NCBI GenBank assembly: GCA_902576605.1
Contig: CACGVI010000003.1
Location: 919 to 64,918 of the forward strand
Reading direction: 5' to 3'
Length of the DNA: 64,000 nt
Source of the DNA: an uncultured Candidatus Actinomarina sp.
GTDB taxonomy: Bacteria > Actinomycetota > Acidimicrobiia > Actinomarinales > Actinomarinaceae
Below the pieces are notes generated by a model, which saw nothing but the letters and a program-made list of their open reading frames with translations, ran no database searches and had not been told where the DNA came from. Positions within the stretch are counted from its first letter, which is position 1. Every line of letters starts with the position of its first letter. Positions 1-64,000 of the stretch are shown here, piece after piece. Position numbers and translations under genes: made by a program.

Positions 1-167
1 TACAAATACTCTTCTCTTGCGTTAGAACCAAAATCCCCAAGTCTGAAATATTTAATCATTAATTGTCTAAAGGGACCAGTAATAATGTTGTCAACGCCAA
101 CATACGTAAGCACGCTTCCCCTTAAAAATGGGAGAAATAAACTACCTCTATCACGATAAAATTTCAT
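1..167 (-). CDS. Partial CDS (first 55 codons; gene runs off the left edge), hypothetical protein
   Basis: Minus-strand ATG at 167-165 opens a frame (MKFYRDRGSLFLPFLRGSVLTYVGVDNIITGP...) that stays open to base 1. It is below the ORF-track length cutoff. No motif recognised. Confidence 0.3.
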   Translation of the reverse strand, partial: MKFYRDRGSLFLPFLRGSVLTYVGVDNIITGPFRQLMIKYFRLGDFGSNAREEYL

Positions 168-218
168 ATATTTTTCTCTTAAGCTATCAGAATAACCTAA
201 ATTAGCTATTGTTTTTGT

Positions 219-914
219 ATGGAAATTGTATTGATTAGACATGGCCAGCCAGAATGGATGCCTGGAGACGTCTATACAAAAAATCCTGGTTTAACCTCAC
301 TTGGAAAAATACAATCTGAAAAATCATCTTCAGCTTTTGAAGAAACAAGTGTTGATGAAATATGGGTTTCACCCCTAAAGCGTGCACAAGAAACTTTTAC
401 TCCATTCAAAGAAAAAAATATAGGAAAATCTATTCATACATACGAATGGCTACAAGAGATGCAAGACCACGAGGAAGAAGCCTTATACGGAAAAGATACA
501 GAAGAAGTAATGGCTTTTTTTGCTAAAAGAAACTCTCAGTCATTTGAAGAGTGGAGTGAAGCTAGTCATGGTAAATACATGGAAGTCTTTGGTAAAAATA
601 TTGTTTCTAATTTAGAGATAGAACTTGGCAACAGGGGAATTGTTGCTTTAGATGCAGAGTACGATAGAAGGTTTGATTTAAGTGAATCAAGTATTGAAAG
701 ACTTATGATTATTTCCCATGCAGGAACAATGTCAGTCTTATTATCATATTTTTTAAATATGCCTCTTTATGCGTGGACTTGGAGAAAGTTTCTTCCAAGA
801 CACACTGGACACACAACACTAAAATCAACTCAGATTTCAGGTGGTCACTTTTTTAGACTTAAAGAATTTAATAATGTCTCTTTTACCGATAGTGACGAAG
901 AACAAACATACTAA
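219..914 (+). CDS. Histidine phosphatase family protein (phosphoglycerate-mutase-like)
   Basis: N-terminal catalytic motif LIRHGQPEW (RHG) and a downstream ISHAGT histidine motif; 231 aa, a typical size. Confidence 0.75.
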   Translation: MEIVLIRHGQPEWMPGDVYTKNPGLTSLGKIQSEKSSSAFEETSVDEIWVSPLKRAQETFTPFKEKNIGKSIHTYEWLQEMQDHEEEALYGKDTEEVMAFFAKRNSQSFEEWSEASHGKYMEVFGKNIVSNLEIELGNRGIVALDAEYDRRFDLSESSIERLMIISHAGTMSVLLSYFLNMPLYAWTWRKFLPRHTGHTTLKSTQISGGHFFRLKEFNNVSFTDSDEEQTY

Positions 915-937
915 GATAATTTTAACTACAAAAAATT

Positions 938-1606
938 ATGCCTTATACAAGAGTTTTACCTGAGGTAACGATAAGCGAGCTTACGCCAAGAAAAAGAAGG
1001 TTCTTTTTAAAACATCTCGCAAGATTTTTACTTTTGTTTGAAAGCGTTAAAGCAAAAGGGTCTTTTTTAGATAATAAACGAGTAATTATAACTGCTGCGC
1101 CACACCAGTCCGGCAAAGATGAATATTTAATGATTTTGATGATCTTAGCTTTAGATATTGATGTCTGTTATCTCTCTGCAAAGTGGACCATGCGAAGAAT
1201 ACCTAATCCATTTGTTAAGCCAAAAGATATCGACAATCAAGGAATTCCATGGCCACTTGGTTGGCTGCAAGAAATAGTATTTAGAAAATTTGGTGCTATC
1301 CCTGTAGACAGAAAAGGAAATAGTGGCCAGTACGACTCTGTAGTTCAGGAGCTTCTTGAGAGAGATAACTTTTTATTAATTATTACACCTGAAGGAAGGT
1401 TTGATGCAACCAGATTTAGAAGTAGTTTTTTATATTTAGCCAAAGAGTTAGAGGCTGAAGTTATGCCAGTACAAATCGATTATGAACACGATACTTTACA
1501 GTTTTTAGAAAGTTTAAATCTTGATGGTTCCGAGGATGAGGTCATACAAAGGCTTCGTTACTGTTTTGATGGAGTTAAGGGAAGAAAAAAGAGGTTTAAG
1601 GCTTAA
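938..1606 (+). CDS. PlsC-type lysophospholipid/glycerolipid acyltransferase
   Basis: HX4D motif (HQSGKD) and a downstream ITPEGR block characteristic of the LPLAT/PlsC superfamily. Confidence 0.6.
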   Translation: MPYTRVLPEVTISELTPRKRRFFLKHLARFLLLFESVKAKGSFLDNKRVIITAAPHQSGKDEYLMILMILALDIDVCYLSAKWTMRRIPNPFVKPKDIDNQGIPWPLGWLQEIVFRKFGAIPVDRKGNSGQYDSVVQELLERDNFLLIITPEGRFDATRFRSSFLYLAKELEAEVMPVQIDYEHDTLQFLESLNLDGSEDEVIQRLRYCFDGVKGRKKRFKA

Positions 1607-2457
1607 TGGAAGAAAAAATTCATCAACTCATAAAAGAGAGGAACCCTTGGTTGTTGAAAGATAACTTCCTATCTAAAACAATTTATACCTTGTTAAAAAA
1701 ATATCTTAGGTTTGATGAGACTGTTTTTGTTGGTGACCACATCCAGAGCATGACTGGCGAAGAGGCTTTTAATTGGTTGGGCAGCGAGTATACAAGCAAT
1801 GCCTCTGTAGAGGGCCTTGAAAATATTCCAAAAAATGGAAAGTTTTTAATTGTATCAAATCACCCTATGGGAGCTGCAGATGCGATAGCTCTTTATCATC
1901 AAATATATCCGGTTCGTAATGATCTTTTCTTTTTTGCAAACGAACTTTTTGTATACCTGCTGGGTGCATTTCATGAACTTTTAGCACCTGTTGTGTGGAA
2001 TAAAGAAAAAGAAACTCATTCAGCAAACAAAGTAACCCTTGAACGTCTAAGTGTTTTTTTTGGGGATGATAGGCCAGGTATCATCTTTCCATCAGGTCGT
2101 CTCTCTAAACTTACTTTTCTTGGTTTATGGGATAGGCCTTGGGAGAAAACACCTATTGCACTCGCAAAAAAATACAACTTTCCATTAATTCCCGTATATG
2201 TAGAGGGAAGAAACTCTTGGTTTTTTTATTTTGCCTCATACGTAAACAAGCAACTTAGAGATATCTCCCAGCTAAATGAACTGTTCAACAAAAGGGGGAA
2301 AGAGATTTCCATAAAGATTGGTAAGCCTGTGAATGTAAACACATTAAACGATAACACTGATATTGCAATTGGACAGATGTGGTACAGAACAGAAAGCTTA
2401 AGAAAAAAGTCTGTATTGAAATTAAACAGGTTTCTGTACTTGAGAAATTTTAAGTAA
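1606..2457 (+). CDS. Second acyltransferase of the LPLAT superfamily (putative-hemolysin/COG3176-like)
   Basis: VSNHPMGAADA and IIFPSGR blocks resemble the NHPxGxxD / FP(E/S)G motifs. Its start overlaps the upstream stop (TAATG), suggesting co-translation with 938..1606. Confidence 0.5.
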   Translation: MEEKIHQLIKERNPWLLKDNFLSKTIYTLLKKYLRFDETVFVGDHIQSMTGEEAFNWLGSEYTSNASVEGLENIPKNGKFLIVSNHPMGAADAIALYHQIYPVRNDLFFFANELFVYLLGAFHELLAPVVWNKEKETHSANKVTLERLSVFFGDDRPGIIFPSGRLSKLTFLGLWDRPWEKTPIALAKKYNFPLIPVYVEGRNSWFFYFASYVNKQLRDISQLNELFNKRGKEISIKIGKPVNVNTLNDNTDIAIGQMWYRTESLRKKSVLKLNRFLYLRNFK

Positions 2458-2459
2458 CT

Positions 2460-3461
2460 TTACTCTACAACTTCACCTGTGCTTGGGCTAACGCCTAAGT
2501 TGCCAACCATATATCCAAATAAAAGTGGTGTAGTAACTAAACCGCCAAGTCCATAAAATCTCCAAGTAAGCTCATAATCGCTCTGTGCTTGATTGATCAG
2601 TAGGTATAAAACAAAAAATAATCCATACAGTGAGGCGATTGCAGCTGCACTTACTTGTATTTTTCTATCATGATCCGTGTTGTAATACCAATTTGTTACT
2701 CTAAATACCCCAAAACTAAAAAGACTTCCTATACCAATAATCAACATCATTAGTCTTATGTTTCCTAAAGAAGCTTGTACCGATACATATAGAAATGAGA
2801 GAAAATAAAGCAAGGTCATTTGCTTTGGTGACATTTTAAATCGTATTGCGTATACGTAAACAATACTTGCAAGCATAGATTGAAAAAATAATGTCCCTGC
2901 CGCAAAAGCATCGTCGTAACCAAAAAAAACTCCGTACACTAAATATGGATGGAGGAACTGTGTGATATACATAACTAAAGCATAGATAGTTGATACCGCT
3001 ACAACCGAGGCCGTGTCTAGATGATCTTTGCTAGGTCTTGTCGTAAACACGTAATCTAACATTAAAAATGCTCCAAGAAATAACATTAAATGCGATGGAG
3101 AAACTAGTGGCTCTACGCCTGTTTCGATACCAAGTAACGTATGCCACACAGCATCTGATGCTCCACCAACTCCAAAGATGACTGCACCTAAAACTCCGAC
3201 ATCAAACTTGTAGTCTTTCATTTTATTTTTTACATACATTGCTACTAAAACTGAAAAAGCATAGCCTGAATATAAAACAGCATGCCAAGGTGTAAAAAAA
3301 GTTTCTATATCCTCGATTAAATATGTATGAGCACTCGAATCTATCCATGCACCGATAAAAAACCAAAGCATAGCGATAATGAATAATTTTCTATCTTTTT
3401 CATTTGTGATTACAACAGGTGATAATTTATTGAACATATAAATAGTATAAACCCAAAACAT
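2460..3461 (-). CDS. Polytopic integral membrane protein, function unknown
   Basis: The 333 aa ORF is hydrophobic throughout (about 9-10 predicted helices) with several intramembrane His. An alternative ATG at 3437 is also possible. No SD is visible for either start. Confidence 0.5.
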   Translation of the reverse strand: MFWVYTIYMFNKLSPVVITNEKDRKLFIIAMLWFFIGAWIDSSAHTYLIEDIETFFTPWHAVLYSGYAFSVLVAMYVKNKMKDYKFDVGVLGAVIFGVGGASDAVWHTLLGIETGVEPLVSPSHLMLFLGAFLMLDYVFTTRPSKDHLDTASVVAVSTIYALVMYITQFLHPYLVYGVFFGYDDAFAAGTLFFQSMLASIVYVYAIRFKMSPKQMTLLYFLSFLYVSVQASLGNIRLMMLIIGIGSLFSFGVFRVTNWYYNTDHDRKIQVSAAAIASLYGLFFVLYLLINQAQSDYELTWRFYGLGGLVTTPLLFGYMVGNLGVSPSTGEVVE

Positions 3462-3505
3462 TATGGGTATTTACGAAATTAAGTCTGACAAGATAGAATA
3501 AGTCC

Positions 3506-4666
3506 GTGGAAAACAAAGAGTTCAATCGTACACTTACTCTAAAAAGTTCTATTTATTTGGGTTTAAGCTCAATGATCGGAGCTGGACTTTTTAATAATAT
3601 TGCCCCTACAGCAAAAATAAGTTCGTACGGTGCGATCCTTGGACTACTTTTAGCTTCAACATTAGCAATAGCAAACGCTTCTTCTTCTGCACAACTCTCA
3701 TCACTGTTTCCAAAAACTGGTGGTACGTATTTGTATGCAAATGAAGTACTTGGGAGACCATATGCAATTATTGCTGGTGCAGTATTCATTATTGGCAAAA
3801 CAATTAGTTGTGTTGCAATAGCGCTAACAGTAGGCAACTATCTTTCTCCTGTATATGGAAAAGAAATTGGTGTTGTTTTATGTGTTTTAGTATTTTTGTT
3901 GAGTTTTTCCGGAATTCACAAAACAGCAGAAATCGCTAAATGGTTTGTTTGGATAATTTTTGGACTGCTTTTATTTTATGCTGTCTCAATCATTTCAACA
4001 CCAAATGTTGATTTAAGTATTCCAATCTTTGAGAGTGTTTCATTTGATAGTATCTTGTTATCTGCAAGTATATGGTTTTTTGCTTTTACTGGATACTCGA
4101 GACTTGCGACATTTGGAGAGGAAATAAAAAATCCTAAAGAAATTATCCCTACAGCAATTTTTACTGGTCTAGGGGTAACAATCTTGCTGTATTTTGGAAT
4201 TACTTGGTTAACTCTATCAATAATCAGTCCAGAATTTATTATGAACTCAAACACACCTCTTCTTGTTGCCATGGATGTGAGTAGGTTTTCAGAGTTTTCC
4301 TTTTTAATTGTTTTTGCTTCTTCTATTGCTATGGTTTCTGTGTTTCTTGCTTTGATGCCTGGAATTAGCAGAATATATGTTGCGCTTTCTAGAGACAGAG
4401 TACTTCCAAAAGCTTTTTCAAAAATTCATAAAAAATTTAACTCTGCTTATTTCTCAGAAGGCTTTGTGCTTATTTCTGTAATAATTGGTATTTATAGTTT
4501 TGATGTTGTTGAGTCTATAAGACTAAGCTCATTTTTTATTTTGATCTATTATACAATTACTAATTTATGTGTTGTGAGGCTTAAAAAGGGAGACCGGCTT
4601 TATTCAGTAGTAATTGCAATATACGGGTTTACAATGTGTTTATTGCTAGCTTTGCACTTACTTTAA
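3506..4666 (+). CDS. APC-superfamily amino acid/polyamine permease
   Basis: 386 aa with about 11-12 TM segments. The N-terminal block SSMIGAGLF...YGAILGLLLAS and FAFTGYSRLATFGEEIKNPKE are typical of APC permeases. GTG start. Confidence 0.7.
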   Translation: MENKEFNRTLTLKSSIYLGLSSMIGAGLFNNIAPTAKISSYGAILGLLLASTLAIANASSSAQLSSLFPKTGGTYLYANEVLGRPYAIIAGAVFIIGKTISCVAIALTVGNYLSPVYGKEIGVVLCVLVFLLSFSGIHKTAEIAKWFVWIIFGLLLFYAVSIISTPNVDLSIPIFESVSFDSILLSASIWFFAFTGYSRLATFGEEIKNPKEIIPTAIFTGLGVTILLYFGITWLTLSIISPEFIMNSNTPLLVAMDVSRFSEFSFLIVFASSIAMVSVFLALMPGISRIYVALSRDRVLPKAFSKIHKKFNSAYFSEGFVLISVIIGIYSFDVVESIRLSSFFILIYYTITNLCVVRLKKGDRLYSVVIAIYGFTMCLLLALHLL

Positions 4667-4854
4667 TAATTATTTTCACAAACATATACTTATTGTGAAA
4701 AAATTATCACAATCTTGCAGGGTTGTGAAATATTAATTATACTTAATTTATCGGTCAATCACGTGTATGCGTTGTAAATCACTCAAACACACTTCCATAA
4801 GTGATTGGCCTGTGTCTGATTTTATGTATACCCTATAATATTTATTCTTAGTCT

Positions 4855-5346
4855 GTGAAGAGATTTAAAACATCAAATAGTATGACTTATGATTATTCTG
4901 TTGAAAATTTATGGAAAGTTGTTTCATCCCCTAATTATTTAAATAACGTGCACCCTTTTTGTAAGGAAAACTCAATTATTAAATGGAACAACGATCACCA
5001 TGAAGACAAAATACTCTATTTAAATAACAAGACTTATATAAGAAAATTCGTAAGTTGGAAAGCTTTAAAGGGATATGATCTCTGGATTGGTGATAATAAT
5101 AAAGATCAATCTTTCGTTGAGTGGAGATTGGAAAAAGCAGGCAATAGATCAAAGCTAACTATTACGGTTTATCCATTTTTATTAAGCAATTGGCCAAGGA
5201 TATTATCTTTTCTGCCTTATTTTTTATATATAAATATTAAATTGAAATCTTACTTGTTCTCAGTGCTTAGTGGAATTGATTGGTATATTAAAGAAAATAC
5301 TCCTGTTCCAAAAAATCAATTTGGTAAACATAGTTGGTTCTCTTGA
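4855..5346 (+). CDS. Hypothetical protein, possibly SRPBCC (START/Bet v1-like) fold
   Basis: The N-terminal YSVENLWKVVSSPNYLNNVHP resembles the first strand and helix of polyketide-cyclase/SRPBCC proteins. The start is ambiguous (GTG 4855 or ATG 4882). TATAAT lies at about 4835-4840. Confidence 0.35.
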   Translation: MKRFKTSNSMTYDYSVENLWKVVSSPNYLNNVHPFCKENSIIKWNNDHHEDKILYLNNKTYIRKFVSWKALKGYDLWIGDNNKDQSFVEWRLEKAGNRSKLTITVYPFLLSNWPRILSFLPYFLYINIKLKSYLFSVLSGIDWYIKENTPVPKNQFGKHSWFS

Positions 5347-5347
5347 T

Positions 5348-5848
5348 TTAATGTTCTCTGGATCTAGATGATTTAGACATTGTCTTCTCTAAAGTACCGT
5401 TTGAAAATATGTAAGACTCAACACTATCAACTAAATGTTTACCATTTTGTGACTTTTGCATAATCACATCTACAGTCATACCCTCATAGGGAGAAATTAA
5501 AGTTATTGAATGCTGTCTGAACTTTTTAGAGGACTGGTCTCTTCGAATTACATCACTGATCATATTGTTTGATTCCCATGACCAGTCTTCACCAACAGCA
5601 ACGAATTTGCAAATGTGTTTTGTCTGTGATTTGTCAATTCTTGCTCCTGGACAAACTAGCATAGAACCTTCAACCCAAGGGTTTAAACCCAAACCATCTA
5701 TCTTTGGAAAAGCAATATTAAAAGAATCATCAACTATTGCCTCAATATCCCCTTTTTTAAAATTTCGTTCTTTTATAATTTCAGAAATTGTATTTTGTAT
5801 CCTAAATAAAGATTCTTCGTCTAAATTTTCAAGATTTACCCTGTCCAT
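5348..5848 (-). CDS. Hypothetical cytoplasmic protein
   Basis: Clean 166 aa ORF, convergent with 4855..5346. No motif recognised. Confidence 0.4.
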   Translation of the reverse strand: MDRVNLENLDEESLFRIQNTISEIIKERNFKKGDIEAIVDDSFNIAFPKIDGLGLNPWVEGSMLVCPGARIDKSQTKHICKFVAVGEDWSWESNNMISDVIRRDQSSKKFRQHSITLISPYEGMTVDVIMQKSQNGKHLVDSVESYIFSNGTLEKTMSKSSRSREH

Positions 5849-5881
5849 AACTATATATAAACAGTTAGGTGAGACAAATTG

Positions 5882-6037
5882 CTACTCTTCTTCTAAGGCA
5901 AGCTTTTGGCCAGCTGTTTCTTTTCCTCTTAAGTCACGAATGTCTACGCGAATTAACCCAATTACAAAAATGGTAAGAGTGCCTACTGGAAATAAAAGAA
6001 TTAAAAATAATGGTGATGACGTTAATGTCTCTATCAT
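5882..6037 (-). CDS. Candidate 51 aa single-pass membrane mini-protein
   Basis: Read by hand: MIETLTSSPLFLILLFPVGTLTIFVIGLIRVDIRDLRGKETAGQKLALEEE*. It has a hydrophobic core followed by a charged tail and is below the ORF-track cutoff. Confidence 0.25.
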   Translation of the reverse strand: MIETLTSSPLFLILLFPVGTLTIFVIGLIRVDIRDLRGKETAGQKLALEEE

Positions 6038-6087
6038 ATTTTTATCATAACAAATTTACATAGTATAATTAAATTGAGAAAGGAAAT

Positions 6088-6243
6088 ATGGCAAAACTCG
6101 GTTTGTACGCAAGCATGGTGTCTGTAATAGCGTCTGTGCTTATTTATATTGTATTAGATGATTCTGACCTTGCGATTTACGTAGGGCTTTGGGCTCCGAC
6201 ACTTATTCTTTATAGCCAGGCTTACGAACAAGCAAATAAGTAA
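6088..6243 (+). CDS. Candidate 51 aa membrane mini-protein
   Basis: Read by hand: MAKLGLYASMVSVIASVLIYIVLDDSDLAIYVGLWAPTLILYSQAYEQANK*. It is preceded by GAGAAAGGAAAT (the SD context also seen before other genes here) and by TATAAT at 6064-6069. Confidence 0.35.
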   Translation: MAKLGLYASMVSVIASVLIYIVLDDSDLAIYVGLWAPTLILYSQAYEQANK

Positions 6244-6369
6244 CTCAGTTTACGTAAAAATTAGACTGTTGCTATTATTTGATTGTGAATAAAGTTGAAA
6301 AAAAATCGTTCTTTGGCTTCTTAGCCATTGCATTCTTTTTACATTTATATTTAGTAATTTCACTTATCG

Positions 6370-6834
6370 GTGGGTAGAAAGCTTCTTCTTTTTCTTTTCA
6401 TAATTTCATGCACATCTTCATCAGATGTTTTAACAGAAACTTCACAAACAGTAGTTGAGAAATCCTTATCGTCTGAAGAGATTCTGGTTGAGATATTTGA
6501 AACCTACAAAGTATTCTCTGAGGATCCTGTTAAAGCAGTAAATACTATTTGGAGCTATGCTCATGAAAAAAATCAAGAAACAACAGGTCCGAAGGAACGG
6601 TTTTCTGTGATGCTTACTTCTGAACCATATAATTCGATAATTGATCTTAAAGATTATTCATACGAAATTATTTTTGAAAGTGAGGAAAATATTCATTATG
6701 AAGTAAAAGTACTCGCTAATAGTAGTAATTATTTTGTAATTACATGGGTATTTGAAAAAACAATTTGTGATGAGAAACCGTGTTGGAGAACTATAGGAGT
6801 AAGTCAGCCAGAGTTTTTTGATTCAGGAATTTAA
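6370..6834 (+). CDS. Lipoprotein, function unknown
   Basis: Signal peptide with lipobox (MGRKLLLFLFIISC); GTG start. Confidence 0.5.
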   Translation: MGRKLLLFLFIISCTSSSDVLTETSQTVVEKSLSSEEILVEIFETYKVFSEDPVKAVNTIWSYAHEKNQETTGPKERFSVMLTSEPYNSIIDLKDYSYEIIFESEENIHYEVKVLANSSNYFVITWVFEKTICDEKPCWRTIGVSQPEFFDSGI

Positions 6835-6838
6835 GCTT

Positions 6839-7468
6839 TTAATCTTCTAAGTTTTCTAAAGGGTTTTCTGGTTGGCAAATTTCAAATGCTTCTTGAACAT
6901 CTTCAGAACTAAAATCAATATCTGCATCTCTAAAAGCAAAGAATCCAAACTCTCCAGGTTTAGGATCTGGAAAATCTATTCCTTGATCTCTCATGCATTG
7001 GGAAAATTCTAAAGAAGCATCTACTAAAGCTGCCTCTACTTCTGGATCTAAATCGAATTGTTCTGGAAGAGCATTTCTTAAGATATCTTCACAGTTTTCA
7101 AAAGCTCTTTCAAATTCTTCTTCATTTTCAATTTCTAAATTATCAAATTGAGGATTTCCATCAATGTCGAAAGTTGGGTCAGGGAAGTTGATGCCTTCTT
7201 CACGCATACATTGAGCAAATTCAAGAACTCCCTCTTCAAAAGTTGTTTCCTCATCGACAATTGTTGTGGCAGTAGTAGATTCAATAGTCACAACCCCCTG
7301 AGACTCTTCTCCGCCAATTGTGCATGCAGTAAATACAGCTACAAAGGCTAAGGTTTTTACTTTCGAACTGCTTCCGCTGGTTGAATTTTTGAAGCTTTTA
7401 TAGCTGGATACACACCAGAAATAGCTCCAATTAATAATGCTAAAAGTACTGCTCCAAAAATTTGCCAT
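6839..7468 (-). CDS. Secreted lipoprotein with two C-x-R-E/D-x-G-I-x-F-P-D-P ... C repeats (paralog family P1); start uncertain
   Basis: A canonical lipoprotein signal (KVKTLAFVAVFTAC) is followed by two repeats, EFAQCMREEGINFPDP...FENC and EFSQCMRDQGIDFPDP...FEIC. The only in-frame ATG (7468) lies 112 nt inside the upstream permease gene. Confidence 0.5.
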   Translation of the reverse strand: MANFWSSTFSIINWSYFWCVSSYKSFKNSTSGSSSKVKTLAFVAVFTACTIGGEESQGVVTIESTTATTIVDEETTFEEGVLEFAQCMREEGINFPDPTFDIDGNPQFDNLEIENEEEFERAFENCEDILRNALPEQFDLDPEVEAALVDASLEFSQCMRDQGIDFPDPKPGEFGFFAFRDADIDFSSEDVQEAFEICQPENPLENLED

Positions 7469-8541
7469 ACAGGTATTGAGAATACAATATTTGTGTAATT
7501 AGTGTAACCCAAGGTTATCGCTGTTCCCAAAAGAACTCCAACGAGACCACCTATGCCCGATAAAACAATGCTTTCAAGTAAAAACTGATATCTAATTTCT
7601 CTTCTGGTAGCACCAATAGACCTTCTAACTCCTATTTCCATTCTTCTCTCTAATACAGACATGACCATAACATTTGCAATTGCAACTCCACCAACAAGAA
7701 GCGCAACTGAACCAAGTCCTAAAAGTAAGTTAGTGAATGCCTCTTCTGCTGCCTGTTGCGCCTCGAGCGCATCAGATGGACGAGTGACTTCTACTTGATC
7801 TGGGTTTTCAGGATTCATTGAAGGAGCAAGGACTTCAACAACATCCTCAATAAATGTTGGATTGGCTCTTAAGTAAATAGTTGTTGGCTCTTCATTAATA
7901 TCAAAAAGTGTCTTTGCTACACCATATCCAATAAATACCGATCTATCTAAGTCTGGATGAATTTTGAGTTCTTCTAATATACCAACTACTCCAAACCATT
8001 CGTTTTCTATCAATATCTTTGTAGGTTTAAATAAGTTATTAATCCCTAATCGCTGAGCAGTTACATTTCCTAGTACTGTTACTGGAATATCAGAAAGCCC
8101 ATCCTCAATAAATCTACCATCAACTAGATTACCGCCTATAACATCTAGTAGTTCGGCACTTGTAACAATTGTCGAAATACCACCGCCTTCAAATTCTGAA
8201 ATAAAATTACTTCTCCTTACTAGAAGGTCTGTTTGAGTTGTAGAAGTTACTTCCTGAACAGGTCCAATTCTTTCAACCATACCCAAAACCCCCTTTGGAA
8301 GTTCTTCCTGTGTACCAAAAAAACCAGCTTGTGGAGATGCTTTGACTAAGTTCGTGCCAAGAGACTCTAGTGTTGATAAAAGGTCCGCCCTGCCTGAAGC
8401 TGAAATTCCAGATACAGCAACAATTGCTGCGATACCAATACCAATACCAATTGAAGTAAGTGTCGCCCTTCCTTTTCTTGCTCTAACACCGTATAAAGCG
8501 ACAAAAAACAAGTCTTTAATTTTTAGTCTATTTCTTTTCAT
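7357..8541 (-). CDS. MacB/FtsX-type ABC transporter permease
   Basis: N-terminal TM helix, a large extracytoplasmic domain, then a C-terminal FtsX 3-TM bundle (LLGLGSVALLVGGVAIANVM...ERRMEIGVRRSIGATRREI). Overlaps the ATPase gene by 4 nt. Confidence 0.8.
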   Translation of the reverse strand: MKRNRLKIKDLFFVALYGVRARKGRATLTSIGIGIGIAAIVAVSGISASGRADLLSTLESLGTNLVKASPQAGFFGTQEELPKGVLGMVERIGPVQEVTSTTQTDLLVRRSNFISEFEGGGISTIVTSAELLDVIGGNLVDGRFIEDGLSDIPVTVLGNVTAQRLGINNLFKPTKILIENEWFGVVGILEELKIHPDLDRSVFIGYGVAKTLFDINEEPTTIYLRANPTFIEDVVEVLAPSMNPENPDQVEVTRPSDALEAQQAAEEAFTNLLLGLGSVALLVGGVAIANVMVMSVLERRMEIGVRRSIGATRREIRYQFLLESIVLSGIGGLVGVLLGTAITLGYTNYTNIVFSIPVWQIFGAVLLALLIGAISGVYPAIKASKIQPAEAVRK

Positions 8542-9221
8542 TGATTTACTATTTTTCCATCAACTAGTTCGATAACTTTTTTAAACATGCTCGCATGTTC
8601 TTGGTTGTGAGTGATCATTATTACTGTTTTACCTTGATTGTTTAAGTCTTTCAAAATATTGAGTATGTTTATGCCAGATTCCATATCTAAGTTTCCTGTT
8701 GGTTCATCTGCTAGTACGAATGCAGGATCTTGGACAAGGGCACGTGCAATCGCAACCCTTTGTTGTTGCCCACCGGACAATTCTTTGGGTAAATGGGTCA
8801 ATCTATCTCCAAGGCCAACCTGTTCTAAGACTTCCTTTGCTTTTTCTAACCTCTTTGATCTTGAAATACCTTGATATAAAAGACCTTCAGCGACATTTTC
8901 CTGAGCTGTTAAGCCCGGTAGTAGAAAAAAACTTTGAAATATAAACCCAATCTTCTCTCCCCTAAACTTTGAAAGTTCATTGTCTGAAAGTGCTGAAACA
9001 TCTTTTCCCTCAATTTCAATAGATCCATCAGTTATACTGTCTAGCAGACCAATCATATTTAAAAATGTTGATTTTCCACTTCCTGATTGACCAACTATTG
9101 AGACAAAGTCTCCTTCTTTAATTTCAAGCGAGACACCGTCTAAAGCTCTTACGGGTGGAGGTCCTTCATATACTTTTGAAATATTGTTAATAGAAATTAC
9201 AGTTTTTGTACTGGTCTTCAT
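8538..9221 (-). CDS. ABC transporter ATP-binding protein (MacB/LolD-like)
   Basis: Walker A GQSGSGKST, signature LSGGQQQRV, Walker B VLADEPTGNLD. Confidence 0.9.
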   Translation of the reverse strand: MKTSTKTVISINNISKVYEGPPPVRALDGVSLEIKEGDFVSIVGQSGSGKSTFLNMIGLLDSITDGSIEIEGKDVSALSDNELSKFRGEKIGFIFQSFFLLPGLTAQENVAEGLLYQGISRSKRLEKAKEVLEQVGLGDRLTHLPKELSGGQQQRVAIARALVQDPAFVLADEPTGNLDMESGINILNILKDLNNQGKTVIMITHNQEHASMFKKVIELVDGKIVNQ

Positions 9222-10804
9222 CTTGGTACAACTACTATTTGACCCTCTGAGATATTTCCTTTTACTTCAACAAAGCCATCAGTAAATACTCCTATTTCAA
9301 CAGCAACATAACTTGTATCAACACCAGATTCTCCTTCAAATGTTCCAGAATCAAGAACTCCATCATAAACTTCTAAAGCATATCCACCTTCTGCTAAAGC
9401 GAGAAGAGCATTCACTGGAACATAAAGAACATTTTCTGAAATCTCAGTTGTAACAAACACCTTTACAGGAGCTTGATCGTAAGCCTCAATCTCCTCAGGG
9501 TTCAGAACTTCAAGTGTTACCTCAATAAACTCTCCTGCTTGAGTTTGTGTTACAACTTGGTCTATAAAAGTGATAACTGTTGGGACTCTCTCGTCTGTCG
9601 GAAGTTCTATCTCAACACTATCACCAAGAGATACTGTTTCCTGATCGGTTGCGTCAACTTGGAAGACAACTTCAATTCCAATAGAAGAAATATTGTAAAG
9701 TGGTGAGTTTAATACGACCGCGGAACCAACATCATTAATATAAGAACCAACAATAATTGGTGTTTTTGATGCATATGCATTTGTTGGGCTAAAAGTTTCT
9801 GACTTTGAAGCAAGCTCTAGTTCTTCCAACTCTTCTTTTGCTTTTTCTAATTCAGCTGCTTGGTCAACACCTTCATTGTAACTTTTTAAGGCATCATCAA
9901 ATGCTTTTTGAGCTGTCTCAATAGCTAAGGCTTCTGTTGCATCAATTCCAGATTCCTTGCCTTTTTCTAAATCTTTAATTCTTTTTTGTTTTTCAATCTC
10001 ATCTCTAAGATCCTGGATTTCAGAGTCACGAGTATCATTTTCTATTTTTTCTTTTGTTTGTGGATTTGAGTCATCTTGAAGTAATGAAATACTTTGTTCG
10101 GCATTTTTAATTGCTTCATCAGCTGCAATCCATGCTGCGCTTTCTTCAGTAGCAGCTTCTTTTGCATCATCTAACTTTTTCTTTTTGTCGTTGACTTGTG
10201 CCAAAGTAGTTCCACCATCTGAGATTGTCTCTTCAATATTTTCAACTTCGGTCTTTTTTAAATTTATAGCAACCTGCTCTGCTGGCGTAATTTCAGATTT
10301 TGTATCAATGCTGTAATCAATATAAAGAGCATTAAGCATATTTGAAGTAGTTTCATCAAAAGTTTCATCTGGTGTAAACTCATCTGGTGTGTAGCCCAAA
10401 AACACAAGTGCTTGCTCAAGTTGCAAAACATCAGGGCCAGGGTCAGAGTTCAAATCTAAAGTTCTATAAAATGGTGTCGCCCCTTCAACTAAAATTACAG
10501 GTTTATTATCAATAGCAAAGAGTACTTCTCCAAAATTTATGATTGTTCCCTCTTTAGGTACAAAGGTCACAACTCCTGACATTGGTGAGTTGAGCACCTT
10601 GCTATCGGTCTGCCTTAATGTTCCGTTGTATTCTTCTTTTTTTTCTAGATCACCCTTTTGTATAGCAACAGTAGTAAGTTCTAGAGTTTTATTGCTTGAG
10701 GATGTGTCTGTGTTCTGGGTTCCAAAATAATAGCCGCCGAATCCCAATGCAGCTAAAGCAATTAAAGTCAGTAAGTTTCTTAATTTAAATATATTTTTCA
10801 TCAT
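9218..10804 (-). CDS. Membrane-anchored periplasmic-adaptor (HlyD/MFP-like) protein with a peptidoglycan-binding-like segment and a long coiled coil
   Basis: N-terminal TM anchor, a lipoyl-like hairpin (GVVTFVPKEGTIINFGEVLF), a PG_binding_1-like stretch (GPDVLQLEQALVFLGY), about 200 aa of K/E-rich coiled coil, and a C-terminal beta-barrel-like region. Overlaps the ATPase gene by 4 nt. Confidence 0.7.
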   Translation of the reverse strand: MMKNIFKLRNLLTLIALAALGFGGYYFGTQNTDTSSSNKTLELTTVAIQKGDLEKKEEYNGTLRQTDSKVLNSPMSGVVTFVPKEGTIINFGEVLFAIDNKPVILVEGATPFYRTLDLNSDPGPDVLQLEQALVFLGYTPDEFTPDETFDETTSNMLNALYIDYSIDTKSEITPAEQVAINLKKTEVENIEETISDGGTTLAQVNDKKKKLDDAKEAATEESAAWIAADEAIKNAEQSISLLQDDSNPQTKEKIENDTRDSEIQDLRDEIEKQKRIKDLEKGKESGIDATEALAIETAQKAFDDALKSYNEGVDQAAELEKAKEELEELELASKSETFSPTNAYASKTPIIVGSYINDVGSAVVLNSPLYNISSIGIEVVFQVDATDQETVSLGDSVEIELPTDERVPTVITFIDQVVTQTQAGEFIEVTLEVLNPEEIEAYDQAPVKVFVTTEISENVLYVPVNALLALAEGGYALEVYDGVLDSGTFEGESGVDTSYVAVEIGVFTDGFVEVKGNISEGQIVVVPR

Positions 10805-10866
10805 TATTCCAATTAGAGTAGTTTATTAAACATGTATGTTTTCTGAGAATTAATTTATTAATTTTT

Positions 10867-11466
10867 TTATGCATCCCACTCCTCATCTTTTAACTCTTCT
10901 GGCATTTTGTCTTCACATGCTTGCCATGTTTGAACTATAGGATCATCTTCTCTAAGTTCCCAATCTTCATCAATATAAACATCTAACCTAACTTCTCTGT
11001 TGAAATAGTCTGGGTCTGGAACTTTTGGATATCCATTTTCTCTAAAACACTTTGCCATAAACAGTGATCTATCTATTTCTTTCGATACCTGGGCTGGGTC
11101 TTCAAATTGATTTTCATCTGCTACACCCCATAAATTATACTTCAAAGCACATTCCTCGATAATATCCCAAAGTTCCTCTGCTTCTTGTTCTGTTATTGTT
11201 TCAAAATATGATGCAATTGTGGTGTATAGGTCTAAAAAGTTTTTTGGTTCTTTAAATTTATACCCAGATTCATTAACACACTGAACAAGCACTAATGGTG
11301 CGTCGTCGTCTGAAATTTCTTCTCGTTCGTCAGTAAGCTGTACACCGGAGGCAATTGCTTCTTTTCCTTTATCGGTATCTGCGACTGAAACAACAGCTTG
11401 TTCTTCTTGTTGGAATAGTGAACAAGCAGTAAATAAAACTAATATTATTGAGGCTTTTCTGTACAT
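10867..11466 (-). CDS. Secreted lipoprotein of the Cys-motif family (P2)
   Basis: Lipobox LVLFTAC. Two repeats: LVQCVNESGYKFKEP...IEECALKYNLW and MAKCFRENGYPKVPDP...WQACEDK. Confidence 0.55.
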   Translation of the reverse strand: MYRKASIILVLFTACSLFQQEEQAVVSVADTDKGKEAIASGVQLTDEREEISDDDAPLVLVQCVNESGYKFKEPKNFLDLYTTIASYFETITEQEAEELWDIIEECALKYNLWGVADENQFEDPAQVSKEIDRSLFMAKCFRENGYPKVPDPDYFNREVRLDVYIDEDWELREDDPIVQTWQACEDKMPEELKDEEWDA

Positions 11467-11562
11467 ATAAAATTATAAATTATATGTAGCTTTAACCTCC
11501 CCCTTGTTGTGGTGGGTCAATTCCAAGATCGTCAAAACATAAATTAGCTTGTTTCTAAATAC

Positions 11563-12054
11563 TTATTTTTGCCAGCCACATTCTTGTAATAACGGCATAA
11601 TATCATCTCTAGATTCCTTGAGCCCACTTAGGTCTACCTTGGGTTCTTGTTGACTTGGATCAGGAACGTTTAACCCTTTTTCTCTTAAGCATTTAGCCAA
11701 TTCAAGATTTTCATCATATATTTTGGCAAGCTCTTCTGGATTCAGTGAAGATGAATCTGACCAGAGATTATATTTGCTTAAACAGTAATCAACATCTTCT
11801 CTTAACTGCAGCTGTTCCTCTTTGCTATTACTTAACTGACTAATTGTCGTTTTTAAATCTTCAATATCAAATGGTGTTGCAATGTTATATCCCATTTCTT
11901 CGTTTAAGCATTGAGTTAAAACAATTGGATAATCCTCTTCCGCTATAACCGAAGTGGTAGTTGTGTCATTTGATAAAGAGGCTACGCCTTCATCGCTAGA
12001 AGGTGAACATAAGTTAAAGAGAAGAGTAAAAATTATTATATTTATTTTTTTCAA
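11563..12054 (-). CDS. Secreted lipoprotein of the Cys-motif family (P3, tandem paralog of P2)
   Basis: Taking the TTG at 12054 (2 nt after the upstream stop) gives MKKINIIIFTLLFNLCS, a lipoprotein signal. Repeats: LTQCLNEEMGYNIATP...VDYCLSKYNLW and LAKCLREKGLNVPDP...LQECG. The longer ORF-track start (12138) would overlap the upstream gene. Confidence 0.5.
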   Translation of the reverse strand: MKKINIIIFTLLFNLCSPSSDEGVASLSNDTTTTSVIAEEDYPIVLTQCLNEEMGYNIATPFDIEDLKTTISQLSNSKEEQLQLREDVDYCLSKYNLWSDSSSLNPEELAKIYDENLELAKCLREKGLNVPDPSQQEPKVDLSGLKESRDDIMPLLQECGWQK

Positions 12055-12056
12055 TT

Positions 12057-13157
12057 TTATTTGTTTCTCAAACCAAACAAAGGCCTTATTGGCTTGATGT
12101 TTTTTATAGCGTGATAAATAGTTAAAGAAAGAAAACAAATCAAGAATAGAGCAATTGGAAATTTTATTATTGGATGAATATTTATGCCAGAAAAAAAATA
12201 CATTACTGCCATTTGTACTGGTAAATGAACAATATAAACAGGATAAACAGCTGTTTTGTAATAAGTTAGTTGGGGCGAGTCCTTGTTAAGATAAACAGCC
12301 CCCAACCCAAGCATTAAAAATATAAAATTGAATGATTCAAAAGAGATTAAACGATTATCCAACGAAAAACCATCTTCAAAGTTGTTAAAGAATCTATAAA
12401 AGTAAAATGCGAACCCAATAAAAAAGTGAGTTTTCCAATTTCGTTTATTAGACTCCCAAAATGCTTCACCTTGGGAAACTAAGAGGATTCCAAGGAAAAA
12501 CCATATAAAACCCAGTAGAAAACCGTGACTTGTGTTTGCATACTCTTGATAAGATCTTCCATAATTTACAGACTCAGAATAGGCAGTAGTGTTTAACAAA
12601 TGGCCTTCAAGAATAATTGGAATTGAAAAAACAAAAACTCCACCCGGCATACTTAAAATTTTTGAAAATATATTTTCCTTTGCTGCTTTGTTTGAAATTA
12701 GATTTAAAAACGGAATCAGAATAAGGCAATAAATAAATATATTTTTTAGAAACCATAAATGAGCGCCATCAAATATTGTGATAACGCTTAACCATAAATA
12801 TTCACTAGACCAACCTTCGTAAAAAGTAAGAGTAATTGCAAGTGATGCAGTACCGAAGATTATTGTGCCAAAAATATAGGGAATAATTAAAATTTTTATT
12901 CTTTCTTTAAGCATTTCTACTTTTGTTCGTCTTTGAAAAGATAGTCTCAGAGCAATTCCCGAAATCAAAAACACAAGGGGTATTCTCCATGAATTCATTA
13001 TGCTTAATAAGTCCCAAACTTCATCATTAAATCTTTTGTTTTGTACAAATCCAATGTAAGGAGCAACGGAAGTAAACGAAATTGCAAGATGGTAAAAAAT
13101 AAGCAGAAACATTGCTATAGATCGCAATGCATCTATATCATATCTTCTTTGGTTCAT
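12057..13157 (-). CDS. Acyltransferase family 3 (membrane O-acyltransferase)
   Basis: MNQRRYDIDALRSIAMFLLIFYHL is the hallmark N-terminus of acyltransferase_3 proteins. There are about 10 TM segments. I place the start at ATG 13157, because the 13274 start would overlap the thioesterase gene. Confidence 0.65.
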   Translation of the reverse strand: MNQRRYDIDALRSIAMFLLIFYHLAISFTSVAPYIGFVQNKRFNDEVWDLLSIMNSWRIPLVFLISGIALRLSFQRRTKVEMLKERIKILIIPYIFGTIIFGTASLAITLTFYEGWSSEYLWLSVITIFDGAHLWFLKNIFIYCLILIPFLNLISNKAAKENIFSKILSMPGGVFVFSIPIILEGHLLNTTAYSESVNYGRSYQEYANTSHGFLLGFIWFFLGILLVSQGEAFWESNKRNWKTHFFIGFAFYFYRFFNNFEDGFSLDNRLISFESFNFIFLMLGLGAVYLNKDSPQLTYYKTAVYPVYIVHLPVQMAVMYFFSGINIHPIIKFPIALFLICFLSLTIYHAIKNIKPIRPLFGLRNK

Positions 13158-13185
13158 GTAAATAATATTAGTGCCTACGTTTTGA

Positions 13186-13620
13186 TTAATTAAACTGCAG
13201 GTTTTCTTTAAGATCGTCTGTAATTGGTGTTGGTTGCATAGTTGTTTGGTCAGTGTACACATGAACAGCTTCACAAGAACTTACTAACTCGCCTGTTTCT
13301 TTTAAAAACATTCCCATCGTCCAAGTCATGCTCGAGTTACCAATATCTTTGATTTTGACACCAATCTCAATATCTTGATCAAAGTAAAGTGGCTTGTTGT
13401 ATTGGACTAATATCTGTACTGTATGGAAATCTTTTTGAGTATCTTCTATGTCTTTTAGATAGTCATAATTTACATACTTAAAATAAGCAGTGATAGCTTG
13501 ATCAAAAAATGCAACATGATTTGCGTTATGCATTACGCCTTGTGGATCAAGTTCATAATATCTCACTGTCGCTTCCCAAAAAGCTTGGAAGTCATCTTTA
13601 GAAAGAGCTATTTTTGACAT
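13186..13620 (-). CDS. Hotdog-fold acyl-CoA thioesterase (YbgC/4HBT-like)
   Basis: 144 aa. The pattern RYYELDPQGVMHNANHVAFFDQA is typical of the 4HBT/YbgC N-terminal catalytic region. Confidence 0.65.
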   Translation of the reverse strand: MSKIALSKDDFQAFWEATVRYYELDPQGVMHNANHVAFFDQAITAYFKYVNYDYLKDIEDTQKDFHTVQILVQYNKPLYFDQDIEIGVKIKDIGNSSMTWTMGMFLKETGELVSSCEAVHVYTDQTTMQPTPITDDLKENLQFN

Positions 13621-14823
13621 CTAAACAAAAATTTGTGTTTTTGGCTCTATTCCTCCTGTAAGAGGCATTGCGTATTCAAAAAATTCATTTGTAACATACG
13701 GCTTACTTTCATCTAAAAACTCTTGTGGCATATCTTTTGTGTGCTTTGCAACCTTACTTAGCTCGACAACATCTACATCACAGCTATATGTTTCTGACAA
13801 TTGTCTTTTTAGAATTACTGATCCACTTAAAATTTCTTTAGAAGCAACAACAGCATGCTGTCCGACTCTCTCTGCTTCTTCAGCATCTACCTCAGAAACA
13901 TCAGCTAAAAACGATCTTTGCAAGTATCCAAAAGTATCAGCCCTAACCCTTGCTCCATCTATATGTTCTGAAACAATATTTGTTAAAGTATCTCCTAATG
14001 CACCTGAACCTGATAACTGGATATTTCCATGACTATCTGTTTTTCCAGCTAGCCCAGATCCTGTTTCACTAGCATAGGTCTGTAAGAAATACTCTCCTTC
14101 TTCATTATGAATACCCTCTGAAACGGCTATTACACATCTTCCTAGTGAGTCGTAGACTTCTTTGACTTCTTTTAGAAACTCATCAATTTGAAACACTTTT
14201 TCCGGAACATAAACTAAATGTGGACCGTCATCTTGAGTTGCTTTGCCTAAAGTACTAGCGGCAGTAAGCCATCCGGCATGTCTTCCCATCAAAACATTAA
14301 TCTTGATTCCTTTTAAGCTTCTGTTGTCGGCATCATCACCTTGAAATGCATGTGCAACAAAACGAGCAGCTGAACCATAGCCTGGACAGTGGTCTGTTTC
14401 AAGCAAGTCATTATCAATTGTTTTTGGTATATGGAATGCTTTCATTTCATATCCAATAGATTTTGCTCCTTCAGAAACTAGGTTTGCTGTTTCGGCAGAA
14501 TCATTACCTCCAATATAAAAGAAGTTTCTAATATTTTGTTTTTCAAATATTGATATAAGCTGTTCTATATCGGAGTCTGTTGGTTTTTTTCTTACTGAAC
14601 CAAGCGCTGCGGCAGGCGTTTTACTAATTCCATAAAGCTGGGCTTCAGATAAATTTGATAAATTAACAAAATCTTCACCGAGCATTCCTTCTAATCCATG
14701 TCTTGCACCAAGAATTTCATCGAAATCTGATTTGGTTGCCTCTTTAATAAACCCAACTAGTGATTTATTTATAACAGCCGTTGGACCACCGGATTGTCCA
14801 ATTACTGCTTTGCCTTGTGGCAT
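13621..14823 (-). CDS. 6-phosphofructokinase, probably pyrophosphate-dependent
   Basis: PFK motifs GGPTAVIN, IGGNDS, PKTIDNDL and MGRHAGWL. The Asp in GGxDS and the Lys in PKTIDND are the residues established as diagnostic for PPi- rather than ATP-dependent PFKs. Confidence 0.8.
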   Translation of the reverse strand: MPQGKAVIGQSGGPTAVINKSLVGFIKEATKSDFDEILGARHGLEGMLGEDFVNLSNLSEAQLYGISKTPAAALGSVRKKPTDSDIEQLISIFEKQNIRNFFYIGGNDSAETANLVSEGAKSIGYEMKAFHIPKTIDNDLLETDHCPGYGSAARFVAHAFQGDDADNRSLKGIKINVLMGRHAGWLTAASTLGKATQDDGPHLVYVPEKVFQIDEFLKEVKEVYDSLGRCVIAVSEGIHNEEGEYFLQTYASETGSGLAGKTDSHGNIQLSGSGALGDTLTNIVSEHIDGARVRADTFGYLQRSFLADVSEVDAEEAERVGQHAVVASKEILSGSVILKRQLSETYSCDVDVVELSKVAKHTKDMPQEFLDESKPYVTNEFFEYAMPLTGGIEPKTQIFV

Positions 14824-14826
14824 TTT

Positions 14827-15735
14827 TTAACTCCCGTTTTGGTATACAGATATAAAACTTAGGTAAGAGTTTGCTATTTCAGAAACAGCATCTTCACGTG
14901 ATTTCTCACCAGTATGCCACCCTTTAAGAGAATCCCAAAAGATAGACCTTCCAATTGCAAAACCCTTGTATCCGTCAACTGATGAACCAGCTCTTAACCA
15001 CTCATTAACTTTTTCATCATTTGCGCCTCTACCAAGCACAACTGCTATGACATCTTCTCTGCCACCATCTTTGATTACTTTAGAAACATTTTCACAGTCA
15101 TCAGTGGTGTCTAGTCCTTCAATCTTCCAAATATCTGGATCAGCTCCTCGCTCTCTCATTTCTTCAACTACCTGAACAGCAAGTTTTGGTCTAATTTCTG
15201 AGTCATACCTAGCTTGATCTCCACCAACACTTTCTAACTGTTGTTCGGATGCAGGAACTAAAAATTCTAAAAGAAATTTTCTTTCGTTTTCATCAAGCCA
15301 ATCAGATAATCTTTTAATTCTTTCTCCTTGAATTTGTCTAGTGTCTGTATCGTCATCTGGGTTCCAACGAACTAAAATTTTTACAAAGTCTGCATTAACC
15401 TCTTTAATTTTCTCTCCAAAGTCATCTCCGTATTCAAAGTCAAATACTTTTTGTCCAGACTTTTCGACTGGGGCAGCAAATTTAATTCCCATTTCTTTTG
15501 CTTTTTCTTGTACTTGTAGGCCAAAAGCTTCATCAACTAATATTGCGGGGTCTCCACCCTCGATGCCTTGATTTCTTGCTTCAAGAAAACCATCAAAAAT
15601 AATATCTTTCATGGAGGATACTCTTGCGACCTCATCACTACTGGGTGCTCTTCCCTCAACGCCCAAAAGTCCTTTGGTTAAGGTGCCTCTGTGGTCAAAT
15701 GCAAGAATGTATAAATCGCTTGAGTATCCCTTCAC
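14827..15735 (-). CDS. Class I (DeoC/LacD-family) aldolase, tagatose-/fructose-bisphosphate aldolase-like
   Basis: The N-terminal LYILAFDHRGTL matches the LAFDQRG block of LacD-type TIM-barrel aldolases. It lies immediately upstream of the PFK gene. Confidence 0.55.
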   Translation of the reverse strand: MKGYSSDLYILAFDHRGTLTKGLLGVEGRAPSSDEVARVSSMKDIIFDGFLEARNQGIEGGDPAILVDEAFGLQVQEKAKEMGIKFAAPVEKSGQKVFDFEYGDDFGEKIKEVNADFVKILVRWNPDDDTDTRQIQGERIKRLSDWLDENERKFLLEFLVPASEQQLESVGGDQARYDSEIRPKLAVQVVEEMRERGADPDIWKIEGLDTTDDCENVSKVIKDGGREDVIAVVLGRGANDEKVNEWLRAGSSVDGYKGFAIGRSIFWDSLKGWHTGEKSREDAVSEIANSYLSFISVYQNGS

Positions 15736-15744
15736 AAGTCTCCT

Positions 15745-16668
15745 TTAAATTTTTTCTTTTGTTGTTCTTCTTGTAAACACAAACAACATTATTACTAAAA
15801 CCACTAATGATATTAATAGTAAATAATCTGAATAAACGTTGGTTTGAGCACTTTCTTCAAACACGCCAGAAAGGGATCGTACTAGCTCAACTGTAGTAGT
15901 GCCCCAATTGCTAGCTAGTGTGTCGTCAAGGAAATAAACGTTAGAATTTTGAACTGCTGCTAAATTACCCCAACCATCCCTAATGGACAGGTCCTTATTT
16001 AAATAATCTGAGTGCCCAACAACTATAAAGTCGGGGTTAGATTCGATTACCACCTCTTCACTAAGTGCCGGATAACCACTGCCAAATGGGTCTTCTTCTA
16101 GACCAGCAATATTTTCAACGCCTATTGAGTTATAAATCTGCCCAATTAGGGATTCATTATTTACACTGTAGATTCCATATGTATAGCCGATTTCGTGATA
16201 AACAGAGACGCTTCCAAAGTTTGAATCGTCAAGTATTCGATTAATTTCAAGCTTCATATCTCTAATTTTTGTTCTTGCTTCGCTGCGTTTATTTATAATG
16301 TCACCAACTGTTTCTATTTGTAAATAAACATCATCAAGTGTTCTAGCAGGCGGTAAAAGTACATAGTTGAGCTCTTGATCTTCTAGGCCGCCAACAATTC
16401 CGTTAAAGTCAAAAGCTATAATTACTACGTCTGGTTGTAGTGGAACTAGTTCTTCAGCTGTAACAGTGTATGCGTCAATTCTTTCAACTGGAAAATCTAC
16501 TTCAGAAAAGGAATCTACAGCTACTAAAGTGTCTTGTCCACCAAGTGTTTGAATAACTTCTGTATGTGTTGTTGATAACGAGACCACCCTGATCTCTTCA
16601 TTGTTTTCTTGTGTTATGTTCGAGCACATCGAAAATAGCAAGGCAAGAAAAATTAGTTTTAATTTCAT
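15745..16668 (-). CDS. BtuF/FecB-type (cluster A) substrate-binding lipoprotein, likely cobalamin/corrinoid-binding, with a C-terminal TM anchor
   Basis: Lipobox LLFSMCS. VVSLSTTHTEVIQTLGGQDTLVAVD matches the BtuF N-terminal block. A C-terminal hydrophobic helix is followed by RRTTKEK. It is preceded by a cobalamin riboswitch. Confidence 0.7.
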   Translation of the reverse strand: MKLKLIFLALLFSMCSNITQENNEEIRVVSLSTTHTEVIQTLGGQDTLVAVDSFSEVDFPVERIDAYTVTAEELVPLQPDVVIIAFDFNGIVGGLEDQELNYVLLPPARTLDDVYLQIETVGDIINKRSEARTKIRDMKLEINRILDDSNFGSVSVYHEIGYTYGIYSVNNESLIGQIYNSIGVENIAGLEEDPFGSGYPALSEEVVIESNPDFIVVGHSDYLNKDLSIRDGWGNLAAVQNSNVYFLDDTLASNWGTTTVELVRSLSGVFEESAQTNVYSDYLLLISLVVLVIMLFVFTRRTTKEKI

Positions 16669-16744
16669 AATTTCCTTTCTTACCTTGAGAAAATGTACGA
16701 AATTTTAGAAACTTCATTCCTTCTCTCGAGGATTGTTGTCTTAT

Positions 16745-16830
16745 AAATATTGAAGGCGACCTGACTTATCTTTCGAATCACAGTTGCGGGACAGTGTTAG
16801 GTTTTCACTAACTTCGCTTCAGTATTCTTT
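16745..16830 (-). promoter_or_regulatory. Cobalamin (B12) riboswitch, compact/variant type
   Basis: The minus strand reads GAAGCGAAGUUAGUGAAAACCUAACACUGUCCCGCAACUGUGAUUCGAAAGAUAAGUCAGGUCGCCUUC. The core GUGAAAAxC...CxGUCCCGCxACUGUGA and the B12-box-like AGUCAGGUCGCC align with the cobalamin riboswitch consensus. P1 is GAAGCG/CGCCUUC. Confidence 0.7.
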
Positions 16831-16845
16831 TAAGATGTTAGCAGA

Positions 16846-17445
16846 TTAAATAGAATCTTCTTCTTCGTTTTCTTCGTTTTTTAGGACATCCATTAGTGTG
16901 GGCTCTTCAATGTCTCTTGGTACATCTGGTCTTGGAAGGTCGGATGTTGATGGTGTTTTTTCTGCTGTTCTTTCCGCTCTTGCTTTTTTAATAGAGTTTA
17001 CAAACGACATCATGACTGTTTCTTTTGATTCGTTGCCTGAGCTGCTTTTAGCTTTTTGAGGTTTTTCTTGAGCATCTAGATGAGTCTCCTCCAGTACAAC
17101 AACTTCAATGCCTCCAACCAAGTCGGAAACTAGGTTGTAAAAGAAGGCACCCACTGTGGCAATAGCTGTCTGGGTCAACATATATACAACCGCTAGAGAT
17201 ACTAAGCCGGTAAACAGTGGTTCTATATTTCCAACTAAAGAAGCATTTTGATCTAATAGGGCAAGTCGTCTTGCAATTTCTTCTAGCCCTTGTGGAACTC
17301 CAGCGTTGACTAAAAGCACCCACATGATTGAAAAACCGAGAACGACAGTTAATGCAACCACAAAGTTCAAAACTAGAGTGACTTTTAAAACAGTCCAAGG
17401 ATCAATCTTTCGAATTATTCTTCTAACTCTATTTACGCGAACCAT
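16846..17445 (-). CDS. DUF3566-family transmembrane protein (conserved actinobacterial gene downstream of gyrA)
   Basis: RKIDPWTVLKVTLVLNFV... and ...TVGAFFYNLVSDLVGGIEVVVLEE match the conserved blocks of the Rv0007-type protein, and the position after gyrA is the same. Confidence 0.75.
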   Translation of the reverse strand: MVRVNRVRRIIRKIDPWTVLKVTLVLNFVVALTVVLGFSIMWVLLVNAGVPQGLEEIARRLALLDQNASLVGNIEPLFTGLVSLAVVYMLTQTAIATVGAFFYNLVSDLVGGIEVVVLEETHLDAQEKPQKAKSSSGNESKETVMMSFVNSIKKARAERTAEKTPSTSDLPRPDVPRDIEEPTLMDVLKNEENEEEDSI

Positions 17446-17447
17446 AA

Positions 17448-20006
17448 TTAACTTTTAATTGGTATGAAAGCTGATACCTCTTCTTCAGATGAAAGCTTCA
17501 TGACCTTAACTCCTTGTGCTGCTCTACTCATTTGTTTAATTTGCTTCACTGCACATCTTATTGCAGTTCCGCCTGTACTCATAAGCATAACCTCTGTATC
17601 TTCATCTACAGACCTTGCGCCTATTAAATTTCCTTTATTTTCAGTAACCTTTAAGGCTTTGACCCCCATACCTCCTCTTCCTGCTCTTCTAAATTCATCT
17701 AACTTGGTTCGTTTTCCATATCCTTTTGCAGTAATGAACAGTAGTGTTTCGTCTCTTGAGGTAGCAGCACCGACTACTTTGTCTCCTTCTCGAAGCTTTA
17801 TTCCTCTAACTCCCATCGCGGATCTTCCTTGGGCTTTAAGATTCGTTTCATCAAATCTAATGGCTTGACCTTTTTGAGAAACCAGTATTACGTCTTCTTT
17901 ACCTGAGGTGGTTTTGACGGAAACAACCTTATCATCGTCTTTAAGTTTTATGGCTTGAAGAGATTTATAATTGGAATCAAAGTCTTTAAACTTAGATTTT
18001 TTCACAGTGCCTTTTTCAGTCATGATTAATAAGAACTTTTCTGTCTCATAGTCTCTTGTGTCTATAATTGCTTGTACTTTTTCGTCCTGACTCATTGATA
18101 ATACGTTTTGAATTAAAGACCCTCTGGCGGTTCTGTTTGTTTTAGGAATCTCGTGTGCTTTTGATCTATACACCTTTCCCTGGTCGGTAAAAAATAACAA
18201 ATAAGAATGTACGGAAGTAGAAAGAAGGTGTTCTATTACATCTTCATCTGATGAGGCAGCTTTTACCCCTTTTCCTCCTCTTCCTTGTTTTTTGTAAGAG
18301 GTCGAAGGAACAGACTTTACATATCCGTTTGATGATACAGAAACGATAATCTCCTCATCTTCTATAAGGTCTTCTATAGATACTTCTCCCACATCAGGAA
18401 CTATCCTTGATCTTCTTTCGTCACCAAATTTATCTGTGATTGCTTCAAGTTCTTCAATTAATATTGTGTTTTGCTTTGGTCGGCTTTTCAATATTGCTGC
18501 AAGTTCTTTTATTGTTTCTTTTAACTCTTTCTTTTCCTCTTCAAGTTTTTCCATTTCCAGTGCCGTAAGTCTCCTAAGTGGCATATCTAAAATGTGAGAG
18601 GCCTGAACTTCTGATAATTTAAATTTTGTCATTAATGATTTTTTAGCTGTATCAACATCTTTAGATGCTTTGATGACCTTAATAATTTGATCAATTTTCT
18701 TAAGGGCTAAAAGAAGCCCTTCAACAATATGGAGCCTGCTTTCAGCCTTATCTAACCTGTATTTTGTTCTTCTTTGTATAACATCAATTTGATGATCAAT
18801 GTAATAGTTTATTAACTCTGGAACAGAAAGAACCTTAGGAACTCCGTCCACAAGAGCAACCGAATTAACAGAGAAGGTGTCTTGAAGTTGCGTCTGCTTA
18901 AAAAGTTGGTTTAGAACTACTTGTGGAACCGCATCTCTTTTAAGCTCTACAACCAGCCTTGTACCATTTCTATCACTGCTTTCATTTCTCAGATCAGATA
19001 TTCCCTGAAGTTTTTTGTCTTGTACAAGTGTGGCAATTTTCTCCATAATACGATCTGTAGAGGCTTGGTAAGGAAGTTCTTTTACAACAATCGCGGAGCG
19101 TCCTCTTCCGAGTTCTTCCACATCTGCAACTGCTCGTATTTTAATGGAGCCCCTTCCTTTCAAAATAGCATCTTTGATGGTTGGGGTATCAACAACTAAA
19201 CCACCTGTAGGAAAGTCTGGACCTTTAATTATTTTTAAAAAGTCTCTTGGCTTTGCGTCTTTATTAGCAATTGCAAATTTGACCGCTTCGGTAACCTCTC
19301 TTAAATTATATGGGGGCATGTTGGTAGCCATTGCAACAGCTATACCTTCTGCACCGTTAACTAAAAGGTTTGGAAACCTTGCAGGAAGAACTTTTGGTTC
19401 AGAAGTTTCACCTGAGTAGTTTGGTTCAAAATTCACAGTCTCTTCATCAATACCATCTAGTAGTTGGGATGATAATGAAGACATTCTGGACTCTGTATAC
19501 CTCATAGCAGCTGGTGGATCATCGGGAGTACCGAAGTTTCCTTGGGGTTCAATGAGTGGATATCTTGTACTAAAGTGTTGACCAAGTCTTACTAGGGTTC
19601 CATAAATCGCATCATTACCGTGAGGATGATAATTACCCATTACATCACCTACAACCTTTGAGCATTTTCTAAAAGGGCCCGTAGGTCTAATTCCTGTTTC
19701 ATACATAGAATATAAGATTCTTCTTTGAACGGGTTTTAATCCGTCTTTAACATCGGGTAGTGCCCTTGAGACAATAACAGACATTGCATAGTCTAAAAAT
19801 GACTTTGAAATCTCATCTTCAACAGCAATTGTTCCGTTATTTGTAACGGCCTCTTTTGGTTGTGTCTCTTTGGTTACGGCCTCTGTCTTCTTTGCTGGTG
19901 GTTTTTTAGCAACTGACTTTTTAGCTGCAGTTTTTTTTGCAGGAGCTTTTTTAGGAGCCGACTTTTTAGCTACGGTTTTTTTTGCTGGTGGTTTTTTAGC
20001 AGGCAT
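17448..20006 (-). CDS. DNA gyrase subunit A with an N-terminal Lys/Ala/Pro-rich extension
   Basis: Contains YAMSVIVSRALPDVKDGLKPVQRRILY, an active-site Tyr region and C-terminal beta-pinwheel repeats. The start ATG overlaps the gyrB stop (TAATG). Confidence 0.97.
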   Translation of the reverse strand: MPAKKPPAKKTVAKKSAPKKAPAKKTAAKKSVAKKPPAKKTEAVTKETQPKEAVTNNGTIAVEDEISKSFLDYAMSVIVSRALPDVKDGLKPVQRRILYSMYETGIRPTGPFRKCSKVVGDVMGNYHPHGNDAIYGTLVRLGQHFSTRYPLIEPQGNFGTPDDPPAAMRYTESRMSSLSSQLLDGIDEETVNFEPNYSGETSEPKVLPARFPNLLVNGAEGIAVAMATNMPPYNLREVTEAVKFAIANKDAKPRDFLKIIKGPDFPTGGLVVDTPTIKDAILKGRGSIKIRAVADVEELGRGRSAIVVKELPYQASTDRIMEKIATLVQDKKLQGISDLRNESSDRNGTRLVVELKRDAVPQVVLNQLFKQTQLQDTFSVNSVALVDGVPKVLSVPELINYYIDHQIDVIQRRTKYRLDKAESRLHIVEGLLLALKKIDQIIKVIKASKDVDTAKKSLMTKFKLSEVQASHILDMPLRRLTALEMEKLEEEKKELKETIKELAAILKSRPKQNTILIEELEAITDKFGDERRSRIVPDVGEVSIEDLIEDEEIIVSVSSNGYVKSVPSTSYKKQGRGGKGVKAASSDEDVIEHLLSTSVHSYLLFFTDQGKVYRSKAHEIPKTNRTARGSLIQNVLSMSQDEKVQAIIDTRDYETEKFLLIMTEKGTVKKSKFKDFDSNYKSLQAIKLKDDDKVVSVKTTSGKEDVILVSQKGQAIRFDETNLKAQGRSAMGVRGIKLREGDKVVGAATSRDETLLFITAKGYGKRTKLDEFRRAGRGGMGVKALKVTENKGNLIGARSVDEDTEVMLMSTGGTAIRCAVKQIKQMSRAAQGVKVMKLSSEEEVSAFIPIKS
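19887..20003 (-). repeat. Coding tandem repeat: eight xxAKK pentapeptide-like units at the GyrA N-terminus
   Basis: Encodes PAKK-PPAKK-TVAKK-SAPKK-APAKK-TAAKK-SVAKK-PPAKK. At DNA level there are repeated ...TTTTGCTGGTGGTTTTTTAGCA... units. Confidence 0.9.
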
Positions 20007-21928
20007 TATACGTCTAGAAACCTTACGTCTTTTGCGTTCTTTTCAATAAAAAGTTTTCTCTTTGAAACATCGTTGCCCATAAGAACCTCAAACATATCTG
20101 AGGCTTTTGCCATTGCACCTTTAGCATCAGCAAGGGTTACTTTAATAAGTGTTCTTGTTTCTGGGTTCATTGCGGTATCCCACAACTCTCCTGCATTCAT
20201 TTCACCCAGACCTTTGAATCTACTTATATCAAATTTTTTGTTCTTGTTTTCTTTTTTAAATGCATTAAGTTCATCATCATCCTTTAAGTAAGTAATTCCA
20301 GAAGCAGCTTTTAACCTGTAAAGTGGTGGTTCTGAAATCCATACTTTTCCACTTGTTATGAGGCCTGGCATAAATTTAAAGAAGAAAGTTAATAAAAGTG
20401 TTCTAATGTGGGCTCCGTCTACATCGGCGTCTGTTAAAAATATAATCTTGTCATATCTTGACTCTTCTTCATTAAATTGTGTCTTTATTCCAGTACCAAT
20501 TGCTTTTATTAGCGCACTAATTTCTTCGTTTTGAAGAGCTCTGTTCTCAGTAACTTTTTGAACATTAATAATTTTTCCTCTAATTGGAAGTATGGCCTGG
20601 ACCCTAGAGTCTCTAGCTTGTTTTGCCGGACCGGCGGCAGAATCTCCCTCAACAATAAAAAGTTCACTTTCGGTTGGATCTGTTGATGAACAGTCTGCAA
20701 GTTTTCCAGGCAACCCAGAAGTCTCTAAAATACTTTTTCTTTTTGTTAGCTCTCTTGCTTTTTTTGCACTCATGCGAGCTTTTGCGGCCACGGCACATCT
20801 CTCTACAATGGCTCTACCTTCTTTTGTGTTTTTTGAAAGCCACTTTGGAAACTCTTCGTTTATTAATACTTGGACTTTAGATTTCATTTCAGTATTGCCT
20901 AGTTTTGTCTTTGTTTGACCCTCGAACTGTGGCTCTTTAACTCTGACCGAAACTACTCCTGTCATACCTTCTCTAATATCGTCTCCTGTTAGTGATATGT
21001 CTGAGTGGAGGTTTCTTTTTTTTGCGAAATCATTAATAGCTTTTGTTACTGCGGTTCTAAGTCCCTCTTCGTGAGTACCACCTTCAAGTGTGTGGATATT
21101 GTTTGCAAAACTTTTTACCGTAACATCGTCTTCGTTTTTCCACTGTAGAGCGACTTCTATCTCTGAGTCCTTTGTTTGATCTGAAAAAGATATGATTTTA
21201 TCGTGTAATGGTTCGAATCCCTCGTTTAGATACTCAACAAAATCAACCAACCCACCTTTAAAGTGAAACTGTTCCTTTGTTGCTGGTTTTACCCTGTTGT
21301 CAACAAGGGTTATTTTCAAGCCTTTATTTAGAAAAGCAGTTTGTCTCAGTCTCTCGGAAACAATGTTATATTCATAGGTTTGTGTTTCATCAAATATTTC
21401 AGGATCAGCTAAAAAGTTGACTTTTGTTCCGGTCTTTTTTGAAACTTTACCTCTTTTAATTTTCGATTTTGGTTTACCTAAATCAAAATCTTGATTCCAA
21501 AAATACCCATCTCTTTGAACTTGGACTTTTACAAAGGTTGATAGAGCATTAACCACTGAAATTCCAACTCCGTGTAAGCCACCGCTAACTGTGTATGCTC
21601 CGGATTCAAACTTTCCACCAGCATGAAGCGTGGTTAAAACTGTAGTAAGTGCTGAAACTTTTGTTTTGGGATGAGGTTTTACTGGTATTCCACTTCCATC
21701 GTCTTCTACCGTAACAGATCCGTTTTTCTCTAAAGCAACTTTGATAGTTGAACACCTTCCAGCCATAGCTTCGTCAACAGAGTTGTCTAATACTTCCCAG
21801 ATAAGGTGGTGTAAACCGTTTGGTCCGGTTGAACCAATATACATTGCTGGTCTTTTTCTTACTGCTTCTAGACCCTCAAGAATTTTTATATCTTTTGAAT
21901 CATAACTATTTGAATCTTTTTTAGACAC
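20006..21928 (-). CDS. gyrB: DNA gyrase subunit B
   Basis: GHKL ATPase motifs (LHHLIWEVLDNSVDEA, GGLHGVG), Toprim (EGDSAGG, DADVDGAHI). GTG start preceded by GGAGA. Confidence 0.97.
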   Translation of the reverse strand: MSKKDSNSYDSKDIKILEGLEAVRKRPAMYIGSTGPNGLHHLIWEVLDNSVDEAMAGRCSTIKVALEKNGSVTVEDDGSGIPVKPHPKTKVSALTTVLTTLHAGGKFESGAYTVSGGLHGVGISVVNALSTFVKVQVQRDGYFWNQDFDLGKPKSKIKRGKVSKKTGTKVNFLADPEIFDETQTYEYNIVSERLRQTAFLNKGLKITLVDNRVKPATKEQFHFKGGLVDFVEYLNEGFEPLHDKIISFSDQTKDSEIEVALQWKNEDDVTVKSFANNIHTLEGGTHEEGLRTAVTKAINDFAKKRNLHSDISLTGDDIREGMTGVVSVRVKEPQFEGQTKTKLGNTEMKSKVQVLINEEFPKWLSKNTKEGRAIVERCAVAAKARMSAKKARELTKRKSILETSGLPGKLADCSSTDPTESELFIVEGDSAAGPAKQARDSRVQAILPIRGKIINVQKVTENRALQNEEISALIKAIGTGIKTQFNEEESRYDKIIFLTDADVDGAHIRTLLLTFFFKFMPGLITSGKVWISEPPLYRLKAASGITYLKDDDELNAFKKENKNKKFDISRFKGLGEMNAGELWDTAMNPETRTLIKVTLADAKGAMAKASDMFEVLMGNDVSKRKLFIEKNAKDVRFLDV

Positions 21929-22002
21929 GAATTATCTCCAAGATACGCTTCTATTTATTTGTTACAGCCCCTGCTGAACTCCTATTTTACTAGATTTCTA
22001 GA

Positions 22003-22290
22003 TTATTGCTTGAGATTAGATATTTGAATATCTATGTTTTTAAGGCTTATTTTGGTATTTTTCTCAATGTTTATGATTAAGTTTTGTTCGTCTAGTTGCA
22101 CGATTTTTTTCACTCTGGAGTTGTCAACATAAACCACTAGTGTGTCTCCTAAAACTGGTCCTGTCACAACATCGTCAACCCACTTGTAGTGACTGTTGGT
22201 AATGTAGTTTTCTATTTTTTTAGAGTTTTTAAAATTTATACCTAAAGAATTATTATTTGGGTTAATTTTTTCTGGTTCTTTATTTAACAC
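22003..22290 (-). CDS. Hypothetical 95 aa protein in the position normally occupied by recF/DUF721 (possibly a short DUF721/DciA-like protein)
   Basis: The GTG start overlaps the dnaN stop (TAGTG). The weak W-x3-V...LGDTLVVYVDNS pattern is reminiscent of the DUF721 core. The assignment is positional and tentative. Confidence 0.3.
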   Translation of the reverse strand: MLNKEPEKINPNNNSLGINFKNSKKIENYITNSHYKWVDDVVTGPVLGDTLVVYVDNSRVKKIVQLDEQNLIINIEKNTKISLKNIDIQISNLKQ

Positions 22291-23408
22291 TATTCGTTAG
22301 TTCTAACAGGCATAAGTAAATATTGATATGTTTCTTCTTCACCTTGAATAACAGCTGGTTTGTCATTCCCAGAAAATCGTAAATAAGCTTTGTTTCCATC
22401 TAACACCTCTATACCTTGGATTAAATAATTCGGGTTGAAGGAAATTTGAAAATCTGTCACGTCCCCTACTTCAAGTCCAAGAATGTTTATATCTATTTCT
22501 TCTACTCCACCTCCAATGTCTTTGTTTGTGGAAGATATGTTGAGATTGTTTTCGTCAACCACTTTTAATGTCACAGGTATAAACCCTTCAGCAACCACGG
22601 TTGATCTGTCGAGGGATTCCAATATCTTTTTTTTATCAACCTCTATTGAGAAAACATTCTCTTTTGGAAAAAGAGCCTGGTATTCGGGGTAGTTTCCCTC
22701 AAGTTTTCTAACAGACGTGTAGTATTTTTCGTTATAAAAATGAAGTTCTCTTTCTGTTGAGTTTATATAAATGTCTTGTTCACTGTCTTCAAAAAGTTTT
22801 ATGGTTTCATTTAGAGACCTGTAAGAAACAATTCCTGCATCGTCTATAGGTAAGTTGGATATTACGTTTGTTGCCAACCTGTAGCTGTCTGTCGAGACAA
22901 GTGTTGTTTTTTCTCCATCGTTATCAAAGAAAACACCTGTAAGTATTGGTTTTCCTCCTTCTGGAGATGCTGCTATACCTACTTTTCTAAGTGCTGTAAA
23001 AAGTTCAAAAGGAGCCAGTTTTTGGCTTTTTTCTTGTTCAACAGAGTTCTCTAATAAAGCTTTGGGGTATGTTAGGTGATCTAGTTTTCTCAGTTTATAT
23101 TCTGATTTGTCAGCTTCAATCATTACTTCATTACCAAGATCGGAGAATAAAATTTCTCCCGATGACATTTTTCTCACCACTTCGGATAAAATTCTTGCAT
23201 TAACTAAACACTCTCCATCAACCATTGAGTCAACATTAAGTTTTGCCTTAATAACCAAATCCAAATCGGAACCAACAACCTCACACGAACCACCTTCAAC
23301 TTTTATATACAAACCCTGAAGAGAAGGGGTGGATGGCTTAATATCAACAGCTCTAGAAACAGATAAAACTACTTCTTTTAGATCTTTTGTTTTCGTTTTA
23401 AATTTCAA
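22290..23408 (-). CDS. dnaN: DNA polymerase III beta sliding clamp
   Basis: 372 aa with a three-domain clamp pattern (ILTGVFF..., LVSTDSYRLA, C-terminal YLLMPVR). Lies directly downstream of dnaA. Confidence 0.9.
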   Translation of the reverse strand: MKFKTKTKDLKEVVLSVSRAVDIKPSTPSLQGLYIKVEGGSCEVVGSDLDLVIKAKLNVDSMVDGECLVNARILSEVVRKMSSGEILFSDLGNEVMIEADKSEYKLRKLDHLTYPKALLENSVEQEKSQKLAPFELFTALRKVGIAASPEGGKPILTGVFFDNDGEKTTLVSTDSYRLATNVISNLPIDDAGIVSYRSLNETIKLFEDSEQDIYINSTERELHFYNEKYYTSVRKLEGNYPEYQALFPKENVFSIEVDKKKILESLDRSTVVAEGFIPVTLKVVDENNLNISSTNKDIGGGVEEIDINILGLEVGDVTDFQISFNPNYLIQGIEVLDGNKAYLRFSGNDKPAVIQGEEETYQYLLMPVRTNE

Positions 23409-23510
23409 ATTATTCCTTTATATATAACAACAATAAAACCGTTTAAATTGTTTAATAAACTAATTAAAGACTTAAACAACGACAAATTTATGTTGTAAGT
23501 TTTAAACATT

Positions 23511-24827
23511 TTAGACCCTTGTTAATAGATTTTCTTTAGAAGAAACTTTATTGTTGAAAATGTTTATTTCTTTCTTCAAACCAGGAGAGTCTTCAACTTT
23601 TTTAATTGAAGATAAAACTGTGGAGTGAGACCTATTACCTACGTATAAACCAATTTGATTTAACGAGTACTCGGTGTGTTTTCTCATCAAGTAAATAAAA
23701 AGATGTCTAGCATTACTAACCTGTTCGCTTCTGTTTTTTGACAACACTAACCTTTTATCTACTTGATATAGATCAGAGCAATAATCAAGAATAAACTCTG
23801 GGGTAAGTTCCAAGACCTTGCTGTTAGAGTACATAGAAACAAGCTCTGCAACATAATTAGTGTTTCCAGTCCCTGTTTGTTTGTTGATTATTAAGTTGTT
23901 CACAACACCATTAATTTCTCTGAAGCTTTGAAACTCTAAAGAGGTTAATAAATCGAACTCTTTCTTGGTTATAAGGTTTCCACCATATTCATTGTTGTTC
24001 TTGTTTAAAACTTCAGAAAACATTTTCTGATCAGGTATTTCTATGTCTGTAACTAATCCGTTTAAAATTCTTGAAACCAACCTTTCAGGAAAACCAATGA
24101 GTTCTTGGGGTTTTTGGTCTGATGCTAAAACCACCGCTTTTGAGTTGTTTAGAAAATAATTAATTGTATGAAATAGTTCTTCTGAAACTCCTTTTTTTCC
24201 TAGAAAAAACTGAATATCGTCAATCAACAAAATGTCCACCGACCTTATTTTGTTTTTAAAAACATCTATATCTTTATTTTTAATTCCATTTATATACGAT
24301 TCAAGAAAAGATTCAGAATCAATATAAAAAGAAGAAATAGAAGATCTTTCAATTGTTTTTAGTAAGTGAGTTTTACCAACCCCAGGCTTTCCGTAAACAA
24401 ACAAGGGGTTGAACCTTTTTCCGGGACTCGTTACAACATTTTTAGCAGCAGTTATTGCAAGGTTGTTACAACTTCCAATAAACAATTCATCAAAAACTTC
24501 CAGTTCATAGGCGGGTTGTTCCTGAACAAGCTTATCTTCTACCACCTTAGCTTCTTCTACAACCTCAAATTCGTTAGTAGTAATAGATAGATTTTTATCA
24601 AGAACAAAAACACAATCACCAAACTCATTTATGCTTTTATAAACCCTTTTTATGGTATCAAAAACCTTTTTTTCAATTGAGTTCTTAATAAACTCAGAAT
24701 TTACAATGATGTTTAGGTTTTTATCATCCCCAATTTCGAAGACAACTTGTTCCAACCAATATTTATCTGTCTTGTTTTCTATCTCATTGTCTAAATAAGA
24801 TAGAAATTCATCAACCTTACTATTCAT
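23511..24827 (-). CDS. dnaA: Chromosomal replication initiator DnaA
   Basis: AAA+ Walker A GKPGVGKTHLL, Walker B LLIDDIQF, and the domain IV HTH signature (ARHLFIYLMRKHTEYSLNQIGLYVGNRSHSTVLSS). I place the start at ATG 24827 (GGAG 4 nt upstream) rather than 24893. Confidence 0.95.
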   Translation of the reverse strand: MNSKVDEFLSYLDNEIENKTDKYWLEQVVFEIGDDKNLNIIVNSEFIKNSIEKKVFDTIKRVYKSINEFGDCVFVLDKNLSITTNEFEVVEEAKVVEDKLVQEQPAYELEVFDELFIGSCNNLAITAAKNVVTSPGKRFNPLFVYGKPGVGKTHLLKTIERSSISSFYIDSESFLESYINGIKNKDIDVFKNKIRSVDILLIDDIQFFLGKKGVSEELFHTINYFLNNSKAVVLASDQKPQELIGFPERLVSRILNGLVTDIEIPDQKMFSEVLNKNNNEYGGNLITKKEFDLLTSLEFQSFREINGVVNNLIINKQTGTGNTNYVAELVSMYSNSKVLELTPEFILDYCSDLYQVDKRLVLSKNRSEQVSNARHLFIYLMRKHTEYSLNQIGLYVGNRSHSTVLSSIKKVEDSPGLKKEINIFNNKVSSKENLLTRV

Positions 24828-25114
24828 AACTCCGCTTACAACTTCATTAAACTTAAACGACAGTATGAAAATTTCATAGAGTGTGAAAAACATATTAATT
24901 TTTCACAAGGTTTATCAATAATTTAAGAAACCCAATGTTTATTGAGGATTATATGTTCAAAACTATCAAATAACCAACAACTCCTTGTGGTTATAGAATC
25001 CTAGTTAGTTTGTTTTTCGCGAGTTAAAAAATATTTTCGCGAATATGTAAAATTAAAAAATAATTTTGGTTTGTTTAAATACTCTATTCATTTATTGTTA
25101 GTTAAAGGTAAAAA

Positions 25115-25249
25115 ATGAAAAGAACTTATCAACCTAGTAATAGAAAAAGAAGCAGAAAACACGGTTTTAGATCAAGAATGCGAACCAGAGCTGGTCGCGA
25201 AATTCTTAAAAGAAGAAGAAAAAAAGGTCGTAAAATTATATCTGCCTAG
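25115..25249 (+). CDS. rpmH: 50S ribosomal protein L34
   Basis: Translated by hand: [44 protein letters not shown]. This is the canonical L34 sequence. It is below the ORF-track cutoff. Confidence 0.95.
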
Positions 25250-25256
25250 GTTTTTA

Positions 25257-25568
25257 GTGAAATTTACTGCACTAAATAAAAAAAGTCATTTTGAAAACCT
25301 AAGAAAAGAAGAGTTCTGCTTTGCAGATAAAGGCGTAAAAGTTTTTGTAAAAGAGAATAGTGTTGGTACAAATAGACTCGGCATCAGCATATCAAGCAAA
25401 CACGCCAATGCTGTGAACAGAAATAGATTTAAAAGAAGGATTAAAGAAGCGGTCGGAGGTTTAGAAACTGAGTTAGACATAGATATTTTGGTTGAGGGAA
25501 ACGCAGAATCATCACACCTAAAATTAGTTGAAATTCAAAATATATTAACTAGACATCCACTGCTTTAA
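25257..25568 (+). CDS. rnpA: Ribonuclease P protein component
   Basis: RNR motif region (ANAVNRNRFKRRIKEA). Lies immediately after rpmH. GTG start. Confidence 0.8.
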   Translation: MKFTALNKKSHFENLRKEEFCFADKGVKVFVKENSVGTNRLGISISSKHANAVNRNRFKRRIKEAVGGLETELDIDILVEGNAESSHLKLVEIQNILTRHPLL

Positions 25569-25577
25569 GACAAAAAA

Positions 25578-25793
25578 ATGAAAATTGTAACGGTTCTATA
25601 CCAGATTTGCAGATCTTTACTGTCCTACCTCGGATTAGGAAGTGGAAACTGTATGTATTATCCGTCTTGTTCCCAAGTAATAGCTGAAAACCTTGAAAAA
25701 AATGGTTTATTAAGTTCTGTACCTGTGATTTTAAAGAGAATTAAAATTTGCAACCCAATATACAAGAAATTTGGTAAAAATTGGCAATTTTAG
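25578..25793 (+). CDS. yidD: Membrane protein insertion efficiency factor YidD
   Basis: 71 aa with the conserved C-x-YYPSCSQ block, positioned between rnpA and yidC. Confidence 0.8.
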   Translation: MKIVTVLYQICRSLLSYLGLGSGNCMYYPSCSQVIAENLEKNGLLSSVPVILKRIKICNPIYKKFGKNWQF

Positions 25794-26596
25794 AACCATT
25801 CGCACTTGCAATAGGGTTTTTACTCTCCTATGTTTATGATTTTACGCTCTCATATGGTTTTGCAATAGCTATTTTGACTGTAATTATCAATGTAATTATT
25901 TTCCCACTAACACTTAGACAAACTAGATCGACCAAAAGAATGCAAGACGCGCAGTCTGATATAAAAAAACTTCAAAAGGAACATAAGGACAACAAAGAAG
26001 AATTAAATAAAGCAATGGCCGCAATGTATAAAGAAAAAGGAATAAACCCGCTTGGGTGTATACTTCCTCTACTTATTCAAATGCCTATATGGTTTGCCTT
26101 ATTTAGGGTTTTGAGAGAGCCCTTAAGCTTTATTCCGTCAAATTCAGTTCTTTTTAAAGATCTTGAAGTAAGTACAAATCTTACATTTTTTAATATGGAC
26201 CTTCAAATACCACCGGCTGAAGTATCAGAGTGGATTGACAGAGTCCCATATCTAATATTGATTTTGTTAGTTATTTTGACTGCTTTATATCAACAGCAAC
26301 AAATTACAAAGAAAACAGGAAAGAGTGACAATCCTCAAGCCCAGCAAATGCAAATGATTGGCAAGGTAATGCCAGTATTTTTTGGATTTATTTCATGGAC
26401 ACTACCAACAGGACTTGTAGTTTATTTTTTAACTGGAAATATATTTCGAATTGGTCAACAAGCCCTAATAGTAAAGCTAGATGATCGTGAAGGAATTAAA
26501 AAAGAAGATAAAAAAGAGGAAAGTAATGGAGATTTAAATTCAAATCCAATTCAAGAAAATCCTCGGAAAAACCGCAAAAAAAGAAGGAGAAAATAG
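25781..26596 (+). CDS. yidC: Membrane protein insertase YidC (short, Gram-positive type)
   Basis: Conserved blocks TVIINVIIFPLTLRQ, MYKEKGINPLGCILPLLIQMPIWFALF and GLVVYFLTGNIFRIGQQ, plus a basic C-terminal tail. TTG start overlapping yidD. Confidence 0.85.
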   Translation: MAILEPFALAIGFLLSYVYDFTLSYGFAIAILTVIINVIIFPLTLRQTRSTKRMQDAQSDIKKLQKEHKDNKEELNKAMAAMYKEKGINPLGCILPLLIQMPIWFALFRVLREPLSFIPSNSVLFKDLEVSTNLTFFNMDLQIPPAEVSEWIDRVPYLILILLVILTALYQQQQITKKTGKSDNPQAQQMQMIGKVMPVFFGFISWTLPTGLVVYFLTGNIFRIGQQALIVKLDDREGIKKEDKKEESNGDLNSNPIQENPRKNRKKRRRK

Positions 26597-27360
26597 TGGC
26601 AAATAACAAATGGGTTGAAGTAGAAGCCAGGTCAATTGATGATGCGATAAAAGCAGGTTTAAACGAACTAAATCTCGATGATGCAACTCAAGCAAATATT
26701 AATATACTTCGCGAACCGGAGGGTGGCGTATTTGGAGTTGGTGGTACAAAAGCACTTGTAAGGGTCTCTGTAAGAAATGGGGGATCAAGGAACTATACAA
26801 ACAAAAGACGTAATAATAATCGAAATAATAACTCCAAAAACTCAAACAAAAATGAGTATAAAAAGCAATATGAACCCAAAAAACCAAGAGTTGAAGCAGA
26901 CAAAGATGAACAACTCAAAGTTTCAATTGATTTTTTGAAAGGATTAGTTAAATCTTTTGGACTTAACGGAGATGTTGAAGGAAGCTTAGAAGAAGATAAT
27001 TTAGTAGTAAAAGTTACAGGTGAGCAAACAGAAGCTCTCGTGGGCGAGAAAGGTTTTATTATTAGATCCTTGCACGAGCTAACCAGAACAGTTATACAAA
27101 GAAAAACTGGTGCTGGCACAAGACTCAGATTAGATGTAGCAGACTATGCACTAAAGCGTAAAGAGGCACTTACAATTTATGCTGAAAGATTAAGTAAACA
27201 GATACTAGAGGACAAGCAGGAAGTTATGTTAGAACCGATGAATTCGGTAGACCGTAAAACCCTTCATGACGCAGCTTCAAATTTTGAAGGAATAAAATCC
27301 TATTCAGAAGGAAGAGAACCTTATAGGTCAGTAGTCTTTGCACCTGAAGAAGAAGAATGA
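26596..27360 (+). CDS. jag: Jag/KhpB-type RNA-binding protein (Jag_N, KH and R3H domains)
   Basis: Position after yidC. C-terminal R3H-like LEPMNSVDRKTLHDAAS. Asn/Lys/Arg-rich linker. Confidence 0.8.
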   Translation: MANNKWVEVEARSIDDAIKAGLNELNLDDATQANINILREPEGGVFGVGGTKALVRVSVRNGGSRNYTNKRRNNNRNNNSKNSNKNEYKKQYEPKKPRVEADKDEQLKVSIDFLKGLVKSFGLNGDVEGSLEEDNLVVKVTGEQTEALVGEKGFIIRSLHELTRTVIQRKTGAGTRLRLDVADYALKRKEALTIYAERLSKQILEDKQEVMLEPMNSVDRKTLHDAASNFEGIKSYSEGREPYRSVVFAPEEEE

Positions 27361-27953
27361 CTTTCGAACCCCAAGTTCCTAACTGGGGTAAACAACTTGT
27401 TGGTGATAATTTAGACCAGCTAATCATTTATCATGACTGGCTTTGTAATACCGGTATAAAAACAGGACTTATTAGTCCAAAAAGCAAACAATTTGTATGG
27501 GATGAGTTCGTTGTCCACTCTCTTTATTTTGGAAAAATATTATCTGAGCTCTCTGGTGAGGTTGATGTAGTTTCAGATCTTGGAACTGGAGGAGGAATAC
27601 CTGGAATTCCAATAGGAATCACTACAAACCTTACAGTTAATTTAATTGATGTAAAAGAAAAAAGAATTTTTGAACTTTCACGGTTAATCAAAATACTTAA
27701 TAATAATAATATTTTTGCGATTCAGGACGATGCGTATAACCACATAAAAAATGGTGGTTTTTTTGTGTCCAGATGCTTTATTTCAAGTGAAAAAGTAATA
27801 AATTCCTTAAAAACTGATAAAAACACCACATATTTGGTCTCATCAAATGGAGAAGACTTAGATTACGATTCAAACCTGTTTCACGTGAAACACGAGAATT
27901 TTAAAATTAATAAAGATGATATAAGACACATTGATGTTATAAATGTTAAGTGA
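27357..27953 (+). CDS. rsmG: 16S rRNA (guanine527-N7)-methyltransferase RsmG (GidB)
   Basis: SAM-binding loop DLGTGGGIPGIPIGI. Conserved position between jag and parA. Start overlaps the jag stop (ATGA). Confidence 0.7.
   Translation: MTFEPQVPNWGKQLVGDNLDQLIIYHDWLCNTGIKTGLISPKSKQFVWDEFVVHSLYFGKILSELSGEVDVVSDLGTGGGIPGIPIGITTNLTVNLIDVKEKRIFELSRLIKILNNNNIFAIQDDAYNHIKNGGFFVSRCFISSEKVINSLKTDKNTTYLVSSNGEDLDYDSNLFHVKHENFKINKDDIRHIDVINVK
27877..27892. promoter_or_regulatory. parS centromere-like site (perfect 16-bp palindrome)
   Basis: TGTTTCACGTGAAACA is identical to the widely conserved parS consensus. It lies inside the 3' end of rsmG, about 60 bp upstream of parA. Confidence 0.85.
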
Positions 27954-28705
27954 AAACAATTGCTGTAGTTTGTCAAAAGGGTGGAGTTGGTAAGACAACA
28001 ACAGTAATCAATCTTGCTAGCGCACTTTCAAGAAGAGGCTTTAAAACATTAATTATTGACACAGATCCTCAAGGAAATGTATCTACGTACCTTAATCAAA
28101 ACAAAACTTCAGAATTAACCACCTCAACAACTCAAATTTTAGAAGGTGAAAACAACATAGAACCTATAAAAGTATTTGAGAATTTATACCTAATACCTTC
28201 TAATGTAGACATTAAAAAACACAATACAGAAAAAATAGTAGGTGGTTCAAAGCTAAGAAAAATTCGACAAAATGAGACCATAAAGACATTTGATATAGTA
28301 TTTATCGATACACCACCAACTATGAGTTCTTTGGTGCAAGAAGCACTTTCAACATCTGATTATTACTTTATACCAAGTAAGCCAGAGTTCTTAGCGGTGG
28401 AGGGAGTTGGCCAGGCAATGTCATTTGCTAAACAAACAATTTCTGAAGTACCCCATACAGACCCTCATTTTCTGGGGGTAGTTCTGAATCAAGTTGATAC
28501 AAGACGAGCAAGCTACCACGACTTTGTTTCAGAGCTAAAACAAATACTGTCCGATAAGTTGTTTAGAACACACATATCACAATTAACTGAAATTGCAGAT
28601 GGTCCATTCTATGCTAAAACTGTATTAGATTTTAGTGAATACAGTAAAGCTAGAATTGAATTTGAAGAATTAAGCAGTGAATTAATAGAAAAGGTTGGTT
28701 TATGA
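27950..28705 (+). CDS. parA: Chromosome partitioning ATPase ParA (Soj)
   Basis: Deviant Walker A CQKGGVGKTTT. IIDTDPQGN, IDTPP. GTG start overlapping the rsmG stop. Confidence 0.9.
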   Translation: MKTIAVVCQKGGVGKTTTVINLASALSRRGFKTLIIDTDPQGNVSTYLNQNKTSELTTSTTQILEGENNIEPIKVFENLYLIPSNVDIKKHNTEKIVGGSKLRKIRQNETIKTFDIVFIDTPPTMSSLVQEALSTSDYYFIPSKPEFLAVEGVGQAMSFAKQTISEVPHTDPHFLGVVLNQVDTRRASYHDFVSELKQILSDKLFRTHISQLTEIADGPFYAKTVLDFSEYSKARIEFEELSSELIEKVGL

Positions 28706-29499
28706 AAAGATCCCTAAGTTCGCTTATAGAAAACACAGATGTTAGAGAATTTAAAGTAGTCGATATTGAAGTTGAAAAAATTTCTGAAAGCAAAACGCAG
28801 GCAAGAACATATTTTGACGAAAAAAAGCTAGGCGAACTTTCAGAATCAATAAAAAAAAGTGGTTTACTACAACCCATAATTGTTCAATTGTTAGGTAATG
28901 GTAGGTATCAATTAATTGCTGGTGAAAGAAGACTTCGAGCAAGTAAAGCAGCTGGACTAAAAACAATTCCTTGTTTAGTAAAAGATGTAACAGACAAAGA
29001 CGCTGCAGTTCTAGGTCTTGTGGAAAATGTACAAAGATCACAACTTAATACGATTGAAGAAGCGCTTGGGTACAAAAGTTTAAAAGAAACATATGGCTTG
29101 AATGCAAAAGAGATAGGCCTTTTGGTGGGTAAAAGTAGACCATTTATTGCAAACTTATTGCGCATTTCTAATCTGAGTCAGAAAGTTCAAGAAGCTTTAA
29201 AAGAGGATAAAATTTCCTTCGGACAGGCAAGGCCTTTAATAGTTTTAGATGAAAACTTGCAAGACAAATTACTTTTAGAAATTATTAGCTTATCTCTAAA
29301 CAGTCGTCAGGTTGAGGACAAGGTGAGTGAGTTAAATGGAAAGTCTTCTGTGAGCGAAGAAGTCCTACATCTTAAGAGCAATCTTGAAAATACACTTGGT
29401 TCAAAAGTTCAAGTTAAAAAATCAGGTAAGTCATTTAAAGTAAATCTGAACTTTCAAAATATAGAAGCACTTAAAAAATTTATAGAGAAATTAAATTAG
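28702..29499 (+). CDS. parB: Chromosome partitioning protein ParB (Spo0J)
   Basis: ParB box GERRLRA, LLQPIIV, HTH region. Start overlaps the parA stop (ATGA). Confidence 0.9.
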   Translation: MKRSLSSLIENTDVREFKVVDIEVEKISESKTQARTYFDEKKLGELSESIKKSGLLQPIIVQLLGNGRYQLIAGERRLRASKAAGLKTIPCLVKDVTDKDAAVLGLVENVQRSQLNTIEEALGYKSLKETYGLNAKEIGLLVGKSRPFIANLLRISNLSQKVQEALKEDKISFGQARPLIVLDENLQDKLLLEIISLSLNSRQVEDKVSELNGKSSVSEEVLHLKSNLENTLGSKVQVKKSGKSFKVNLNFQNIEALKKFIEKLN

Positions 29500-29501
29500 T
29501 T

Positions 29502-30410
29502 TCAAAAAATTTCCGAATAAATATCAGAAACTATATCAAAAACTATATTGGTATTAATTTGGTAAAAATTACCATTTATCACTAATGACACGGCTTTAGT
29601 ATTTTTGAGTAGCATATTGTTTTTACCAATTGAATCAAGGTTTAATTTTGTGGCAATTTCATCAGCCAATTTTTTACCAATATTACTCACAGAGTGTTTT
29701 CCTTTGAAATAATCTACGGACTGTGTTTCATTGTTTTCAAAAGTTATGAAAAGCGAAGGGTTAATTTTATTTACAAAAGAAATAATATTTTCTTTACTCA
29801 TCTCTTCCCCAGCTTCGGAAACAAAAGTAATATTCATTCCATTTTCTATTCCAGATCCTTTAATTGATTCATAAAACACTACTTGTTCTCTGTACTCCCC
29901 GTTGTTTTCAATGTTTATACACACATTCAATACAGAGCCATCTGGCTTAAAGCCCTTAATCGCTTCATTAAGAGACTTATCTAAAGTTGGTCTGATCAAT
30001 TTTTTAATTTCAATGGCCGTATTCAAGCCAACAACACCATCTACACTTAGTCCTCGATTTTCTTGAAATGCTTCCACAGCTTTCATCAGTTCTTTTGTGT
30101 ACTCAGAGTTGATTGGCTCAGAATAAAACCCAAGTCGAGACAACATTTCTTGAAGCTCTTCTACATCAGACCCTTTTAATACAGGATTTGAAAAATTGAG
30201 TATTCGATCACCTAAATCGTATCCATGATTTAAAAGCTCTAACCAGAGATTTTCTTTTGAAATAGTTTTGTCTATGTTGTAATCATTTAAAAAAAGCTCA
30301 ACTAATGACTTACACTCAACTGAATCAGCAGGAAACTGATATCCTGCTGCTTGAATTTTGTTGCTTAAATCTAAAAGTTCATCAGATGACAATTCATCAA
30401 TATAACTCAA
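29502..30410 (-). CDS. CwlM-like protein: PG_binding_1 domain plus an apparently degenerate amidase_3-like C-terminal domain
   Basis: LKGSDVEELQEMLSRLGFY...AVEAFQENRGLSVDGVVGLNTAIEI is a clear PG_binding_1 domain. The C-terminal half aligns loosely with amidase_3 blocks but lacks the DPGHGG motif and the His ligands. Its position next to trxB matches actinobacterial cwlM. Confidence 0.5.
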   Translation of the reverse strand: MSYIDELSSDELLDLSNKIQAAGYQFPADSVECKSLVELFLNDYNIDKTISKENLWLELLNHGYDLGDRILNFSNPVLKGSDVEELQEMLSRLGFYSEPINSEYTKELMKAVEAFQENRGLSVDGVVGLNTAIEIKKLIRPTLDKSLNEAIKGFKPDGSVLNVCINIENNGEYREQVVFYESIKGSGIENGMNITFVSEAGEEMSKENIISFVNKINPSLFITFENNETQSVDYFKGKHSVSNIGKKLADEIATKLNLDSIGKNNMLLKNTKAVSLVINGNFYQINTNIVFDIVSDIYSEIF

Positions 30411-30420
30411 GTTTTCTTGA

Positions 30421-31350
30421 TTAATGATCTAACCATCTTTCAGAATCAATAGCTGCCTGACATCCGGTTCCTGCTGCAGTAACTGCTTGTCTATATATCG
30501 AATCTGCAACATCTCCTGCTGCAAAGACTCCAGGAACAGAAGTACTAGTGTCTGTTGTGAACCCGGTTTTTATATACCCCTTTTCATCTAGTTCAACGAA
30601 ATTGTTAAGAAACTCTACATTTGGATCATGACCAATTGCTACAAATACTCCGTCTAAGTTAAGCTCAGACTCTGAACTGTCTTCAGTATTTTTTAGAACC
30701 ACAGAAGACACGGCACCATCACCATTAATTTTTTCAACAGTACTGTTCCAAATCACTTCTATTTTTTCATGATTTAAAACCCTATCCTGCATTATTTGAC
30801 TGGCTCTAAACTGATCTCTTCTATGTATCACATACACTTTTGTTGCAAACTTGGTTAAAAATAAAGCTTCCTCCATTGCTGAGTCTCCACCACCAACTAC
30901 TGCTACTTCCTTTTCTTTAAAAAAGAATCCATCACAGGTTGCACAAGCAGAAACGCCATATCCTTGAAGTTCTTTTTCACCCTCAACGCCAAGCCACCTT
31001 GCTGACGCACCTGATGCAATAATTACGGATTTAAATTCGTACTCACCTTTACTGCTTGTTAGTTTGAAACCTCCATCAATATTTTCAATTGAGTCAATGA
31101 TCTCGGTCTTAATTTCTGTGCCAAATCTTTCAGCTTGTCCTTTGAAAACTTGCATTAGCTCAGGACCCATTATCCCATCAACAAAACCAGGATAATTTTC
31201 AACATCGGTGGTAAGCATTAGCTGACCGCCAGATTCAAGTCCCTCAAAAAGCACTGGTTCAAGATTTGCTCTTCCTGCATAAATTCCAGCTGTGTATCCA
31301 GCTGGTCCAGAACCAATTATTGCTACATTTTTCATACTTTTTTTCTCCAA
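30421..31350 (-). CDS. trxB: Thioredoxin-disulfide reductase
   Basis: FAD motif GSGPAGYTAGIYAGRA, redox-active CATCDG, NADPH motif VVGGGDSAMEEA. Confidence 0.95.
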   Translation of the reverse strand: MEKKSMKNVAIIGSGPAGYTAGIYAGRANLEPVLFEGLESGGQLMLTTDVENYPGFVDGIMGPELMQVFKGQAERFGTEIKTEIIDSIENIDGGFKLTSSKGEYEFKSVIIASGASARWLGVEGEKELQGYGVSACATCDGFFFKEKEVAVVGGGDSAMEEALFLTKFATKVYVIHRRDQFRASQIMQDRVLNHEKIEVIWNSTVEKINGDGAVSSVVLKNTEDSSESELNLDGVFVAIGHDPNVEFLNNFVELDEKGYIKTGFTTDTSTSVPGVFAAGDVADSIYRQAVTAAGTGCQAAIDSERWLDH

Positions 31351-31616
31351 TAACTTTTAACTGATAAAAATAAAAACAGAATACCCAGAGAAGCAAATGC
31401 GAAACCAGTTGGGTTAACTCCAAGGAGTAACCCCAAACCCTGCATAATTTTTATGATTCCTATAAATATAAATATTAACGACAAAAATAACAAAACAATT
31501 AAAAGGAAACCCAATGAAGCAAAGCCAGTCACTCTTTTTACTGGTTTAACAACCAGTCTTTTGATAGTGTCTAACAAGCTTTCAAATGATTCTAAAAAGT
31601 TATCTTCTTGTTCCAT
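31332..31616 (-). CDS. Small two-TM membrane protein, unknown function
   Basis: 94 aa with two hydrophobic helices. Its 3' end overlaps the trxB start by 19 nt. Confidence 0.4.
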   Translation of the reverse strand: MEQEDNFLESFESLLDTIKRLVVKPVKRVTGFASLGFLLIVLLFLSLIFIFIGIIKIMQGLGLLLGVNPTGFAFASLGILFLFLSVKSYWRKKV

Positions 31617-31655
31617 AGAACTTATATTAAGCTAACGAGGATTATTAATGAAGTT

Positions 31656-32363
31656 CTATTTATGGTTGCTAGTTGCCAAAATTAAAAAATTGGTCTTTGT
31701 ATAAACAAATCCATTATTTAAATACAAATTCTGAGCATGTTTATTTTGAGTCTGTGTGTTTAGACGAACATTAACTAGTTTTTTTTGTTTTGAGAATGCA
31801 ATAACGTCTTCGAGTAACTTTTTACCTAAGCCGCTATTTTGATACTTTTTTACAATTCCAAATCTCTGCAAAAATCCATAATTTCTAGTTATACCTAATA
31901 TGCCATAACCAGCCGTATCACCATCAGCTTTTTGGATGAATAAATAATTATGCACACAACTTTCAATTGTCTCTTTAAACGCAGCACTTGAATTTTGCCA
32001 ATATGGGTCAAAAATATCGTGATCTAAATTAAGAACTTCAGGAATTTTTGCATCAGTAAACACATCAACATTCTCTATGTTTTTATCTGACTGCTTAATG
32101 TTTTTTAGACTTAAAGACAGTACATTTAATTTTTCTAAAACCTCCCATCCAGCTGACTGCCAAACTGCTGAATTATTCTCATCAACCATAGAAGAGTTAA
32201 AGATGAGATTATCTTGTAATGCAAGTTGATTAATCTTCTTTAATAAAGGTCTTCCACCATATAGTTTTTCAAAATAAACAACAGGTGTTTGGTCATTCCA
32301 TTTTCGAGTATAAAAAGTTCCTTGCCAGGTGCTATGTTTCTTTTTTTCATTTGTTAAAAACAT
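31656..32363 (-). CDS. GNAT-family N-acetyltransferase
   Basis: Acetyl-CoA binding motif QRFGIVKKYQNSGLGKKLL (Q/RxxGxG) in the C-terminal half. Confidence 0.65.
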   Translation of the reverse strand: MFLTNEKKKHSTWQGTFYTRKWNDQTPVVYFEKLYGGRPLLKKINQLALQDNLIFNSSMVDENNSAVWQSAGWEVLEKLNVLSLSLKNIKQSDKNIENVDVFTDAKIPEVLNLDHDIFDPYWQNSSAAFKETIESCVHNYLFIQKADGDTAGYGILGITRNYGFLQRFGIVKKYQNSGLGKKLLEDVIAFSKQKKLVNVRLNTQTQNKHAQNLYLNNGFVYTKTNFLILATSNHK

Positions 32364-32772
32364 ATTTTAAAATTTTCTTATCTTCTTTGTGGGTTAGTAA
32401 ATCAAAAGCGCTATCAAAATCAACAAGTGCAATTTCCTCAATTTCATCATCAGGTTCATTTTTGAAAGACTCAATAACTTCCATTTCATAGAACCAAACA
32501 GTTTTTTGAACCTTTTCTCCATCACGACTTATTTCGTATCTGGACTCAGCGATTGGTTTGTTGCTTTTTAATTTTACCTCGAATCCTGTTTCCTCAAACA
32601 CTTCTCTTACAGCTGCATCTGCGGGCTTTTCCCCTTCTTCCATATGACCTTTTGGATAACCCCACCAAGACAGGCCATCTTCTGGTGAATCGCCTCTTTT
32701 GTTTTTTACAATCAGAATTTTCTGCTCCAAAAGAACAATCCCACCCGCTGCAAAATCTACTCCTGAATTCAT
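32347..32772 (-). CDS. NUDIX hydrolase
   Basis: Nudix box GHMEEGEKPADAAVREVFEETG (GX5EX7REUXEEXGU). Divergent from the CCA-adding enzyme gene, as in other Actinobacteria. Confidence 0.85.
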   Translation of the reverse strand: MNSGVDFAAGGIVLLEQKILIVKNKRGDSPEDGLSWWGYPKGHMEEGEKPADAAVREVFEETGFEVKLKSNKPIAESRYEISRDGEKVQKTVWFYEMEVIESFKNEPDDEIEEIALVDFDSAFDLLTHKEDKKILKYVFNK

Positions 32773-32809
32773 ACTTCTATTGTTTCCATTCTTCTTCTAA
32801 GCTATCCAT

Positions 32810-34183
32810 ATGGTACCAAGAACCTTATTAAACCTAATTGACAAAAACGAATATTTAAAAATCGTTTCAGATCTTTACATATCAAATGGTTTTGAGTTCT
32901 ATCTTGTCGGAGGAGCTGTTCGAGATGGCATGTTAGGTATCGATACAAAAGATTTTGATTTTACAACCAACGCAACCCCAGAAGAGTCCATAAGTTTGTT
33001 AAACAGTAATGGATATAAAACAACAGAAATTGGTAAAGAGTTTGGAACTATTGAACTCCAGATTGATGATAATTCAATTCATATAACAACATACAGGAAA
33101 GATACATATGAAAACTCCTCAAGAAACCCATCTATTGAATCAGCAGCTGACTTAGAAACAGACCTCTCCAGAAGAGATTTTACAATTAATTCAATAGCTT
33201 ATTCGATTGATGAAAGCGAACTTGTAGACCCATTTTTAGGACTAAAAGACCTAGCTTCAGGAATAATTAAGACCCCTGATGATCCAATTATTTCATTTTC
33301 AGATGATCCTTTAAGAATGTTGAGGGTTTGTCGGTTTATAAGTACTCACGGATTTTCACCTGATAATGATACTTATGTAGCAATGAGAGATAACGTAGAA
33401 AGAATCAAAATAGTATCTGTCGAAAGAATAAGAGATGAAATATCTAAACTGCTTGTTGGTAAAAACCCTTCACTTGGTTTAAGAACTTTTGTAGAAAGTG
33501 GCTTAAGTTCTTATATTCTTCCTGAACTAAACGAACTTAAAATTGAGGTCGATCCCGAATATCACCATAAAGACGTTTATGAACATACACTCAAGGTTAT
33601 TGACAATGTAACACCTACACTAACCCGAAGACTGGGAGCTTTGTTTCATGATATTGCGAAACCAAAAACTAAAGGTGTTGAAAACGGAAAAGTTCACTTT
33701 CGACACCATGAAGTCGTTGGTGCAAAAATGACAAAAAAGATTTTACAAAACTTAAAGTACGATAAAAAAACTATTAAAAATGTAGCGAGCTTAGTTGAGC
33801 TGCACCTAAGACCGCACACATTTAAAATGGGTTGGACAGATTCTGCAGTTAGAAGATATATTGTTGATGCCGGTGAAGTTTTGGAAGATCTCAATAACTT
33901 AGTTAGAGCTGATGTAACAACTAAAAATAAACAAAAAGCTCAAGAAATTTTTGAAAAACTTGATGAAATGGAAACAAGAATAAAAGAAGTTTTAGAAAAA
34001 GAAGAAATGTCAAAACTTAGACCACCAATTAGCGGAGATGAAATCATGAGTCTTTTTGATTTAGAACCAGGCCCAAAAGTCGGCTTGATTATGAAGGCTT
34101 TATATGAGCAAAGAATTAACGAGGGTGAAGTTTCTAAAGAGGAAGCGATAAAACTAGCTAAGGAAACTTTCAATAATTTATAA
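32810..34183 (+). CDS. CCA-adding tRNA nucleotidyltransferase / poly(A) polymerase family protein with HD domain
   Basis: Class II nucleotidyltransferase head YLVGGAVRDGMLG...DFDF, RRDFTINS, and the HD motif HHKDVYEHTL...LFHDIAKP. Confidence 0.85.
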   Translation: MVPRTLLNLIDKNEYLKIVSDLYISNGFEFYLVGGAVRDGMLGIDTKDFDFTTNATPEESISLLNSNGYKTTEIGKEFGTIELQIDDNSIHITTYRKDTYENSSRNPSIESAADLETDLSRRDFTINSIAYSIDESELVDPFLGLKDLASGIIKTPDDPIISFSDDPLRMLRVCRFISTHGFSPDNDTYVAMRDNVERIKIVSVERIRDEISKLLVGKNPSLGLRTFVESGLSSYILPELNELKIEVDPEYHHKDVYEHTLKVIDNVTPTLTRRLGALFHDIAKPKTKGVENGKVHFRHHEVVGAKMTKKILQNLKYDKKTIKNVASLVELHLRPHTFKMGWTDSAVRRYIVDAGEVLEDLNNLVRADVTTKNKQKAQEIFEKLDEMETRIKEVLEKEEMSKLRPPISGDEIMSLFDLEPGPKVGLIMKALYEQRINEGEVSKEEAIKLAKETFNNL

Positions 34184-34184
34184 T

Positions 34185-34218
34185 TGTATAAATATTCATT
34201 TACATGTATATTTATACA
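34185..34218. promoter_or_regulatory. Two ARG-box-like palindromes (candidate ArgR autoregulatory operator)
   Basis: TGTATAAATATTCA (34185-34198) and TGTATATTTATACA (34205-34218) are 14-bp cores 20 bp centre to centre. Both resemble the TGAAT-N4-ATTCA ARG box, and the second abuts the argR ATG. Confidence 0.45.
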
Positions 34219-34680
34219 ATGAAGAAATCAACTATTCAAAGACAAAGATTAATTGCAGATTTCATAGATTCAGAAAATGTCTCTTCGCAAAATCAACTCA
34301 AAGGACTTCTTAAGAAGAATCACATACAAATAACCCAGGCAACACTATCTAGAGATCTAAATGAAATTGGAGCAATCAAGAAAAGATTAAAAAATGGAAG
34401 ACTAATTTATGTGCTTCCAAAAAATCAAGACAACAATGCGCAGGTTAAAATTGCGAAAAAAGCATTAGAAGATTTTGTACTCGATGTTGAACCAGTCTCA
34501 AACCAAGTTGTTGTTAAAACAACAACAGCTGCTGCACAAGTGATTGCAGAGTCCATTGATAATTTATATATCGACAATATTGTTGCTTCAATTGCAGGTG
34601 ACAATGTTGTATTAATAATTTCTACTGATGAATCAAAAGCAAGAGAAGTAGCAAAGACGATTGAGGATAATATAAAATAA
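34219..34680 (+). CDS. argR: Arginine repressor ArgR
   Basis: The winged-helix N-terminus (QRQRLIADFIDSENVSSQNQLKGLLKKNHIQITQATLSRDLNEIG) and the C-terminal oligomerisation block (IAGDNVVLII) match ArgR. I prefer ATG 34219 over 34204. Confidence 0.85.
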   Translation: MKKSTIQRQRLIADFIDSENVSSQNQLKGLLKKNHIQITQATLSRDLNEIGAIKKRLKNGRLIYVLPKNQDNNAQVKIAKKALEDFVLDVEPVSNQVVVKTTTAAAQVIAESIDNLYIDNIVASIAGDNVVLIISTDESKAREVAKTIEDNIK

Positions 34681-34684
34681 CTTA

Positions 34685-35491
34685 ATGCTGCTATTTTCAG
34701 AATACGATAAAAGTTTAGAAAACATCTACATAAGCCAACCTGTTGTAGATATAAATCTTGGAGATACAAATAACTATTTGGTCAGGTTTCCAAAGTTCAA
34801 GAGAGTTACTCACATGATTCTTGCGTTTGATGCGGAGAATTTATTCTTAAAATCAAAGAGTTCATACGGTTATTTTTTTAATTTAGAATCACTATTGACT
34901 GATTTAGAGGAAAGAGAAAACAGAGGTTATTTTGTGGTTGCTGTGACCTCAAACTCTAGCAGACAAAAACAATACAACCCCTACCCAAGAGGCGAACAAG
35001 AAAACTTTGCAACTATGCACATAGAGTCCATATTAGAAGATCACTTACCTCAGATTTACGGTGATTACGACGTTGATGTAGCCAATTTAAAAAAAATTGT
35101 CATGGGAGCATCGATGGGAGGGTTAATGTCAATAAAGACAGGTATTCTAAATCCCTCTTTTGAGAATATAATCTCTCTTTCTCCAGCATTTTGGTTTGGA
35201 TTTCCAGGGATAGTTAACGATCTAAATAACTTAAGTAAAAAATCTATTTGCAATTTATCAGTTGGAACAAAAGAGGGAGATATTTTTGGTGACCAAGTAA
35301 AAAATATATTTCCTAAAGAATGGGATTTAGATTTTTCAAATAATAATGATTTCTATGTTTCTGGTGTTAAAAAAATTGAAGAGGAACTTAAGTTGAACAA
35401 CATTAAAACTAATTTCGTTTTCAAAGAAAAGGGCCAGCACAACGAAACACACTGGAATCCTATTCTTCGTGAATTTCTAGTGTCAATATAA
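34685..35491 (+). CDS. Alpha/beta-hydrolase, putative esterase (esterase D / enterochelin-esterase-like)
   Basis: Nucleophile elbow GASMGG. Overall size and the late His (GQHNETHW) are consistent with the putative-esterase family. Confidence 0.5.
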   Translation: MLLFSEYDKSLENIYISQPVVDINLGDTNNYLVRFPKFKRVTHMILAFDAENLFLKSKSSYGYFFNLESLLTDLEERENRGYFVVAVTSNSSRQKQYNPYPRGEQENFATMHIESILEDHLPQIYGDYDVDVANLKKIVMGASMGGLMSIKTGILNPSFENIISLSPAFWFGFPGIVNDLNNLSKKSICNLSVGTKEGDIFGDQVKNIFPKEWDLDFSNNNDFYVSGVKKIEEELKLNNIKTNFVFKEKGQHNETHWNPILREFLVSI

Positions 35492-35513
35492 AAACCACTA
35501 GCTTTTTTATTGC

Positions 35514-36959
35514 TTGATAGATTATTCTTATTCAGTGATGGGTAATTCAAAAATTGCCAGAGAAAACTTGGCGAAACAAATAAAAAATGGTGCTGTCATT
35601 TTACATAGTGGAAGGATTGTTTACAGAAACAATGACACTTGGTATCCATTTCGACAAGATTCAAATTTTTATTATTTAACAGAATGGCCTGAACCCGATG
35701 CTCATGCTGTAATCCTCATTAAAGACTCAAAACCCGAGTTGCACTTGTTTGTTCAAGATAGAAACGAGGAAATGGAGACATGGGAAGGGAAACGTTTAGG
35801 TCAGTCTGGAGCAGTTGATGAATATGAAGCTTTTAAAGCTTATTCATTTCAAGACTACGAAAAAATACTCCCGAACCTGCTTAGAGGTTTTAATGATATT
35901 TATTGTGATTACTCTTCAAATAATTTTGAAAAATACGATAAGGAAATTCTTACCTATGCAGTTCCGTATGATCAACGAGGTGCTGACTTCAGTAATGCGA
36001 CGCTATACTCACTGCAACCGCTAGTTTCAGAACTTAGATTAATTAAAAGTGATAGAGAGATTGAACTATTAACAAAAGCCTGTGACATAACTGTGGAGGG
36101 TCATATTTATGCAATGAAAACTGCAAATGCTGGAATGTACGAATACCAAGTTGGTGCAGAAATGGAAAGGATATTTCATGATAGAGGTGCGGAAAGATTA
36201 GGTTATCCCTCAATAGTTGCTGGTGGTCACAATGCTTGCATACTTCATTACTCAACAAATAGAGATCAGCTTAGTGATGGAAGCCTACTTTTAATTGATG
36301 CAGCAGCAGAGTATGGAATGTACTCTTCTGATGTAACTCGTACTTTTCCCGTATCTGGAAAATTTACATCACCCCAAAAAGATGTATATGAAGAAGTATT
36401 AAAGGTACAAAATGAGGGTGTAGAAGGAGTAGTTGTGGGCAACTCCATGAAAGAAGTACACCAACAAACTATAAAAACTCTATCTGAATCATTGGTTAAT
36501 TTAAAACTAGTTCCACTTGGCATAGAAGAGACAATCTCAATGATGCATTTTTTCGAATTCTTTATGCATGGTACTGGGCACTGGCTAGGGCTTGATGTAC
36601 ATGATGCTGGAAGTAATGAAGTTAATGGACAACCAAGAGTATTTGAGCATGGAATGGTAACAACTATAGAGCCAGGAATCTATGTAAGGCCAACGAAGCC
36701 CGTTATAGAATTCCCTTTACTTGAACGAGATCCAAATGAAATTAGAGAACGCAGAAAAATTATAGGGATGGAGAAAGCCACAAAATTAGAAAAACAAGAA
36801 ATCATGAATGCTAAAACAGTAAAACATGAGATCCCTAAAGATCTCTTGGGTATTGGTATAAGAATTGAAGACGATATAGTTTGCACAAACAACGGACCAA
36901 TTAACCTAACAGAGACTGCTCCAAAAACAATTGAAGAAATTGAAGCAGTTACAGCCTAA
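35514..36959 (+). CDS. Xaa-Pro aminopeptidase (M24B, PepP-like)
   Basis: N-terminal creatinase/AMP_N-like domain. M24 metal-ligand blocks LIDAAAEYGMYSSDVTRTF, HGTGHWLGLDVHD, TIEPGIY, GIRIEDD. Start is TTG 35514 or ATG 35538. Confidence 0.85.
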   Translation: MIDYSYSVMGNSKIARENLAKQIKNGAVILHSGRIVYRNNDTWYPFRQDSNFYYLTEWPEPDAHAVILIKDSKPELHLFVQDRNEEMETWEGKRLGQSGAVDEYEAFKAYSFQDYEKILPNLLRGFNDIYCDYSSNNFEKYDKEILTYAVPYDQRGADFSNATLYSLQPLVSELRLIKSDREIELLTKACDITVEGHIYAMKTANAGMYEYQVGAEMERIFHDRGAERLGYPSIVAGGHNACILHYSTNRDQLSDGSLLLIDAAAEYGMYSSDVTRTFPVSGKFTSPQKDVYEEVLKVQNEGVEGVVVGNSMKEVHQQTIKTLSESLVNLKLVPLGIEETISMMHFFEFFMHGTGHWLGLDVHDAGSNEVNGQPRVFEHGMVTTIEPGIYVRPTKPVIEFPLLERDPNEIRERRKIIGMEKATKLEKQEIMNAKTVKHEIPKDLLGIGIRIEDDIVCTNNGPINLTETAPKTIEEIEAVTA

Positions 36960-36962
36960 AAA

Positions 36963-37733
36963 ATGTCCTCTCCAAGATTAATTTACTCAATTTATGAAAA
37001 TCGTTTACGTAATAAATTAGTTAACGAAAGCTTACCTAAACACATCGGATTAATTCACGATGGCCATAGAAGGTACGCAAGGAAAGAAGGATTACTTAGT
37101 TTTGAAGTTTCATATAAAATCGGCATGACAAGACTTAAGGAGTGTATTGGGTGGTGTGATGAGGTAGGAATTGATTTCATCACTAGTTGGCTTCTATCAA
37201 GAGAAAACTTATCAAGACCACAAGATGAACTCGCACCATATTTCCAAGTGCTGAATGAACTCTTTGAGGAACTATTAATTGATGATGTAGTTGATAACTT
37301 TAGAATTGAATTTATTGGGTCCACAGACCTTTTACCGAATTTCTTACAAAGTACTATTAAACAGCTCAAAGAAGTTAGAGGTGGAGGACAAAAAACTTTA
37401 ACAATTGCTTTAGGTTATGGAGGTCGACAAGAAATTTTAGATGCTATTAAGGGATTGATTGACCAAAACAGACAAGATAACAATAATTTTGACGAATTGA
37501 TAGAGAATGTAACAGATGAGCAATTAAGAAAACACTTGTACTCTCCGGAAACTCCAGATATTGATTTAATTATTAGAACAAGTGGAGAGTCAAGGTTGTC
37601 AGGGTTTTTATTATGGCAAAGTGCTTATTCTGAGGTAATTTTTCAAGATGTTTACTGGCCTGAATTTAGAAAAATCGATTTTCTTCGTTGCTTGAGAGAA
37701 TACTCTCAAAGAGAACGTCGCTTCGGACAATAA
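36963..37733 (+). CDS. uppS: Cis-prenyltransferase (undecaprenyl/isoprenyl diphosphate synthase family)
   Basis: HIGLIHDGHRRYA (DGNRRWA-type motif), ENLSRP, IRTSGESRLSGFLLWQSAYSE, RERRFG. Confidence 0.85.
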   Translation: MSSPRLIYSIYENRLRNKLVNESLPKHIGLIHDGHRRYARKEGLLSFEVSYKIGMTRLKECIGWCDEVGIDFITSWLLSRENLSRPQDELAPYFQVLNELFEELLIDDVVDNFRIEFIGSTDLLPNFLQSTIKQLKEVRGGGQKTLTIALGYGGRQEILDAIKGLIDQNRQDNNNFDELIENVTDEQLRKHLYSPETPDIDLIIRTSGESRLSGFLLWQSAYSEVIFQDVYWPEFRKIDFLRCLREYSQRERRFGQ

Positions 37734-37760
37734 AAATATTTATGTTAAACTAATTCAACT

Positions 37761-39029
37761 ATGCAAGAATTCTTAGCTTCTACAAACTTCACAATTATTT
37801 TTATATCTCTGATAGCTGTCAAATTTTTGCTTGAGACATATTTGAAAATTAGAAATCTTAAATCTATTGAATTAAACAAAAACGTTATTCCTGAAAGGTT
37901 TGTTAGTGTAGTCACAGAGGAAGAGTACAAGAAATCAATAGACTACAATGTTGACCGAATCAGACTTCAAATCTTTACAGCTTTATTTGGCGCTGTAGTA
38001 TTAATAATTTTTACTTTGGGAGGATTATTTAATTTCCTTAGCGAAATAGTTGTCTCTACAACTTCATCAGATGTTTTCGGAGCAGTTTTACTAGGACTCT
38101 TACTGTTAATAGTTGAGCAAGTAATTTCAATTCCAATCTCTATATACTCAACATTTGTTATAGAGGAAAGACACGGCTTTAACAAAACAACAACAAAAAC
38201 TTTTGTGACAGATATGTTTAAAAGTTTGTTAATTTCTGCAACTATCTCATCAGTTATTTACGCAACTGTAATTTATATAGTCGTAAATCTAGGTGACAAC
38301 TGGTGGGTATATGCATTTGGTGCTGTCTTCATCCTTCAAGCAATTATATTCTTTCTCTATCCAGTATTAATAATGCCGCTATTCAATAAGTTTGAACCGC
38401 TTGATAATGAAGAATTTAAAAAACCTATAGAAAAATTATTAAAAAAAGTCGATTTTAAATCAAAAGGCTTGTTTGTTATGAATGCAAGCCTTAGAAGCAC
38501 TCATGGAAATGCTTTTTTTACTGGATTTGGAAAGAATAAAAGAATTGTATTTTTTGACACACTCTTAAAAACAATCACTCCAGATGAAATGGAGGCAATT
38601 CTTGGTCATGAATTAGGACATTACAAACTAGGTCACATAAGGAAGACACTTATTGGTTCATTAGTGTTTGGCTTTATTGGTTTTTACATTTTAAGTGAAG
38701 TACTTAAAAGTGATAACTTCTTTCTTGATCACGGACTGGAATCTTTAACTGTATATTCTAAGTTTTTACTATTTTATTTAGTTGCTGGTTCATATACGTT
38801 CTTTACGAAACCGTTCACTTCAGCACTTTCTAGAAAAAGAGAATTTGAAGCTGATGATTTTTCATTTCAATTTACTGATGGAGAGTACATGATCTCAGGT
38901 TTGTTGAAGCTGAGCAAAGACAATGCTTCTAATTTAACCCCAGACCCTTTGTATAGCTCTTATTACTATTCACATCCTCCAATTGCTGAAAGGGTCGCTA
39001 GTATAGAAAATAAGTTAAAAAATAATTAA
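37761..39029 (+). CDS. M48-family zinc metalloprotease (Ste24/HtpX-like)
   Basis: Multi-TM N-terminal half. Contains HELGHYKLGH (HEXXH) and a downstream EFEAD glutamate. Confidence 0.85.
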   Translation: MQEFLASTNFTIIFISLIAVKFLLETYLKIRNLKSIELNKNVIPERFVSVVTEEEYKKSIDYNVDRIRLQIFTALFGAVVLIIFTLGGLFNFLSEIVVSTTSSDVFGAVLLGLLLLIVEQVISIPISIYSTFVIEERHGFNKTTTKTFVTDMFKSLLISATISSVIYATVIYIVVNLGDNWWVYAFGAVFILQAIIFFLYPVLIMPLFNKFEPLDNEEFKKPIEKLLKKVDFKSKGLFVMNASLRSTHGNAFFTGFGKNKRIVFFDTLLKTITPDEMEAILGHELGHYKLGHIRKTLIGSLVFGFIGFYILSEVLKSDNFFLDHGLESLTVYSKFLLFYLVAGSYTFFTKPFTSALSRKREFEADDFSFQFTDGEYMISGLLKLSKDNASNLTPDPLYSSYYYSHPPIAERVASIENKLKNN

Positions 39030-39032
39030 AAC

Positions 39033-39353
39033 ATGAGTACTGCAGACGAAATTAAAAAATTAAATGAGCTACTAAAGGACAGGGTCATATCTCAAGAAGA
39101 GTTTGATTCTCAAAAAGAAAAGCTACTTAATAGTAGTTCACCAGTAAGCGATTCTCAATGGGTTGTCACACTACTTTTAGCTTTTCTTCTAGGTGTTATT
39201 GGTGCACACAGGTTTTATGTGGGCAAAACAGGAACTGGAATATTAATGCTTTTAACACTTGGTGGTTTAGGAATATGGGTACTAATAGATCTAATTCTTA
39301 TTGTAACTGGACAATTTACTAATAAAGACGGAGAGAAAATAGCAAGAATTTAG
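39033..39353 (+). CDS. TM2-domain membrane protein with an N-terminal SHOCT-like segment
   Basis: ISQEEFDSQKEKLL (SHOCT-like), then GVIGAHRFYVGKTGTGILMLLTLGGLGIWVLIDLI, the TM2 domain signature. Confidence 0.75.
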   Translation: MSTADEIKKLNELLKDRVISQEEFDSQKEKLLNSSSPVSDSQWVVTLLLAFLLGVIGAHRFYVGKTGTGILMLLTLGGLGIWVLIDLILIVTGQFTNKDGEKIARI

Positions 39354-41776
39354 CCATCTAAGCTTATCCAGTAGACTCCACCAGCTCTTGTTCCTGCATA
39401 CAAAATTCTTTTTTCAGTGTTCAGTTCTAAAGAAAATACTCCAGGATGTAGCAACCCCATATTAAAGTCTTCCCATGTTGCTCCACCATTGGTACTTTTG
39501 TAAACTCCAAAATCTCCCAAAGCTCCCCTTTCTCCTGCAAGTCTAAAATAATCTACTGTTGCTAAATAAACTACATTGCTATCTTCGGGATCTACAACTA
39601 TATCACCCACTCCAAAAGGTTCTGATATTTGGGATACATTTAATTGCATCCACTTCTCGCCCCCATTAGTGCTTTTATAGATACCATCATCATCGGTACC
39701 TAAGTAAAGTGTGTTTGAATTATTAGGATCAACAACTAAAACATTTGTTTCTAGAGTTTTTAAACCATTATTTATCTGTTCCCAGCTTGAACCTCTGTCT
39801 ATACTTTTGAAAACTCCTGCACCATCACCTATCTTATCCGTGTAGTCTGTCTGACCTTGAGTAGTAGCATAGAAAACATCACTGTTATTTGGATCGATAA
39901 TTAACTTGCTTACGTGTACATCTCGAGTAAAACCATCATCTGAACTTCTCCATGATTCACCTAAGTTTTCTGAACCTGTGATACCCACACCTCTTTTTGA
40001 TGATTGATCACCTCCACTACCCACTAATACTTTGTAAGGGCTTTCTGTCTCAACTACTATTCCGTGATAATGGCAGTTTCCACCTCCTGGTTCTGGATCA
40101 TCACAAAGTTCAGATCCACCTATAATCTTCCAAGACATTCCAGCATCTTCAGATTTGTACACACCACCACCGAATGTTGCAAATACAATATTTGGATCAA
40201 CAGGATGAGGAGCTAACTGCATTCCGTACCAATTTTTGATTCCAAAAGATGCAAAACCCCAGTTTTTACCGTCATCAATGCTTTTAAATATTCCAATATT
40301 GTAAGTTGTTGCATACATTGTTCCATCAGCAGCTGTTGCTATATCAACAACTTCAGAACCAACAAATCCAGTATTAGTCTCAATCCAATTAATTCCTTCA
40401 TCGTATGTTCTGTATACCCCTTGAAGCCCAGCCATAATTACTTCTGTACTGTTTTCACCTGTCATTATTATTTCAACACCTACATCGGGAATTATTGGGT
40501 GCTCGCTTGTGCTTAAAAATTCTTCAGACGAATCACCCCCATCTTTGCTTATAAACGTAACTCTTGAAAAGATAGAATAAACTACATTTTCTCTGAAATC
40601 ATCAACATAAACACCACCTTCAGAAGGGTCTCCACTTACTCCATCTAGTAAAACCCAACTATTTCCTCCATCAACACTTCTGTAAATTCCAGCACAATAT
40701 CTAGCAACATCTTCTTCATAATCTGGATCTCCATCTTCTAAATTAAAACAGTCAGCAAAAGTATATTTCCCAACTCTTACAAAAATTATGTCTGAGTTCT
40801 CTGGGTGAATAGCAATACCATTGACATCGGATCTATGAAAAGATTCACTTACTATTTTCCAAGTTTCTCCCGAGTCCTCAGTTTTTGCTACTAGGTTGTC
40901 AGTTCCAACAAAAATTATGCTTGGGTTTTGTGGATCGACATATACAGTTTCGATTCTATCAATTTCCTCTTCATCAAGCTCTTGTCCTTCTTCTAGCTCA
41001 ATTTCTTCAAACACCCCTTTTGGCACGGGATTAGTTCTTGTCCACTGATCTCCCCAATCAGGAGAAATATAAACAGCTGAGTTTTCTATTGGAGAACAAT
41101 CTCCATTTTCATCATCTTCACAGTCTTCTCCAAATGGCAAATATCTACCTGCTACATATAGAAAATCCATAGTTTTATCTATAGCAATTCCTGTATATTC
41201 AACCACACCAGACTCAAAATTTCCTATGGGATTTGTTTCTTTCCATGTGAGGCCTTTGTCGAGTGATATAAATAATTTTGAGTCTGATGTGTTTGATGCT
41301 TCTGTAATGAAAGCAACTCCATCTGGATTATGTTTACCAACAACAACTCCGGCCATATTTCCACCTATAGTTTTTTTCAATTCCCAAGTAAAAGTTTCTT
41401 TGTCAATAAAATATAAGTTACTATCGGCAAACCCAGAGTTATCTGTTGTAGTTGCCCAGTATCCATCCACAGTTTTAAATAAGCTTGTTACGGTTCCGCC
41501 AAATGGTCCATTTACTTGATTCCATTTAGAAGAACTTAGTGCTGGATCTGGTAAATCTGGTAATTCAGGAGGTATAAATTCTACAATTTCTGCATCATTA
41601 TTTTCCTCTTCACCGCTTTCTTCATTCGCATCATTATTTTCTTCCTCAAAATCCACATCTTCTTCATCAGAAGATACCTCAACTAATGTAGGGCCAGAGG
41701 AATCATTGCTTGAACAGGCGGAAATAACTAAAAAAAATAAAATTAGTATGATTAATTTGTTACTATTTTTTATCAT
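39350..41776 (-). CDS. Large secreted lipoprotein with about 12 BNR/Asp-box repeats (tandem beta-propeller, sialidase/Vps10/xyloglucanase-like fold)
   Basis: Lipobox VISAC, then an acidic linker (EEDVDFEEENNDANEESGEEENNDAE). Repeated SxDxGxxW boxes: SLDKGLTW, SPDWGDQW, TEDSGETW, SVDGGNSW, TYDEGINW, SIDDGKNW, SEDAGMSW, SENLGESW, SIDRGSSW, STNGGEKW, STNGGATW. Confidence 0.7.
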   Translation of the reverse strand: MIKNSNKLIILILFFLVISACSSNDSSGPTLVEVSSDEEDVDFEEENNDANEESGEEENNDAEIVEFIPPELPDLPDPALSSSKWNQVNGPFGGTVTSLFKTVDGYWATTTDNSGFADSNLYFIDKETFTWELKKTIGGNMAGVVVGKHNPDGVAFITEASNTSDSKLFISLDKGLTWKETNPIGNFESGVVEYTGIAIDKTMDFLYVAGRYLPFGEDCEDDENGDCSPIENSAVYISPDWGDQWTRTNPVPKGVFEEIELEEGQELDEEEIDRIETVYVDPQNPSIIFVGTDNLVAKTEDSGETWKIVSESFHRSDVNGIAIHPENSDIIFVRVGKYTFADCFNLEDGDPDYEEDVARYCAGIYRSVDGGNSWVLLDGVSGDPSEGGVYVDDFRENVVYSIFSRVTFISKDGGDSSEEFLSTSEHPIIPDVGVEIIMTGENSTEVIMAGLQGVYRTYDEGINWIETNTGFVGSEVVDIATAADGTMYATTYNIGIFKSIDDGKNWGFASFGIKNWYGMQLAPHPVDPNIVFATFGGGVYKSEDAGMSWKIIGGSELCDDPEPGGGNCHYHGIVVETESPYKVLVGSGGDQSSKRGVGITGSENLGESWRSSDDGFTRDVHVSKLIIDPNNSDVFYATTQGQTDYTDKIGDGAGVFKSIDRGSSWEQINNGLKTLETNVLVVDPNNSNTLYLGTDDDGIYKSTNGGEKWMQLNVSQISEPFGVGDIVVDPEDSNVVYLATVDYFRLAGERGALGDFGVYKSTNGGATWEDFNMGLLHPGVFSLELNTEKRILYAGTRAGGVYWISLDG

Positions 41777-41820
41777 TAACCAGGATGTTAGCCTTAAAAA
41801 ATATACGTTGCCTGTATATT

Positions 41821-43056
41821 TTATGGAACACTAAGCACAAATAAAGCCTGAAGAGTTAACGCAACTGTTATAAATAAGAAAATATATTGAGTTTTATCAC
41901 TTTGTTGATGGCCAAAGATTTTCACTGCTAAATCATGAGCTAATACAACACTTATCATATGCCCAGCAAGTGTCACGATTACCATAATTGTCCAAAGCAC
42001 AATAGGTTCTAAAAAGTAGTCAACTGTAGCATTCTGTATATTAAAAAGATTCCATCCAAAACCAAACGGATCGTTAAGCCTAAATAAGACTGTTTGTGAT
42101 TCAAATAAAAGTAGTCCTAGGTAATGAGTGACATGATATGCAAAAGCAATCGGAAGCATTGTGTGTCCAAACTTAAGCGATATTTCATTTAACTCAATAT
42201 TTTCTCCACTTACTCTTATAGCAAAATAACAAGCAAACCTATAAAAAACAATAACAATTAAATTCATTGAGAGAAAAGCAACAGTTGAAAAAAATGTTTC
42301 ATAAGTTCTTGAACCAAAAAGATTAAACCAAAAGGTTGTTTCTCTAAGTCCATCATAAGTGACTGTACCAATCATAAGAAGTATGAAATACTCCATGCCT
42401 TTTAATTGTGCAAGGTTCGACAAATTGTTTAGGAGAGTTTTAAAAACAGGAGCTTTATTTGTTACTCTCATTTTGCTGTAGAGATGATGCAACAGTAGCA
42501 AAGGATCGACTTCAATAATAGTTTTTTTAGAATACTTCTGCAGTGCTGATACGGATAAAAATAAAATTAAGAAAACGATACCTATATGTCTCGGGTTTCC
42601 TGGCTTACTCCAAACAAGCTCAAACCAGGTCAAACAAACAAACAAGAAACCGGCAAGGTAGACATTTTTAGGCTTACCTTCTCTATTAACTAAAATTGAA
42701 AGAGGATTAAATTTTGCATACAAATCTCCAAAAAGTAAGCCAAGAATTGGCACTCCAATCCACAAAAACACCCACAAAACCAAGGGAGTTATAGAGACTG
42801 TTGCTGATTCGTTATTTATTAAACCAGGAACAGTAAGTAAGCTGAGTATAAACAAGCCAAACAATCTTCCACTTGGTGACTGTTTGGTGGGAAAAAGGGT
42901 TTCTTTTGAGGTTAGAATTGATTCTTTCCATGAAACTTTTAAAAACACAAAAGTAAGAACAATAGTTAGAACCGCTGCGTTTAGCACTATGTTAAAAGGT
43001 ATGGGTAAATCACCTACATTTATAATTCCGTGATACAAAATACCTTGATATTTCAT
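41821..43056 (-). CDS. Polytopic membrane protein, unknown function (conserved intramembrane His pairs)
   Basis: 411 aa with about 11 TM segments. His-containing helices (FAYHVTHYLG, AGHMISVVLAHD). No family recognised. Confidence 0.5.
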   Translation of the reverse strand: MKYQGILYHGIINVGDLPIPFNIVLNAAVLTIVLTFVFLKVSWKESILTSKETLFPTKQSPSGRLFGLFILSLLTVPGLINNESATVSITPLVLWVFLWIGVPILGLLFGDLYAKFNPLSILVNREGKPKNVYLAGFLFVCLTWFELVWSKPGNPRHIGIVFLILFLSVSALQKYSKKTIIEVDPLLLLHHLYSKMRVTNKAPVFKTLLNNLSNLAQLKGMEYFILLMIGTVTYDGLRETTFWFNLFGSRTYETFFSTVAFLSMNLIVIVFYRFACYFAIRVSGENIELNEISLKFGHTMLPIAFAYHVTHYLGLLLFESQTVLFRLNDPFGFGWNLFNIQNATVDYFLEPIVLWTIMVIVTLAGHMISVVLAHDLAVKIFGHQQSDKTQYIFLFITVALTLQALFVLSVP

Positions 43057-43121
43057 TTAATAGCCTTTTTAAAAGTCTGTCTGTATTGTAAAGTTAGAGT
43101 AGATATAAACGGGGAATTTTT

Positions 43122-43301
43122 ATGTGCTTTGTTTGCAACCTAACAGAGAATGATATTGTTGAAACTGCTTTAGCAGTTCAGAGCACTGTTGATGGTGAAT
43201 ACATGACAATTCCACTAAGAACAACAGCGGAACAGATACACTCGTTCGAAATAATACAGTCGATGTTGTTGAATGCTAATTTAATCGCATTAATTTTTTA
43301 A
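43122..43301 (+). CDS. Candidate 59 aa ORF, unknown function
   Basis: Read by hand: MCFVCNLTENDIVETALAVQ...LIALIF*. GGGGA lies 6 nt upstream of the ATG. The 3' end overlaps the convergent zur stop by 4 nt. It is just below the ORF-track cutoff. Confidence 0.25.
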   Translation: MCFVCNLTENDIVETALAVQSTVDGEYMTIPLRTTAEQIHSFEIIQSMLLNANLIALIF

Positions 43302-43741
43302 CTTTTTTTACAGTTTGCACATTCGTCAGTACATAACCCAAACATTTCAACCCTATGGTCTGTAATTTCAAAGTTAAATTTTTTCTGAACTTTTTGTATT
43401 TCTTTTGTGAGCATTATTTCAAACTCCTCGCTAAGTTCAACATCAATAACTTCTCCACAATCACTACAAAAAAGATGATGATGGTGGGAGTGGTCTTCAA
43501 GGATAAGTTCAACAACAGTTGAATTATCAGGTGAAGTAAATTCGTTTAAGATATTAATTTTTTTAAGATCATTCAACACCCTATATAAAGTTGACTTTGC
43601 AACACTACCTCCGAGCTTCAATTGAAGTTCATCAATAGTAATAGGATTACCAAAATCTAAAAGGGCCTCCAGAACAAGAATTCTTGGGTTGGTTATGGAG
43701 ACACTGTGTTCTGATAATATTTTTCTTGAGCTCTGGGACAT
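43298..43741 (-). CDS. zur: Fur-family metalloregulator, probably Zur
   Basis: Winged-helix N-terminus. HSHHHHLFCSDCG ... C-x3-C-x2-C metal sites. Divergent from a znuACB-type operon with palindromic operators between them. Confidence 0.8.
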   Translation of the reverse strand: MSQSSRKILSEHSVSITNPRILVLEALLDFGNPITIDELQLKLGGSVAKSTLYRVLNDLKKINILNEFTSPDNSTVVELILEDHSHHHHLFCSDCGEVIDVELSEEFEIMLTKEIQKVQKKFNFEITDHRVEMFGLCTDECANCKKS

Positions 43742-43771
43742 GTTTTTAATTATACTTTCAAATTTTTAAAA

Positions 43772-43792
43772 AAATGAGATAAATTCTCATTT
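43772..43792. promoter_or_regulatory. Candidate Zur box 1 (AAATGAGA-N5-TCTCATTT)
   Basis: Perfect 8-bp inverted arms AAATGAGAtaaatTCTCATTT, 31 bp upstream of the zur ATG. Confidence 0.6.
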
Positions 43793-43809
43793 ATGCTTGA
43801 CAATCTAAT

Positions 43810-43830
43810 AAATGAGACTTATTCTCATTT
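43810..43830. promoter_or_regulatory. Candidate Zur box 2 (AAATGAGA-N5-TCTCATTT) overlapping the znuA promoter
   Basis: A second copy with identical arms, AAATGAGActtatTCTCATTT. It lies between TTGACA (43797-43802) and covers a TATTCT -10 candidate (43820-43825). GAAGGAG and the TTG start of znuA follow. Confidence 0.6.
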
Positions 43831-43853
43831 ATTGTTATTAGAAGGAGACTTAA

Positions 43854-44879
43854 TTGAAAAACAATAAGTTATTTAAATTTGGCGTGATTGCACTTTCAAT
43901 AGTGCTTGTTGCTTGCGCCGGAGGTAGTTCAGATGAAGCTGGCTGTCCGGTAATAGAAGATAGAAAAATTAATGTTGTAGCAACGACTCCTATGATTGGT
44001 GAATTTGTTAGCCAAGTAGGTGGTGACAATATAAACCTTACTGTCATTATGCCACCTGAAGCAGATCCACACACTTATGAACCAGCCCCTCAGGATGCTG
44101 GAACTATTGCGGATGCTGATTTAGTTTTTTACACAGGGTTGAAATATGAACCGGCAGCAGTTATTAAATTGCTTGAAAGCTCAGCATGTAGTACAGATGT
44201 TTTAGCTGAAGTTGGTGAAAACGTATATCCTATTGAATTTAAAGAAGGTGGACATGACGACCATGGAGATCATGGTGAAGAAGGTCACGATGATCATGAT
44301 GACGAAGAAGGCCATGATGATCATGACGGACATGAAGGGCACGGCCACGGAGCATACGATCCACACTTCTGGTTTGACCCAAATAGAGTTGCATATGGAG
44401 CTGAATATATTGAAGGCAAATTAGTAGAATTTGATCCAAGCAATGCTGCAAGCTATGAGTCAGCTGGAAGTGCTTATACAGATGAGTTAAAAAGTCTAAT
44501 AGGTCAGGTATCTGACTTAATATCTACAGTTCCGTCTCAAAACAGGAAGCTTATAACAACTCACGAATCGTTGGGATATTTAGAAGCTAAATTTGGACTT
44601 CAGGTGTTATCAACAATAATTCCAAGTCTTGATTCAGCTAATGAAATATCTCCTTCACAACTTGTTGATGTAATTGATGTAATTGAAGACAATAGTGTGA
44701 AAGTTATCTTCATTGAAGCAGAGGCACCTTCTGTGTATGCGGAAACAATTGTTGCAGAAACTGGGATAAAAGCAGTAGAAGGATTATGGGTTGAAACCTT
44801 AAAAGAAGGTCAATCCTACCCTGAGTTTTTATTAGATGCTGTTAAATTAATTGTGGAGAACCTAAGAAATACTGACTAG
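43854..44879 (+). CDS. znuA: Zinc ABC transporter substrate-binding lipoprotein (ZnuA-like, cluster A-I) with a His/Asp/Glu-rich loop
   Basis: Lipobox LVAC. Metal-ligand blocks DPHTYEP and DPHFWFDP. A 33-residue loop HDDHGDHGEEGHDDHDDEEGHDDHDGHEGHGHG (nt about 44253-44351) is typical of zinc-specific ZnuA. Confidence 0.85.
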   Translation: MKNNKLFKFGVIALSIVLVACAGGSSDEAGCPVIEDRKINVVATTPMIGEFVSQVGGDNINLTVIMPPEADPHTYEPAPQDAGTIADADLVFYTGLKYEPAAVIKLLESSACSTDVLAEVGENVYPIEFKEGGHDDHGDHGEEGHDDHDDEEGHDDHDGHEGHGHGAYDPHFWFDPNRVAYGAEYIEGKLVEFDPSNAASYESAGSAYTDELKSLIGQVSDLISTVPSQNRKLITTHESLGYLEAKFGLQVLSTIIPSLDSANEISPSQLVDVIDVIEDNSVKVIFIEAEAPSVYAETIVAETGIKAVEGLWVETLKEGQSYPEFLLDAVKLIVENLRNTD

Positions 44880-44923
44880 GTTGATTATAGATAACTTTCG
44901 ATGGCTTTAAGAGAGGTATCTAC

Positions 44924-45718
44924 ATGGATACTAAAGAAGTAAATAGCGTGAACACCCCTCTGATTGTGTCAGACGGGTGTTGCGTGCATTTTGGAAACGC
45001 CCCAGCTCTAGAAGGTGTCGACTTTTCTATAAGTAGAGGTAAGAAAGTAGCAGTTGTAGGACCAAATGGTGGCGGTAAATCCACATTATTCAATGCACTA
45101 GCTGGACTAATTCCTCTCACTGAAGGCTCTTTAAAAATAGACGGAAAGAGTCCCGATCAGATAAAAGGCAAAGTTAGTTATGTTCCACAAAAAGATTTAA
45201 TTAATTGGAATTTTCCACTTTCAGTAAAACAGGTTGTTGAAATGGGTATAACTACTAGAAAAGTTTCTAGTTTATTTAATAAAAAGAAAACTAACGACAA
45301 AATCAAAAAAGCATTAAAAGATGTTGGACTAGAAGAAAAAATTAACGACAATATTAGAAGCTTATCTGGAGGACAGCTTCAAAGAGTTTTAATAGCTAGA
45401 GCAATAGCACAGGATTCGGAAATTTTATTACTGGACGAAGCTTTTAGTGCTGTTGATATAGGAGCTCAAGAAGACATAATGCAATTAATTAACAGCATTA
45501 ATTTAGACGGTAAAACTATTTTGATTGCAACTCATGATGTAAACAATCTCGAAGAAAAGTTTGATGAGGTCCTATGTTTGAATAAGCACTGTTGTGCTTA
45601 TGGAGATCCATCAGAAGTATTAACCCCCGAAGTTATTGAAGAGATGTATGGTTCGCATACTGAACTATTTATCAATAAATCTCATTTTAAAACAGAGGGA
45701 AACAACAGTAATGATTGA
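44924..45718 (+). CDS. znuC: Zinc/manganese ABC transporter ATP-binding protein
   Basis: Walker A GPNGGGKST, signature LSGGQLQRV, Walker B LLLDEAFSAVD. Confidence 0.85.
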   Translation: MDTKEVNSVNTPLIVSDGCCVHFGNAPALEGVDFSISRGKKVAVVGPNGGGKSTLFNALAGLIPLTEGSLKIDGKSPDQIKGKVSYVPQKDLINWNFPLSVKQVVEMGITTRKVSSLFNKKKTNDKIKKALKDVGLEEKINDNIRSLSGGQLQRVLIARAIAQDSEILLLDEAFSAVDIGAQEDIMQLINSINLDGKTILIATHDVNNLEEKFDEVLCLNKHCCAYGDPSEVLTPEVIEEMYGSHTELFINKSHFKTEGNNSND

Positions 45719-46553
45719 ACTGATTCTAGATCCTTTAAAATATGATTTTATGATTAGATCACTAATTACTGCATTTGCTTCAGGAGCTATGCTTTCGCTT
45801 CTAGGACCCTTTGCAATCAATAGAAATATGGGTTTTATGGCTGATGCTATGGCGCATGCTACGCTACCAATAATTGCTGTTGGAGTATTTTTAGGATTTA
45901 GTATATCTGAGTTAGGAGTACCAGCAGCAATCTTAATTGCAATCTTTCTTGGTATTATTATCAAAAATACTAACGTTGGAGAAGATACAGCGATTGGAAT
46001 TATTTTCTCCTCTTTTTTTGCACTAGGCTTTGTTCTGATTTCATTATTAAATGTAACAATAAACTTAGAGGACTTGTTATTTGGCCAAATACTTGCTGTA
46101 AATACATCTGATGTATACATTGTAGTTAGCTTGCTAACAGCAGTGATTTTAATATTAATTGTTTACTTCAAACAACTGTTGTTTTACTCTTTTGATCCAA
46201 TTGGCGCTGAAGTAAAAGGACTTAATACAACATTTTTAAACTATTTGTTTTTAATTCTTTTATCCATAGCTATTGTTGGTTCGCTGCAGACAGTTGGAAT
46301 TATTTTGGTACTCAGCATGCTTATTATTCCTGCAGCTGCTGCAAAGCTTGTAACTGATACATTTGTTACCTCTATAAAGGTAAGTGTACTTTTTGGTGTC
46401 GTTTCTTCAATTACAGGACTTTACCTTTCCTATTTTTTTAATCTTCCTTCAGGCCCGTCAATGTCTTTAGTTGCAACAACAATATTTGTTCTAGCTTTTT
46501 TATCAAATAAAATTAGAAAAAAAGGATCTCTGGCAACAGTAACTATTTCTTAA
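45711..46553 (+). CDS. znuB: Zinc/manganese ABC transporter permease
   Basis: ABC-3 family pattern (MIELILDPLKYDFMIRSLITA..., FMADAMAHATLP). I place the start at ATG 45711, overlapping the znuC stop by 8 nt. The 45636 ORF-track start is an in-frame upstream extension inside znuC. Confidence 0.85.
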   Translation: MIELILDPLKYDFMIRSLITAFASGAMLSLLGPFAINRNMGFMADAMAHATLPIIAVGVFLGFSISELGVPAAILIAIFLGIIIKNTNVGEDTAIGIIFSSFFALGFVLISLLNVTINLEDLLFGQILAVNTSDVYIVVSLLTAVILILIVYFKQLLFYSFDPIGAEVKGLNTTFLNYLFLILLSIAIVGSLQTVGIILVLSMLIIPAAAAKLVTDTFVTSIKVSVLFGVVSSITGLYLSYFFNLPSGPSMSLVATTIFVLAFLSNKIRKKGSLATVTIS

Positions 46554-46565
46554 TAATATAAAGGA

Positions 46566-47045
46566 ATGACTGAAGAAACTTACTCTATTTGGCTTCAAAA
46601 TTCAGTACATAATAAAAAGATTCATAATCTTATCAAAAGATATGCAAGTGAAGAAAACAAAGACTCTTTCTCTCCCCACGTAACACTTGTTTCCAATATC
46701 AATTCAAAAGAAAATGCACTTAAAATTTTGCAAAAACTATCAGACAACAAGTCTTCAATTGTTTTTGATAAAGTTTCTACAGGAGATACTTACTTTCAAA
46801 AGCTATACCTCGAATCATCAGATAATACTTATTTTTTTAACTATGTTTCAAAAATAGAAGGTTGGCCAAGTCTTTGGGTACCCCATTTGTCATTGTGTTA
46901 CGGGGATGAGTTACCTAAATCTTTCGACTTAGGGGAGCTTAATAAACTCATCCCTATAACACTCACTTTTGACACTATTACTGTTTACAAAACAGGCCCT
47001 AAAGTGTCAGAGTGGAAGGAGATAACCACTCTTCTTCTGGATTGA
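46566..47045 (+). CDS. 2H-phosphoesterase superfamily protein (cyclic phosphodiesterase / LigT-like)
   Basis: Two HxT/S motifs at the expected spacing: SPHVTLVS and VPHLSLCYG. Confidence 0.6.
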   Translation: MTEETYSIWLQNSVHNKKIHNLIKRYASEENKDSFSPHVTLVSNINSKENALKILQKLSDNKSSIVFDKVSTGDTYFQKLYLESSDNTYFFNYVSKIEGWPSLWVPHLSLCYGDELPKSFDLGELNKLIPITLTFDTITVYKTGPKVSEWKEITTLLLD

Positions 47046-47074
47046 TTCCAAAACAGCAAATATATTTTTGATAT

Positions 47075-49315
47075 CTAAACAATTGCAAAACTTTCATTTG
47101 AAAAATCTATTGATAAGCTTTGTGATGTAGATATTATTGAAAAATTATTTTCACCAATACCAAGAATTGCTGGAATTCTATGTTCAGCACACCTTATTGC
47201 CATGTGAGAGTTGGGACCTCCATACTGGGTAATCAATGATTTGATTTTATAATTAAAAATCCAATCCCATCCTGGGTCTGCTGCTGGAATAACTACTATC
47301 TTATTATCAAGGTCGTAAGGTTGATTTGAATGATGGTCAAGTAGCAAAATTTCTCCAGAAACTGTTCCTTGTCCAATGTAATTTCCTTCTTTGCTCATTT
47401 CCTCATATAAATAAAAATCATCGGATGACGAGATTAAGTCAGGCATTAATGTGTTTTTAAGATCTAAATTAATTGTATTTTCTTGGTTAAATTCAATATT
47501 TAGTCTTTGAAAAAGTTCTTCGTCGCTTATATTTTGCTCCTCTATTTCATTTAAAATACCATCAATTCCTTTCGTATAGTAAAATTTTGAATTCTCTCTT
47601 GTTGCAATAGCATTCTGAAACATCTCAATCCACGATGATGCTGTGTATGGAATATTGTTAAATTTAAAATACTTATCAATATTTGAAAATATAGCTTTTT
47701 GCAATGAAACATTTTCATCATGTATTTCACTATTTTGAATCAACAGCTCAGTGAACTCTAAATTATTTCTTAAATTAGATGAAGATAAATTATAGTTACC
47801 GGCCCTAATGTGTCCATAAATGTCTAAAAAGCTATTAAGACTTTCTTTTCCAATTTTGACTTGATAAGCGTCCGCCTTCATTTTCGTACTTATCGACTTT
47901 ACTGACAACAATAACGAGTTTTTATGTGCTTCGGAGATTACTTCTTTTCTCAAAAGATTATTTAACTGAGCAAAATACACAAACCCCAATCTTGAATGAT
48001 GCGTAAATGGCAATGCCATATTGTCTCTAATAAATTTTATATTTTCTTTTTTAGAGTATTCATAATTTCCATCAAGCAAAGAGAATGCTTTCAACATAGT
48101 TTTATTGTTTTTTTCTAGAGTCGATTTGTTAAAGCTATCAATATGAATTAAATCTTGATGCCATTTCTCAATCTCTTCTGGGCTAATAATTTTTCTATAT
48201 TCATTTGCGAACTCATCTTCAGAATCAAACACATATGACGATCGAGAGATATTAAATTCAATTGAATCGTGTAAATGTGGGTTCTCTTTCAATTTATCTA
48301 ATTGATGTTGTATTATTTTTTCGCAAGTATCGACTTGTAAGCTTCGAGTTAAAAAACTATTTAAACTATGGTTCACATTTATGTAGGGTACATTATTGAA
48401 AAGCTCCATTAATTTAGCCGGTTTATATTTTCTATAACCAAATTCACCGCGCTGTATATTCCATGTTGAGTCTGTAAACATAAATTTATATAAGCCAAAT
48501 GCAACATTGTCAGGTTTTTTTCCAATCATTTCGGCTGGATTCATGTCTGACATATTGCTAAAAAGGTGATTTATACCAAAACGATCATCCGTAGTATCTT
48601 TTAAAGCCTCATATTTTTTTATATTCTGCTCAATTATTTTTTTCTCTGTAAAGATCAAATCCTTATCAACTTTCCTTTCCATCAGAGGCCGTACTTGCAA
48701 AAGCAGTGGAGAAGAATTGTTATTTAAAACCATTTCAATGTCTAAATGTTTGTTCCCAAATAAATCTTCTAATTTTGTCAGAATATTTAGATATATAGAA
48801 TATTCATCATATTTTTTTGGTAACTTGTTTATTGATCTATGAACATAAAAATTTTTAATCTGATTGTACTTTCCAGATGTAACAGCATCAGTTTCTGGCC
48901 CATTATAAATTGAAAATGATCTGTAAAGAGAGTCTGTCCCAACCTTAAAAGATGTAAGCACAGATACACTTCTTGCGTTTTTTACATAATCTTGCAAAAT
49001 CACGGTCTGATTAACATCTTTTTCGTAGCTATTTAACACTTGATTCCATGATTTTTTAATATCATTTATTCTTTTCTTGCTAATTGGTCCGATGGAAAGA
49101 TATTTACCTGCATTAGAAGAGCTCTCTAAGTCTTCATTAGAACTATTGCTTCTAATCATTATTTCTTCTGAAAAATCATTAAGAATCTCGTTAATATTTT
49201 CTAAATCTTTCAAAGAAAGCTCTCTAAAGTATGGAATTTCTATATCCGTATGGTTTGCCACAAACTCTAGGTTTTTAGCTTTATTACCATAATTTATTTG
49301 ATCATCCATTTTCAT
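47075..49315 (-). CDS. PEP-utilising-enzyme family phosphotransferase: PPDK_N ATP-grasp domain, about 380 aa unknown central region, then a swivel phosphohistidine domain with no C-terminal PEP/pyruvate TIM barrel
   Basis: N-terminus YGNKAKNLEFV, IMIRSNSSNEDLESSSNAGKYLS, HLDIEMVL...LLLQVRPL (PPDK_N blocks). C-terminus VVIPAADPGWDWIF...LITQYGGPNSHMAIRCAEHRIPAILGIG (mobile His domain). The protein ends about 45 aa after the catalytic His. The start ATG abuts the trpB2 stop (TAGATG). Confidence 0.75.
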   Translation of the reverse strand: MKMDDQINYGNKAKNLEFVANHTDIEIPYFRELSLKDLENINEILNDFSEEIMIRSNSSNEDLESSSNAGKYLSIGPISKKRINDIKKSWNQVLNSYEKDVNQTVILQDYVKNARSVSVLTSFKVGTDSLYRSFSIYNGPETDAVTSGKYNQIKNFYVHRSINKLPKKYDEYSIYLNILTKLEDLFGNKHLDIEMVLNNNSSPLLLQVRPLMERKVDKDLIFTEKKIIEQNIKKYEALKDTTDDRFGINHLFSNMSDMNPAEMIGKKPDNVAFGLYKFMFTDSTWNIQRGEFGYRKYKPAKLMELFNNVPYINVNHSLNSFLTRSLQVDTCEKIIQHQLDKLKENPHLHDSIEFNISRSSYVFDSEDEFANEYRKIISPEEIEKWHQDLIHIDSFNKSTLEKNNKTMLKAFSLLDGNYEYSKKENIKFIRDNMALPFTHHSRLGFVYFAQLNNLLRKEVISEAHKNSLLLSVKSISTKMKADAYQVKIGKESLNSFLDIYGHIRAGNYNLSSSNLRNNLEFTELLIQNSEIHDENVSLQKAIFSNIDKYFKFNNIPYTASSWIEMFQNAIATRENSKFYYTKGIDGILNEIEEQNISDEELFQRLNIEFNQENTINLDLKNTLMPDLISSSDDFYLYEEMSKEGNYIGQGTVSGEILLLDHHSNQPYDLDNKIVVIPAADPGWDWIFNYKIKSLITQYGGPNSHMAIRCAEHRIPAILGIGENNFSIISTSQSLSIDFSNESFAIV

Positions 49316-50671
49316 CTATTTGTTTACTGACTCCAAAGCTACTTGAACTTTTTCAGACGGAAATTCGTAGTCAACCATCTCCCCACTCAAAAAGTTTTCA
49401 TAAGCTTTCATATCAAAGTGACCATGTCCACACATTGCTGTCAATACGGCAATACTTTCAGAATTTTGGTCGGCATCTTTCACTGCCCTAATTGCTGACG
49501 CAATTGCATGAGTTGCTTCTGGAGCAGGTATTATGCCTTCTGTCTTAGCAAATAGTTGACCAGCCTCAAAACATTCTTTTTGGCCTATTGCTTCTGCTTC
49601 AATTAATTTTTCTTCATACATTGCGCTGACTAGTGGTGCCATTCCGTGGTATCTTAAACCACCTGCATGAATTGGATCAGGCACAAAAGAATGACCAAGG
49701 GTATGCATTTTGACTACGGGGGCCATTCCTACTGAATCCCCAAAATCATATGCATACGTTCCCTTAGTCAAAGATGGACAAGCCTGTGGTTCAACAGCTC
49801 GTATAACTGTAGATTTGTTATTTTGAATATTTTCTCTAGCAAAAGGTGTAAAAAGACCAGCAAAATTCGAACCACCACCAGTGCAACCAACTATCACATC
49901 TGGATAATCGTCTGCCAATGCCAATTGTTTTAGTGCTTCCTCTCCAATAATGGTTTGATGCATTAGAACATGGTTCAAAACACTTCCAAGTGCGTACCGT
50001 GTTTTCTCATCTTTAGCAGCAACTTCAATTGCTTCTGAAATGGCAATGCCTAGACTTCCTGGAGTTTCAGGGTCCTCGGAAAGAAACTTTTTACCAATAT
50101 CTGTTCTTTCAGAGGGGCTTGAGTATACCTTTGCGCCGTATATCTCCATCATCGTTTTTCTATAAGGTTTTGCTAAGTATGATGCAGCTACTTGAAACAC
50201 CTCTAACTCAATTCCAAAAGCCTGGCATGCAAAAGCCAAAGCAGAGCCCCATTGGCCAGCACCTGTTTCAGTAACCATTTTTGTAACACCTTCTTCCGCG
50301 TTATAAAACGCTTGGGGGATTGCAGTGTTAGGTTTATGAGAGCCAGATGGTGATCCACCTTCATATTTGTAATAGATTCTTGATTTTGTACCTAGAGCTT
50401 TCTCAAGTCGAACTGCTCTAAATAAAGGAGAAGGTCTATAAAGCTTATATAAATCTAGGACAGGCTTTGGTATATCTATAAAAGAATCTTGAGACACTTC
50501 TTGTAAAATCAATCCCATTGGAAATAAAGGAGCTAAATCCTCCGGACCAATTGGCTCCATTGTTTGCGGGTTCAATGGTGGTGGTAATGGATTTGGTAAA
50601 TCCGGGATTATGTTATACCACTGTGTCGGCATCTCAGATTCTGATAGTAAAAATTTATATTGCTTGCTCAT
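49316..50671 (-). CDS. trpB: TrpB2-type (TrpB-like) PLP-dependent tryptophan synthase beta-chain homolog
   Basis: 451 aa (the long TrpB2 form). PLP-lysine block YYKYEGGSPSGSHKPNTAIPQ, ETGAGQWGSALA, GCTGGGSNFAGL. GGAGG SD 4 nt upstream. No other trp genes are nearby. Confidence 0.85.
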   Translation of the reverse strand: MSKQYKFLLSESEMPTQWYNIIPDLPNPLPPPLNPQTMEPIGPEDLAPLFPMGLILQEVSQDSFIDIPKPVLDLYKLYRPSPLFRAVRLEKALGTKSRIYYKYEGGSPSGSHKPNTAIPQAFYNAEEGVTKMVTETGAGQWGSALAFACQAFGIELEVFQVAASYLAKPYRKTMMEIYGAKVYSSPSERTDIGKKFLSEDPETPGSLGIAISEAIEVAAKDEKTRYALGSVLNHVLMHQTIIGEEALKQLALADDYPDVIVGCTGGGSNFAGLFTPFARENIQNNKSTVIRAVEPQACPSLTKGTYAYDFGDSVGMAPVVKMHTLGHSFVPDPIHAGGLRYHGMAPLVSAMYEEKLIEAEAIGQKECFEAGQLFAKTEGIIPAPEATHAIASAIRAVKDADQNSESIAVLTAMCGHGHFDMKAYENFLSGEMVDYEFPSEKVQVALESVNK

Positions 50672-50686
50672 TGTTCCTCCTAAAAT

Positions 50687-50712
50687 AAAAAAACCGGGCT
50701 GTGCCCGGCTTT
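50687..50712 (-). terminator. Intrinsic terminator (attenuator) in the trpB2 leader
   Basis: Minus strand: AAAGCCGGGC-ACA-GCCCGGUUU, where the final UUU is the start of a 7-nt U run that extends the stem. It ends 6 nt before the trpB2 SD. Confidence 0.7.
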
Positions 50713-50736
50713 AGAAAACAACATAGAACTAGGCAC

Positions 50737-50781
50737 CTACATATGTAGCGTCCACCAGTTCCAGTTTGTTACTTTATACAT
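50737..50781 (-). CDS. Trp-rich leader peptide (14 aa, MYKVTNWNWWTLHM)
   Basis: ATG TAT AAA GTA ACA AAC TGG AAC TGG TGG ACG CTA CAT ATG TAG, read by hand on the minus strand. It has three UGG codons and is followed by the antiterminator/terminator pair upstream of trpB2. Confidence 0.6.
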   Translation of the reverse strand: MYKVTNWNWWTLHM

Positions 50782-50788
50782 TGTTATT

Positions 50789-50816
50789 AATGTAGATGTT
50801 TTTAATAAAATTTCAA
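50789..50816 (-). promoter_or_regulatory. Candidate promoter giving a leaderless transcript for the trp leader peptide
   Basis: TTGAAA (50816-50811), a 16-nt spacer, TACATT (50794-50789), then 7 nt to the leader ATG. No SD is present. Confidence 0.35.
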
Positions 50817-50893
50817 AATTATTTTTGTAAATTTTTTGTTAACAGGAAGTATCAAAATATCCATATATCTATTCATAACCTAGTATTGGATGC

Positions 50894-51622
50894 ATGAATA
50901 AAATAATTCACTCCGTCAATCTTACAAAAGTTTATGGTGAGAAAGAAACAAGCGTTACGGCATTAGACAATATTAATGTTGAATTTAAAGAAAATGAGTT
51001 TACAGCAATCATGGGTCCATCCGGTTCGGGAAAGTCAACTTTACTTCATTGTTTAGCAGGATTAGACAGACCAACATCTGGTCAAATATTTCTAAAAGAA
51101 GATGATATATCAACTTTAAACGATAAACAATTAACAAAAATTAGAAGAGACAGCTTTGGATTTGTTTTTCAGGCTTTTAATTTAATCCCCACTTTAACTG
51201 CTGAAGAAAATATTACACTACCAGCATCTATTTCAGGAAGAAAACCAGATATGGAATGGGTCAAACAGGTAGTTGAAACAGTGGATATTGGCGATAGGTT
51301 AACACACAGGCCTAATGAGCTATCTGGTGGACAGCAACAGAGAGTAGCAGCTGCTAGAGCCATGGCTACAAAACCTGAAGTAATTTTTGCAGATGAGCCA
51401 TCAGGAAATTTAGATTCAAAATCAAGTAAAGAACTTTTAAGTTTCATGAAGTCCGTGGTTGACGAGCTTAACCAGACAATCATCATGGTTACACACGATC
51501 CATACGCTGCTTCCTACGCCAATAGAGTAATAATGCTTAAAGATGGAAGAATTGCTAGCGACTTAGACCAACCAACACAAGAAGAAATTGTTGCAGAGGT
51601 TACGACTTTAACTAACATCTAA
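50894..51622 (+). CDS. ABC transporter ATP-binding protein (MacB/FtsE-like)
   Basis: Walker A GPSGSGKST, signature LSGGQQQRV, Walker B IFADEPSGNLD. Confidence 0.9.
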   Translation: MNKIIHSVNLTKVYGEKETSVTALDNINVEFKENEFTAIMGPSGSGKSTLLHCLAGLDRPTSGQIFLKEDDISTLNDKQLTKIRRDSFGFVFQAFNLIPTLTAEENITLPASISGRKPDMEWVKQVVETVDIGDRLTHRPNELSGGQQQRVAAARAMATKPEVIFADEPSGNLDSKSSKELLSFMKSVVDELNQTIIMVTHDPYAASYANRVIMLKDGRIASDLDQPTQEEIVAEVTTLTNI

Positions 51623-54237
51623 TGTTTGGATTTACGAAGCGCCCCCTTTTTCTAATAGCCTGGAAAAATTTAAAAACCTATCCAGTAAGGATATTTTTAA
51701 CAACATCATCCATCATTCTTGGGGTAGCAGTTATTATTGCCTCAAATATTTTTTCTGAAAGCAATAAATCTGCATTTGATAACTTATTCTCAGGTATTTA
51801 TGAGGGAGTTGATTTAGTAGTGCAGCCAATACAGGAAGATTTTGCTGAGGGATTTAGTGGCGACGGTGGTCAAGGGCCAATTTCTTTTGAAGTTAAAAAA
51901 ATACCCGATGAAAGAATTGAGGAGATTTCAAATCTACCAAGCGTAAAAGCTGCTTGGGGTGAGGTATTGGGTTTTGCTCAATTTATAAAAATTGTAGATG
52001 GAGAAACAGTATTAATTTCTAATGGGTTTGCACCAACATTTGGGGCTGCATGGGATAGCAATCCGTATGCAGCTCAATGGTCGTTAGTTGTAGGAGGGCC
52101 CCCAACTAATACAAAAGAAGTAGTAATGGATGTTGTGACTGCTGAAAATCATGATTTTTCTGTTGGAGATAGAGTAACAGTTTTGGCTGGTGCAACACCT
52201 GCATCATTCACAATTGTAGGAATTGCAGAGTTTGCTAACGTAGGCGCTCCAGGCGGAGCAACTTTTGCATTATTTGAATTTAGAACTGCTCAAAAGTTAT
52301 TAGATTCAAAAGGTGAAGTAGATTTAATAAATGTAGTTATAGAAAATAATTTTGACATTAATGATGTAAAAACTGAAATAACAAACTTAGATTCAAAAAA
52401 TTTAAATGTAATAAATGCTCAAGAAGCTGCAGCAGAACAAGCTGATTCTATCAAGCAAGGCCTAGATTTCTTCAATACAATACTCAATGTATTTGCTGGA
52501 ATAGCAATTTTCGTGGGTGCTTTTATAATTCAAAACACATTTAGAATTCTCTTGCTTCAAAGAACAAAAGAGCTTTCGCTACTAAGAGCATTAGGTACAT
52601 CAAAAAAACAAATATATAGATTAGTAATTTCTGAATCTTTGTTTATGTCTGTGATTGGATCTGGTCTTGGCATTGCTCTTGGAATTGGATTATCTGTAGC
52701 GGTTAAAGAAGGGTTGCAATATTTTGAGTTTGGGCTTCCAGATGGACCATTAGTTTTAACAACAGAAGCTGCAATAACTGGATTAATCATTGGGATAACA
52801 GTTACAATACTATCTTCATTGCTACCTGCTAGAAAAGCTTCTCAAGTAAGTCCAATGGAAGCAATTAGAGACAGCGTCTCAACTCCAAGGAGAAAATCTT
52901 TATTTATTCGTTTAGTTTTTGGTTCACTCATATCTGTTGCTGGTTTTGGAATGTTATTCGGGGTTTTATATGACTTCTTAGATCTTCCTACTCTATCTTC
53001 TTTGCAGCAAGTAGGGTTTGGGGCAGGCATAATATTTATTGGAATTTCTGTAATTACTCCATCGATTACAAAGCCATTTGTGTTTCTTTTTGATAAAGCT
53101 TATAACTTAGTATTTGGAATTCTTGGTAAATTGGCAACGGAGAATTCAAAAAGAACACCTAGGAGAACGGCATCCACAGCCTCAGCTTTAATGATTGGAT
53201 TAACTTTGATATCACTAGCAAATGTTATAACCACTTCATTTAAAGCTCAGGCAGAATCATTAATAAGTGAAGTAATACTTGCTGACTATCAAGTAAGCGC
53301 TTCTAATGTGTTTGCTTCCCCAGGAATTCCAACAGGTTTGTCGGAAGAACTTTTAGAGCTAGATGAAGTGACAAAACTTTCTAGAACAAGAGCAACAGTT
53401 GTTGGTTATAACCAAAGACCACTTATTCTTGGTGCCGTTGATGAAACTGTCTTTGATCTTGTCAAAACAGACGATATATCTGGAAATAGAAAAGATTTTC
53501 TTGAAAAAGACTCAATAGGGATACTTAAACAAACAGCGGAAAGAGAAGAACTCTTTGTGGGAGATGAAGTTGTCCTAACAATTCCTGAAGAAGGAGAAAA
53601 GACTTTTACTGTTGCCTATATTTTTGACTGGACCACTCAACCACCAGCTGAATTTTTTGTTCTTCTTGAAAACAATACTTTTTTTGCAGATGAATCACTT
53701 GATACAGAATTGTATTTCAACGTAAGTAAAAAAACACCGGAACTAGAAGAAAAAATAAACGCAATTGTTGATGAATACCCAGGGGTTGAAGTAAGAGATG
53801 AAGATGGGCTTGTTGAAGAAGCCAATAACCAAATACAGTTACTTCTTAACGTTATTTATGGATTTCTTTCCATATCTATTTTTGTAGCTCTATTTGGTAT
53901 TACGAATACGCTTTCTTTATCTGTATATGAAAGAACAAGAGAAATAGGACTAATGAGGGCAATCGGAACTTATAGAAAACAAATAAGAAGAATGATTTTT
54001 ATTGAATCCTCCATTATTTCAATATTTGGTGCCGCTCTTGGTACAGGGCTGGGAATATTCTTTGCCTGGAGTTTGATTCAAACATTAGCTGACGAAGGAT
54101 TTACTGTATTTGCTGTATCTATTCCACAAACATTTTTGTGGATTGGCATTGCAATAATTGCGGGAGTAATTGCAGCAATACTTCCAGCAATTAGGGCAGC
54201 AAGACAAAACATACTTGAAGCTATCTCCTACGAGTAA
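51622..54237 (+). CDS. ABC transporter permease with two FtsX domains (YbbP-like, 10 TM)
   Basis: 871 aa with two copies of [TM, large extracytoplasmic domain, FtsX 3-TM bundle], for example QRTKELSLLRALGTSKKQI and ERTREIGLMRAIGTYRKQI. Start overlaps the ATPase stop (TAATG). Confidence 0.85.
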   Translation: MFGFTKRPLFLIAWKNLKTYPVRIFLTTSSIILGVAVIIASNIFSESNKSAFDNLFSGIYEGVDLVVQPIQEDFAEGFSGDGGQGPISFEVKKIPDERIEEISNLPSVKAAWGEVLGFAQFIKIVDGETVLISNGFAPTFGAAWDSNPYAAQWSLVVGGPPTNTKEVVMDVVTAENHDFSVGDRVTVLAGATPASFTIVGIAEFANVGAPGGATFALFEFRTAQKLLDSKGEVDLINVVIENNFDINDVKTEITNLDSKNLNVINAQEAAAEQADSIKQGLDFFNTILNVFAGIAIFVGAFIIQNTFRILLLQRTKELSLLRALGTSKKQIYRLVISESLFMSVIGSGLGIALGIGLSVAVKEGLQYFEFGLPDGPLVLTTEAAITGLIIGITVTILSSLLPARKASQVSPMEAIRDSVSTPRRKSLFIRLVFGSLISVAGFGMLFGVLYDFLDLPTLSSLQQVGFGAGIIFIGISVITPSITKPFVFLFDKAYNLVFGILGKLATENSKRTPRRTASTASALMIGLTLISLANVITTSFKAQAESLISEVILADYQVSASNVFASPGIPTGLSEELLELDEVTKLSRTRATVVGYNQRPLILGAVDETVFDLVKTDDISGNRKDFLEKDSIGILKQTAEREELFVGDEVVLTIPEEGEKTFTVAYIFDWTTQPPAEFFVLLENNTFFADESLDTELYFNVSKKTPELEEKINAIVDEYPGVEVRDEDGLVEEANNQIQLLLNVIYGFLSISIFVALFGITNTLSLSVYERTREIGLMRAIGTYRKQIRRMIFIESSIISIFGAALGTGLGIFFAWSLIQTLADEGFTVFAVSIPQTFLWIGIAIIAGVIAAILPAIRAARQNILEAISYE

Positions 54238-54263
54238 ATATTTTTTAACCTTACAATATTCTT

Positions 54264-55562
54264 ATGTCCCATGAAAAAATAATTAAGTTACTATCTGAGA
54301 TGGTAGAGATAGAATCTATCAGCTCTGACAAAAACCATAGAGATGATGTTGATGCATCAGCACAATTTGTACAAAACTTGTTTGCAGATCTTGGGTTAAA
54401 TACACAAGTTATAAAAGTTGCAGGTGGAATGCCAGCTGTTGTAGCTCACACAGAAATTGATCCTTCTAAAAAAACCGTTCTTCTTTATGCTCACCACGAC
54501 GTACAACCAGTTGGGGACGTAGATTTATGGAACACTGAACCATTTGAACCTGTAGTAAAAGATGGAAGGCTGTATGGCAGAGGTTCTGGTGATAATAAAT
54601 CAGGAGTAGTCGTTCATTACAATGTTGTTAAACAACTCTTGAGTGATTTACCTGTAAATATCAAAATTTTCATCGAAGGAGAAGAAGAAATCGGATCTCC
54701 TACAATGTCAGATTTCATTGAACAGAACAGAGAAGCGTTGGAAGCTGACGTTATTGTTATTGCTGACTCAGGAAATGTAAAAATTGGCGTACCAACTATC
54801 ACAACAACATTAAGAGGTTTGGTTGATGCAATTATTGAGGTAGATCAACCAATGAGACCGATACATTCTGGTGTCGGTGGAGGAGTTGTTCCTGATGCTT
54901 TTATGGTGTTAAGTAGAATTATTGCTTCTTTTCATAACGAAAAAGGAGAGCTTATGATTGAAGGTTTAACTCCTACAGATATGCAAGTAACTGAACTAGA
55001 AGAATCATTTTTGAAAAAAATGCTTGGATCAGATGAAATAAATCTTTTTGACACAGAGAGCATTTCAAAAAGACTCTGGTTAGAACCAGCATTAGATGTA
55101 CTAGCTATTGATGCACCTCCAGTTAAGGACGCAGTAAACTTAGTCATTCCTAAAGCTAGTGCAAAAATTAGCCTTAGACTTCCCCCAACAGAAGACCCAG
55201 AGCACGCTATGAAGATGCTTGAAGAGCACGTAATGAAAAACATTCCATGGAATGCTTCTGTTAAATTTATTCCAAACTCTAAAGGCTCCGGTGTAGTTGC
55301 AGATCCTAATAAACCATTTACAACAGAATTAGTTAACAGCTTTAATTCAATCTGGGAAAATGAAACTGCTTATATTGGCGTTGGTGGCTCAATTCCCTTT
55401 GCAAATGATTTTGTTAGAGAGTTTCCTAATGCTGAACTCGTTCTTGTAGGCGCTGCTGATGAAGAACTAGGAAATGCACATGCACCAAATGAAAGTGTCC
55501 AAATTGACCATATTGAAATGCTCATAGAAAGTCTTGTACAAACTTTAAAAAATATTTCCTAA
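54264..55562 (+). CDS. M20-family metallopeptidase (dipeptidase / ArgE-DapE-CPG2-like)
   Basis: Metal-ligand blocks LLYAHHDVQP, GRGSGDNKSG, FIEGEEEIGS, and a C-terminal AHAPNE. Confidence 0.8.
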   Translation: MSHEKIIKLLSEMVEIESISSDKNHRDDVDASAQFVQNLFADLGLNTQVIKVAGGMPAVVAHTEIDPSKKTVLLYAHHDVQPVGDVDLWNTEPFEPVVKDGRLYGRGSGDNKSGVVVHYNVVKQLLSDLPVNIKIFIEGEEEIGSPTMSDFIEQNREALEADVIVIADSGNVKIGVPTITTTLRGLVDAIIEVDQPMRPIHSGVGGGVVPDAFMVLSRIIASFHNEKGELMIEGLTPTDMQVTELEESFLKKMLGSDEINLFDTESISKRLWLEPALDVLAIDAPPVKDAVNLVIPKASAKISLRLPPTEDPEHAMKMLEEHVMKNIPWNASVKFIPNSKGSGVVADPNKPFTTELVNSFNSIWENETAYIGVGGSIPFANDFVREFPNAELVLVGAADEELGNAHAPNESVQIDHIEMLIESLVQTLKNIS

Positions 55563-55760
55563 TTTAAATAGAGACATATTCATTAATAGGCAAAAAAGTA
55601 AAGCCTTTGGTCCTTGAAAAGCAGTAATTTATTGAATTTTTATACAAATTTTACAAAATTTAATACAAGCCTCATTATATTTTTGTAGAATAGCCATGTA
55701 ATTTAAGGAAGTTAAGTTACGTCAAAAATTAGGGGGAGCTTATGGAAGGTAGGTTAACCT

Positions 55761-56330
55761 ATGAAAAAATTTTTTACTCAACCAATTGGCGAGTTTTCTA
55801 GACAAAATTCATTAGTATTTTTGGTTGTAAACATTGTAGCCTTAGCTGCAAACTTTGAACTATTTAATGTAGACCCAGTAGAGAACTTGATAAATTTTCT
55901 TTGGGGATTTTCACTTTTCGGTATCGTAACTTCGGGCTATTACTTGGCAGAGGGCTATGTTCCAGAATATTGGAAAACAGCAGGTGGTGTCTTGGCTTCC
56001 GTTATATTAGTTGGAACATTTCTTGAAATGACACCTGAGTACCAAGAAACTGGTTTTTTACCTATGTATTTTTTCTGGGCCCTCAACCAATTAATTTACG
56101 GAGCTGTTCTTAGGGGTAATGGAATAGTACGCCCAGTTTTTGAAAATCTAACAATCTTAGGATCACTAATAATTGTTATTGGAACTGGTTCTGATTTATT
56201 TGGGTATGAACTTCCAGAGACACTTGATATTTTATTTTTAATCGGCTGGGTCTCTCTGATTACAGGATTAAGTTTTGGAAACTACTTTGCTTGGGGAGAC
56301 AAACTAGCATCTAGCGAAGGGGTTGAATAA
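55761..56330 (+). CDS. Cluster gene 1: six-TM membrane protein, unknown function
   Basis: 189 aa with six hydrophobic segments. First gene of a tightly packed 7-gene operon. Confidence 0.55.
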   Translation: MKKFFTQPIGEFSRQNSLVFLVVNIVALAANFELFNVDPVENLINFLWGFSLFGIVTSGYYLAEGYVPEYWKTAGGVLASVILVGTFLEMTPEYQETGFLPMYFFWALNQLIYGAVLRGNGIVRPVFENLTILGSLIIVIGTGSDLFGYELPETLDILFLIGWVSLITGLSFGNYFAWGDKLASSEGVE

Positions 56331-56332
56331 TC

Positions 56333-56656
56333 ATGTCAATTACTAACTCAAGAGAATTTACCATCAATGTTGGGAAAATTGCTGAAGCAGAAAAGTGGCT
56401 TTCTGAAGGAGCAGATTTATGGAAAGAAATTACAGGCAAAGATGCTGTAATTTACAAAGAAGGCTGGGGAGACCAGTACAAGATGTTATTTGTAACTACA
56501 TATGAATCAATGGGAGAGACTGAAGAAGTCGGAGAAAAAGTTATGACCGACAAGAGAGTAACCGATTGGTTTGAATATGGAATGACAAATGGTGATTTAA
56601 TTTCCGGTGCTGTTGATAGATTTTTTACAACCATAAAAGACACAAGAGAAGATTAA
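56333..56656 (+). CDS. Cluster gene 2: 107 aa soluble protein, probable single ferredoxin-like (dimeric alpha+beta barrel, ABM-type) domain
   Basis: Starts 2 nt after the gene 1 stop. Length and alternating pattern (FTINVGK...KMLFVTTYESMGE...) fit a beta-alpha-beta-beta-alpha-beta barrel. The fold call is an inference. Confidence 0.5.
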   Translation: MSITNSREFTINVGKIAEAEKWLSEGADLWKEITGKDAVIYKEGWGDQYKMLFVTTYESMGETEEVGEKVMTDKRVTDWFEYGMTNGDLISGAVDRFFTTIKDTRED

Positions 56657-56672
56657 AAGGAAAGAGAATATT

Positions 56673-57314
56673 ATGTATGTAAGACTTGGATTAGCAAATC
56701 CAAAAGAAGGTATGACAGAAGAGGCACTCAATTATTTTAGAGATGTAGCTATACCAGTATACGACCAAGTAAGTGGACTATTAGGAGCTGCTGCGTGTAT
56801 TAATAATGAAGGACAACTGATGGCTTGGACAACATGGGCTAATAATGATGCAAAAGAAGCAGCAATGTCTGAATTCCAGCAAAATCTTGCTGGGTTAGCC
56901 GATTATCTAGCTGAACCCCCAACTATATTTGAAGGACCAATGGTTGCTGGGCAGCAATATATTATGGTTCCAAAAGATGGTGAAAACCCATTTTTTGCAC
57001 GATTTGTACTTGGCGGCGGAACTCAAGAAGGTAAAACATATGATGATATTGCTGAGTTTATGACAAATACTGTTTATCCAGCGTATGAAAATGTTGAAGG
57101 TATATTTGCTACAGCAGCTTGTAAAGTAGATGACAACAGTGGGTTTAGTTTCAATTTTTGGACTAGCCATGATGCTGCACACGCAGCATCTGATGTAATC
57201 TCAAACGTCGTTCAAGATGCAGTAGCAAATTTAATAAAAGAAGCTCCGAAAGAGCTAACTGGAGAATGCAATGTATGGAAGAATTATGTTGACTTTCCAG
57301 TAGGAAAAATATAG
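56673..57314 (+). CDS. Cluster gene 3: tandem ABM-like (two ferredoxin-like barrel) protein
   Basis: Internal duplication: MYVRLGL...LMAWTTWANNDAKEAAMSEF and FFARFVL...SFNFWTSHDAAHAAS. The W-x-S/T-x-x-A/D-x-x-x-H pattern is ABM-like. Confidence 0.55.
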   Translation: MYVRLGLANPKEGMTEEALNYFRDVAIPVYDQVSGLLGAAACINNEGQLMAWTTWANNDAKEAAMSEFQQNLAGLADYLAEPPTIFEGPMVAGQQYIMVPKDGENPFFARFVLGGGTQEGKTYDDIAEFMTNTVYPAYENVEGIFATAACKVDDNSGFSFNFWTSHDAAHAASDVISNVVQDAVANLIKEAPKELTGECNVWKNYVDFPVGKI

Positions 57315-57324
57315 AAAGGAAATT

Positions 57325-57945
57325 ATGTTAAGTAATAAAGAGGTAAAAATAGGTTCAAGTATGGCAAGAATATTTGCATTTGCAGTTATTCCAAACTTTT
57401 TAATCCAAGCTTTTGCACTTGATCCAGCAAATCCTAATTATGATGCAACATGGGGTCCGGTAATTTCGGTACTCAATGTTGTAACTGGATTTGCTTTGTT
57501 ATTTGTATTTGCACTAACAACAAAGTTGTTTGGAGACGATAACAACCCATATGTAAGAATTACAGGATCTATTGCATTTGTTACGCAATGTATCTTTGTG
57601 CAAGACGCTTTTGCAGGACCATTAAATGAAAACAATAGTGATGCATTGTTTACAACAACAGAAATTTTGCAAACAACTGGAACCAACGGTCCGGTTTGGG
57701 CATTATTTTTAGGCATTTTTACACTATCAGTTTTAAGAAGTAGTAAAGTTAACCTTCTTCCAAGCTGGGGTGTAGGTGCTGGGTATGGCGCTGCAATACT
57801 GGTTACGGTTAATGGGGTAGGCGGAGCATTTGGACTTATTCCAGACGCAGCTAACTTGATTGTTTTAGTTTTAGGAGGAGTAATACTCTATCCCGCAACT
57901 GTGTGGGCTCTTGGGGTCTCTTTCCAAAACTCAGGAGGTGAATAA
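57325..57945 (+). CDS. Cluster gene 4: six-TM membrane protein (paralog of gene 5)
   Basis: Shares blocks with 57948..58556: NFLIQ(A/V)F(A/V)L(D/G)P...Y(D/N)(A/E)TWGPVI, LPSWG, and (I/F)PDAA. Confidence 0.55.
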   Translation: MLSNKEVKIGSSMARIFAFAVIPNFLIQAFALDPANPNYDATWGPVISVLNVVTGFALLFVFALTTKLFGDDNNPYVRITGSIAFVTQCIFVQDAFAGPLNENNSDALFTTTEILQTTGTNGPVWALFLGIFTLSVLRSSKVNLLPSWGVGAGYGAAILVTVNGVGGAFGLIPDAANLIVLVLGGVILYPATVWALGVSFQNSGGE

Positions 57946-57947
57946 TA

Positions 57948-58556
57948 TTGATAACTTCTGAAGAAAAAGAGCTTGGAAGAAGATTTGCATTAGGTGCGCT
58001 GGTATTTCTTCTAGCAAACTTTCTTATCCAAGTTTTCGTATTAGGTCCAGAAGCATCGGGCTATAACGAAACATGGGGTCCAGTAATCGGATTAATAAGC
58101 GCTTTGCAGCTAATGGCTGGAATGGGTGTTATTAGGCTGTCAGGAAAGCTTTTAGATGACAAGGATAAACCATTACTGACTGGATCAATTGGCTTAGGCT
58201 ATACGGTCTCAGCTGTAGGACTAGTAATGTCTCTAGTTCCAGCAGCAATTCATAATGCGTTTACAACCACTGCTTTATCGGCTGATATGGCTGCTGACCT
58301 TGTATTTTATGTAACGCCAGCAGTATTTTTGTTTATAGCTCCTTTTAATATACAATTTGCAAAATATGGTAAAAGTATTTTACCTTCATGGGGACCTGCA
58401 GTTGGTAATGCAGTTGGATACGGAATAATAGCAGTGACCGCTGTTTTCTTATCTGGACTGTTTCCTGATGCGGCATTTATTCCATTGCAAGTCGTCTTAG
58501 GAGTAGTATTGTCACCAGTTTGGTTCTTTGCAATATCTAAGGCATTTTCAAACTAA
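57948..58556 (+). CDS. Cluster gene 5: six-TM membrane protein (paralog of gene 4)
   Basis: TTG start 9 nt after AGGAGG. Conserved blocks as for gene 4. Confidence 0.55.
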   Translation: MITSEEKELGRRFALGALVFLLANFLIQVFVLGPEASGYNETWGPVIGLISALQLMAGMGVIRLSGKLLDDKDKPLLTGSIGLGYTVSAVGLVMSLVPAAIHNAFTTTALSADMAADLVFYVTPAVFLFIAPFNIQFAKYGKSILPSWGPAVGNAVGYGIIAVTAVFLSGLFPDAAFIPLQVVLGVVLSPVWFFAISKAFSN

Positions 58557-59201
58557 ATGTACGCAGTAGCGGTAACTATTTTATTCCAGGATGGAAAGCT
58601 TGGAGAGCTCAAAGACTTTTTTGAAAATTCAGGCTTTCCCGCTCTAGAAAAACTAAAAGGAGATATGTATTCAATTGCGTTCTTTAATCCAAAAGATAAT
58701 GTAAATCTAGGTATTGCGTTTATGAAGGATAAAGAAACTGCAGAAAAATTTGCTGAAATCAGAAATGAAAATTTATTGCAAATAAAAGACATTCTCACAA
58801 GTTTCCCAAGGGTTTATGAAGGAGAGTTAATCACTGGGAAAACTTTGCAAGACTCAGTAGTTGATAATCCCCTAGATTCATTGTTTTTAGCATTTGCAAT
58901 ATTAGATGTAAAAAATGTTGATGAGTATATGGATGTTCAAAAAGAAATTTATTTACCAAAGCTAGAACAAGACGAGGGCATTATTTCCTATGGAGCTTTT
59001 AAATCTGCAGAAAATACACTCGTTTTGTTTGAATTTTGGACTTCTCATGATGCAAAGCACAGTTTTGATGAAAAACTTAATGCTGATGAAAATATATACG
59101 AAAAATTCATGCCATTGATGGAAGGGTTCAAGGATTATTATGGTGAGCCTTATGCAATTAGGCAATTTACCGACTTTAAAGCAGGGAACTCAATTAATTA
59201 A
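58557..59201 (+). CDS. Cluster gene 6: tandem ABM-like protein (paralog of genes 3 and 7)
   Basis: The start abuts the gene 5 stop (TAAATG). Begins with MY. The second domain carries LFEFWTSHDAKHSF. Ends ...FTDF like its paralogs. Confidence 0.55.
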   Translation: MYAVAVTILFQDGKLGELKDFFENSGFPALEKLKGDMYSIAFFNPKDNVNLGIAFMKDKETAEKFAEIRNENLLQIKDILTSFPRVYEGELITGKTLQDSVVDNPLDSLFLAFAILDVKNVDEYMDVQKEIYLPKLEQDEGIISYGAFKSAENTLVLFEFWTSHDAKHSFDEKLNADENIYEKFMPLMEGFKDYYGEPYAIRQFTDFKAGNSIN

Positions 59202-59220
59202 GATAAATAGAAAGGAAATT

Positions 59221-59856
59221 ATGTACTTTAGAATAACGATTCCATCTCTTCAGGATGGAAAAAAAGACGAAGCCATATCTTTTGTTAAAGATAAAGTGAT
59301 GCCAGAGTTTGATGGCACACCTGGACTTCTAACGATGATGGCAGCTATTACAAGTGAGACCTCTGGAGTCAATTTGGCTGCTTATGAAAGTAAAGAAACT
59401 GTAGAAGCTCTAGAAGAAAAAATACAAGGAGTATTATCAGAAGCAGCTGGAATGATGGCAGCACCTCCTGTAATTTATCAAGGAGATGCAGTTTATGGTA
59501 AGGTCTACCAGACCATGGCTAAAGAGAGTACAAGACCAAGCTACTTAAGATTGGTTGTTGGTGTTGCAAAAGACACAGATGCAGTCTTAAGTTTTCTCAA
59601 AGAAAAAGTAGAACCGATTTATGAAGAGTCAGAAGGCCTTCAAGTAACTGGAGCTATTTTTGATGGAAGCAGCGCAATTAGCTGGAACTTCTGGGATTCC
59701 GAAGAGGACATGAACGCAGCTGTTGAAAAACTACAAGCAGCATTGGACAGCGAATCAGAGTCCGAACTGTTTGACGGAAGTACAGTAGCTTATATGGGAC
59801 CTGTGTATGCAGGTAAGTTATTTATTGATTTCAATGAAGGAGATACTCCAACATAA
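59221..59856 (+). CDS. Cluster gene 7: tandem ABM-like protein (paralog of genes 3 and 6)
   Basis: I prefer ATG 59221, preceded by ATAGAAAGGAAATT (the same 14 nt also precede the gene 4 ATG). Contains MYFRITIP..., PPVIYQGD and ISWNFWDSEEDMNAAVEKL. The 59140 ORF-track start overlaps gene 6. Confidence 0.55.
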   Translation: MYFRITIPSLQDGKKDEAISFVKDKVMPEFDGTPGLLTMMAAITSETSGVNLAAYESKETVEALEEKIQGVLSEAAGMMAAPPVIYQGDAVYGKVYQTMAKESTRPSYLRLVVGVAKDTDAVLSFLKEKVEPIYEESEGLQVTGAIFDGSSAISWNFWDSEEDMNAAVEKLQAALDSESESELFDGSTVAYMGPVYAGKLFIDFNEGDTPT

Positions 59857-59883
59857 AATCTTTGTGAATAGATAACGCATAGA

Positions 59884-59918
59884 AAAAAAGGGATTTTTTA
59901 TAAAATCCCTTTTTTTTG
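59884..59918 (+). terminator. Rho-independent terminator closing the 7-gene cluster
   Basis: AAAAAGGGATTTT-TTAT-AAAATCCCTTTTTTTT: a perfect 13-bp stem followed by a T-run. Confidence 0.75.
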
Positions 59919-60078
59919 TATTGAAAATATTTAGCATATTTCTATGTTTAGAAAAATAACTCCAACAAGAGTACTTCTTATTGTGCTACTTTTATATATA
60001 CTCTTTTCTGAAGATGACACGGCAAGAAGATTTAAGCAACTTCCTGAACTATTGTTAAATTATTTTTAAACTGTATTT

Positions 60079-60456
60079 ATGAATCTAAAAGACTTCTCAG
60101 GTGTTGAATATATAAATCTAATTACATACAAAAAAGATAAAACACCTATAACCACACCTGTATGGGTTGCTGACTTTTCTAATTCATTAGTTATAACAAC
60201 AAGTTTGAACGCAGGAAAAGTTAAGAGGGTTAGAAACAATGGCAAGGCAACAATTTATATTACTAACCAAAGTGGTTCTAAAAAACTATCAGAAAGCCTT
60301 GACCTTGAGGCATCACTTATTGAGGATGTAGATCTAAAAAAGCAGGCTGCAGACATAATTAGAAAAAAATATGGAGTGATAGCAAAAATGATTATGAAAG
60401 GACCCGATGAAAATAGGGCAATTATTAGATTAGAAGAAAAGGGAGGTGGAAAATGA
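60079..60456 (+). CDS. Small PPOX-class (pyridoxamine-5'-phosphate-oxidase-like split barrel, possibly F420-dependent) protein
   Basis: 125 aa. The pattern INLITYKKDKTPITTPVWVA...LVITTSLNAGKVKRVRNNGKATI resembles the PPOX/F420-dependent family common in Actinobacteria. The assignment is tentative. Confidence 0.45.
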   Translation: MNLKDFSGVEYINLITYKKDKTPITTPVWVADFSNSLVITTSLNAGKVKRVRNNGKATIYITNQSGSKKLSESLDLEASLIEDVDLKKQAADIIRKKYGVIAKMIMKGPDENRAIIRLEEKGGGK

Positions 60457-60487
60457 TGTGTCCAGAGTGCGGATGTGAAGACGAAAA

Positions 60488-62356
60488 CTAATTCAAGTTA
60501 TCTTTATGCCATTTTATGACGTGATCAAATCTTTGTTTTCTGTGATTTGGAGTTCCAGATCTAGAAAGTTCGTGACTTTCACCAGGAAATCTTAGCATTG
60601 CTGTTTTAACGCCTCTTCTTTTAAGGTTAGAAAACAGTTGCTCTGCTTGCTCAATTGGACATCTGTAGTCTTCTTGTGAATGAAGGATAAGAGTGGGAGT
60701 TTTAATATTTGATGCGTAGGTGATAGGACTTTTCTTTCTATATAGATTTATATTTTTATCCATATCATCGAGCAAATACATCTCAGGAAAACCTATTCCA
60801 ATATCAGATGTTCCCACCATTGTTTCCCAATTTAAAAGTGCTCTTTCAACAATTGCAGATTTAAACATATTTGGATGGTGACTAATAATCCAAGATGTCA
60901 TAAAACCACCATATGAGCCACCCATAATTCCGTCATTTTTATTTGTAATACCCATTACTTTTTTCATGTTTTTAAATGAAGTAAGAACATCGTGCATATC
61001 TGTTACACCCCATTTATTGCCACAAACATCTCTTAAGAAATCATGACCCCTACCACTCGAACCCCTTGGGTTACAAGCAATAACATTAAAACCCGCAGAA
61101 GCATATGTTTGAAATTCATCAAAAAAAGTAAAAGCATACTGGGTTGCAGGTCCACCATGTATGTTTAAGATTGTCGGCTTATCTTTACCTACAAAAATAC
61201 CCCAAGTATCTACTTCAGATTTGCCAGTATCAATTCTTTTATATTGACAATCCCATGTTTTAACTTTTTTAGTAAAAGAATTATTAGCTTTTGATACTTT
61301 TGTAAGTTGACCATTACTTAACTCATATATTTCATCGGGACTTGCAAATGAATTTGCTATAACATAAGTTTTTTCATCATTAAAAGCAAAATCTTTTATC
61401 GTAACTTCTGAATTTATTAGGTCGATATTGTTTGTAGCATCTCGTAATAAAGTTTTTCCCGAGTCTTCATATAAAAAGTAGAGAATAGACTCGTTTACTT
61501 CTGCTTTAACTACATTCCTATCAAACGAATGGAATTTATAAGATACTTTTCCTGAGTTTGAAATCTTTAAAATAGAAGTGTTTGTTGGCCAATCAAATCT
61601 TTTTCTCAAACCTACGGCATGAAGAGCATCTTCGTAATAGAAAAGATTTCCTATGCTACCTTTGGAGTAAATTTCTTTAATTTTTGATCCTTCTATTGCC
61701 CCAATTTTCTCTTCCAGCATGGTTCCTTTAAGATTGTATTGATCAAAAGAAAGTACAATATTTTTCTCTCTCTCAACTAAAGATGTAATGGAAATAATAT
61801 CTCTTGTGTCACCATCAATTAATTTTGTAAATTTTCTGGTTTGAATATTTACTCTATAAACGTGAGCTCTTTTGTTGTATATTACGCCTCTTGTATCATA
61901 TCTAAAAGGAAGATTTTCATAATACATTGGTTCAGAGTTTCTATCTTCAATGTTTTTAAACTCTTTGCTCCATTCACTTGTAACAACATACATTGATTTT
62001 CCATTACTACTTAAAATATAATTACTTATACCACCCTCAATTTCAAAAACAGGATCTATAGACCTGCCTTCTTGCATATAAATTGTTGACAAGGTTTTTT
62101 TTGGTCTACTTTTATCTTGAACAGACCTATTTGTTTTTATAAAAAAAATGGTATTTTCTTTATCTCCAAATTTTGGATTACTAAAGTTGCTTTTTCCTGC
62201 CTTAAAACTTTTCCACTGACCATTACTTCTTTTCCATATTTCACTTATATAGGTATTTGTTTCAAAGTCCATTCGTGTGCTTTGTACCAACAAACTGGTA
62301 CCTTTTCCAACTAGGTTCGATAATGTATAAAAAGAGTTTAAGTTTGTAGGCTTCAT
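60488..62356 (-). CDS. S9-family serine peptidase (prolyl oligopeptidase / acylaminoacyl-peptidase-like) with an N-terminal beta-propeller
   Basis: Nucleophile elbow GGSYGGFMT, with the Asp in HSQEDYRCP and the His in GESHEL forming the catalytic triad. Confidence 0.85.
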   Translation of the reverse strand: MKPTNLNSFYTLSNLVGKGTSLLVQSTRMDFETNTYISEIWKRSNGQWKSFKAGKSNFSNPKFGDKENTIFFIKTNRSVQDKSRPKKTLSTIYMQEGRSIDPVFEIEGGISNYILSSNGKSMYVVTSEWSKEFKNIEDRNSEPMYYENLPFRYDTRGVIYNKRAHVYRVNIQTRKFTKLIDGDTRDIISITSLVEREKNIVLSFDQYNLKGTMLEEKIGAIEGSKIKEIYSKGSIGNLFYYEDALHAVGLRKRFDWPTNTSILKISNSGKVSYKFHSFDRNVVKAEVNESILYFLYEDSGKTLLRDATNNIDLINSEVTIKDFAFNDEKTYVIANSFASPDEIYELSNGQLTKVSKANNSFTKKVKTWDCQYKRIDTGKSEVDTWGIFVGKDKPTILNIHGGPATQYAFTFFDEFQTYASAGFNVIACNPRGSSGRGHDFLRDVCGNKWGVTDMHDVLTSFKNMKKVMGITNKNDGIMGGSYGGFMTSWIISHHPNMFKSAIVERALLNWETMVGTSDIGIGFPEMYLLDDMDKNINLYRKKSPITYASNIKTPTLILHSQEDYRCPIEQAEQLFSNLKRRGVKTAMLRFPGESHELSRSGTPNHRKQRFDHVIKWHKDNLN

Positions 62357-62368
62357 GTACTATTAATT

Positions 62369-63748
62369 CTATTTGATTGCTTTATCTGCTACAAGTGTAA
62401 TGACCATTGAAGAAAGCAAGCCAATAGCAAAAGTGTTCAAGTCAGCTAAACCATAAAGATCTGTGGGAATAAATATTCCACCAGGATTTACTTGGAGATC
62501 TATAAATAAATACCTGTAGAGATAAACAGAAATTAGTGATCCGACAAATGGAACTATAAGAAAAATATCCTTACTAGATTTTTTTATTCTATAGAAAGCC
62601 GGAAACACAAGGCATGCTGCAAATAAGTCGGCTACTAAAAATACATTAAATATACTCGTTACTTCAATTGATGTTACCAATGCGACACATACTACTAATA
62701 ATGTTATTAATTTAGCTTCTTTAGATTTTTTCTTAAGGATATCTAGCGAAATAGTTGATGCGATTGCATTTTCCAAAGTATCAATGCTCGATGTTACAAG
62801 CAGAGTAGCGAGAGAAACGAGCAATATAATTGAAAAATTGTTTAAATCAAGCTGTTCAATGAAGCTCAATCCAGGTGATTCTATCCCTTTTCCTGCACCA
62901 ACTGCACCACCAATTCCTAAAATTAGAATGGTTAAGAATGCACCGATTCCAGAAAAAATACTAGCTTGCTTAATTGCTTTTGAGTTTTCTGCTGAAAAAG
63001 TTCTCTGCCAATAACCCATGGAAAAAACCTCAGCGGCAGTTACAGCAATTATTACAGCTAATGCAGATTTAAGACTAAAAGTTTCGAAAGTATTTAGTCC
63101 TCCTGCATTTGCATAGGTCATTATTTCAGAAAGATTATTCTGGCTAAACCATATTGAAAAAACAATAGATAGTAATAAAATTATTCCAAAGCTCTGTAGC
63201 CTATCTGTAAAATAAGAAGCTTTAAAACCATGTCTGAACAGATATGCCAATGTCGTAATTCCAACAAGCAAACTTATAAGAATTCCACGCACAGATGATA
63301 TCGATTCAAAAACAAAAATAATTGAGGCAAATTCAGCTATTAAAAAAGCCCCCATGTATATTACTGCTACTATGGAAACAATTTTTTGAGCAATATTTCC
63401 ATATTTAGTCTCCACAAATTGCGCAAGGGTTGCTCCTTTCGGCAACAAATCTGCAATTTTAGGGCCAAAAATATAAATCAATATAAAAGGTGTGGCTGCT
63501 GAAAGAGCATAACCATAAATGTCATATCCTAATCCATACCACGCAACTTCAGCTGGAGAGGTTAGAATCCAAAGTCCCATTCCACTTGCGTAAAAACTTA
63601 AACTTAGGCCAAGTACACCCTCTGACTTATTTAAAACAAAATACTCATCTTCATTGGACTTCAAACTTCTTGTTTGAAAGTAGATCCAAGTCAAAATTAA
63701 TACAACTATTAAATAAACTACATTTGCATTCATCCATACCTCATTCAT
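62369..63748 (-). CDS. Sodium:solute symporter family transporter, probably for a thiamine precursor (ThiV-like)
   Basis: About 13 TM segments. SSS blocks (EYFVLNKS...GLSLSFYAS, TLAQFVETKYG, AYLFRHGFKASYFTDRLQ). Lies directly downstream of a TPP riboswitch. Confidence 0.75.
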   Translation of the reverse strand: MNEVWMNANVVYLIVVLILTWIYFQTRSLKSNEDEYFVLNKSEGVLGLSLSFYASGMGLWILTSPAEVAWYGLGYDIYGYALSAATPFILIYIFGPKIADLLPKGATLAQFVETKYGNIAQKIVSIVAVIYMGAFLIAEFASIIFVFESISSVRGILISLLVGITTLAYLFRHGFKASYFTDRLQSFGIILLLSIVFSIWFSQNNLSEIMTYANAGGLNTFETFSLKSALAVIIAVTAAEVFSMGYWQRTFSAENSKAIKQASIFSGIGAFLTILILGIGGAVGAGKGIESPGLSFIEQLDLNNFSIILLVSLATLLVTSSIDTLENAIASTISLDILKKKSKEAKLITLLVVCVALVTSIEVTSIFNVFLVADLFAACLVFPAFYRIKKSSKDIFLIVPFVGSLISVYLYRYLFIDLQVNPGGIFIPTDLYGLADLNTFAIGLLSSMVITLVADKAIK

Positions 63749-63762
63749 ATAAAAGTTATGGG

Positions 63763-63855
63763 ATTTGAGTCCGAGTTCCCTTCGTTAGAATTACCTAACA
63801 GGTTCTTACGGTCGGTTATTTAAACCCTCTCAGCTTTTGCTCCCGTTACCCAAAT
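63763..63855 (-). promoter_or_regulatory. TPP (THI-box) riboswitch
   Basis: The minus strand reads AUUUGGGUAACGGGAGCAAAAGCUGAGAGGGUUUAAAUAACCGACCGUAAGAACCUGUUAGGUAAUUCUAACGAAGGGAACUCGGACUCAAAU. It carries the conserved CUGAGA, ACC...GAACCUG, GGUAAU and CGAAGGGAA elements, with P1 AUUUGGGU/ACUCAAAU. Confidence 0.85.
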
Positions 63856-63910
63856 ACTACTAGCAATTGATAGTAAAAGTTATTTTTTAAGACACATTAC
63901 TATCTCAATA

Positions 63911-64000
63911 ATGAACTCAACCGAAAAAACTAATTTAAAACAACCAACTTTGCTACAGACTCTAGGTGCAATATTGGTTGCTGCTGTTATGTGGGGTTCA
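63911..64000 (+). CDS. Partial CDS (first 30 codons), probable membrane protein
   Basis: ATG at 63911. MNSTEKTNLKQPTLLQTLGAILVAAVMWGS stays open to the window edge and begins a hydrophobic helix. Confidence 0.3.
   Translation, partial: MNSTEKTNLKQPTLLQTLGAILVAAVMWGS

Follow-up and report, generated by a model that had tools for sequence, protein, structure and literature searches.

Candidatus Actinomarina is a published tryptophan auxotroph, and the tryptophan pathway is reported to be absent from every genome of the genus (PMC7771536; bioRxiv 10.64898/2026.04.03.716425); in the latter study trpB was scored via K01696 only. The locus described here raises the question of what a leader of the Trp-attenuator type controls in such an organism, where it precedes a stand-alone tryptophan synthase beta gene, trpB2, and a second gene, here called X. 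The window, i.e. the whole stretch of DNA analyzed, is 64 kb long, and the features of the control region and the two genes are:

50789..50816, minus strand: promoter-like -35/-10 pair (TTGAAA, 16 nt spacer, TACATT), immediately 5' of the leader ORF
50737..50781, minus strand: leader peptide ORF, MYKVTNWNWWTLHM*, read from the sequence
50763-50761 and 50757-50752, minus strand: the three leader Trp codons
50731..50736, minus strand: attenuator segment 2 (GUGCCU), from the folds
50706-50701, minus strand: antiterminator partner GGGCAC
50690..50712, minus strand: intrinsic terminator AAAGCCGGGCACAGCCCGGTTTT, from the terminator scan, with a T-run to about 50681
50680-50676, minus strand: Shine-Dalgarno sequence (SD) of trpB2, GGAGG
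49316..50671, minus strand: trpB2, 451 aa, a stand-alone TrpB2-type tryptophan synthase beta
47075..49315, minus strand: X, the second gene of the pair, 746 aa

The stop codon of trpB2 and the start codon of X are contiguous (TAGATG, within the junction aaaTAGATGaaaatg), and across the Actinomarina loci the two genes are spaced by 0-7 nt. The initial annotation had described this contiguity and had placed both genes behind one shared Trp attenuator; both statements were borne out, with the two ORFs at the coordinates given above and the leader and terminator preceding the pair. The lack of other trp genes in the window, which it also noted, would accord with the two reports of a missing pathway.

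The leader ORF is the sole tryptophan-rich mini-ORF within the 64-kb window. Its W-N-W-W attenuator element is kept in 19 Actinomarina loci, and the terminator in every leader-bearing locus. Segment 2 forms either a 1:2 hairpin with the segment carrying the Trp codons (-20 kcal/mol) or a 6-bp antiterminator with segment 3 (about -10 kcal/mol); the terminator hairpin has an energy of -14.8 kcal/mol, and the fold z-score of the attenuator is -4.1. A base of the terminator loop covaries with the base that opens the 2:3 helix: clade A has G-C, clade B1 has C-G and clade B2 has C.C. Counting against the explanation favored below, the minimum-free-energy fold retains the terminator when the Trp codons are masked, and antitermination at this leader would rest on kinetics and the short helix. 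The candidate promoter shows 9/12 consensus matches in a consensus scan, but its position is suggestive only, because promoter-like matches across the region occur at the shuffle expectation. In some relatives an additional hairpin covers the SD.

From this anatomy we infer ribosome-mediated regulation of the operon. A shortage of charged tRNA-Trp would stall the ribosome at the W-N-W-W codons; segment 2, left unpaired by the stall, could then base-pair with the terminator's 5' arm and loop, and transcription would continue into trpB2 and the abutting X. The best explanation of the locus, to which we assign a probability of roughly 0.6, is a Trp-attenuated operon in an auxotroph, in which TrpB2 salvages indole and X phosphorylates a new small molecule.

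The TrpB2 of the window scores 705 bits on NF009057 ('TrpB-like PLP enzyme'; cutoff 366) and 607 bits on TIGR01415, and among solved structures it is closest to the Sulfolobus TrpB2 entries 6hul, 4qys and 6hte (E from 1e-109 to 1e-127). Its PLP lysine is K113 in GSHKPN, and R340 lies in GGLRYHG. TrpB2 enzymes are O-phosphoserine-dependent according to Busch 2014 as cited in PMC11917138, which matches the preference named in the initial annotation. Judging from family membership, the enzyme would convert scavenged indole and O-phosphoserine (or serine) to tryptophan, providing a single-reaction bypass of the auxotrophy.

The function of X is the harder part of the question. The protein is divided as follows:

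48671..49315, minus strand: residues 1-215, ATP-grasp (PPDK_N-like) nucleotide-binding domain, from Foldseek and the PPDK_N matches of relatives
47396..48670, minus strand: residues 216-640, mostly helical central domain, putatively acceptor-binding, from AF2 models
47075..47395, minus strand: residues 641-746 and stop codon, phosphohistidine swivel domain (PF00391)
47206-47204, minus strand: codon of the predicted catalytic His704

The PPDK_N match in X is itself sub-threshold (18.5 bits vs 27), but the assignment is backed by significant matches in relatives and by Foldseek matches to the ATP-binding domain of rifampin phosphotransferase (RPH), D-Ala-D-Ala ligases and succinyl-CoA synthetase beta; the family-invariant residues of this domain are R55, S56, E61 and D62. 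The central domain, modeled at pLDDT 79-80, contains motifs of the family as well as the majority of the replacements specific to this lineage (W258M, D313N, R315N, K351S, P505A, T507N, D509N and Y515L), and its sole structural neighbor is RPH, a weak match (E 0.016, probability 0.99, TMq 0.39). PF00391 covers residues 671-738 (E 6e-13); the PDB sequence matches of this region are the swivel domains of RPH and PEP synthase. The chain ends 42 residues past the swivel motif GGPNSHMAIRCAEHRIPAILGIG, which contains His704, and in the profile search X matched none of the PEP/pyruvate-barrel families. The domain order that the initial annotation likened to rifampicin phosphotransferase holds, as do the swivel histidine and the missing TIM barrel; its ATP-grasp domain holds by way of the relatives and the Foldseek matches. 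By analogy with glutamine kinase and RPH, the ATP-grasp domain would charge His704 from ATP, and the swivel domain would ferry the phosphoryl group to an acceptor in the central domain, yielding AMP, Pi and a phospho-product.

The top Foldseek match of the whole X model is this same antibiotic-inactivating phosphotransferase (E 1.7e-18 over about 870 columns), which brings up the idea that X is an RPH-like resistance kinase inactivating a Trp antimetabolite or a tryptophanyl-tRNA synthetase inhibitor, with the leader sensing the drop in charging and inducing detoxifier and Trp synthesis together. A Trp-codon leader does sense charging rather than Trp itself, and an auxiliary trpRS of Streptomyces is induced by indolmycin. 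If X were such a kinase, retention of the leader in loci devoid of trpB2 would also be explained. Streptomyces trpS genes with upstream attenuators are on record (PMC1262725). Nevertheless, the idea is wholly inferential, sequence similarity between X and RPH is limited to the swivel domain, and X is leaderless in one clade, so that we regard it as improbable. We know of no marine compound of the required kind.

Sequence searches place X elsewhere, in a family that the initial annotation had left unnamed. X matches NCBIfam NF004508 (PRK05849) with E 4e-148 and aligns end-to-end with a Cj1418-type protein of C. jejuni, P0301 (779 aa; E 4e-78 at 28% identity), in which His737 is the counterpart of His704. 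P0301 scores 1172 bits on NF004508 and lies in a cluster of the order kpsS-kpsC / APS_kinase / NTP_transferase / GATase / P0301 / methyltransferases. On this alignment evidence, X is a full-length homolog and diverged relative of the Campylobacter Cj1418 L-glutamine kinase (EC 2.7.3.13). In that system Cj1415-Cj1418 convert Gln, ATP and CTP to CDP-phosphoramidate 3'-phosphate (PMC11800397; PMC6429109).

It might accordingly be asked whether X is still an L-glutamine kinase for an envelope phosphoramidate, its partners being encoded elsewhere and its place behind the leader a by-product of where trpB2 landed. The full-length homology, the retention of the histidine and 96 family-conserved positions, and scores of 483-495 bits for Actinomarina X (495 in the window), just 6-18 bits below the equivalog cutoff of 501, all speak for this, as does the leaderless X of one clade. 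The partner genes could lie in the variable envelope-polysaccharide (glycan) island reported for Actinomarinales (PMC7771536). Against it, 23 positions carry a different fixed residue in X, including residues 95-99% conserved within family motifs, such as W258M in DWNPAE and K351S in LHDKIEF. Moreover, the partners adjoin the kinase elsewhere (NTP_transferase in 50, GATase in 39 and APS-kinase in 25 of 74 distant loci, with the same partners in all close outgroup loci, whose X relatives are 37-47% identical), whereas neither the 64-kb window nor any Actinomarina flank has a GATase, nucleotidyltransferase or APS-kinase-like partner. Taken together with the strong conservation of the leader where X is the sole gene it controls, these observations make a retained glutamine kinase function rather unlikely. 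X is under purifying selection (identity 0.94/0.98/0.87 at codon positions 1/2/3). Descended from the Cj1418 family as an offshoot specific to this lineage, X would have lost its pathway partners and has had conserved central-domain residues remodeled, and we suggest that it probably no longer supplies phosphoglutamine for a surface-sugar phosphoramidate.

Gene order within the genus bears directly on the link between X and tryptophan. Of the 32 Actinomarina loci that were informative, 21 show the order leader-trpB2-X and four the order leader-X; in the other seven (clade C) X lies elsewhere, downstream of a gene for a small membrane protein, and the locus is devoid of both leader and trpB2. 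Within the genus trpB2 was deleted at least twice: the four leader-X loci trace back to two independent events that differ in their breakpoints, each sparing leader, ribosome-binding site (RBS) and X; in one of them a 7-codon remnant ORF abuts the X start and preserves the coupling. The trpB2-X pair is thus evidently not obligate, and the two-gene module of the initial annotation is not kept throughout the genus. Nor is the pairing conserved beyond it, as trpB2 was found within 6-7 kb of X homologs in 0/74 genome loci and 0/about 50 metagenome loci outside Actinomarina.

These loci also allow regulatory hitch-hiking to be weighed, whereby X would be unrelated to tryptophan and would merely use the nearest promoter through a sufficiently leaky attenuator. 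Streamlined genomes of this kind have few promoters and long operons (PMC7771536), X lacks the leader in clade C, and in no other setting is its family linked to Trp. However, in the deletion clade the leader region, with terminator and RBS, shows 3 differences in about 235 nt, against 13% divergence at X third codon positions, and the second, independent deletion again kept the coupling by way of the remnant ORF. Because the leader is conserved far above the silent sites of X after loss of trpB2, X is, by this comparison, a genuine Trp-attenuated gene, held under the attenuator by selection also where trpB2 is gone; hitch-hiking appears correspondingly doubtful. That the kinase stays under the leader suggests that X probably has a new tryptophan-related job, although the state of clade C implies that this function is not strictly Trp-specific. 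The 23 replacements are common to clade C and hence arose either before the link to Trp or independently of it.

The same loci weaken, without removing, the proposal of the initial annotation that X is an ATP-dependent L-serine kinase giving O-phospho-L-serine to TrpB2 in a self-contained indole-to-tryptophan module. It draws on the O-phosphoserine dependence cited above, the GGLRYHG motif common to the window TrpB2 and the solved Sulfolobus enzymes, the close spacing of the genes under a single attenuator and the position of X clearly outside the glutamine-kinase equivalog. The main text of bioRxiv 10.64898/2026.04.03.716425 further gives serC as absent, but its supplement lists serA (K00058) and serC (K00831) in 84/84 complete genomes and serB in 0/84, so that O-phosphoserine would be obtainable without a serine kinase. 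X and its selected leader outlive trpB2 in the deletion lineages, clade C keeps X with neither at the locus, and outside Actinomarina trpB2 is never near the X family. In addition, the relatives that phosphorylate amino acids conserve four charged residues (D313, R315, K351 and D509) that are neutralized in X, and an alpha-amino acid acceptor is therefore not expected; the change could, however, reflect the loss of two salt bridges and not of contacts to a ligand. On balance we consider the serine kinase unlikely, if marginally the strongest of the competing accounts.

Under the favored explanation of an attenuated salvage operon, X would phosphorylate a different small molecule, helping the cell when Trp-tRNA charging drops, and would act beside TrpB2 where the latter is present without depending on it. 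As to the acceptor, some Trp-related compound is the foremost candidate, at somewhat less than even odds. That X has no Trp link at all is a clearly weaker prospect; L-serine, giving O-phosphoserine, and L-glutamine are each weaker again and on a par with one another, and a Trp antimetabolite or TrpRS inhibitor is the least expected.

Comparison with known systems places these features in perspective. X shares with Cj1418 its three domains and their order, the aligned predicted catalytic histidine and the 96 conserved positions, but differs in lacking adjacent GATase (Cj1417), cytidylyltransferase (Cj1416) and APS-kinase-like (Cj1415) genes, in its sub-cutoff score and 23 replacements (including W258M, D313N, R315N, K351S and D509N), and in lying under a Trp attenuator, usually behind trpB2. 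With RPH-Lm (PDB 5HV1, 5FBS), the best PDB sequence match for the swivel domain, it shares the order of ATP-grasp, helical substrate-binding and C-terminal swivel His domains; yet identity is about 15%, X scores 16.9 bits on the RPH family model against a cutoff of 999, the central-domain similarity is remote (TMq 0.39), and RPH inactivates an antibiotic, a type of substrate that is only hypothetical for X. PEP synthase and pyruvate phosphate dikinase likewise combine ATP-grasp and phosphohistidine swivel domains, but they have a PEP/pyruvate-binding TIM barrel and a central rather than C-terminal His domain, and significant matches of X to them are confined to the swivel domain.

The stand-alone TrpB2 enzymes of Sulfolobus and Thermotoga were reportedly described by Busch and colleagues in 2014 and by Hettwer and Sterner in 2002. 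The window protein aligns with the Sulfolobus enzyme over its full length, with GSHK and GGLRYHG common to both; unlike the Sulfolobus and Thermotoga genes, that of Actinomarina resides in a host without other Trp biosynthesis genes, is attenuator-controlled, is variably present in the genus and has a kinase gene downstream. Classical Trp attenuators have already been described in Actinobacteria, including one upstream of a trpS gene in Streptomyces (PMC1262725). The Actinomarina leader resembles these and the E. coli trpL type in its short ORF with tandem UGG codons, its alternative 1:2, 2:3 and 3:4 pairings and its GC-rich terminator with a U-run. It departs from them in an antiterminator of just 6 bp, in the SD-covering hairpin of some relatives, and in governing a kinase gene together with a salvage gene in a host that has no trp operon.

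The operon has the layout that the initial annotation had proposed. Both reading frames lie exactly where it had placed them, and the coupling of the two genes is seen at their junction, where TAGATG is read and the trpB2 stop abuts the start of the gene for the downstream 746-aa protein (hereafter X). With the leader upstream of trpB2, the operon comprises the following features:

50781..50737, minus strand: leader ORF of 14 codons, MYKVTNWNWWTLHM and a stop, read from the sequence upstream of trpB2
50712..50690, minus strand: GC-rich terminator of 10 pairs followed by a T-run, found by terminator scan
49316..50671, minus strand: trpB2, encoding 451 aa
47075..49315, minus strand: the gene for X

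The leader ORF carries tandem Trp codons directly 5' of the intrinsic terminator, as in a classical ribosome-mediated Trp attenuator, and is the sole W-rich mini-ORF within the 64-kb window. After it come, in this order, a hairpin in which the Trp codons are paired with sequence further downstream, the terminator and the Shine-Dalgarno sequence of trpB2; leader and terminator are conserved in 19 Actinomarina loci. The leader matches no RNA family described in Rfam; classical Trp attenuators are found in Actinobacteria, one of them upstream of a trpS gene (PMC1262725). The 1:2 hairpin and the terminator have fold energies of -20 and -14.8 kcal/mol respectively, and a 6-bp antiterminator helix (GUGCCU:GGGCAC), which takes in the terminator loop and the top of the terminator 5' arm, reaches about -10 kcal/mol when segments 2-3 are folded alone. 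This 2:3 helix exists in all variants. Its first pair is G-C in the clade of the window, C-G in clade B1 and a C.C intermediate in clade B2, and this two-sided change, whose 3' partner is a base of the terminator loop, speaks for the helix. With the Trp codons masked, the minimum-free-energy fold keeps the terminator and does not switch to the antiterminator; we therefore regard an antiterminator mutually exclusive with the terminator as plausible, though not proven. Promoter-like matches that might represent an internal promoter for X number 18 against a shuffle expectation of 18.3, which speaks neither for nor against one.

Leaders of the MKN(V/I)TSWNWW type (positions 4585-4637 of locus L002, with the corresponding region of L001, L004, L006 and L007, all collected loci with X homologs) have an extra spacer of ~55 nt after the terminator, whose folding can pair CUCC with the Shine-Dalgarno GGAG. 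This pairing could provide a second, translational layer of control in the spacer-bearing leaders; the window and its closest relatives have no such spacer. Elsewhere in the window an AdoCbl (B12) riboswitch (16706-16839, minus strand; 57.8 bits, gathering score 50) lies upstream of a minus-strand gene cluster. The gene at 43854-44879 (plus strand), whose neighbors are ABC-3 and ATPase genes and a Fur-family regulator, encodes a ZnuA-type metal-binding lipoprotein in which a long insert (HDDHGDHGEEGHDDHDDEEGHDDHDGHEGHGHG) is rich in His, Asp and Glu. At 55761-59856 (plus strand) six ORFs of ~190-240 aa follow one another on the same strand; they give no Pfam match at E<=1e-5 and may represent a lineage-specific gene family or cluster.

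The distribution of trpB2 beside X is patchy. Among the 32 informative, non-redundant Actinomarina loci that we collected, 21 show the order leader-trpB2-X, four have the leader and X with trpB2 missing, and in seven both leader and trpB2 are missing and X follows a gene for a small membrane protein. The tree of X contains three clades: clade A, that of the window, is trpB2-positive save for one locus (L102); clade B includes one trpB2-positive subclade and the monophyletic leader-only subclade B1; and clade C has X in the membrane-protein-gene context. The breakpoints of the trpB2 deletion differ between B1 and L102. In B1 the ribosome-binding region of trpB2 is fused to that of X. In L102 (positions 2440-2470) a 7-codon remnant ORF, TTG AAA GAA CAG ATC AGG CAT TAA (start, KEQIRH, stop), retains the trpB2 ribosome-binding site and ends at the start of X, indicating that translational coupling was preserved after an independent deletion of trpB2. 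The B1 pair L001 and L106 is 13% diverged at the third codon positions of X, as against 3 differing sites over ~235 nt spanning promoter, leader, terminator and spacer; the attenuator has thus been kept by selection where X is the sole gene under its control. It is against this conservation, and the coupling preserved in L102, that the rival explanation of X lying under the attenuator by pure hitch-hiking has to be weighed. Alleles are also exchanged within the population: in L101 (metagenome contig PYIJ01226194.1, 37-3631) X is 90% and the adjacent trpB2 98% identical to that of the window, which indicates recombination between the two clade-A types.

A convergent gene 29 nt from the stop of X (window 46566-47045, plus strand) encodes a CPDase-like 2H phosphoesterase (PF07823, E 1e-9); it neighbors X in every locus of clades A and B and in none of clade C. 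The gene converging on X in clade C encodes a Cys/Met-metabolism PLP enzyme, upstream of which a SAM-I/IV riboswitch is found in the clade C locus L005 (10605-10697, minus strand; 74.8 bits).

The family of X, and with it the central ~380 aa, had been left unassigned by the initial annotation. Full-length homology places X in the family of NCBIfam NF004508 (PRK05849, 'hypothetical protein'), which it matches with E 4e-148. This family contains P0301, a 779-aa protein of C. jejuni that scores 1172 bits on the same model and is encoded in the order kpsS, kpsC, APS-kinase-like gene (170 aa), NTP_transferase (253 aa), GATase (200 aa), P0301, two methyltransferases and DUF2972. The locus corresponds to the cj1413c-cj1421c capsule segment, and P0301 is accordingly Cj1418, the L-glutamine kinase. 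Its catalytic His was found at position 737, and papers from the Raushel laboratory reportedly give His737 as the catalytic residue of Cj1418. X aligns with P0301 from end to end (28% identity, E 4e-78), with His704 opposite His737. The enzymes Cj1415-Cj1418 convert Gln, ATP and CTP to CDP-phosphoramidate 3'-phosphate (PMC11800397; PMC6429109).

X has an ATP-grasp domain, a central domain and a C-terminal swivel domain with the catalytic His in the motif GGxNSHMAIR. Pfam recovers the swivel domain in X with E 6e-13, and PPDK_N is sub-threshold in X but significant in its relatives. A search of PDB sequences with X gave matches confined to the swivel domain and no solved structure of the NF004508 family. 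Since a profile search from the diverse alignment A1 returned almost solely Actinomarina sequences, the alignments given to AF2 were limited to Actinomarina and Campylobacterota sequences; the resulting full model of X has a pLDDT of 79 and a pTM of 0.73. Its best PDB matches are structures of rifampin phosphotransferase (E 1.7e-18, ~870 aligned columns), which bears out the suggestion of an architecture of that type, followed by ATP-grasp enzymes that cover the N-terminal domain. Modelled alone (pLDDT 80, pTM 0.80), the central domain matches rifampin phosphotransferase and nothing else, weakly (E 0.016, TMq 0.39). The PEP/pyruvate TIM barrel is absent, as had been noted: neither Pfam nor NCBIfam gives any match to it, and the protein stops 42 residues past the catalytic His. 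X as a PEP synthase or pyruvate phosphate dikinase was rejected for want of this domain.

The NF004508-type family has 2397 representatives at E<=1e-3, in two length forms of ~780 aa and ~1000 aa, of which the longer is extended at its N-terminus by a nucleotidyltransferase-like segment. The ~1000-aa form accounts for about half of the family (L083-L100 and many of L009-L082), and Pfam does not recognise the extension; it looks degenerate in the closest relatives of X, which still keep a separate NTP_transferase gene, and has been lost in Actinomarina X. To our knowledge, members of the glutamine-kinase family are known only from surface-sugar phosphoramidate pathways. We surveyed the gene context of the kinase in 74 genome loci from many phyla, with kinases 25-32% identical to X. 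An NTP_transferase gene lies near the kinase in 50 of these, a Peptidase_C26/GATase gene of ~210 aa, mostly immediately downstream, in 39 and an APS-kinase-like gene in 25; methyltransferases, glycerophosphotransferase, epimerase and DegT aminotransferase are other common neighbors. The closest relatives outside Actinomarina (37-47% identity, ~946 aa) come from marine contigs of 25-28% GC, and GATase and NTP_transferase stand beside the kinase in all these close outgroup loci. This canonical context has been lost in Actinomarina, where homologs of the GATase, nucleotidyltransferase and APS kinase are found neither in the 64-kb window nor in any flank. Outside Actinomarina, trpB2 was found within 6-7 kb of an X homolog in none of the 74 distant loci and in none of the close outgroup loci. 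Thus, the pairing of trpB2 and X is not conserved: trpB2 never lies near the family in the loci surveyed elsewhere, it has been deleted at least twice within the genus, and clade C lacks it beside X.

X departs from the glutamine-kinase equivalog both in gene context and in score, the X of the window (494.8 bits) and other Actinomarina X proteins (483 and 489) all falling just below the NF004508 equivalog cutoff of 501 bits, which the closest outgroup (L099) passes with 521. This is a warning not to extend the glutamine-kinase label to PRK05849 as a whole. We compared 81 canonical family members with 32 Actinomarina sequences at the level of residues. Actinomarina X retains 96 family-conserved positions, R55, S56, E61, D62 and the His of GGxNSHMAIR among them; at 23 others, each conserved to at least 85% across the family, another residue has become fixed. 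Many of these 23 lie within signature motifs: DWNPAE has become DMNPAE (W258M), YIDVR has become YINVN (D313N, R315N), LHDKIEF has become LHDSIEF (K351S) and GHLRPGTYDI has become GHIRAGNYNL. Two acidic and two basic residues have thereby been lost, which we read as a probable remodelling of the acceptor site; alternatively, these losses might reflect the disappearance of two salt bridges. The rival view that X is still a glutamine kinase, with its partner genes elsewhere in the genome, would accord with the 96 retained positions and the narrow shortfall in score, and has against it the context and the altered motifs. The codon-position pattern of X is that of purifying selection, by which a pseudogene was rejected.

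The trpB2 product is a clear member of its family, scoring 705 bits on NF009057 (cutoff 366) and 607 bits on TIGR01415 (cutoff 519), and its closest solved relatives are the Sulfolobus TrpB2 structures 6hul, 4qys and 6hte, matched over the full length with E 1e-109 to 1e-127. The PLP lysine K113 (GSHKPN) and R340 (GGLRYHG) are identical in the aligned Sulfolobus sequences. An Arg of TrpB2 is said to replace the serine-binding Asp305 of TrpB1 and to bind the phosphate of O-phosphoserine, and R340 is presumably this residue. The closest genome match to the window is a Candidatus Actinomarina single-cell genome (97% identity). Ca. Actinomarina are among the smallest and most abundant free-living marine bacteria. 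TrpB2-type proteins are presumably covered by the KEGG number K06001. Auxotrophy for Arg, His and Trp has been described throughout the order (PMC7771536; bioRxiv 10.64898/2026.04.03.716425). The table of the latter preprint scores TrpB by K01696 only (0/84) and does not list K06001, and the supplements of both studies have no entries for K06001, K01007 or K00860; TrpB2-type genes would have been missed in such a screen. The attenuator-controlled TrpB2 gene is therefore a real addition to the published picture of Actinomarina and alters the view of this abundant ocean bacterium as an 'absolute' tryptophan auxotroph. A fall in Trp-tRNA charging would switch on TrpB2, which would salvage indole to tryptophan and bypass the deficiency, and the many populations that carry this starvation-induced gene could in this way convert scavenged indole. 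Close relatives differ by gain or loss of trpB2, and these organisms may therefore trade indole as a public good.

The initial annotation had suggested that X phosphorylates L-serine to supply TrpB2 with O-phosphoserine. TrpB2 enzymes are reported to use this compound (Busch 2014, as cited in PMC11917138), and X might, with low probability, be an L-serine kinase that feeds TrpB2. However, this proposal is weakened by several observations: X stays under the leader where trpB2 is gone, clade C keeps it with neither, and it has lost the charged residues that would be expected to bind the backbone of an amino acid. Furthermore, the supplementary table of bioRxiv 10.64898/2026.04.03.716425 records K00058 (serA) and K00831 (serC) in 84/84 genomes and K01079 (serB) in 0/84; if this table is right, O-phosphoserine is made endogenously. 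The main text and the supplementary table of the preprint are at odds on serC, which the main text gives as absent.

In our main reading, X probably passes phosphate from ATP via His704 to an acceptor other than glutamine, in a reaction useful under Trp limitation. A bolder reading, to which we give roughly three chances in ten, is that X is a new activity evolved from glutamine kinase and recruited to a regulon that responds to the charging of tRNA-Trp in a Trp-auxotrophic marine bacterium, where it either provides a phosphorylated substrate for Trp salvage (O-phosphoserine for TrpB2, or another precursor) or phosphorylates and thereby inactivates a natural Trp antimetabolite. If true, a capsule-decoration kinase has been repurposed for amino-acid economy. 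The locus draws attention to an orphan kinase whose regulation offers an unusually clear clue. Selection holds X under an amino-acid attenuator, with no pathway partners nearby and with a central domain that has probably been remodelled, and this makes it a cheaply testable candidate for a new phosphotransferase.

A less likely rival explanation, a resistance-type kinase directed against a Trp antimetabolite, draws on the comparison with the rifamycin-inactivating phosphotransferases. On the model of that family (NF041857) X scores 16.9 bits, through the swivel domain only, against a cutoff of 999. In architecture, X resembles rifampin phosphotransferase, and in mechanism it probably works like glutamine kinase or rifampin phosphotransferase.

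Follow-up and report, generated by a model that had tools for sequence, protein, structure and literature searches.

In the Yanofsky model of transcription attenuation, the E. coli trpL leader carries Trp codons in segment 1, a ribosome at the leader stop codon covers segment 2, and a leader that is not translated terminates. Seliverstov et al. 2005 (PMC1262725) described candidate Trp attenuators of this classical type in Corynebacterium and Streptomyces, and a leader of C. diphtheriae reads MTNMNAHNWWWRA (PMC5784534). The ilvB leader of C. diphtheriae sits on a leaderless transcript (PMC5784534), and leaderless Cys-rich short ORFs of mycobacteria act as attenuators (bioRxiv 10.1101/834739). 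The RNA mechanism is textbook, and neither a Trp attenuator nor a leaderless leader peptide is a novelty in Actinobacteria; it is the context described here that is new.

What stand-alone TrpB2 does physiologically, also in hosts that have no other trp genes, has been a matter of debate for two decades (PMC1854888). Pyrococcus horikoshii carries a lone trpB2, and TrpB2 turns free indole into tryptophan (PMC1854888). As in P. horikoshii, every other trp gene has been lost from Actinomarina and a TrpB2-type enzyme kept; for the archaeal lone trpB2 genes no regulatory link to tryptophan is known, whereas here a putative Trp-codon attenuator would tie expression to Trp-tRNA. TrpB2-based indole salvage was reportedly described in Thermococcus kodakarensis by Hiyama et al. 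2014. That study is cited for T. kodakarensis in a passage of PMC11085991. The first-pass annotation of the locus was not aware of any TrpB2-type gene under attenuator control, and a literature search likewise returned no report of an attenuator before a TrpB2-family gene; the nearest match was 'trpB2A' of C. diphtheriae (PMC1262725), a trpB copy linked to trpA that may or may not belong to that family.

The element lies on the minus strand upstream of trpB2 in the window, the whole 64-kb stretch of Candidatus Actinomarina DNA that was analysed, and the TrpB2 encoded there is 96-99% identical to that of Candidatus Actinomarina single-cell genomes, which bears out the first-pass hint at an actinobacterium. 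Every component named in the first-pass annotation was found at its position, and the full set of features is as follows.

50811..50816, minus strand: −35-like hexamer TTGAAA (sequence read and consensus scan)
50789..50794, minus strand: −10-like hexamer TACATT, after a 16-nt spacer from TTGAAA and ending 7 nt before the leader ATG
50737..50781, minus strand: leader ORF of 14 codons plus stop, MYKVTNWNWWTLHM, with no SD (sequence read)
50752..50763, minus strand: regulatory codons UGG AAC UGG UGG, Trp-Asn-Trp-Trp (sequence read)
50745..50763, minus strand: segment 1, 5' strand of the predicted 1:2 anti-antiterminator hairpin, holding the Trp codons (minimum-free-energy folds)
50737..50748, minus strand: inner hairpin CUAC-AUAU-GUAG at the tip of 1:2, containing the leader stop (pairing and compensatory changes)
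50724..50740, minus strand: segment 2, 3' strand of 1:2, in which GUGCCU (50736-50731) is the antiterminator 5' strand (folds)
50700..50712, minus strand: segment 3, terminator 5' arm AAAGCCGGGC plus loop ACA, in which GGGCAC (50706-50701) is the antiterminator 3' strand (covariation, RNAalifold)
50687..50699, minus strand: segment 4, terminator 3' arm GCCCGG plus seven U (sequence read, consensus scan)
50676..50680, minus strand: SD GGAGG of trpB2, 6 nt past the U run
49316..50671, minus strand: trpB2, encoding a TrpB-like PLP enzyme of the TrpB2 family, 451 aa (NF009057; ATG at 50671)
47075..49315, minus strand: 746-aa gene, its ATG directly after the trpB2 stop (...AAATAG ATG AAA ATG...)

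The leader ORF reads ATG TAT AAA GTA ACA AAC TGG AAC TGG TGG ACG CTA CAT ATG TAG, and between the −10-like hexamer and its ATG (50781) stand the 7 nt AATAACA, with no SD. Taken alone the promoter hexamers are not significant, a consensus scan finding 6 promoter-like sites in 3 kb against 9.7 expected, and in this AT-rich DNA their weight comes from conservation of position rather than from the hexamer match. Of 42 distinct upstream sequences, 37 retain a TTGnnn spaced 16 nt (rarely 18 nt) from the −10 although the DNA around it has diverged, and 37 have a TAnnnT hexamer whose distance to the ATG is 7 nt (31 sequences) or 8 nt (6 sequences). Because the −10 ends so close to the ATG, transcription is predicted to start at or beside its A, and the leader transcript fits the leaderless start that had been suggested from this promoter geometry, a suggestion that survives the comparison. 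A transcript beginning at the leader AUG could be loaded at its 5' end by a 70S ribosome without an SD, and the ORF is presumably translated.

Within the window this is the sole ATG-initiated short ORF with WW or WxW that is followed by a G+C-rich hairpin and a T-run terminator, in a scan whose script tested the T run alone and in which the terminator was judged by inspection; the same scan found no second Trp leader elsewhere in the 64 kb. AT-rich intergenic DNA does yield many promoter-like hexamers, which would allow the ORF to be a chance occurrence beside an ordinary constitutive terminator or insulator hairpin, with nothing regulated. The gene upstream of the element, an ABC ATPase (50894-51622, plus strand), is however divergent, so that no gene ends at the element and needs a terminator, and a terminator 16 nt before a start codon silences the gene unless it can be bypassed. 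The comparative data given below contradict this reading, and we consider it scarcely credible.

The annotated terminator, AAAGCCGGGC-ACA-GCCCGG plus seven T, was found by an independent consensus scan at 50712-50687, with 10 pairs (6 of them G-C), a 3-nt loop and an energy in the window of −14.8 kcal/mol; its stem is 96% paired across 39 variants. The antiterminator was originally proposed as GUGCCUAGUU (50736-50727) with AGCCGGGCAC (50710-50701), ten positions with one A-C mismatch and two G-U pairs; all of these pairs are present as described, but only the first six (50736-50731 with 50706-50701) are conserved. Missing from that description was an anti-antiterminator, which the folds predict. 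The UGG-codon stretch UGGAACUGG (50763-50755) pairs with CUAGUUCUA (50732-50724), and together with G-C, AC/GU and CUAC/GUAG pairs this makes a predicted 1:2 hairpin of −21.8 kcal/mol that sequesters the antiterminator strand. Since the UGG codons pair with segment 2, the design would be the full 1:2 / 2:3 / 3:4 arrangement of E. coli, and since the hairpin sequesters the antiterminator strand, a leader without translation should terminate too. The 119-nt leader as a whole folds at −37 kcal/mol, against −24.8 +/- 3.4 for shuffled sequences (z = −3.66), and none of 200 shuffles folds as well.

The comparative set comprises 39 distinct versions of the element, 13 of which were retrieved via the TrpB2 protein alone. 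Most of the versions were retrieved from metagenomes with a DNA pattern in which the first two Trp codons (TGGAAYTGG), CAT, and CCCGG plus T6 were set, so that for the metagenome set it is circular to call these bases conserved; on this point the 13 protein-retrieved variants alone are unbiased. At least two Trp codons are present in 39/39 variants, including those 13, and three in 34. The terminator, antiterminator, Trp-codon ORF and leaderless geometry that had been read from the window alone survive the comparison, and leader ORF, Trp codons and compensatory stem changes are all kept in relatives.

The antiterminator core has six pairs (alignment columns 47-52 against 79-84). Pairing holds in 229 of 232 cells, and three of the six pairs show compensatory double changes (15 cells), so that GUGCC:GGCAC is replaced by GGACC:GGUCC, UGAUC:GGUCA or CUGCC:GGCAG. 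The core reaches a covariation score of 0.348, whereas shuffles give 0.189 +/- 0.014 and 0/500 of them attain the observed value; controls in slid registers are 35-53% paired, and RNAalifold predicts the helix unprompted. The covarying columns lie in free gaps of the search pattern and were therefore not selected by the search, and the compensatory changes include bases of the terminator loop, which have no other reason to covary. In the inner hairpin 99% of cells are paired, with double changes in two of the four pairs (CUAC/GUAG to UCAC/GUGA or UUAC/GUAA), and inner hairpin and terminator together are 97% paired, with double changes in three pairs. The outer 1:2 helix was judged by folding each sequence, because the MAFFT columns of the window type and those of the L004 type do not line up; on that basis the 1:2 hairpin has a mean energy of −19.4 kcal/mol, and the Trp-codon bases are predicted to pair with segment 2 in 39/39 variants. 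Lineages whose TrpB2 proteins are only 70-90% identical share the ORF, its Trp codons and the alternative helix covarying with the terminator loop, which is hard to square with a chance ORF beside a constitutive hairpin. Two variants, L149 and L164, look chimeric, and in these the antiterminator is weakened (5 bp, −5.1 kcal/mol).

UGG has no synonymous codon, and its bases lie in the 1:2 helix, so that its conservation could be that of RNA structure. This leaves room for a switch that works independently of translation, such as a T-box-like tRNA sensor, a riboswitch or a TRAP-like site, with the ORF incidental. A TRAP site needs 9-11 spaced (G/U)AG repeats, and the element has two UAG, no GAG and no such pattern of spaced repeats; at 95 nt it is also too small for a T-box. 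The Rfam families Trp_leader, other leaders, T-boxes and riboswitches gave no match at gathering score in the leader, where E-values up to 10 bring in only far-sub-threshold matches; between 50500 and 51000 the hits are at chance level, the best being AbsR28, with 21 bits where the threshold is 50, and in the whole window the gathering-score scan recovers an AdoCbl riboswitch only, elsewhere. The behaviour of the reading frame also speaks against an incidental ORF. It spans 13-14 codons in 39/39 versions, with the first Trp codon always 18 nt from the ATG and no frameshift; its only change in length is one in-frame 3-nt indel; and the stop always lies where a terminating ribosome would cover segment 2, which starts 0-4 nt downstream of it. 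Codons 2-6 vary freely at the amino-acid level, as they do in known leader peptides. We therefore regard a translation-independent switch as highly improbable.

The element is very probably a classical ribosome-mediated transcription attenuator that reads charged tRNA-Trp and controls trpB2, together with the 746-aa gene in this strain. The transcript would begin with, or right beside, the A of the leader AUG. When tryptophan is plentiful, the ribosome would pass UGG-AAC-UGG-UGG and reach the stop codon at 50739-50737, where its footprint would cover GUGCCU of segment 2. A standard ribosome footprint reaches from the A site to about +12, so that a ribosome on the leader stop would cover 50736-50727. 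With segment 2 covered, segment 3 would pair with segment 4, the hairpin and U run would form, and RNA polymerase would terminate, 16 nt short of the trpB2 AUG. Under a shortage of Trp-tRNA, the ribosome would stall at the UGG codons and mask segment 1, leaving segment 2 free; GUGCCU could then pair with GGGCAC, in the terminator 5' arm and loop, once this is transcribed, so that the terminator is blocked and trpB2 transcribed. In a leader that is not translated, segments 1 and 2 would pair with each other, and termination would follow.

Folding with ribosome-masked bases, using a footprint size taken from general knowledge, agrees with this scheme. An antiterminator of at least 5 bp is predicted in 39/39 versions when the ribosome is stalled on the last Trp codon, in 3/39 when there is no ribosome and in 0/39 when the ribosome sits on the stop codon, consistent with the original proposal that a ribosome at the stop masks the antiterminator strand and a stalled one leaves it free. 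Folds of the two competing structures give about −14 kcal/mol for the terminator and about −10 kcal/mol for the antiterminated state, whose conserved core is short, at six pairs. Being the less stable, the antiterminator must win kinetically, as in E. coli.

Compared with the E. coli trp attenuator (trpL, the Rfam Trp_leader type), the Actinomarina element is predicted to follow the same four-segment logic, including a 2:3 helix that overlaps the 5' arm of the 3:4 terminator. It shows no similarity in sequence or by covariance model. Its ORF is without an SD and apparently at the 5' end of the transcript, its three Trp codons are arranged as WNWW, and it precedes a lone TrpB2 gene, not trpEDCBA, in a host without the rest of the pathway. 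The Corynebacterium and Streptomyces attenuators, from the same phylum, likewise have two or three tandem UGG codons and a G+C-rich terminator with a U run, and a complementary triple is common to both, gGCC-rGCy-GGCC there and GUGCC / CCGGGCAC / GCCCGG here. Those elements, however, precede full operons (trpE..., 'trpB1EDGC', 'trpB2A') in high-GC prototrophs, whereas here a single TrpB2-family gene is preceded in an acidimicrobial lineage of 33-36% GC. The C. diphtheriae ilvB leader and the mycobacterial Cys ORFs resemble the present element, as predicted, in placing a short ORF without an SD at the 5' end of the transcript and in sensing one amino acid by a run of codons. Their start sites are mapped, whereas leaderlessness here follows from promoter geometry, and the mycobacterial Cys elements are without an obvious intrinsic terminator (PMC1262725), where a canonical one is found here.

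The assignment of the regulated gene to the TrpB2 family is supported by scores of 705 bits for NCBIfam NF009057 (cut-off 366) and 607 for TIGR01415 (cut-off 519), as against 144 bits for canonical trpB TIGR00263, below its cut-off of 392. The closest PDB structures are those of Sulfolobus TrpB2 (6hul_B, 4qys_B), to which the PLP-lysine motif GSHK, present here, aligns. The first-pass description of trpB2 as stand-alone is right in that no other trp genes accompany it, but in the window strain it is not a lone transcription unit, for the 746-aa gene that follows is probably co-transcribed with it, and hence under the same attenuator. At its C-terminus the 746-aa protein carries a phosphohistidine swivel (PEP-utiliser) domain, PF00391, and at its N-terminus there is a weak match to PPDK_N; it scores 495 bits against NF004508 (cut-off 501), and its best PDB matches, 5fbs and 5hv1, align in the swivel domain alone. 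These structures are deposited under the names phosphoenolpyruvate synthase and rifampin phosphotransferase. An AlphaFold2 model from a 13-sequence alignment was unusable (mean pLDDT 34), and only close Actinomarina relatives appear among the best 120 matches listed. The gene is strain-limited, following trpB2 in 4/11 Actinomarina genome loci and in 14 of the 44 metagenome loci resolved downstream of trpB2; these counts rule out an obligate pairing of the two genes.

Among 80 TrpB2 loci the leader stands upstream of trpB2 in 11/11 Actinomarina genomes, and it is also found in relatives reached by TrpB2 protein at 82-92% identity, one of them a 1.07-Mb contig. No credible Trp-rich short ORF was found in the 69 other TrpB2 loci on genome contigs, mostly of high-GC Acidimicrobiia and Actinomycetes with some labelled Proteobacteria, or in two metagenome loci, and the closest TrpB2 genes outside the group (63-70% identity; high-GC Acidimicrobiia, Actinomycetes and others) have no such leader. 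A few ORFs with WW do occur in those distant loci, not conserved and without terminators.

Few bacteria of the surface ocean are as abundant and as streamlined as Actinomarina, and a putative Trp-shortage switch before the sole tryptophan-synthesis gene kept there suggests that synthesis of tryptophan from scavenged indole is turned on under tryptophan shortage. K06001 is the orthology group of TrpB2. The organism has been called a tryptophan auxotroph (PMC7771536; bioRxiv 10.64898/2026.04.03.716425), the latter study finding trpA-F and trpB (K01696) in 0/84 complete genomes, with K06001 missing from its supplementary table. An attenuated TrpB2 argues that many strains may cover their tryptophan requirement with indole plus serine or O-phosphoserine; tryptophan synthesis from these substrates, in a host without the rest of the trp pathway, would be the purpose of the system. 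This would change the predicted nutrient dependency and points to indole cross-feeding. Whether Actinomarina, a published strict Trp auxotroph, does make tryptophan from environmental indole under Trp-starvation control, and does so strain-variably, we judge to be about evenly balanced. A Trp-codon attenuator before trpB2 would be direct regulatory evidence that the relevant product is tryptophan, and it makes the role of stand-alone TrpB2 testable. It would also mean that leader-peptide attenuation, probably on a leaderless transcript, has been kept in a genome of about 1 Mb with few regulators.

The trpB2 gene is itself strain-variable: at one locus, with flanking synteny intact, the presence or absence of trpB2 and that of the 746-aa gene are found in all four combinations. 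In metagenomes the leader is followed by the 746-aa gene alone at 4 loci and by no gene at 13 of the 74 informative loci; it is thus not strictly a trpB2 device. At the 13 orphan loci leader ORF, hairpins and terminator are intact, and on the eleven contigs of sufficient length more than 900 nt follow without a plus-strand ORF of at least 60 aa, those of L133 and L158 ending 400-475 nt past the element. One orphan lineage (L115, L134, L144) has a different context, between an inositol-monophosphatase-like gene and a gltB-like gene, both identified by reading the ORFs.

These copies bring to mind rnTrpL/trpL of Sinorhizobium meliloti (PMC6614838), where the terminated product is a discrete small RNA with a demonstrated function in trans, a function that the orphan copies here raise as a possibility. 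By analogy, the terminated leader transcript or the 14-residue peptide might be a product acting in trans, with control of trpB2 in cis secondary or one of two roles. Besides the intact gene-less leaders themselves, such a role could be argued from the L115/L134/L144 lineage, which in its different context retains a good promoter and the compensatory UUAC/GUAA hairpin, and from the main orphan clade, in which copies share 94.8% identity over the element and about 85% over the flanks, an estimate biased by retrieval with a pattern that requires parts of the element. Yet the main clade has lost the TTG of the −35, its −10 lies 5 nt from the ATG, and in one copy a UGG has become UGC, while intact synteny and the four locus states make deletion remnants at a variable spot the simplest account of the orphans. 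A trans-acting product is therefore very unlikely, and attenuation in cis remains the preferred reading.

A broader proposal, that the Trp leader is an autonomous, portable Trp-starvation module with a small regulon, which would include the 746-aa protein as an RPH-like phosphotransferase of unassigned substrate, and with an orphan form acting in trans like rnTrpL, also appears unlikely. For such a module speak the presence of the leader in at least four different genomic neighbourhoods, its place before the 746-aa gene alone in some strains and its persistence without a gene in others. Viral contigs gave no match to the element pattern. In L088-L091, where ARAGORN and Rfam call no tRNA or tmRNA, a sequence resembling the 3' half of a tRNA stands upstream of the leader.

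The 451-aa gene behind the leader is of the TrpB2 type, scoring 705 bits against NCBIfam NF009057 (cut-off 366) but only 144 bits against the canonical trpB model (cut-off 392). Among solved structures, Sulfolobus TrpB2 proteins come closest, and the protein has the lysine motif GSHK. Its identity is 96-99% to Candidatus Actinomarina single-cell-genome proteins and 84-87% to proteins from other Actinomarina, which bears out the first-pass guess of an actinobacterium, here a low-GC one (34-36% G+C at Actinomarina trpB2 loci). All coordinates that the first-pass annotation gave for its proposed Trp attenuator were right on re-reading the minus strand, and the features are:

50816-50811, minus strand: -35-like TTGAAA, 16 nt before the -10
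50794-50789, minus strand: -10-like TACATT, then 7 nt (AATAACA) to the ATG, without a Shine-Dalgarno (SD) sequence
50781-50737, minus strand: leader ORF, ATG TAT AAA GTA ACA AAC TGG AAC TGG TGG ACG CTA CAT ATG TAG, peptide MYKVTNWNWWTLHM
50712-50687, minus strand: terminator, AAAGCCGGGC-ACA-GCCCGG and seven T, 24 nt past the leader stop
50680-50676, minus strand: SD GGAGG, 6 nt past the T run
50671, minus strand: start codon of trpB2 (451-aa gene)
47075-49315, minus strand: 746-aa gene, its ATG at the base right after the trpB2 stop codon

The promoter-like site and the terminator were also listed by an independent consensus scan, and the promoter-like hexamers by themselves are not significant in the window DNA. 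Because the gene upstream of the leader, an ABC ATPase, is divergent, the hairpin is the terminator of no upstream gene.

The best-supported reading, and a very probable one, is that the element is a classical ribosome-mediated Trp attenuator, built from the Trp-codon strand (segment 1), the strand after the stop codon (segment 2), the terminator 5' arm and loop (segment 3) and the terminator 3' arm (segment 4). The 119-nt leader folds at -37 kcal/mol, compared with -24.8 +/- 3.4 for shuffles (z = -3.66), and in the minimum-free-energy structure the Trp codons UGGAACUGG (50763-50755) pair with CUAGUUCUA (50732-50724), a 1:2 helix extended by G-C and AC/GU pairs to a CUAC-AUAU-GUAG tip that holds the stop codon. 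This predicted hairpin (-21.8 kcal/mol), absent from the earlier description, buries the proposed antiterminator strand GUGCC; the predicted fold thus makes the element a complete four-segment design, with a 1:2 anti-antiterminator, a 2:3 antiterminator and a 3:4 terminator.

Ribosome occupancy was modelled as a stretch barred from pairing, from -15 to +12 relative to the A-site codon, the window transcript being folded only up to the terminator loop, that is, with segment 4 not yet made. Without a ribosome the window leader forms the 1:2 hairpin, with a ribosome on the last UGG it forms the GGUGCC...GGGCAC antiterminator (-9.7 kcal/mol), and with a ribosome on the stop codon segment 2 is masked. 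Mask-folding was extended to 39 distinct versions of the element: an antiterminator of 5 bp or more formed in all 39 with the ribosome stalled at the last Trp codon, in three without a ribosome, and in none with the ribosome on the stop codon. When Trp is ample, a ribosome at the stop codon would cover segment 2, 3:4 would form, and transcription would terminate 16 nt before trpB2. When Trp-tRNA is short, a ribosome stalled at UGG-AAC-UGG-UGG would mask segment 1 and leave segment 2 free, whereupon 2:3 would form first and the polymerase would read through to trpB2; were the leader not translated, 1:2 would form and termination would follow.

The 39 ATG-to-T-run versions, pooled from pattern-scan and protein-retrieved loci, were aligned (alignment A2). 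The antiterminator core, A2 columns 47-52 with 79-84 (window 50736-50731 with 50706-50701), is paired in 229 of 232 cells and has double-sided changes at three pairs (15 cells); its covariation score is 0.348, compared with 0.189 +/- 0.014 for shuffles, none of 500 of which reach the observed value, and a control in which the 3' partner was slid by 1-3 columns gave only 35-53% pairing. In place of the window's GUGCC:GGCAC, natural versions have GGACC:GGUCC, UGAUC:GGUCA, CUGCC:GGCAG or GGUGCU:GGCACC. The covarying columns fell in unconstrained gaps of the search pattern, the 3' partners include bases of the terminator loop, where nothing else would call for covariation, and RNAalifold predicts the same helix from the alignment alone. 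Pairing reaches 97% in the inner hairpin and terminator, where three pairs have changed on both sides (for example CUAC/GUAG to UCAC/GUGA). Of the ten-pair antiterminator originally described, the first six pairs are conserved with covariation and the remaining four are not conserved. Helices, covariation and geometry are shown and support the attenuator interpretation, which the 1:2 hairpin and the six-pair core refine; the start site, translation of the leader and its response to Trp are inferred. The RNA device is ordinary in kind and well supported by covariation.

RNAalifold also pairs the Trp-codon stretch GGAACUGG with segment 4 CCGGUUUU (A2 columns 20-27 with 88-95; window 50762-50755 with 50697-50690), a pairing that is uninformative because it is nearly invariant, and that is probably a by-product of the similarity of segments 1 and 3 and of 2 and 4 inherent to four-segment attenuators. 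Two loci, L149 and L164, look chimeric, the 5' part of the leader and the terminator being of the type of locus L088 and segment 2 of the window type, and their predicted antiterminator is weakened to 5 bp (-5.1 kcal/mol).

The element was found at 11 of 11 Actinomarina loci retrieved via the TrpB2 protein, with leader peptides MKNVTSWNWWSTT, MKYITSWNWWSTT, MKNVINWHWWTTT, MKNITNLNWWTST and MINVINWHWWTTT. No credible counterpart was found at 69 other protein-retrieved loci (TrpB2 63-70% identical), mostly from high-GC Acidimicrobiia and Actinomycetes with some labelled Proteobacteria, and the leader is also missing at two further high-GC metagenome loci. Intermediate relatives, obtained by exact protein look-up, carry MYKLNSWNWPDSHM (locus L081, TrpB2 82% identical), MFKTNNWNWWRLHM (L087, 89%) and MYKTNNWNWWKLHP (L088-L091, 88%), and a MIHSNNWNWWTLHM leader precedes trpB2 on a 1.07-Mb contig (L170), which is as long as a complete Actinomarina genome. 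Since protein-retrieved sequences were not chosen by a DNA pattern, conservation of the Trp codons there is not circular. Metagenome contigs were searched by one pattern scan, which gave 78 loci, two of them chance matches. The comparison of regions upstream of trpB2 relatives, suggested by the first-pass annotation, shows at low-GC Actinomarina-type loci that the Trp codons are conserved and that the stems carry compensatory changes.

Across the 39 versions the leader ORF is always 13 or 14 codons long, the first Trp codon lies exactly 18 nt from the ATG, and the sole length difference is an in-frame 3-nt indel. The amino acids of codons 2-6 vary freely, as expected if the leader is translated and its peptide sequence does not matter. 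Of 42 distinct upstream sequences, 37 have a TAnnnT whose end lies 7 nt (31 sequences) or 8 nt (6) from the ATG; TTGnnn stands 16 nt (sometimes 18) ahead of it, a TG extension is frequent, and an SD is absent. Lineages vary in hexamer sequence but keep the hexamers in position. As for the leaderless start proposed earlier, the conserved -10 spacing and the absence of an SD support a leaderless transcript, as geometry that falls short of proof.

For the trp operons of Corynebacterium and Streptomyces, classical Trp attenuators have been put forward as candidates (PMC1262725). In C. diphtheriae the trp leader reads MTNMNAHNWWWRA and the ilvB leader sits on a leaderless transcript (PMC5784534), while mycobacterial cys operons are attenuated by leaderless polycysteine short ORFs (bioRxiv 10.1101/834739). 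The present leader resembles these, and with such precedents in Actinobacteria neither the attenuation mechanism nor the proposed leaderless start is new. The first-pass annotation knew of no attenuator-controlled TrpB2-type gene, and a literature search likewise found no attenuator reported before a TrpB2-family gene, the one hit being the trpA-linked copy 'trpB2A' of C. diphtheriae (PMC1262725), which may or may not belong to that family. Among Rfam families the element has no match.

TrpB2 enzymes reportedly prefer O-phosphoserine (Busch et al. 2014), and K06001 is the KEGG group for TrpB2. Both genome studies state that Actinomarina is tryptophan-auxotrophic (PMC7771536; bioRxiv 10.64898/2026.04.03.716425); in the supplementary table of the latter, K01609, K01657, K01658, K01695, K01696 and K13503 occur in 0 of 84 complete genomes, and tryptophan synthase beta was scored in that reconstruction only as K01696. 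Since K06001 is not present in the table (bioRxiv 10.64898/2026.04.03.716425), trpB2 is not reflected in the stated auxotrophy, and the lone TrpB2 of Actinomarina seems to have been overlooked. Pyrococcus horikoshii, with a lone trpB2 and all other trp genes lost (PMC1854888), poses the same puzzle, and in Thermococcus kodakarensis TrpB2 was shown to salvage indole (Hiyama et al. 2014, as cited in PMC11085991). A Trp-codon attenuator before trpB2 would be regulatory evidence that the useful product of trpB2 is tryptophan and that trpB2 is induced when charged tRNA-Trp is short, and its interest lies in this bearing on TrpB2 and on the supposed auxotrophy of a very abundant marine bacterium.

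The neighbouring genes keep their order, with M20 peptidase, FtsX and ABC ATPase genes on one side and phosphodiesterase-like and ABC-3 genes on the other; the cargo behind the leader varies. Among 74 informative metagenome loci, trpB2 follows the leader at 57 (14 with the 746-aa gene, 30 without it and 13 unresolved), the 746-aa gene alone at four (L103, L107, L113, L120), and no gene at 13 (L097, L100, L104, L115, L117, L133, L134, L137, L143, L144, L150, L156, L158). These orphan loci keep leader ORF and terminator, and the next genes converge on the element. There are two lineages: L115, L134 and L144 have a good promoter in an unrelated context, between an inositol-monophosphatase-like gene and gltB (both read from ORFs), and the main clade has a degenerate promoter, with the TTG of the -35 lost and the -10 5 nt from the ATG. 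Orphan elements are 94.8% conserved, compared with about 85% for their flanks, in copies found with a pattern requiring element parts. A minority possibility is that an orphan leader may act in trans like rnTrpL, the trp leader RNA of Sinorhizobium meliloti (PMC6614838). We read the orphan leaders instead as what deletions left behind at a variable spot. Among the loci with the 746-aa gene only, L107 still has part of the trpB2 start, and in L113 the trpB2 SD and ATG are fused to the second-codon region of the 746-aa gene.

In the 746-aa protein a phosphohistidine swivel domain lies at the C-terminus, and the N-terminal part gives a weak PPDK_N (ATP-grasp) match, an architecture like that of rifampin phosphotransferase. 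Its best PDB matches, 5fbs and 5hv1, which were deposited as phosphoenolpyruvate synthase and rifampin phosphotransferase, align in the swivel domain only. Structure prediction gave no usable model (mean pLDDT 34). That this gene lies behind the Trp leader whether or not trpB2 is present deserves follow-up.

Related loci hold further elements. A second conserved element, GTCACTGAAATTAAAACTCCGGGC(TC)AACCCAAA, lies between T run and trpB2 SD at locus L004 (2948-3000) and in all non-window subtypes (e.g. L006-L011, L092), and is absent from the window subtype. In the minimum-free-energy fold its ACUCC is paired with the SD GGAGU, and its CCGGGC is the exact complement of segment 4 GCCCGG, so antiterminated transcripts could free the SD, which could stay closed in leaky read-through transcripts. 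A low-GC relative further removed (L083 70-210, TrpB2 75% identical) has a different leader, MRPIQSSNWWPIGQI, without a U-run terminator. Codons 6-8 of this leader (UCCUCAAAUU) are the complement of AAUUUGAGGA, which is the SD region at the probable true trpB2 start (ATG 205); this suggests, from a single sequence, a translational form of Trp attenuation. Upstream of the leader in L089 (about 1900-2000), L090 (about 270-370) and L091 (about 1830-1930), a sequence like a tRNA/tmRNA 3' half (T arm, acceptor stem and CCA, opposite strand), at which ARAGORN and Rfam called no gene, resembles the edge of an island, and the DNA past it is not the same in the three contigs. On L170 the automatic call for a neighbouring tRNA_edit-domain protein (3325-3906, minus strand) ends at 3906, and covers the leader promoter and first leader codons (ATG about 3891), with just 94 nt left between it and trpB2; its N-terminus is probably over-extended. 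Elsewhere in the window, an AdoCbl (cobalamin) riboswitch aptamer lies at 16706-16839 on the minus strand (Rfam RF01482, 57.8 bits against a gathering score of 50).

Follow-up and report, generated by a model that had tools for sequence, protein, structure and literature searches.

A conserved leader RNA heads a species-variable array of tandem ABM-fold barrel and six-helix membrane proteins in Candidatus Actinomarinales

Seven adjacent genes in a 64,000-nucleotide window of Candidatus Actinomarina DNA (contig CACGVI010000003.1) belong to an array that is specific to the order Ca. Actinomarinales and vertically inherited within it. The array is an expanded version of a module of two genes, the first for a cytoplasmic tandem barrel of the ABM fold and the second for a membrane protein with six transmembrane (TM) helices and both termini inside (N-in, C-in). 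Paralog subtypes and their number differ in nearly every species. Judged by its architecture, the system is undescribed.

The genes, g1 to g7, occupy positions 55761-59856, all on the + strand, with a leader of 198 nt before them and a perfect 15-bp terminator after them (Table 1). The outline given in the preliminary description holds. The same seven ORFs and intergenic gaps were reproduced (2, 16, 10, 2, 0, and 19 nt, in gene order), and the spacer upstream of g1 (55563-55760) is indeed non-coding; the terminator is a perfect inverted repeat as described, with arms longer than the 13 bp first reported. The longest g7 ORF starts at 59140 (238 aa); the start at 59221 has a ribosome site, GAAAGGAAATT, and is the one called on other contigs. 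The single leader, single terminator, and tight gene spacing argue for one transcription unit. The genes form a real operon, restricted to the tiny marine bacterium Actinomarina and its order. Purifying selection acts on all seven genes, with dN/dS values of 0.06-0.11 against orthologs in other species (0.04-0.08 for flanking genes). None of the seven proteins has an above-threshold match in Pfam, NCBIfam, PADLOC, or PHROGs, and no pathway can be assigned, as was originally concluded.

Table 1. Features of the array, in window coordinates
Feature	Position	Strand	Description	Basis
-10-like box	55686-55691	+	TAGAAT, with TG just before; presumed array promoter	Read from sequence
5' leader hairpin	55698-55720	+	GTAATTTAA - GGAAG loop - TTAAGTTAC; 9-10 bp	Covariation
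Second, weaker hairpin	55737-55755	+	GGAAG(G) loop is the g1 ribosome-binding site	MFE folds, three of four species tested
g1	55761-56330	+	189-aa 6-TM membrane protein, family F2 subtype a	ORF and TM scan
g2	56333-56656	+	107-aa soluble protein, family F6, possible single alpha/beta barrel; optional component	
g3	56673-57314	+	213-aa tandem ABM-fold barrel, F1.a, near-universal copy	AF2 and Foldseek
g4	57325-57945	+	206-aa 6-TM membrane protein, F3.a	
g5	57948-58556	+	202-aa 6-TM membrane protein, F3.b, TTG start	
g6	58557-59201	+	214-aa tandem barrel, F1.c; paralog of g3 and g7	
g7	59221-59856	+	211-aa tandem barrel, F1.b; paralog of g3	
Intrinsic terminator	59883-59916	+	Perfect 15-nt arms (59883-59897 and 59902-59916), then T run	Inverted repeat

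The locus was found again in 38 species-level genomes, and synteny is conserved: every complete locus has the same M20 peptidase and PPOX-like genes on its two sides. Its content is not. The 33 complete species loci display 28 architectures, each with two to five membrane genes and one to four tandem barrels, so the seven-gene layout, although real, is the state in a single species of an array whose copy numbers vary. Even close species (M20 peptidases 95-98% identical) carry different gene sets with mosaic identities, and six contigs from different samples that encode an identical g3 protein all share one layout. Copy numbers of membrane and barrel genes are uncorrelated (r = -0.08), a result that speaks against complexes of fixed 1:1 composition. 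The smallest versions consist of just two genes, barrel then membrane protein. Such pairs occur in three genomic contexts; one stand-alone pair elsewhere contains a 77%-identical copy of g7.

In its fixed chromosomal position and species-specific content, the array resembles the flexible islands of streamlined marine bacteria. The Actinomarinales flexible island is a tRNA-bounded glycosylation island, or HVR (PMC7771536; bioRxiv 10.64898/2026.04.03.716425); neither source mentions the barrel and membrane array, which, unlike that island, has no tRNAs or glycosyltransferases. Further differences from flexible islands are that its content comes from three or four paralog families specific to the lineage and not from foreign genes, that selection is purifying, and that the layout is constant among the six contigs.

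The preliminary description listed the absence of any regulator, a claim that overlooks a conserved structured RNA. A search of 38 genome loci found the array preceded by a single conserved leader in 33. A TAGAAT, TAGACT, or TATAAT box aligns at the same place in 31 species, and the 5' leader hairpin covaries across 31 species: 98.6% of cells are paired, and six of nine pairs show compensatory double changes. Its G-U pairs indicate an RNA on the + strand, and the z-score for its segment is -3.9. The covariance model finds one copy per locus and none elsewhere in 769 kb; no Rfam family matches. The hairpin loop repeats the ribosome-binding GGAAGG of g1, which sits in a second hairpin of highly conserved sequence, with weak covariation and a register that is shifted in one genus. 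At the other end, the terminator is kept in loci where the array ends in a barrel gene, with one compensatory change (GGG/CCC to GAG/CTC).

In Gram-positive bacteria, 5'-terminal stem-loops and "STAB-SD" elements stabilize mRNA 5' ends, and CsrA-type sites present GGA in hairpin loops (CsrA itself is not known in Actinobacteria). Like these elements, the leader hairpin exposes an SD-like loop near the presumed 5' end; a second GGAAG(G) is found at the true ribosome site. Unlike them, the leader element was found solely at the array locus in the sequence searched. Most likely, the hairpin would stabilize a long mRNA or recruit ribosomes.

TM segments are predicted in g1, g4, and g5 only. The paralogy first noted between g4 and g5 stands (29% identity over full length, with the quoted motifs present), and it should be widened: by profile comparison g1 is a distant member of the same superfamily (hhalign 96%, E 3e-9, 189 columns). 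Genes of the g1 type occur in 35 loci, and those of the g4 type in 16. The AF2 model of g5 (pLDDT 80.6) has six TM helices. These proteins have acidic outer loops; conserved motifs lie in outer loop 1, among their best-conserved parts, and in inner loop 4. There are no His or Cys among the conserved columns, which leaves the redox role once suggested for them without support, and there are no conserved polar or charged intramembrane residues. No internal 3+3 repeat was detected. Profile searches of the membrane families against PDB sequences found nothing, g1 has no match in Pfam or PDB, and the g5 model has none in PDB or BFVD by Foldseek with E of 0.001 or less (best E about 0.3). With no Pfam, PDB-sequence, or Foldseek relative, the 6-TM family is a kind of membrane protein not seen before. 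Residues 13-97 of g5 do align to the C-terminal two-thirds of DUF2871 (PF11070), a family of uncharacterized bacterial membrane proteins. However, the score (24.0 bits, E 5e-5) falls below the gathering cut-off of 27.4, and only two of 52 relatives match the model; membership was rejected, and DUF2871 itself has no known function.

The three tandem barrels are better connected. As first proposed, g3, g6, and g7 are paralogs (23-28% pairwise identity over full length; 28% for g7 and g3) built by internal duplication of a ferredoxin-like, ABM-type unit. The two halves match each other within g3 and within g7 (E 1e-8 to 1e-10, values from a small database). The motifs quoted for them are present, except that the g6 domain junction reads FPRVYEG rather than beginning with PP. 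The g3 model (AF2, pLDDT 91.7) consists of two beta-alpha-beta-beta-alpha-beta units, and its best PDB matches by Foldseek are the tandem-ABM "putative monooxygenases" 3mcs and 3f44 (TM 0.72-0.78). On this evidence, the barrels belong to the ABM / dimeric alpha-beta-barrel superfamily; g6 and g7 are included because of their full-length homology to g3. Against PF03992, g3 and g6 score 17.4 and 15.1 bits (gathering cut-off 23.1) and g7 has no match. A profile search of 1.84 billion representatives recovered 344 relatives, and 46 of 65 distant full-length matches carry PF03992 (best E 2e-22). Through this transitive search, the barrels are homologous to bona fide ABM proteins. The relatives outside Actinomarinales are stand-alone, with no membrane partners. 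Genes of the g3, g6, and g7 types were counted in 39, 23, and 26 loci, respectively.

Among the closest known systems are the tandem ABM proteins of the PF03992 superfamily: 3mcs (FN1347), 3f44, anthrone-oxidase-like 5f9p, and PenE (9kdp). They share two fused units of about 100 aa forming one alpha/beta barrel, and g3-family barrels have the ABM signature W-x-S-x-x-A-x-x-A after beta3. Yet identity to any solved structure is only 7-12%, and known members are mostly stand-alone or within polyketide clusters, whereas the window barrels form a lineage-specific clade, always encoded with the novel membrane protein in variable paralog arrays. Beyond Gly and Pro, only Trp163, Glu139, and Asp124 are conserved across 88 barrels, which makes a shared catalytic site doubtful. 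The signature Trp is 100% conserved and the remaining pocket differs among paralogs, a pattern that fits diversified ligand specificity.

The small protein g2, found in only 11 loci, was originally called a single barrel; this is the weakest element of the original observation. Its NIPSNAP match (PF07978, residues 6-83, 19.3 bits, E 1.3e-3) is below the cut-off of 22.3. Together with a beta-alpha-beta-beta-alpha-beta pattern read from the sequence, this match makes a single alpha/beta barrel possible. Compared by hhalign, the profiles of g2 and the tandem barrels are not similar, and g2 has no match among PDB sequences.

What might the array do? The best explanation overall, although held tentatively and at less than even odds, is that membrane-coupled ABM modules bind or oxidize small hydrophobic compounds, the paralog set determining the range. 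The barrels would act at the cytoplasmic face of their membrane partners, which may admit or hold the ligands; by analogy with ABM proteins, they might bind small hydrophobic molecules, or oxidize or isomerize them with no cofactor. Candidate ligands are aromatic or quinone-like compounds, possibly photo-oxidation products. Each species' own set of paralogs would then fix the range of compounds handled. Neighboring genes offer weak, contextual hints of oxidative chemistry: at the locus edges, a luciferase-like monooxygenase, a PPOX-class F420-type gene, and a cupin; elsewhere, MsrA and OsmC. Each of these neighbors belongs to a transcription unit of its own or was observed in one lineage only. 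Counting against this reading are the few residues that the barrels conserve, the uncorrelated copy numbers, the membrane proteins' lack of conserved polar intramembrane residues and of an internal repeat, and the barrel relatives outside the order that have no membrane partner.

Alternatively, the array could be an uptake system in which 6-TM proteins are channels for small solutes, vitamins, or precursors, barrels act in the cytoplasm to bind or trap, and paralogs match the auxotrophies of each species. The size and topology of the membrane proteins (about 190-205 aa, 6 TM, N-in/C-in) resemble those of ECF S-components or other solitary carriers; conserved outer loop 1 suggests an external binding site; and extensive auxotrophies are reported for Actinomarina (bioRxiv 10.64898/2026.04.03.716425), in which array content varies by species. 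This is nevertheless unlikely: Foldseek found no structural likeness between the g5 model and ECF S-components or other solved small transporters in the PDB, and the proteins lack a Pfam transporter family, an internal repeat, and conserved charged intramembrane residues.

Somewhat more improbable is protection from oxidative damage. Barrels would destroy or sequester reactive photoproducts of the quinone or peroxide type in the membrane of an organism that lives in the high-light surface layer, and membrane proteins would anchor or present them. The ABM fold is established, and the automatic annotation of one source names a homolog "quinol monooxygenase YgiN". A secreted MsrA with a signal peptide lies 35 nt after a stand-alone barrel and membrane pair, and OsmC adjoins a distant barrel relative, but each adjacency occurs in a single lineage. 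Moreover, no redox-active residues are conserved, and neither the need for up to nine paralogs nor the species differences are explained.

The many architectures and mosaic identities might instead reflect phage or predator pressure on envelope-exposed variable proteins, as in a small flexible island, with membrane proteins serving as receptors or decoys. Strong purifying selection on orthologs, conservation of outer loop 1, and the constant layout of the six contigs all make this improbable; it has no PADLOC, PHROG, or viral-contig relatives to draw on, and leaves the cytoplasmic barrels unexplained. A known anti-phage defense system was rejected, since PADLOC matches none of the seven proteins.

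Heme or tetrapyrrole handling, by families such as HemQ/chlorite dismutase/DyP or IsdG/MhuD, is very unlikely. The window barrels are tandem ferredoxin-like barrels of similar size to the former; Cld/HemQ and HmoB structures are among the g3 Foldseek matches (E about 1e-5); and the PPOX-class gene, of a kind that includes biliverdin reductases, is a conserved neighbor of the array. But Cld/HemQ/DyP rank 28 and below, behind the tandem ABM proteins, with TM 0.53-0.59 against 0.72-0.78, the likeness noted in the preliminary description being generic fold similarity only. Pfam Chlor_dismutase and DyP do not match. Across the 88 family members no His, proximal or otherwise, is conserved at 85% or more, the FW motif of g7 lacks one, and the membrane proteins conserve none, so the heme idea is unsupported. 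IsdG/MhuD heme oxygenases use an Asn-Trp-His catalytic triad; membership was rejected, as only the Trp is conserved.

That the locus is no functional unit, but either an island gained by horizontal transfer or a chance run of hypothetical ORFs, is scarcely credible and, as far as sequence evidence allows, already refuted: no annotation library names the genes, but GC content matches the rest of the window, which holds no tRNA; Pfam found no recombinase family among the locus proteins scanned; and lineage-restricted families under purifying selection keep one position across the order, bounded by a shared leader and terminator.

A bolder reading is possible but doubtful: the barrel and 6-TM pair may be a new two-component membrane module with a new membrane fold family, invented and expanded only in Actinomarinales. 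Its combinatorial set of paralogs, headed by a new leader RNA of its own, would decide which dissolved organic molecules each species takes up or transforms. If true, the array would be a niche-partitioning locus of one of the most abundant photoheterotrophs in the ocean, whose genome has hardly any other paralogs.

The seven genes, g1 to g7, follow one another on the same strand with gaps of 2, 16, 10, 2, 0 and 19 nt, as the preliminary description had read them (Table). A 198-nt non-coding stretch lies upstream of g1 and a terminator follows g7; judged from this layout, the seven genes form one transcription unit. The longest open reading frame for g7 starts at 59140, encodes 238 aa and overlaps g6 by 62 nt, and gene callers disagree across contigs (238 versus 211 aa). 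The start at 59221 has the better ribosome site and fits the MY... start of the paralogs. All seven genes display dN/dS values of 0.06-0.11 against orthologs from other species, compared with 0.04-0.08 for the flanking FtsX-type permease, M20 peptidase and PPOX-like genes, and are therefore real, constrained genes.

Coordinates of the operon, its leader RNA and associated features. Positions are those of the window except where an L-number, denoting a homologous locus in another genome or metagenomic contig, is given.
Feature	Location	Strand	Remarks
AdoCbl (cobalamin) riboswitch	16706-16839	-	57.8 bits, above gathering score
Conserved structured leader, 78 nt	55686-55763		TAGAAT-type box (-10-like), hairpin, A-rich linker with G-run, GGAAGG ribosome site
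First leader hairpin	55698-55720		9-10-bp stem, GGAAG loop
Second, weaker leader hairpin	55737-55755		contains the GGAAGG ribosome site
g1	55761-56330	+	ORF and spacing analysis
g2	56333-56656	+	ORF and spacing analysis
g3	56673-57314	+	ORF and spacing analysis
g4	57325-57945	+	ORF and spacing analysis
g5	57948-58556	+	TTG start
g6	58557-59201	+	ORF and spacing analysis
g7	59221-59856	+	ORF and spacing analysis
Terminator 3' of g7	59883-59897 / 59902-59916		perfect 15-nt inverted repeat, then T run
Promoter-like site	59921-59948		upstream of PPOX-like gene
Unannotated 41-aa ORF	59944-60069	+	one TM helix, C-terminal motif ARRxxQLPxLLLNYF; 9 nt upstream of PPOX-like gene
PPOX-class F420-type oxidoreductase-like protein, 125 aa	60079-60456	+	TIGR03666, 70 bits, cut-off 84.9 not reached
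Stand-alone barrel and 6-TM pair (L079 4886-6228) with MsrA	L079 4886-6863		also L074, L078, L082, L087-L090, L105, L106; after panB on other strand
Edge genes, some lineages (luciferase-like monooxygenase, PutA, Acyl_transf_3 acyltransferase, small cupin)	L007 7071-8102; L013 5448-8762; L017 12149-13249; L026 2358-2714		

Scans of all seven proteins against Pfam, NCBIfam, PADLOC and PHROGs returned nothing above threshold, in keeping with the earlier failure to assign the operon to a described pathway. The small soluble protein g2 has a sub-threshold NIPSNAP match. Kinship of g2, or of a 117-aa protein found in other arrays (F7), with the tandem barrels was unsupported by hhalign.

The tandem-barrel proteins g3, g6 and g7 share 23-28% pairwise identity over their full length, and the N- and C-terminal halves match each other in both g3 and g7. 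The three are paralogs, as first proposed. The motifs quoted for them and for g4 and g5 are present, except that g6 has FPRVYEG at the domain junction. The predicted g3 structure (pLDDT 91.7, pTM 0.86, from an 11-sequence alignment) comprises two ferredoxin-like beta-alpha-beta-beta-alpha-beta units. A Foldseek search of the PDB with this model places tandem ABM "putative monooxygenases" (3mcs and 3f44; TM 0.72-0.78) at the top, followed by an anthrone-oxidase-like protein, sulfur oxygenase reductase, PenE, and a marine-metagenome structural-genomics protein. The Pfam ABM signal is sub-threshold in g3 and g6 and absent from g7. Despite these scores, 46 of the 65 distant full-length profile hits of the family carry PF03992, so the barrels are new, divergent members of the known ABM superfamily, forming a lineage-specific branch.

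The preliminary description also saw a resemblance to the heme-binding chlorite dismutase/HemQ/DyP superfamily. In the g3 ranking, chlorite dismutase and HemQ appear only from rank 28, with TM 0.53-0.59. Across 88 distinct barrel members the conserved residues are Gly/Pro positions along with L72, D124, E139, W163 (100%), D207 and F208, and no His or Cys is conserved, a pattern that speaks against heme binding at a dedicated site and against one catalytic constellation common to all members. Among the closest relatives from outside Actinomarina are two long, Ala-rich proteins, P0110 (934 aa) and P0119 (721 aa). Each begins with a signal-like segment, and PN(A/P)PxIVEG linkers connect its five ABM-like repeats; both have the appearance of secreted proteins made of several barrels.

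Of the seven proteins, only g1, g4 and g5 have hydrophobic segments. As anticipated, g4 and g5 are paralogs, with 29% identity over their full length. Homology also links the g1 family to that of g4 and g5 (hhalign 94-96%, E 3e-9, 189 columns). This signal comes from the N-terminal halves; because N-versus-C controls score 0.4-14%, it does not simply reflect hydrophobic composition. An internal 3+3 repeat was not detected. The g5 model (pLDDT 80.6) contains six transmembrane helices. Positive charges cluster at both termini and in loops 2 and 4, and the remaining loops are acidic, a distribution that points to an N-in/C-in topology. Three motifs are conserved: GPxxxGYxxTWGP in outer loop 1; LPSWG in inner loop 4; and PDAA in outer loop 5. 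Foldseek with the g5 model yielded no significant match in the PDB or among viral structures (BFVD), and PDB sequence searches with single sequences and family profiles, membrane proteins included, yielded nothing meaningful. The sole Pfam signal, DUF2871, is below threshold and present in 2 of 52 members. Weak hits to HlyIII, ETR1_N and EamA among g1-type proteins were judged compositional: they involve few members at E ~1e-3, and the conserved His/Asp of those families are absent.

The exact g3 protein is present in 73 blocks of the assembly collection, and the listed contigs that carry it are marine (TARA, JGI and other), with the same gene order. A scan of one genome per species identified 38 loci, all but one of them (37/38) titled Ca. 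Actinomarina, OCS155, Actinomarinales, or unclassified Actinomycetota/Acidimicrobiaceae. In these genomes the array sits between conserved M20 peptidase and PPOX-like genes. The exception is a 617-kb contig labelled Cryomorphaceae (L008, BOWN01000001.1), chimeric in appearance. Its first 9 kb (1-9153) is Actinomarina-like, with an FtsX-type permease 98% and a g3 92% identical to those of the window; beyond a point within the array the similarity is lost and the genes are unrelated. The contig is probably a chimera that arose during assembly or binning. The junction is not visible from GC alone.

A metagenome scan with one membrane subfamily found 75 loci; contig names that state an environment are marine, and the flanks of the 40 annotated loci are Actinomarinales-like. 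Against 1.84 billion representative proteins, the barrel-family profile found 344 relatives at E <= 1e-3 and 13 at E <= 1e-30. Outside Actinomarinales, those that could be placed stand alone (beside OsmC) or form barrel-barrel pairs, and none has a membrane partner. When g3, g5 and a 52-sequence membrane alignment served as queries in word-seeded searches, almost all of the proteins retrieved lacked a name or Pfam domain. No relatives of the barrels or membrane proteins were found in the viral contigs searched.

Classification of all open reading frames between the M20 and PPOX-like genes at every locus defined three main families: tandem barrels (F1: g3, g6 and g7; 106 members) and two membrane families (F2: g1, 74 members; F3: g4 and g5, 63 members). 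Optional components are the g2 type (F6, 11 loci), the 117-aa DUF1428-like F7 protein (7 loci), and two shorter membrane types. When families are split into subtypes at 45% identity, the g1 type (F2.a) and g3 type (F1.a) are nearly universal and the others intermittent. The general order is one to three F2, optional F3, one or two F1, optional F7, one or two F3, and one or two F1 genes, with short gaps throughout.

The 33 complete loci contain 5-9 genes (2-5 membrane, 1-4 tandem barrels) in 28 distinct subtype architectures. The seven-gene layout first described is therefore that of one species in a variable array. Six contigs from different samples with an identical g3 protein all share the window's layout. 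Species whose M20 is 95-98% identical to the window's carry different gene sets, and in one locus (L024) g4, g5 and g7 match the window at 95-97%, g3 at 77% and g1 at 52%. These mosaic identities indicate recombinational reshuffling rather than simple descent. Membrane and barrel counts are uncorrelated (r = -0.08) and no fixed cognate subtype pairs are visible, so 1:1 pairing was rejected.

Minimal loci reveal the basic unit, a tandem barrel followed by a 6-TM protein: PutA - F1.a - F3.d - PPOX (L113, L114) and PutA - F1.e - F3.c (L041, L053). In another chromosomal context, L079 and about ten similar contigs carry an F1.b-like barrel (77% to g7), an F3.c-like gene and, 35 nt downstream, a secreted MsrA (199 aa, signal-peptide-like N-terminus). 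In some lineages a luciferase-like monooxygenase (TIGR03858 family) or PutA lies between M20 and the array; edge genes in some also include a small cupin and an Acyl_transf_3 membrane acyltransferase, the latter 22 nt after the last barrel. Every complete locus has the PPOX-like gene next to the array, as a transcription unit of its own. The 41-aa reading frame before it is conserved in nearly all loci, including those ending with the acyltransferase.

The preliminary description saw no regulator in the operon, but the non-coding spacer upstream holds a conserved leader element. It heads the array regardless of the upstream gene (M20, monooxygenase or PutA) and of the first F2 subtype. In 31 species, 98.6% of the cells of its first hairpin are paired. 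Compensatory double changes occur in six of nine pairs, mostly traceable to a single event at genus level, and several G-U pairs would not match in DNA or on the opposite strand. When 38 genome loci were searched with a covariance model, 33 had exactly one copy each, as did the window, and 769 kb of sequence gave no further convincing hit. The model also picked up more copies in new metagenomic loci, but no more than a truncated SD part in the minimal loci. Rfam gave no match to the leader. We read it as a putative element that stabilises the mRNA at its 5' end or recruits ribosomes, with a loop that mimics an SD; it could just as well bind a protein or an sRNA, for instance one with 6C-like C-rich loops.

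In the Actinomarinales array, then, a novel 6-TM protein is always encoded together with a cytoplasmic partner of ABM fold, and their paralogs have been expanded and reshuffled under purifying selection. We propose, with low confidence, that barrels and membrane modules handle small hydrophobic ligands. The barrels would act on these where the membrane proteins face the cytoplasm, and paralog diversity (a variable pocket around the invariant Trp) would set specificity. Rival explanations are pure uptake, protection from oxidative damage, and phage-driven surface variation; oxidative chemistry is weakly hinted at by the neighbours MsrA, OsmC, luciferase-like monooxygenase, PPOX/F420-type gene and cupin. 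Heme handling and a horizontally transferred island are the rivals most clearly disfavoured by the data.

Few free-living bacteria of the surface ocean are as small or as abundant as Ca. Actinomarina. The genome is ~1.1 Mb, with 29-44 paralogs reported (PMC7771536). Lopez-Perez et al. stress how few these are and describe a single flexible island, for glycosylation (PMC7771536), in contrast to the present array of paralogs of lineage-specific families; a 2026 preprint on 84 complete genomes discusses the tRNA-bounded HVR alone (bioRxiv 10.64898/2026.04.03.716425). Literature searches found nothing on the locus or on DUF2871 function. Because nothing in the libraries, structures or literature searched matches the membrane family, two-gene module, combinatorial arrays or leader RNA, we rate the system as architecturally new. 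It provides a defined two-gene module small enough to express, a membrane-protein family that appears to be new and a new leader RNA that is conserved, and is a marker for species-level differentiation of Actinomarina in metagenomes. Every species found spends 5-9 genes at one locus on paralogs of families essentially absent elsewhere. That so extremely streamlined an organism bears this cost implies an important function, one that defines the lineage and that current annotation overlooks entirely.
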